Numbered from the stretch's first letter, positions 1 to 64,000 are shown. The stretch: DNA of 64,000 nt from an uncultured Alphaproteobacteria bacterium (GCA_963830775.1 CAWHNT010000038.1:98333-162332); one strand, 5' to 3'. Notes: generated by a model from the letters alone, not told the origin. Program-made: numbers and translations.

Positions 1-20212: not shown

Positions 20213-21620
20213 CTAGGCCGTCAGCTGGATCGGCTCGGCAGGCCCCGTGGCTGCGACCTTCGAGACCGTGTAGAGGTACTTTCCCGATGCCGTGGCTGGG
20301 ATGTCGTCGACCTGGTCGAACCGCACCTTGCAAGTTGGGCCCATGAGATCGACCAGCTTGGCCCGAACATGTTGTTGATGCTCCTGCAGTGCGGTGGTGC
20401 CGACGGCCTCGCCAGCCACGAACCGAACCACGACAAGGTCGTGCGACTCCTGGACGAGCTGGACCCGACGTATCACCGCAGTGTCGATCAGGTTGCCCAG
20501 CGTCGTGATCAGGAAGATCGGCGAGACCACCGCCCCGTCGCGCCGCACGAAGGACTCCATGCTGCGGCCGCTCACCTCCTCAAGCAATGGGGGGTTGCGG
20601 CCGCATGGGCACTGGCTCGGTGCCGAGCCGCCCACGGTCGCCCATTTGGTAGCGAATGAACGGCATGGCGTAGTTGTGGAGCGAGGTGATGACCAGATCG
20701 CCGTCCCGGCCCACGACCGGGCGCCCGCGTGCGTCCACGACCTCCACGAGGTGGGAGTTGATCGAGATGTGCATGCCGGAGGTGGCCGGGCACTCGCAGG
20801 CGACATCGCCCATCTCGCGCGAGCCGTAGAAGTTGATGACCGGCGCGCGGAAGGCCCGCGCGATCGCCTCGCGCATCGGCGGCAGGAGCGTGCCGCCGCC
20901 AATGACCACCGCCACCGGCTTGTGCATCTCCCGGCCGGTCCGATTGACGTACTGGGCCACCGTGTAGAGGCCGTCGATGTAGCCCCAGACCAGCTTCGGC
21001 CGGAATCGGTCGACCTCATCGACGATGGCCCTGAGTTCGGGCTCGCCCAGGGTGCCGCAGGGCACGATGCGGCGATTGTAGAGACTGTTCTCGGCATTGC
21101 GCCTGAGCGTGCCGGTCTCGATCACGATGTCTCGGTCGGAGCCCCAGATCTTGAGCTCGGGCTCGCCCGGGTGCTTCCCCAGCACCTCGAAGTGGTAGAG
21201 CTTGGTGGCGACGTTGATGTCCCAGTAATGGCTGTCCTGCCAGTAGTGGATCGGCTGACCGGTCGAGCCGCCGGTGCGGTTAGCATAGGCGCGGCGAGCG
21301 GGCGGCAGCGTGTGGTCCCGGAGCCTTTCCCCCTCGGTGCGAATGATCTCCTTGGTCAGGATCGGCACGGACTGGAGCTGGCCCAGATCCACCCTGTGGT
21401 TCCGGACCACGCCACAGTCGCCCAGCACCTCGCGGTAGTAGGCGGTGTTGTGGAAGGCGTGCCGCAAAAGGCTTTCCAGACGCTCCTCCTGCACCCTCGT
21501 GAGCTCGGCTTGCGATGCGCGATCGAGGGAGCGGAGAAGGGCCAGCTCGCGCGCTGTGGTCGGCCTGCGGGCGCGGAGGGCAAGCGCCAGCAGCGGTCGA
21601 CGCCAGTTGAGCGATGGCAT
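20213..21620 (-). pseudogene. CapK / phenylacetate-CoA ligase-like adenylate-forming enzyme, one frameshift as sequenced
   Basis: ATG 21620 preceded by GGAGG. The N-terminal 340 aa has TGGSTGQPIHYW and YGSREMGDVACE. The C-terminal 130 aa, in the next frame, has CPCGRNPPLLEEVSGR and IPATASGKYLY. The junction near 20612 is consistent with one extra base. Confidence 0.7.
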
Positions 21621-21891
21621 TGGCCCTCCTGCTGAATGGGCTGACTGATGGACGCGACGGTACGGCCCCAGGAGCTCGGGCACCCGACACAAACGTGAAG
21701 GTGTCCCATTCGATCCATCAAATCCAGGCGTTTGGGATCGATTCCGGGATTCCGGCCAGGCGCCGTTGCAACGGGTCTGCAGGCTTCTTCTGAATTCAGG
21801 AGCAAGGCAGCGTCAACCCGTATGAGTTCGCCCACTGGCCGAAGAGCTGAAGCCGGCAGCGGTTTGCTTCTCCAGGTGGCCGGAGCCTGGA

Positions 21892-22917
21892 TCACCGAGC
21901 CGGCGACGACCGCCTGTCCAGCGCCCACAGCACGCCGCCGAACGCCGCGACCAGGGTGATGACGATACGCCGCAGCAGCGCCGCTGCGAGTGCCACCTCG
22001 TGATCGAGGCCCGCATGCCCGTAAAGGACGACGAAGGCGCCCTCGCTCAAGCCGATACCGTTCACCGAGAGTGGGAGAGCGCTGATCATCATGATCAGCG
22101 GGGTCACGAGGAGTGCCGTAAGAAGGTCGACGTTCCCGCCGACCGCGCGGATCACAAAGTACTGGAACAGTGCCAGAAGGCAGTTGAAGAGCAGCGAGAG
22201 CCCGCATGTGACAGCGAGGGCCCACGTCTTGCTTCGGTAGGAGGAGAGCGCGGCCAGGAAGGCTGTGCTCGTCTTCCGGATGGCGCCTGCCGCCGCCGGC
22301 AGCGGCAGGCGTGCGACGAGGGCGCGAGCCTTCCAGGCCAGCAGGGCTAGAGCGCCCAGGGCGAGCAGGCCGGCGATGCCGGTGGCCCCCGAAAGCCGGC
22401 CGTCAGCCAGGAGACCCGGGGCCGCCACCGCCGAGGCGATCCCAAGCGCGACGACCGTGGCCAGCCCGGTCGCCCGCTCGACGACCATGCTGGCGGCGAC
22501 GGGCCCCGTCCCGCCTACGTGTCGGGCAAGGGCAAGGCGGACCACGTCGCCCCCGACGTTGGATGGCAAGAGGCTGCTGAAGAACGCGCCGATCCAATAG
22601 AAGCGCAGCGCCACGAGGAAGGGCACGCGGGGGGCGATCACGGCCAGCAGCGCCTGCCAGCGCCAGGCCGAGAGCGCCAGGCCCGCAAGGTTGACCAGGA
22701 CGGCCAGGGCGGTCCAACCGAGCGCAAGATTCGACAGATGTTCTAGCGCCTTCCGCCAGTCCAGGAGGAGGAGCAGCGCCGCCACGAGCCCCAGCGAGAG
22801 GCCGATCTTGGCGATCCAGAGAACTCTTGACACCGATTCCCCAAGCGGGCCGCGCCGGCGGCGGTACCTGAAGCCATCTCGTGCGGGCCTGCCCGGAGTG
22901 CCAGCCGCCGCCCGCAC
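21892..22917 (-). CDS. Flippase-like / lysylphosphatidylglycerol-synthase TM-domain (UPF0104) membrane protein
   Basis: About 8 TM helices with the family motif [24 protein letters not shown]. The start is uncertain; ATG 22917 and a downstream GTG are both possible. Confidence 0.7.
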
Positions 22918-23064
22918 ACGAGGAGCCGAACAAAGTGGCCGGCCGGCACGCGGCCAGCCACCCCGGTGCCGTGCGGCCGCCGGTACCCTGCCGTGCCGTA
23001 GCCGAACACGGCCGTCCGGCCAAGCGGCTACTTGAAGCGCCCAGGATCCAACGCCCGTGCAGTC

Positions 23065-24548
23065 TCAGCCGATCCCGCCCAGGCTCACATACTTGACCTC
23101 GAGATACTCCTCGATCCCGTACTTCGAGCCCTCGCGGCCCATGCCGCTCTCCTTCACCCCGCCAAAGGGCGCCACCTCGACCGAGATCACCCCGTCGTTC
23201 ACGCCGACCAGGCCCACCTCCAGGGCCTCGGCCACGCGGAACACGCGGGCGAGGTCGCGGGCGTAGAAGTAGCCGGCAAGGCCGACATCGCTGTCGTTGG
23301 CGAGGCGGATCGCCTCCTCCTCGGTCTCGAAGCGGAAGAGCGGGGCCACGGGGCCGAAGGTCTCCTCGTGCGCGAGCTTCATCGTGGCGTCGCAGGGGGC
23401 CAGCACGGTGGGCTCGTAGAAGAGGCCGCCCTTGCGCGTGGCGCTTGCCGCCGGTGACGACCTTGGCGCCCTTCGCGAGCGCGTCCTTGACGTGCTCCTC
23501 GACCTTGTCGACGGCGGCCTGATCGATCAGCGGGCCGACCGTGGTGCCGGCGTCGAGCCCGGCGCCCACCTTCAGCTTGCCGACGGCGGCCGAATACTTC
23601 TGCGCGAAAGCGTCGAAGACACCCGCCTGGACATAGATCCGGTTGGTGCAGACGCAGGTCTGGCCCGCGTTCCTGAACTTGCAGGCGATCGCCCCCTCCA
23701 CCGCCTTGTCGATGTCGGCATCGTCGAAGACGATGAACGGCGCGTGGCCGCCCAGCTCCATGCTGACCCGCTTGACCGTGTCGGCACACTGCTTGAGCAG
23801 GATCTTGCCCACGGCAGTCGAGCCCGTGAACGAGACCTTGCGCACGGTCTTGTTGGTGCAGAGCTCGGTGCCGATCGTCCCCGCACTGCCGGTGACGACG
23901 TTGAGCACACCCTTGGGCAGGCCGGCGCGCTCGGCGAGCTCGGCCATCGCCAGCGCCGAGAACGGCGTGGCGCTCGCGGGCTTGACCACCATGGTGCAGC
24001 CGGCCGCCAGCGCCGGTGCCGCCTTCCTGGTGATCATGGCGATCGGGAAGTTCCAGGGCGTGATCGCGGCGCACACGCCCACGGGCTGCTTCAGCACCAG
24101 GATCCGGCGCGAGCCCACGGTCTGCGGGATGACATCGCCATAGACCCGCTTGGCTTCCTCCGCGAACCACTCGATGAACGAGGCGCCATAGGCCACCTCG
24201 CCCTTCGAACTCGGCCAGCGGCTTGCCCTGCTCGCGCGTCATCAGGATCGCCAAGTCATCCTGTGCGTCCATGATCAGCTCGAACCAGCGGCGCAGGACG
24301 GCGGCCCGCTCCTTGGCCGTCTTGGCCCGCCAGGCCGGCAGCGCCGCCTCGGCCGCGGCGATCGCACGCCGCACCTCCTCCACACCCAGGCTCGGCACGG
24401 TGCCCACCGTCTCGCCCGTGGCCGGATCGGTCACCGTGATCGTCTTCTTGCTGTCCGCGTCGATCCAGCTCCCGCCGACATAGCACTGCTGCCGCAGCAG
24501 CCGCGGGTCGTCGAGCTGGACACGCATGGACTTGAGCGCGATGGCCAT
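23065..24548 (-). pseudogene. gabD: NAD(P)-dependent succinate-semialdehyde dehydrogenase, two frameshifts as sequenced
   Basis: Three frames join into a full aldehyde dehydrogenase with GKPLAE[S][37 protein letters not shown], the catalytic Cys region NAGQTCVC and EETFGP. A doubled T at 24208-24209 and a GGG run at 23429-23431 each add one base. Confidence 0.85.
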
Positions 24549-24737
24549 GATCCGAGGACTCCCCCATGCAGAAAAGGGCCGCTGCCGCGGCCGCCGGCTT
24601 GGGGCAGAGGATGGGGACACGGGCGCGTGCCCGCAAGGTGGCTGCCACCGCGAGCAGGGTCCGGCGACGTGGCATCTCGGCCATAGTCCCCCTGGGCATC
24701 GTGGTTTACGCTCGTGCAAACGAGGGATGCCCCCGCC

Positions 24738-27700
24738 ATGCCAGCTCGTCGTTGGCTCGCCGTCATGCTGCTAGCGGCGCTGCCGGTCGGTGCTGAGGCC
24801 CAGGAGCGGTGCGAGACCGTGGCCGGGCGGGTCGTCGCCCTCGAGGACGTGGTCGAGGTGGCGCGCGGTGCCGGCGGATGGCGGGCGCTGGCCGAAGGCG
24901 ACACGGTCTGTGCCGGCGAGGTGCTCCGCGCCGGGGATGCCGGCCAGGGTGCGGTCCTCCTCGAGAGCGGCACGGTGCTCCGCCTCAACCGCGGCACTAC
25001 GCTTCGTATCGAGCCTTCCGCCGGCGACGGCCGCACGGTGCTCAATCTCCTCTCCGGCCTGATCAGCCTCTTCAACCGCCGGCCGCACGCGCTGGAGGTC
25101 GACACCGCCTTCGCCAACGCCGCCGTCGAGGGCACCGAGTTCACGGTCGAGGCCACGGCCGACCGCTCGCACGTCGTGGTGCTGGAGGGCCGCGTGCGGG
25201 TGAGCAACCCGCAAGGTGAGGTGCAGCTCGCGGCGGGGCAGGCGGCCGTGGCCGTGCAGGGCCGGGCACCCGAGCTCGAGATCGCCGTCCGCCCTCGCGA
25301 CGCGGTCCGCTGGGCACTCTACTACCCGCCGATCGGCACGCAGGAGCTGGCGGCGGATGCGCCGGCCGGTCTCCAGGAGGCCGCACGTCTCGCCGGCACC
25401 GGCGAGCGCGCGGCGGCGCTCACAGCCCTGGAGCAGGTCCCCACCCCGGCGCGGGACGGAAGCTGGCAGGCACTGCGGGCCGAGCTGCTGCTGGGCCTCG
25501 GCCGTCCGCAGGAGGCCGACCAGGCCCTGGCCGCAGCCGCGGACGACCCCGACGCGCTGGCGCTGCGTGCCGTGATGGCGGTGGCGCGGAACGAGAAGGA
25601 GCCGGCCCTGGCGGCAGCCCGCCGGGCAGTGGAGCTGGCCCCGCGCAACGCCCGCGCGCACCTCGCCCTCTCCTACGCGGCGCAGGCCTCGTTCGACATC
25701 CCGCTCGCACGGCAGGCGCTCGAGGCCGCGGTCCAGGCGAGCCCGAACGAGGCGCTGGTCTGGGCGCGGCTGGCCGAGGTGGAGCTGATGCAGGGCGATG
25801 TCCGCGCTGCCAAGCGGGCCGCCGAGCGGGCCACCGCACTCGACCCGGCCAACGCCCGCGCCCAGTCCGTGGCCGGCTACGTGGCCCTGGCCCGCCTCGA
25901 CACCCGGACCGCCAGGGCGGCTTTCGCCCGCGCGATCGACCGGGACCCGTTCGCCGCCCTCCCCCGCCTGGGCCAGGGCCTGGCCACGATCCGCGACGGC
26001 GACCTCGCGGCAGGGCGCCAGATGCTCGAGCTCGCCGTGGCCCTCGACCCCAGCGATCCGCTCCTGCGGAGCTATCTCGGCAAGGCCTATTTCGAGGAAG
26101 GCAGCTACCGCATCGCGTCGGACGAGCTTGCCACCGCCAAGGAGCTCGACCCCAACGACCCCACCCCCTGGCTCTACGACGCGATCACCAAGCAGCTCAC
26201 CAACCGCCCGATCGAGGGCCTGCGCGACCTGGAGAAGGCGACCGAGCTCAACGACAACCGCGCCGTCTACCGCTCGCGGCTCCTGCTCGACCAGGACCGC
26301 GGCACGCGCAGCGTCGGGCTCGGCCGCGTCTACCAGGACCTCGGCTTCGAGCAGCTCGGCATCAACGAGGCCAGCCGCTCGCTCCTGCTCGACAACGCCA
26401 ATGCCGGGGCGCACCGGTTCCTGGCCGACCTCTATTCGCAGCAGCCGCGCTCGGAGCTCGCCTATTTCAGCGAGCGCCTGCAGACCCTGCTCCTGCAGCC
26501 GCCCTCGCGCACGCCGGTCTCGCCCCGCCTCGCCCTCTCCGACCTCAGCGAGATCGCCCGCCCCGGCTTCGGGGCCGGCAGCTTCAACGAGTTCAGCTCG
26601 CTCTTCGACCGCAACGGCATCGCCTTCAACGGCAATGGCCGGGTCGGCAGCAACGAGACCCGCAACGGCGAGGCCATCGTCTCGGCCCTGGCCGACAACG
26701 TGGCGCTCAGCGCCGGCGTGCTGAAGTCCGAGAACGACGGCTTCCGCGACAATGACGAGCTCCGGCTCGAGGTCGCCGACGTGTTCGGGCAGGTGGCCCT
26801 CAGCCCCGAGCTCAGCCTCCAGGCCGAGTACCGCTCCCGCGAGCTGGACCGCGGCTCGCTCGCGTTCGACCTCGATCCGGACCGCCGCGACGAGACGGAG
26901 AAGGCGAACGTCAACCAGGAGGCGGCCCGGGTCGGCCTGCACTACGCCCCGGCGCCCGGGCACGACCTGCTCGTCTCCGCGGCCTACGGCGACCGCAACA
27001 CCGAGGACAGCTTCGAGATCCCGTTCATCGTCCCGATCGAGATCGAGACGCCGACGGACGAGCAGGGCCGGCAGCTCGAGGTCCAGCATCGCTGGCAGAT
27101 GCCGGGCCTCGGCATCATCGCCGGTGTCGGCGACTACGACTTCGATCTCGAGCAGTCGGACGTCCCGGACGACTACCGGCAGCGCTTCGGCTATGTCAGG
27201 ACCAACCTCCAGCTGCTGCCGAGCCTGACCGCGATCTTCGGCGTCGGCATCGACGACTACCGCGACACCCAGCTCGACATCGACAAGACCGAGATCGACC
27301 CGCTGGCGGGGCTGGTGTTCCAGCCTCTGGACGACCTGACGCTGCGTGCGGGCTACTCGGAGCAGCGCAAGCAGCGTCTGGTGGCGAACGAGTCCATCGT
27401 GCCGACCGAGATCGCCGGCCTGAACCGGCTCTTCGACGACCCGAACGGCACCCGGTCCCGCCTCTACGGCCTGGGCCTCGACGCCCGCCTGCACCGCGAC
27501 GCTGCCGGCCGCGTCGACCTCTATGGCGGGCTCGAGGTCAGGCGGCGGAACCTCGACCGGCCGTACCAGGAAACGGACCTCTCGACCGGCGAGCAGTACA
27601 CGGCGGTCGACGACATGCGCGAGGACCGCGTGGCGGGCTACCTCTATGCACTCCCCTCCAAGCGGATCGCCGTCGGCAGCGAGCCCAGCTTCGAGACCAC

Positions 27701-28049
27701 CCGTTGCGAGAACTCCTGCGATCCTGTCCGGGACCTCGATACCTGGGTGCTGCCGTTCGACATCCGCTACTTCGACCCTTCGGGTTTCCTTGCGGCCGCC
27801 CAGTATAGCCGGGTGCAACAGGAGGTTGAGCGCCCGGGCGGGGCCGAGGACAGCGAGTCGTTCGGCGTCGTCAATGTCGGGGCCGGCTGGCGCTTCCCGC
27901 GGCAGGCCGGCGCCGTTCTACTGGAAGTACGCAATCTGCTGAGCGAGAACTTCGACTATCAAGACGACCGCTTCAGGGCTACTGACCCCCTTCAATCCCC
28001 TTACGTGCCCGAGCGGCAGTTTTTCGTTTCATTGCAGCTGAGTTTTTGA
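24738..28049 (+). CDS. Large outer-membrane protein: signal peptide, FecR domain, TPR array and C-terminal beta-barrel
   Basis: ATG 24738 preceded by GAGGGA; signal peptide MPARRWLAVMLLAALPVGAEA. FecR-like block (GTVLRLNRGTTLRI...VDTAFANAAVEGTEFTV...VVVLEGRVRV). Roughly 400 aa of TPR-like Ala/Leu repeats follow. The last 450 aa or so have alternating beta-strand patterns and end in ...FFVSLQLSF, a C-terminal Phe as in OM barrels. Confidence 0.7.
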   Translation: MPARRWLAVMLLAALPVGAEAQERCETVAGRVVALEDVVEVARGAGGWRALAEGDTVCAGEVLRAGDAGQGAVLLESGTVLRLNRGTTLRIEPSAGDGRTVLNLLSGLISLFNRRPHALEVDTAFANAAVEGTEFTVEATADRSHVVVLEGRVRVSNPQGEVQLAAGQAAVAVQGRAPELEIAVRPRDAVRWALYYPPIGTQELAADAPAGLQEAARLAGTGERAAALTALEQVPTPARDGSWQALRAELLLGLGRPQEADQALAAAADDPDALALRAVMAVARNEKEPALAAARRAVELAPRNARAHLALSYAAQASFDIPLARQALEAAVQASPNEALVWARLAEVELMQGDVRAAKRAAERATALDPANARAQSVAGYVALARLDTRTARAAFARAIDRDPFAALPRLGQGLATIRDGDLAAGRQMLELAVALDPSDPLLRSYLGKAYFEEGSYRIASDELATAKELDPNDPTPWLYDAITKQLTNRPIEGLRDLEKATELNDNRAVYRSRLLLDQDRGTRSVGLGRVYQDLGFEQLGINEASRSLLLDNANAGAHRFLADLYSQQPRSELAYFSERLQTLLLQPPSRTPVSPRLALSDLSEIARPGFGAGSFNEFSSLFDRNGIAFNGNGRVGSNETRNGEAIVSALADNVALSAGVLKSENDGFRDNDELRLEVADVFGQVALSPELSLQAEYRSRELDRGSLAFDLDPDRRDETEKANVNQEAARVGLHYAPAPGHDLLVSAAYGDRNTEDSFEIPFIVPIEIETPTDEQGRQLEVQHRWQMPGLGIIAGVGDYDFDLEQSDVPDDYRQRFGYVRTNLQLLPSLTAIFGVGIDDYRDTQLDIDKTEIDPLAGLVFQPLDDLTLRAGYSEQRKQRLVANESIVPTEIAGLNRLFDDPNGTRSRLYGLGLDARLHRDAAGRVDLYGGLEVRRRNLDRPYQETDLSTGEQYTAVDDMREDRVAGYLYALPSKRIAVGSEPSFETTRCENSCDPVRDLDTWVLPFDIRYFDPSGFLAAAQYSRVQQEVERPGGAEDSESFGVVNVGAGWRFPRQAGAVLLEVRNLLSENFDYQDDRFRATDPLQSPYVPERQFFVSLQLSF

Positions 28050-28085
28050 TACCGGAATAGGATGAGTGGGAAAGGGAGAAACAAC

Positions 28086-28478
28086 ATGCGTCGTGAATTG
28101 CAGCCGGCTGGCCACCTGCATCGCTGGTTCATGCTCGCGCTTGTGCTCGGTGCAGTCATCGCCGTAGGCGGCACCGCCAATGCTCAGCAGGCCGATACCG
28201 GGAAGAAAGCAGCCAAGGAAGAGCTGCTGCCGGAGAGATTGAAGTTCAAGATCGATCTGATCGAGAAGGATGTCGGGAGCAGCAAGACTGTCGATGTGAA
28301 GATCAAGGACAAAGATGGCAATGAGGCTCAGACCACCGCAGATGTGGCCGAGATCGCAAGAGACAAGATCTACGATACTGTAACACTCGTCATCACAAGG
28401 TACGAGGGATCCAACTGCACGAGGGTTTGCAAGGTATTGTCCAACGGCACAACAAGCTGCTACAAGATCTGCAATTGA
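28086..28478 (+). CDS. Small secreted Lys/Asp/Glu-rich protein with C-terminal twin CX3C motif
   Basis: ATG 28086 preceded by GGGAGA; Sec signal peptide ending ...GGTANA. The mature part is about 97 aa and ends NCTRVCKVLSNGTTSCYKICN (C-x3-C-x9-C-x3-C). GC content is visibly lower, with A/T-ending codons. No family was recognised. Confidence 0.55.
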   Translation: MRRELQPAGHLHRWFMLALVLGAVIAVGGTANAQQADTGKKAAKEELLPERLKFKIDLIEKDVGSSKTVDVKIKDKDGNEAQTTADVAEIARDKIYDTVTLVITRYEGSNCTRVCKVLSNGTTSCYKICN

Positions 28479-28503
28479 CCGCAGACGAGGATCGCGGGGC
28501 GTA

Positions 28504-29436
28504 GTGAGCGCAATCTTGGCTGAGTCGCCGGCGGACGGCCGCGGCGCGGTTCGGCCAGGCTTTCGGCACTGGGCAGGTCGCAGCCGCACGCTGCCGATTC
28601 TGACCGTCCTCGTGGTCCTGGCCCTCCTCTGGTACGCGGGCGCCGTCTGGCTGAACGCGCCGCAGCTCATCGACCGCTACGGCCGCGCCAAGACGCCCTG
28701 GACCACCGGCCAGCTCGTGCAGGATGCCTGGGCCATGGACCGGCCGGTGCTGCCCGCACCGCATCAGGTGCTGGTCGAGCTGCGCAAGACAGTGCTGGAG
28801 GTGGCCCCCAGCTCCAGGCGCTCGCTCCTCTACCACGGCTGGGTCACGCTCTCCTCGGCCATGCTGGGCTTCGTGCTGGGGACCGCCCTCGGCTGCGTGC
28901 TGGCGCTGGGCATCGTGCAGGTGCCCACGCTCGACCGCTCGCTGATGCCCTGGATCATCGCCTCGCAGACGATCCCGATCCTGGCCATCGCGCCCATGAT
29001 CGTCGTCGTCCTGGGCTCGCTCGGGCTCACCGGCCTCGTCCCCAAGGCCCTGATCTCCACCTACTTGTGCTTCTTCCCGGTGGCGATCGGGATGGTGAAG
29101 GGCCTGCGCTCGCCCGAGCCCCTGCAGCTCGACCTCATGCGCACCTACAGCGCCAGCGAGGGCCAGGTGGTGCGCCTTCTCCGCCTGCCGGCCTCGCTGC
29201 CGTTCCTGTTCGCGAGCCTGAAGGTGGGCGTTGCCATCAGCGTCGTGGGTGCGATCGTGGGCGAGCTGCCGACCGGCGCCCAGGCCGGCCTGGGTGCGCG
29301 GCTGCTGACCGGCTCCTACTACGGCCAGACGGTGCAGATCTGGGCCGCCCTGGTGGCGGCCTCGCTGCTCTCGGGCGTGCTCGTGGCCCTGGTCGGCCTC
29401 GCCCAGCGGCTCGCCTTGCGGCACGCCCCGCCGTGA
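28504..29436 (+). CDS. ABC transporter permease (NitT/TauT-like family)
   Basis: GTG start, 310 aa, 6-7 TM helices and an EAA-type loop (DLMRTYSASEGQVVRLLRLPASLPFLF). Confidence 0.8.
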   Translation: MSAILAESPADGRGAVRPGFRHWAGRSRTLPILTVLVVLALLWYAGAVWLNAPQLIDRYGRAKTPWTTGQLVQDAWAMDRPVLPAPHQVLVELRKTVLEVAPSSRRSLLYHGWVTLSSAMLGFVLGTALGCVLALGIVQVPTLDRSLMPWIIASQTIPILAIAPMIVVVLGSLGLTGLVPKALISTYLCFFPVAIGMVKGLRSPEPLQLDLMRTYSASEGQVVRLLRLPASLPFLFASLKVGVAISVVGAIVGELPTGAQAGLGARLLTGSYYGQTVQIWAALVAASLLSGVLVALVGLAQRLALRHAPP

Positions 29437-30359
29437 GCCGGAACGCCGTCGAAGGCCTGCTGCTCGCGGTGCTGGTTGCCGTCGGCTGCCTCATCGTCCT
29501 CAGGATGGTCCATGCGGGCGAGGCGCCGCTCTGGCTCTGGGCGCTGGTGGCAGTCCTCGCACTCCTCGCGTGGGAAGCGATGGCGCGCCTCGCCCGCCAT
29601 CCGCGCGCCGCCATGCTGGTGCCGGTGCTGTTCGGCGCCTGGCTGCTCTTCCTGTGGGAGGCCGTCGTCATCGGCTTCGGGGTGCCTCGGGTGCTTCTCC
29701 CCGCCCCCTCGGCGATCGGCGAGACGCTGGCCCGCAGCACCGTCATGCTCGCCGCCGACTTCCGCCAGACCTTCCTGCGCGCCGTGCTGCCCGGCTGGGC
29801 CATGGGCTGCGGGGCCGGGCTGCTCACGGCCCTCCTCGTCGACCGGGTGCCGTTCCTGCAGCGCGGCCTCCTGCCGATCGGCAACCTGATCTCGGCCCTG
29901 CCGGTGGTCGGCATCGCGCCCATCATGGTGATGTGGTTCGGCTTCGACTGGCAGTCGAAGGCGGCCGTGGTCGTGGTGATGACCTTCTTCCCGATGCTGG
30001 TGAACGCCGTGGCCGGGCTCGGGGCTTCCGGCCGGATGGAGCGCGACCTGATGCGCTCCTATGCGGCGAGCTACCCGCAGACGCTGCTGATGCTGCGCCT
30101 GCCCGCGGCCCTGCCCTTCGTCTTCAACGCGCTCAAGATCAACAGCACGCTGGCGCTGATCGGCGCCATCGTCGCCGAGTTCTTCGGCACGCCGATCGTC
30201 GGCATGGGGTTCCGGATCTCGACCGAGGTCGGCAAGATGAACCTCGACCTCGTCTGGGCCACGATCGCCGTGGCTGCCCTCACCGGCTCCCTCTTCTACG
30301 GTACCCTGGCGCTCGCCGAGCGCGCGCTCACCTTCTGGCACCCCTCCTTTCGCCGCTGA
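29433..30359 (+). CDS. ABC transporter permease (NitT/TauT-like family), second subunit
   Basis: GTG 29433 overlaps the upstream stop (GTGA). EAA-type loop DLMRSYAASYPQTLLMLRLPAALPFVF. It is a paralogue of the preceding permease. Confidence 0.8.
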   Translation: MSRNAVEGLLLAVLVAVGCLIVLRMVHAGEAPLWLWALVAVLALLAWEAMARLARHPRAAMLVPVLFGAWLLFLWEAVVIGFGVPRVLLPAPSAIGETLARSTVMLAADFRQTFLRAVLPGWAMGCGAGLLTALLVDRVPFLQRGLLPIGNLISALPVVGIAPIMVMWFGFDWQSKAAVVVVMTFFPMLVNAVAGLGASGRMERDLMRSYAASYPQTLLMLRLPAALPFVFNALKINSTLALIGAIVAEFFGTPIVGMGFRISTEVGKMNLDLVWATIAVAALTGSLFYGTLALAERALTFWHPSFRR

Positions 30360-30400
30360 ACCTGCTATCAAGGCCGGGGCTGGAGCCAAGGAGGCAAGAG

Positions 30401-64000: not shown

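Follow-up and report, generated by a model that had tools for sequence, protein, structure and literature searches.

The characterised prototype of the protein family considered here is NsrA of Sinorhizobium meliloti. This outer-membrane receptor acts upstream of CHASE2 adenylate cyclases, and perception of the signal through CyaK and CyaD1/D2 requires it (PMC7529298, PMC13001267, PMC10463352). Besides CyaK, NsrA serves CyaD1 and CyaD2, whose genes are unlinked to nsrA, and its surface loops have been described as acidic (PMC7529298). FecR-domain proteins have been paired with CHASE2 sensors independently in Campylobacterota, in a CHASE2 cyclase cluster (PMC9239204), and once more in Burkholderia, where LysM-FecR proteins share operons with CHASE2 kinases (PMC5192318).

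Apart from its genetically characterised prototype, the NsrA family counts more than 1,000 uncharacterised relatives and is understudied. These are found in Alpha-, Beta- and Gammaproteobacteria, Desulfobacterota, Rokubacteria, Brocadia and other groups. To our knowledge, the family has no structure and no specific NCBIfam model, and only one of its members has a proposed, still tentative, ligand. Here we describe a member encoded in a 64-kb stretch of DNA, analysed as a whole and referred to below as the window.

Gene organisation

A single intact ORF on the plus strand (nt 24738–28049) gives a stop-free translation of 1103 aa. It lies divergent from an aldehyde dehydrogenase gene on the minus strand (ATG at nt 24549–24547), and the intergenic region separating the two starts presumably holds the promoter. 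A consensus scan of nt 24100–28600 gave no sigma-70 match, no Rfam match was obtained in the window and no convincing terminator was seen around the gene, while a Shine-Dalgarno-like GAGGGA (nt 24722–24727) is placed about 10 nt 5' of the ATG. Transposase fragments, absent from the 97.7%-identical strain L001, are located 5–7 kb upstream.

As read from the sequence, the N-terminus, MPARRWLAVMLLAALPVGAEA followed by QE, is a Sec signal peptide with no lipobox. It is conserved less than any other segment of the family and is modelled as a low-confidence helix at residues 6–14. At the opposite end the protein terminates with ...LQLSF, a terminal F, W or Y being shared by 28 of 31 aligned family members. 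Features are collected in Table 1. The signal peptide, FecR domain, TPR scaffold, C-terminal barrel and terminal Phe of the original prediction were all borne out by translation, Pfam and the AlphaFold2 model (mean pLDDT 79, pTM 0.77 overall).

Table 1. Features of the gene and of its predicted product (nt positions in the window).
Feature	Position (nt)	Strand	Residues (aa)	Description and basis
Divergent intergenic region	24550..24737	.		188 bp, aldehyde dehydrogenase start to start of the gene
Signal peptide	24738..24800	+	1-21	MPARRWLAVMLLAALPVGAEA, predicted cleavage after AEA; read from translation
N-terminal FecR-type beta domain	24810..25280	+	25-181	Pfam FecR PF04773 at aa 63-154
Conserved connector	25281..25364	+	182-209	family motif VRPRDAVxWALYYPP
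TPR-like solenoid	25365..26495	+	210-586	22 helices, about 11 helix pairs
Pre-barrel linker	26496..26615	+	587-626	alignment and model
C-terminal beta barrel, predicted 22-stranded and plugless	26616..28046	+	627-1103	Pfam, model, Foldseek
Long loop between strands 13 and 14	27369..27452	+	878-905	motif PT(E/Q)(I/V)AG(L/F)N..FDD.NG
Stop codon	28047..28049	+		ORF and translation

FecR-type domain, connector and TPR-like solenoid

Membership of the N-terminal block in the FecR family was confirmed by Pfam well within threshold (E 7.7e-15, 55.6 bits vs a cut-off of 24), and the model folds residues 28–181 as an all-beta domain with pLDDT of about 80. Its match with PDB chain 4m0n, a putative anti-sigma factor, is weak (E 0.096). 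Since Cys58 is invariant and Cys25 nearly invariant in the 31-sequence alignment, a periplasmic disulfide between them is possible. The connector that follows carries four invariant residues (P186, D188, W192 and P197).

Several Pfam TPR families were matched from about aa 260 to 510, and the solenoid, which is probably periplasmic, is more conserved in the family than the barrel. PDB TPR proteins match it strongly; in the profile search of solved structures they were the only proteins matched, the barrel and the FecR part having no significant match.

Homology with NsrA

BLASTP aligned the protein with S. meliloti NsrA in two collinear stretches, aa 8–473 (31% identity, E 1e-28) and, within the barrel, aa 719–1076 (24% identity, E 2e-6), and tblastn gave 38.6% identity between the FecR-type region and the NsrA N-terminus. 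In a profile comparison, hhalign matched the protein to NsrA over 989 columns (A1 37–1108, NsrA 26–1184) at a probability of 99.9% (E 1.1e-35), and Pfam recognises in NsrA a FecR domain (aa 66–160) and TPR. By these alignments the two proteins are homologous end to end, at an identity of just 24–31%. The FecR-TPR-barrel architecture is thus real but already described: the argument for novelty of the original prediction, that none of the polysaccharide exporters or Slam proteins is known to carry a FecR domain, gives way to a prototype with the same layout. For the window the outcome is chiefly corrective, its striking architecture being that of the NsrA family; the sole oddity of the gene is the missing nearby sensor gene described below.

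In total 1,239 homologs were found, and over 1,000 proteins have this architecture in full length; the nearest relatives are Alphaproteobacteria/Rhodospirillales MAGs. The best 120 of the 1,239 score above 730 bits, and most of them have a length of 1,080–1,180 aa and the same three Pfam blocks. A frameshift artefact fusing two genes, which the original prediction had named as a possible refutation, was rejected on the grounds of this recurrence.

Conservation of a CHASE2 partner and its absence from the window

In S. meliloti, nsrA abuts cyaK, lying immediately upstream of it, and CyaK consists of CHASE2 and Guanylate_cyc. Gene neighbourhoods of the family were compared at 80 loci from GTDB species representatives, all from species other than that of the window, of which 71 were informative. 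A CHASE2 gene is present within the flanks at 65 of the 71 informative loci and absent from the flanks at the remaining 6. At 49 of the 65 it is directly upstream on the same strand and at 3 upstream behind a tandem paralog; it is divergent at 6 and downstream at 7. All-against-all clustering of flanking ORFs (82 loci) returned CHASE2 as the sole conserved neighbour family besides antisense shadow ORFs. At least 8 loci have two full-length paralogs beside one cyclase, which speaks for a loose stoichiometry between receptor and partner. The outputs of the partners are mostly cyclases, with SpoIIE/PP2C at two loci (L060, L069) and TIR_2 at two (L085, L087), and since the output domain varies, it is CHASE2 to which the link is conserved. 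The original prediction had looked for a glycosyltransferase or a sigma/anti-sigma gene as partner and reported none adjacent; there is indeed none nearby, and the conserved partner of the family turns out to be the CHASE2 sensor.

No CHASE2 or class III cyclase gene was detected in the 64-kb window, either by tblastn or with family HMMs. Seven tblastn queries were used (four CHASE2 proteins, namely CyaK, the L003 and L086 cyclases and the L085 TIR-CHASE2 protein; two cyclase-only sequences; one neighbour ORF), and the HMMs were built from about 70 syntenic CHASE2 partners. Strain L001 has the same arrangement, also with no CHASE2 neighbour. The defining genomic link is therefore missing at this locus. 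However, as NsrA also serves the unlinked CyaD1 and CyaD2, adjacency to CHASE2 is to be taken as typical and not obligatory, and in the lack of a CHASE2 gene within 64 kb the partner is presumed to be encoded elsewhere, as are CyaD1/CyaD2 relative to nsrA. We thus read the protein as an NsrA-family outer-membrane signal receptor whose CHASE2 sensor partner is presumably unlinked, and assign to this reading a probability of roughly 60%.

The absence of CHASE2 from the window and from the L001 locus, and from the flanks of the six other loci, could also indicate an NsrA-family protein that has lost CHASE2 signalling and acquired either a changed partner, some other protein of the periplasm or inner membrane, or an envelope-structural role. 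Consistent with it, the barrel of the window protein is somewhat more divergent than is usual in the family (median identity 0.33 vs 0.40 in pairs with comparable N-terminal identity). Yet the parts presumed to make the contact, FecR and TPR, are the best conserved, being 61–63% identical to those of three homologs that adjoin CHASE2 genes (P0002, P0031 and P0099), and all columns invariant in the 31-sequence alignment are retained, although by construction, the protein being itself one of the 31. Given in addition the precedent that CyaD1/D2 set for unlinked partners, a change of partner or role appears unlikely.

A predicted TonB-dependent-transporter-type barrel with no plug

The C-terminal region scores above threshold with Pfam TonB_dep_Rec_b-barrel (PF00593, aa 722–875, E 4.4e-11, 43.8 bits vs a cut-off of 27). 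In the model, DSSP assigns 22 long beta strands at residues 627–1102, mostly with pLDDT of 85–95, and the top 50 Foldseek matches are all TonB-dependent transporters. FptA is the best PDB match (E 2e-16), followed by FpvA, FhuE, Cir and BtuB, all of them 22-stranded; matches from FptA to BtuB have E values from 1e-16 to 1e-12 over 500–570 aligned columns. As modelled, the barrel is of the TonB-dependent-transporter type with 22 predicted strands, and the C-terminal barrel proposed from the sequence is in this way upheld by structure prediction. That no plug is visible, as originally stated, also holds: neither Plug (PF07715) nor DUF560/Slam or BCSC_C was matched by Pfam in the protein even at E<=1, and no STN signalling domain was detected by the same means.

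In the place where TonB-dependent transporters have their plug sits the pre-barrel linker. Few stretches of the family are as well conserved (mean frequency of the commonest residue 0.74 per column, 15 of 40 columns at 90% or more), yet it is modelled with low confidence, pLDDT falling below 50 at residues 591–621; one might speculate that it acts as a mini-plug or a tether. Periplasmic turns of the barrel are short (2–5 aa), extracellular loops are mostly short as well, and those loops that are predicted to point outward are acidic, with 27 D/E vs 11 K/R. The most conserved element of the barrel is the long loop between strands 13 and 14 (mean 0.78, 12 of 28 columns at 90% or more), which may fold into the lumen. 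A 22-stranded barrel devoid of a plug raises the question of what keeps the pore closed.

A wide barrel of 22 strands with no detectable plug, preceded by TPR in the layout of BcsC, PgaA, PelB and Slam and lying in a window with no nearby signalling partner, would also suit a TonB-independent outer-membrane channel or exporter, in which the TPR scaffolds a secreted or imported substrate as in those proteins. This comparison, drawn in the original prediction, does not extend to the barrel, for which no BCSC_C, PgaA-barrel or DUF560 match was obtained and whose structural matches are TonB-dependent transporters and no exporter barrels. The NCBIfam models for BcsC (NF008520, 28.6 bits vs a cut-off of 858) and PgaA (TIGR03939, 16.4 bits vs 367) touch the TPR part only. 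Moreover, synthase, glycosyltransferase or secretion genes neither adjoin the gene nor are conserved beside its homologs, and the phenotype of NsrA, the characterised homolog, is one of signalling (PMC7529298, PMC13001267). An exporter is accordingly improbable.

Integrity of the gene

Many neighbouring genes look frameshifted, and so is the L001 copy of the gene itself, whose sole indel relative to the window (nt 27395) falls in the strand 13–14 loop and breaks the L001 frame, the frame of the window being that of the family. Together with the upstream transposase fragments not found in L001, this could portray the gene as a decaying remnant that stayed behind on loss of an adjacent CHASE2 gene, insertion sequences and frameshifts having disrupted the region. 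However, the ORF is intact over 1103 codons and follows the family alignment from end to end, and the pN/pS of 0.096 calculated against L001 indicates that the gene is under purifying selection and functional. Since the frameshifts lie at different single-base positions in the window and L001 assemblies, sequencing or assembly indels fit better than a shared pseudogenisation, and decay is very improbable.

Finally, the Pfam FecR domain and a barrel from the TonB-dependent-receptor superfamily recall a classical FecR-type anti-sigma/cell-surface-signalling component, whose partners would be an ECF sigma factor and a TonB-dependent transducer, but this is largely refuted by the domain tests and hardly credible, given that a cleavable signal peptide replaces the cytoplasmic anti-sigma domain and membrane anchor, that the NCBIfam FecR equivalog NF007296 scores 12.8 bits vs a cut-off of 385, that no sigma-70 family gene, ECF sigma included, occurs among the scanned window ORFs, that an ECF sigma gene is no conserved neighbour of the homologs, and that neither a Plug nor an STN domain was detected.

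Proposed mechanism and implications

For the preferred reading, an NsrA-family receptor with an unlinked CHASE2 partner, the following scheme may be proposed, in which outer-membrane location, ligand and pore state are predictions. An external cue would be met by a barrel lodged in the outer membrane, through the lumen and/or the acidic surface loops. From there the FecR-type domain at the N-terminus, together with the TPR solenoid, would span the periplasm and reach the CHASE2 domain that a sensor of the inner membrane exposes on its periplasmic side. Contact with the receptor would then switch the cytoplasmic output of the sensor, in most cases a class III nucleotide cyclase but in certain lineages a PP2C phosphatase or a TIR domain. 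Such a scheme would resemble FecA-FecR cell-surface signalling, except that the outer-membrane protein, and not the inner-membrane one, bears the fused FecR-type module. The literature consulted reports no direct binding of a FecR-type domain to CHASE2, and the survey points to specific gene pairs in which such a contact may be sought.

We tentatively extend the idea to the whole family, somewhat short of even odds: FecR-TPR-plugless-barrel proteins might form a general outer-membrane input module for CHASE2 whatever the output, unpartnered copies such as the present one implying a many-to-many network instead of fixed pairs. No description of such a module was found in the literature searched. 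If true, it would amount to a widespread trans-envelope system built like an inverted FecA/FecR pair, and through the TIR-CHASE2 partners found beside close relatives, a receptor in the outer membrane would be tied to NAD-consuming signalling of the TIR type. The survey also bears on what CHASE2 domains sense, a question standing since the domain was defined. As the link with CHASE2 is kept while the output varies, it supports the view that what these domains read is a partner in the outer membrane and not a small molecule.

Comparison with known systems

With NsrA the protein shares the order of signal peptide, FecR, TPR and C-terminal barrel and the acidic character of the surface loops, and most of its closer homologs adjoin, like nsrA, a CHASE2 cyclase gene. 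Unlike it, the protein has no CHASE2 neighbour and is about 100 aa shorter, and whereas nsrA precedes cyaK, most homologs of the protein have the CHASE2 gene first. Its host, an uncultured high-GC bacterium, is no rhizobium, thus a plant or uL2 signal is not to be assumed.

The FecA/FecR/FecI system likewise relies on a periplasmic domain of FecR type, together with a 22-stranded barrel from the TonB-dependent-receptor superfamily, to bring a signal from the outer membrane across the periplasm. Here, by contrast, both modules are fused in one predicted outer-membrane polypeptide devoid of plug, STN, anti-sigma domain and ECF sigma, the probable partner being a CHASE2 sensor. The TonB-dependent transporters FptA, FpvA, FhuE, Cir and BtuB provide the best structural matches of the barrel, which passes the PF00593 threshold, but in place of their plug the protein has a FecR and TPR region of 600 aa ahead of the barrel. 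BcsC, PgaA and PelB, as well as Slam/DUF560, have periplasmic TPR followed by a C-terminal outer-membrane barrel; they differ in that no sequence match links their barrels to that of the protein, in that synthase or cargo genes do not adjoin it and, for Slam/DUF560, in a barrel of 14 strands vs the 22 predicted here.

The coupling of a FecR envelope protein to CHASE2 recurs in the Burkholderia 'BiofilmReg' operon and in P. aeruginosa PA4035/4036 (PMC5192318), with a CHASE2 histidine kinase and with FecR attached to LysM in the Burkholderia type, while in the present protein it is attached to a TPR-barrel. Similarly, the CHASE2 cyclase cluster of Campylobacterota (PMC9239204) genetically couples a FecR-domain envelope protein to a CHASE2 sensor, but there separate genes are described for the TPR protein and for the outer-membrane protein with FecR.

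Homology of the window protein to NsrA

The ORF of 1103 codons encodes a divergent new member of the known NsrA kind, with no CHASE2 gene nearby. Computation showed its domain composition, full-length homology to NsrA, a plugless barrel of the TonB-dependent transporter type, the family-wide genetic coupling to CHASE2 and purifying selection. By tblastn against plasmid records, its N-terminal 180 residues matched one place of pSymB in many Sinorhizobium meliloti strains, annotated in one record as nsrA, "signal perception protein". There nsrA (1200 aa) lies directly before cyaK; Pfam assigned FecR (66–160) and TPRs to NsrA, and the periplasmic sensor domain CHASE2 together with Guanylate_cyc to CyaK. 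BLASTP against NsrA aligned the FecR and TPR part (aa 8–473) with 31% identity (E 1e-28) and, collinearly, the barrel (aa 719–1076) with 24% identity (E 2e-6), and the family profile covered 989 columns of NsrA with 99.9% probability (E 1.1e-35). NsrA is an outer-membrane-associated receptor required for the perception of nodule signals 1 and 1′, and CHASE2 cyclases depend on it to make cAMP in response to the signal; the ribosomal protein uL2 is the candidate signal 1, with the acidic external barrel loops of NsrA as its proposed docking site (PMC7529298, PMC13001267, PMC10463352).

CHASE2 partners in the family and in the window

On two long contigs with 43%-identical homologs, a CHASE2-cyclase gene was found immediately upstream. 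The synteny survey was performed on 80 loci of GTDB species representatives (including Rhodospirillales, Gammaproteobacteria, Nitrosomonas, Nitrosospira, Desulfobacterales, Rokubacteria, Brocadia, Binatia and Dadabacteria), every ORF being searched with CyaK and a syntenic cyclase. A CHASE2 partner was present in 65 of 71 informative loci: directly upstream on the same strand in 49 (median gap ≈136 bp), upstream behind a tandem paralog in three, divergent in six and downstream in seven. Six loci had none despite an upstream flank of at least 2.5 kb, and in nine the flank was too short for a call. Clustering of all flanking ORFs retrieved no other conserved neighbour. In at least eight loci, a single cyclase is accompanied by two full-length FecR-TPR-barrel paralogs, which suggests several receptors per sensor. 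These pairs (loci L007, L021, L040, L049, L061, L074, L081 and L082) are mostly from Nitrosomonas and relatives; in L003 and L037 the second copy, also beside a single CHASE2 cyclase, is frameshifted.

The window protein belongs to the ≈8% minority of the family without a close CHASE2 gene. The 64-kb window was searched by tblastn with seven proteins, including four with CHASE2 (E<=1e-3 or E<=1), and with HMMs built from about 70 partners; neither approach detected a CHASE2 or class III cyclase gene. The arrangement is the same in L001, a second strain known from an ENA metagenome contig. The neighbours in the window are unrelated: a divergently oriented aldehyde dehydrogenase gene, a gene for an LPG-synthase-like membrane protein and transposase fragments, then nitrate/sulfonate-type ABC transporter genes and, farther off, genes for MutS and an EAL protein as well as metabolic genes. 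In S. meliloti, signal 1′ is transduced by CyaD1/D2 and not by the adjacent CyaK, and NsrA is needed too; the simplest expectation is therefore that the CHASE2 partner of the window protein would be encoded elsewhere in its genome. A lineage-specific change of partner is less likely.

Other ORFs were recorded in the same region. An ORF with a C-terminal BrnA antitoxin domain lies between two ABC-transporter gene sets, and the 537-aa EAL protein (c-di-GMP phosphodiesterase), whose N-terminal ≈280 aa have no Pfam match, is 10 kb downstream of the target with no evident link to it.

Intactness and selection

The gene has a GC3 of 0.91 and a codon-position GC pattern as in real genes of this ≈70% GC sequence. 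A GAGGGA motif is present about 10 nt 5′ of the ATG, and 188 bp of intergenic DNA lie between the gene and the divergent aldehyde dehydrogenase gene on the opposite strand. A search of 5.8 billion proteins gave 1,239 matches; the best 120 of these scored above 730 bits and most were 1,080–1,180 aa long and, like the window protein, matched FecR, TPR and TonB-barrel models of Pfam, so a frameshift fusion of two genes was rejected.

L001 is 97.7% identical to the window. Over 17.6 kb (window 20213–37775 against L001 5479–23072) the two differ by 61 indels, mostly of 1 bp, as is typical of assembly errors with long reads; most are bases absent from the window. The sole indel inside the target disrupts the gene in L001, leaving 1023 aa and a separate fragment, and across this position the window reading frame agrees with the family consensus (31-sequence alignment A1). 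The two copies differ by 33 synonymous and nine non-synonymous changes (pN/pS 0.096), indicating that the gene is kept by selection. The possibility that it is a decaying relic is contradicted by both the intact frame and this ratio.

Caution is needed with the ORF calls of the window, given the indels. The frameshifted look of the ABC permease, NMT1-type binding protein and alpha-amylase genes is attributable to these indels. The aldehyde dehydrogenase is split over three frames, and in L001 its single-base indels fall at other positions, making assembly errors likelier than a shared pseudogene. A stretch of about 3.4 kb with transposase-like ORFs, to which only ≈0.5 kb corresponds in L001, looks like a strain-specific insertion-sequence insertion, 5–7 kb upstream of the target. 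Next to the site of this insertion, L001 has a second copy of the last 88 bp (3′ end) of the aldehyde dehydrogenase gene, possibly a small duplication or the scar of a rearrangement.

Features of the window protein, its surroundings and partner genes at homolog loci
Feature	Position	Strand	Evidence
FecR-TPR-barrel gene	window 24738-28049	+	uninterrupted ORF
FecR	aa 63-154		Pfam E 7.7e-15, 55.6 bits (cut-off 24)
TPR families, several	aa ~260-510		Pfam
TonB_dep_Rec_b-barrel	aa 722-875		Pfam E 4.4e-11, 43.8 bits (cut-off 27)
All-beta domain	aa 28-181		AlphaFold2 model
22 helices (~11 TPR-like pairs)	aa 210-586		AlphaFold2 model
Pre-barrel linker, low confidence	aa 587-626 (window 26496-26615)		AlphaFold2 model, pLDDT <50
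22 long beta strands	aa 627-1102		AlphaFold2 model, pLDDT mostly 85-95
Three long conserved barrel loops	aa 706-721, 878-905, 1066-1093		AlphaFold2 model
Cys25	window 24810-24812
Cys58	window 24909-24911
Indel against L001	window 27395
Putative insertion	window 16837-20213
Transposase-like ORF	window 18042-19475		HTH_38, rve integrase core
Transposase-like ORF	window 19651-20166		HTH_23/HTH_29
Aldehyde dehydrogenase	window 23065-24549	-	Pfam Aldedh 1-87, 92-341, 355-461 in separate ORFs
88-bp repeat	L001 5328-5415 (window 23065-23152)
ABC permease, NMT1-type binding protein	window 29067-31406
BrnA-domain ORF	window 31519-32055	+	E 1.5e-16
EAL protein	window 38177-39790	+
Alpha-amylase	window 50213-52037
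SpoIIE/PP2C-CHASE2	L060 4893-7187; L069 14295-16496		E about 1e-49
TIR_2-CHASE2	L085 7936-9849; L087 3870-5849		E 1e-28 (TIR_2)

Domains, predicted structure and conservation

The original prediction of a FecR-TPR-barrel protein was confirmed by the ORF, by Pfam and by the structural model. The N-terminus MPARRW-LAVMLLAALPVG-AEA|QE has the appearance of a Sec signal peptide and lacks a lipobox, and the C-terminus is ...LQLSF. HMM annotation, proposed as a check, backed each of the three blocks, FecR, TPR and C-terminal barrel, and did not match DUF560 or BCSC_C; these two and Plug gave no Pfam match even at E<=1, in line with the absence of a plug originally noticed. NCBIfam has no model specific to the protein, and its BcsC, PgaA and PrsT models matched the TPR part only, far under cut-offs. 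Cys25 and Cys58 of the FecR-type domain, invariant or nearly so family-wide, might form a periplasmic disulfide.

Counting of barrel strands, also suggested as a check, gave 22 long C-terminal strands in the AlphaFold2 model built on alignment A1 (mean pLDDT 79, pTM 0.77). All 50 Foldseek matches listed from the PDB are 22-stranded TonB-dependent transporters (500–630 aligned columns), with FptA (E 2.3e-16) followed by FpvA, FhuE, Cir, BtuB and FecA. The predicted barrel is of the TonB-dependent transporter type without plug. Its turns are of 2–5 residues on the side where the barrel starts, taken as periplasmic. The loops on the opposite side are acidic (27 D/E vs 11 K/R); most are short, but 706–721, 878–905 and 1066–1093 are long and conserved.

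Topology, the equivalog score and the absence of a sigma factor contradict a classical FecR anti-sigma role. No sigma factor, anti-sigma factor or glycosyltransferase was found among the window ORFs scanned, in line with the original remark that none is adjacent. Nothing in sequence, structure or genomic context supports a role as exporter or Slam-type protein. The anatomy first proposed was right; the comparison set of exporters and Slam proteins and the novelty argument were not.

Median pairwise identity in the family is 0.55 for the periplasmic part vs 0.40 for the barrel (0.49 vs 0.33 for the window protein), as expected if the contact with a partner is fixed and surface specificity is variable. 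Conservation is highest in loop 878–905 and in the pre-barrel linker, where 15 of 40 columns are at least 90% conserved, yet the model is of low confidence. The linker stands where a transporter has its plug and, speculatively, might seal the barrel or connect it with the TPRs. The conservation pattern fits a picture in which the barrel would meet the cue in the outer membrane, the TPR solenoid would span the periplasm, and the FecR-type domain and/or the TPRs would touch CHASE2.

Variation of the partner output and comparison with known systems

In two deltaproteobacterial MAGs (L060 and L069), the CHASE2 partner just downstream of the FecR-TPR-barrel gene has a SpoIIE/PP2C phosphatase output, which brings the output types of this pairing to three. 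Two loci whose FecR-TPR-barrel genes are among those most closely related to the window protein (L085 and L087) have directly upstream a CHASE2 protein fused to an N-terminal TIR_2 domain and devoid of cyclase domain; the L085 region contains many mobile elements. The literature searched gave no account of a TIR-CHASE2 sensor that is paired with a receptor in the outer membrane. As the output domain varies while CHASE2 stays, CHASE2 is the invariant element, which points to this periplasmic domain as what FecR-TPR-barrel proteins address. This family-level coupling, independent of the output domain and including TIR-CHASE2, is a by-product of more interest than the window copy. Independent reports likewise describe FecR-domain proteins clustered with CHASE2 sensors in Campylobacterota (PMC9239204) and in Burkholderia/Pseudomonas (PMC5192318).
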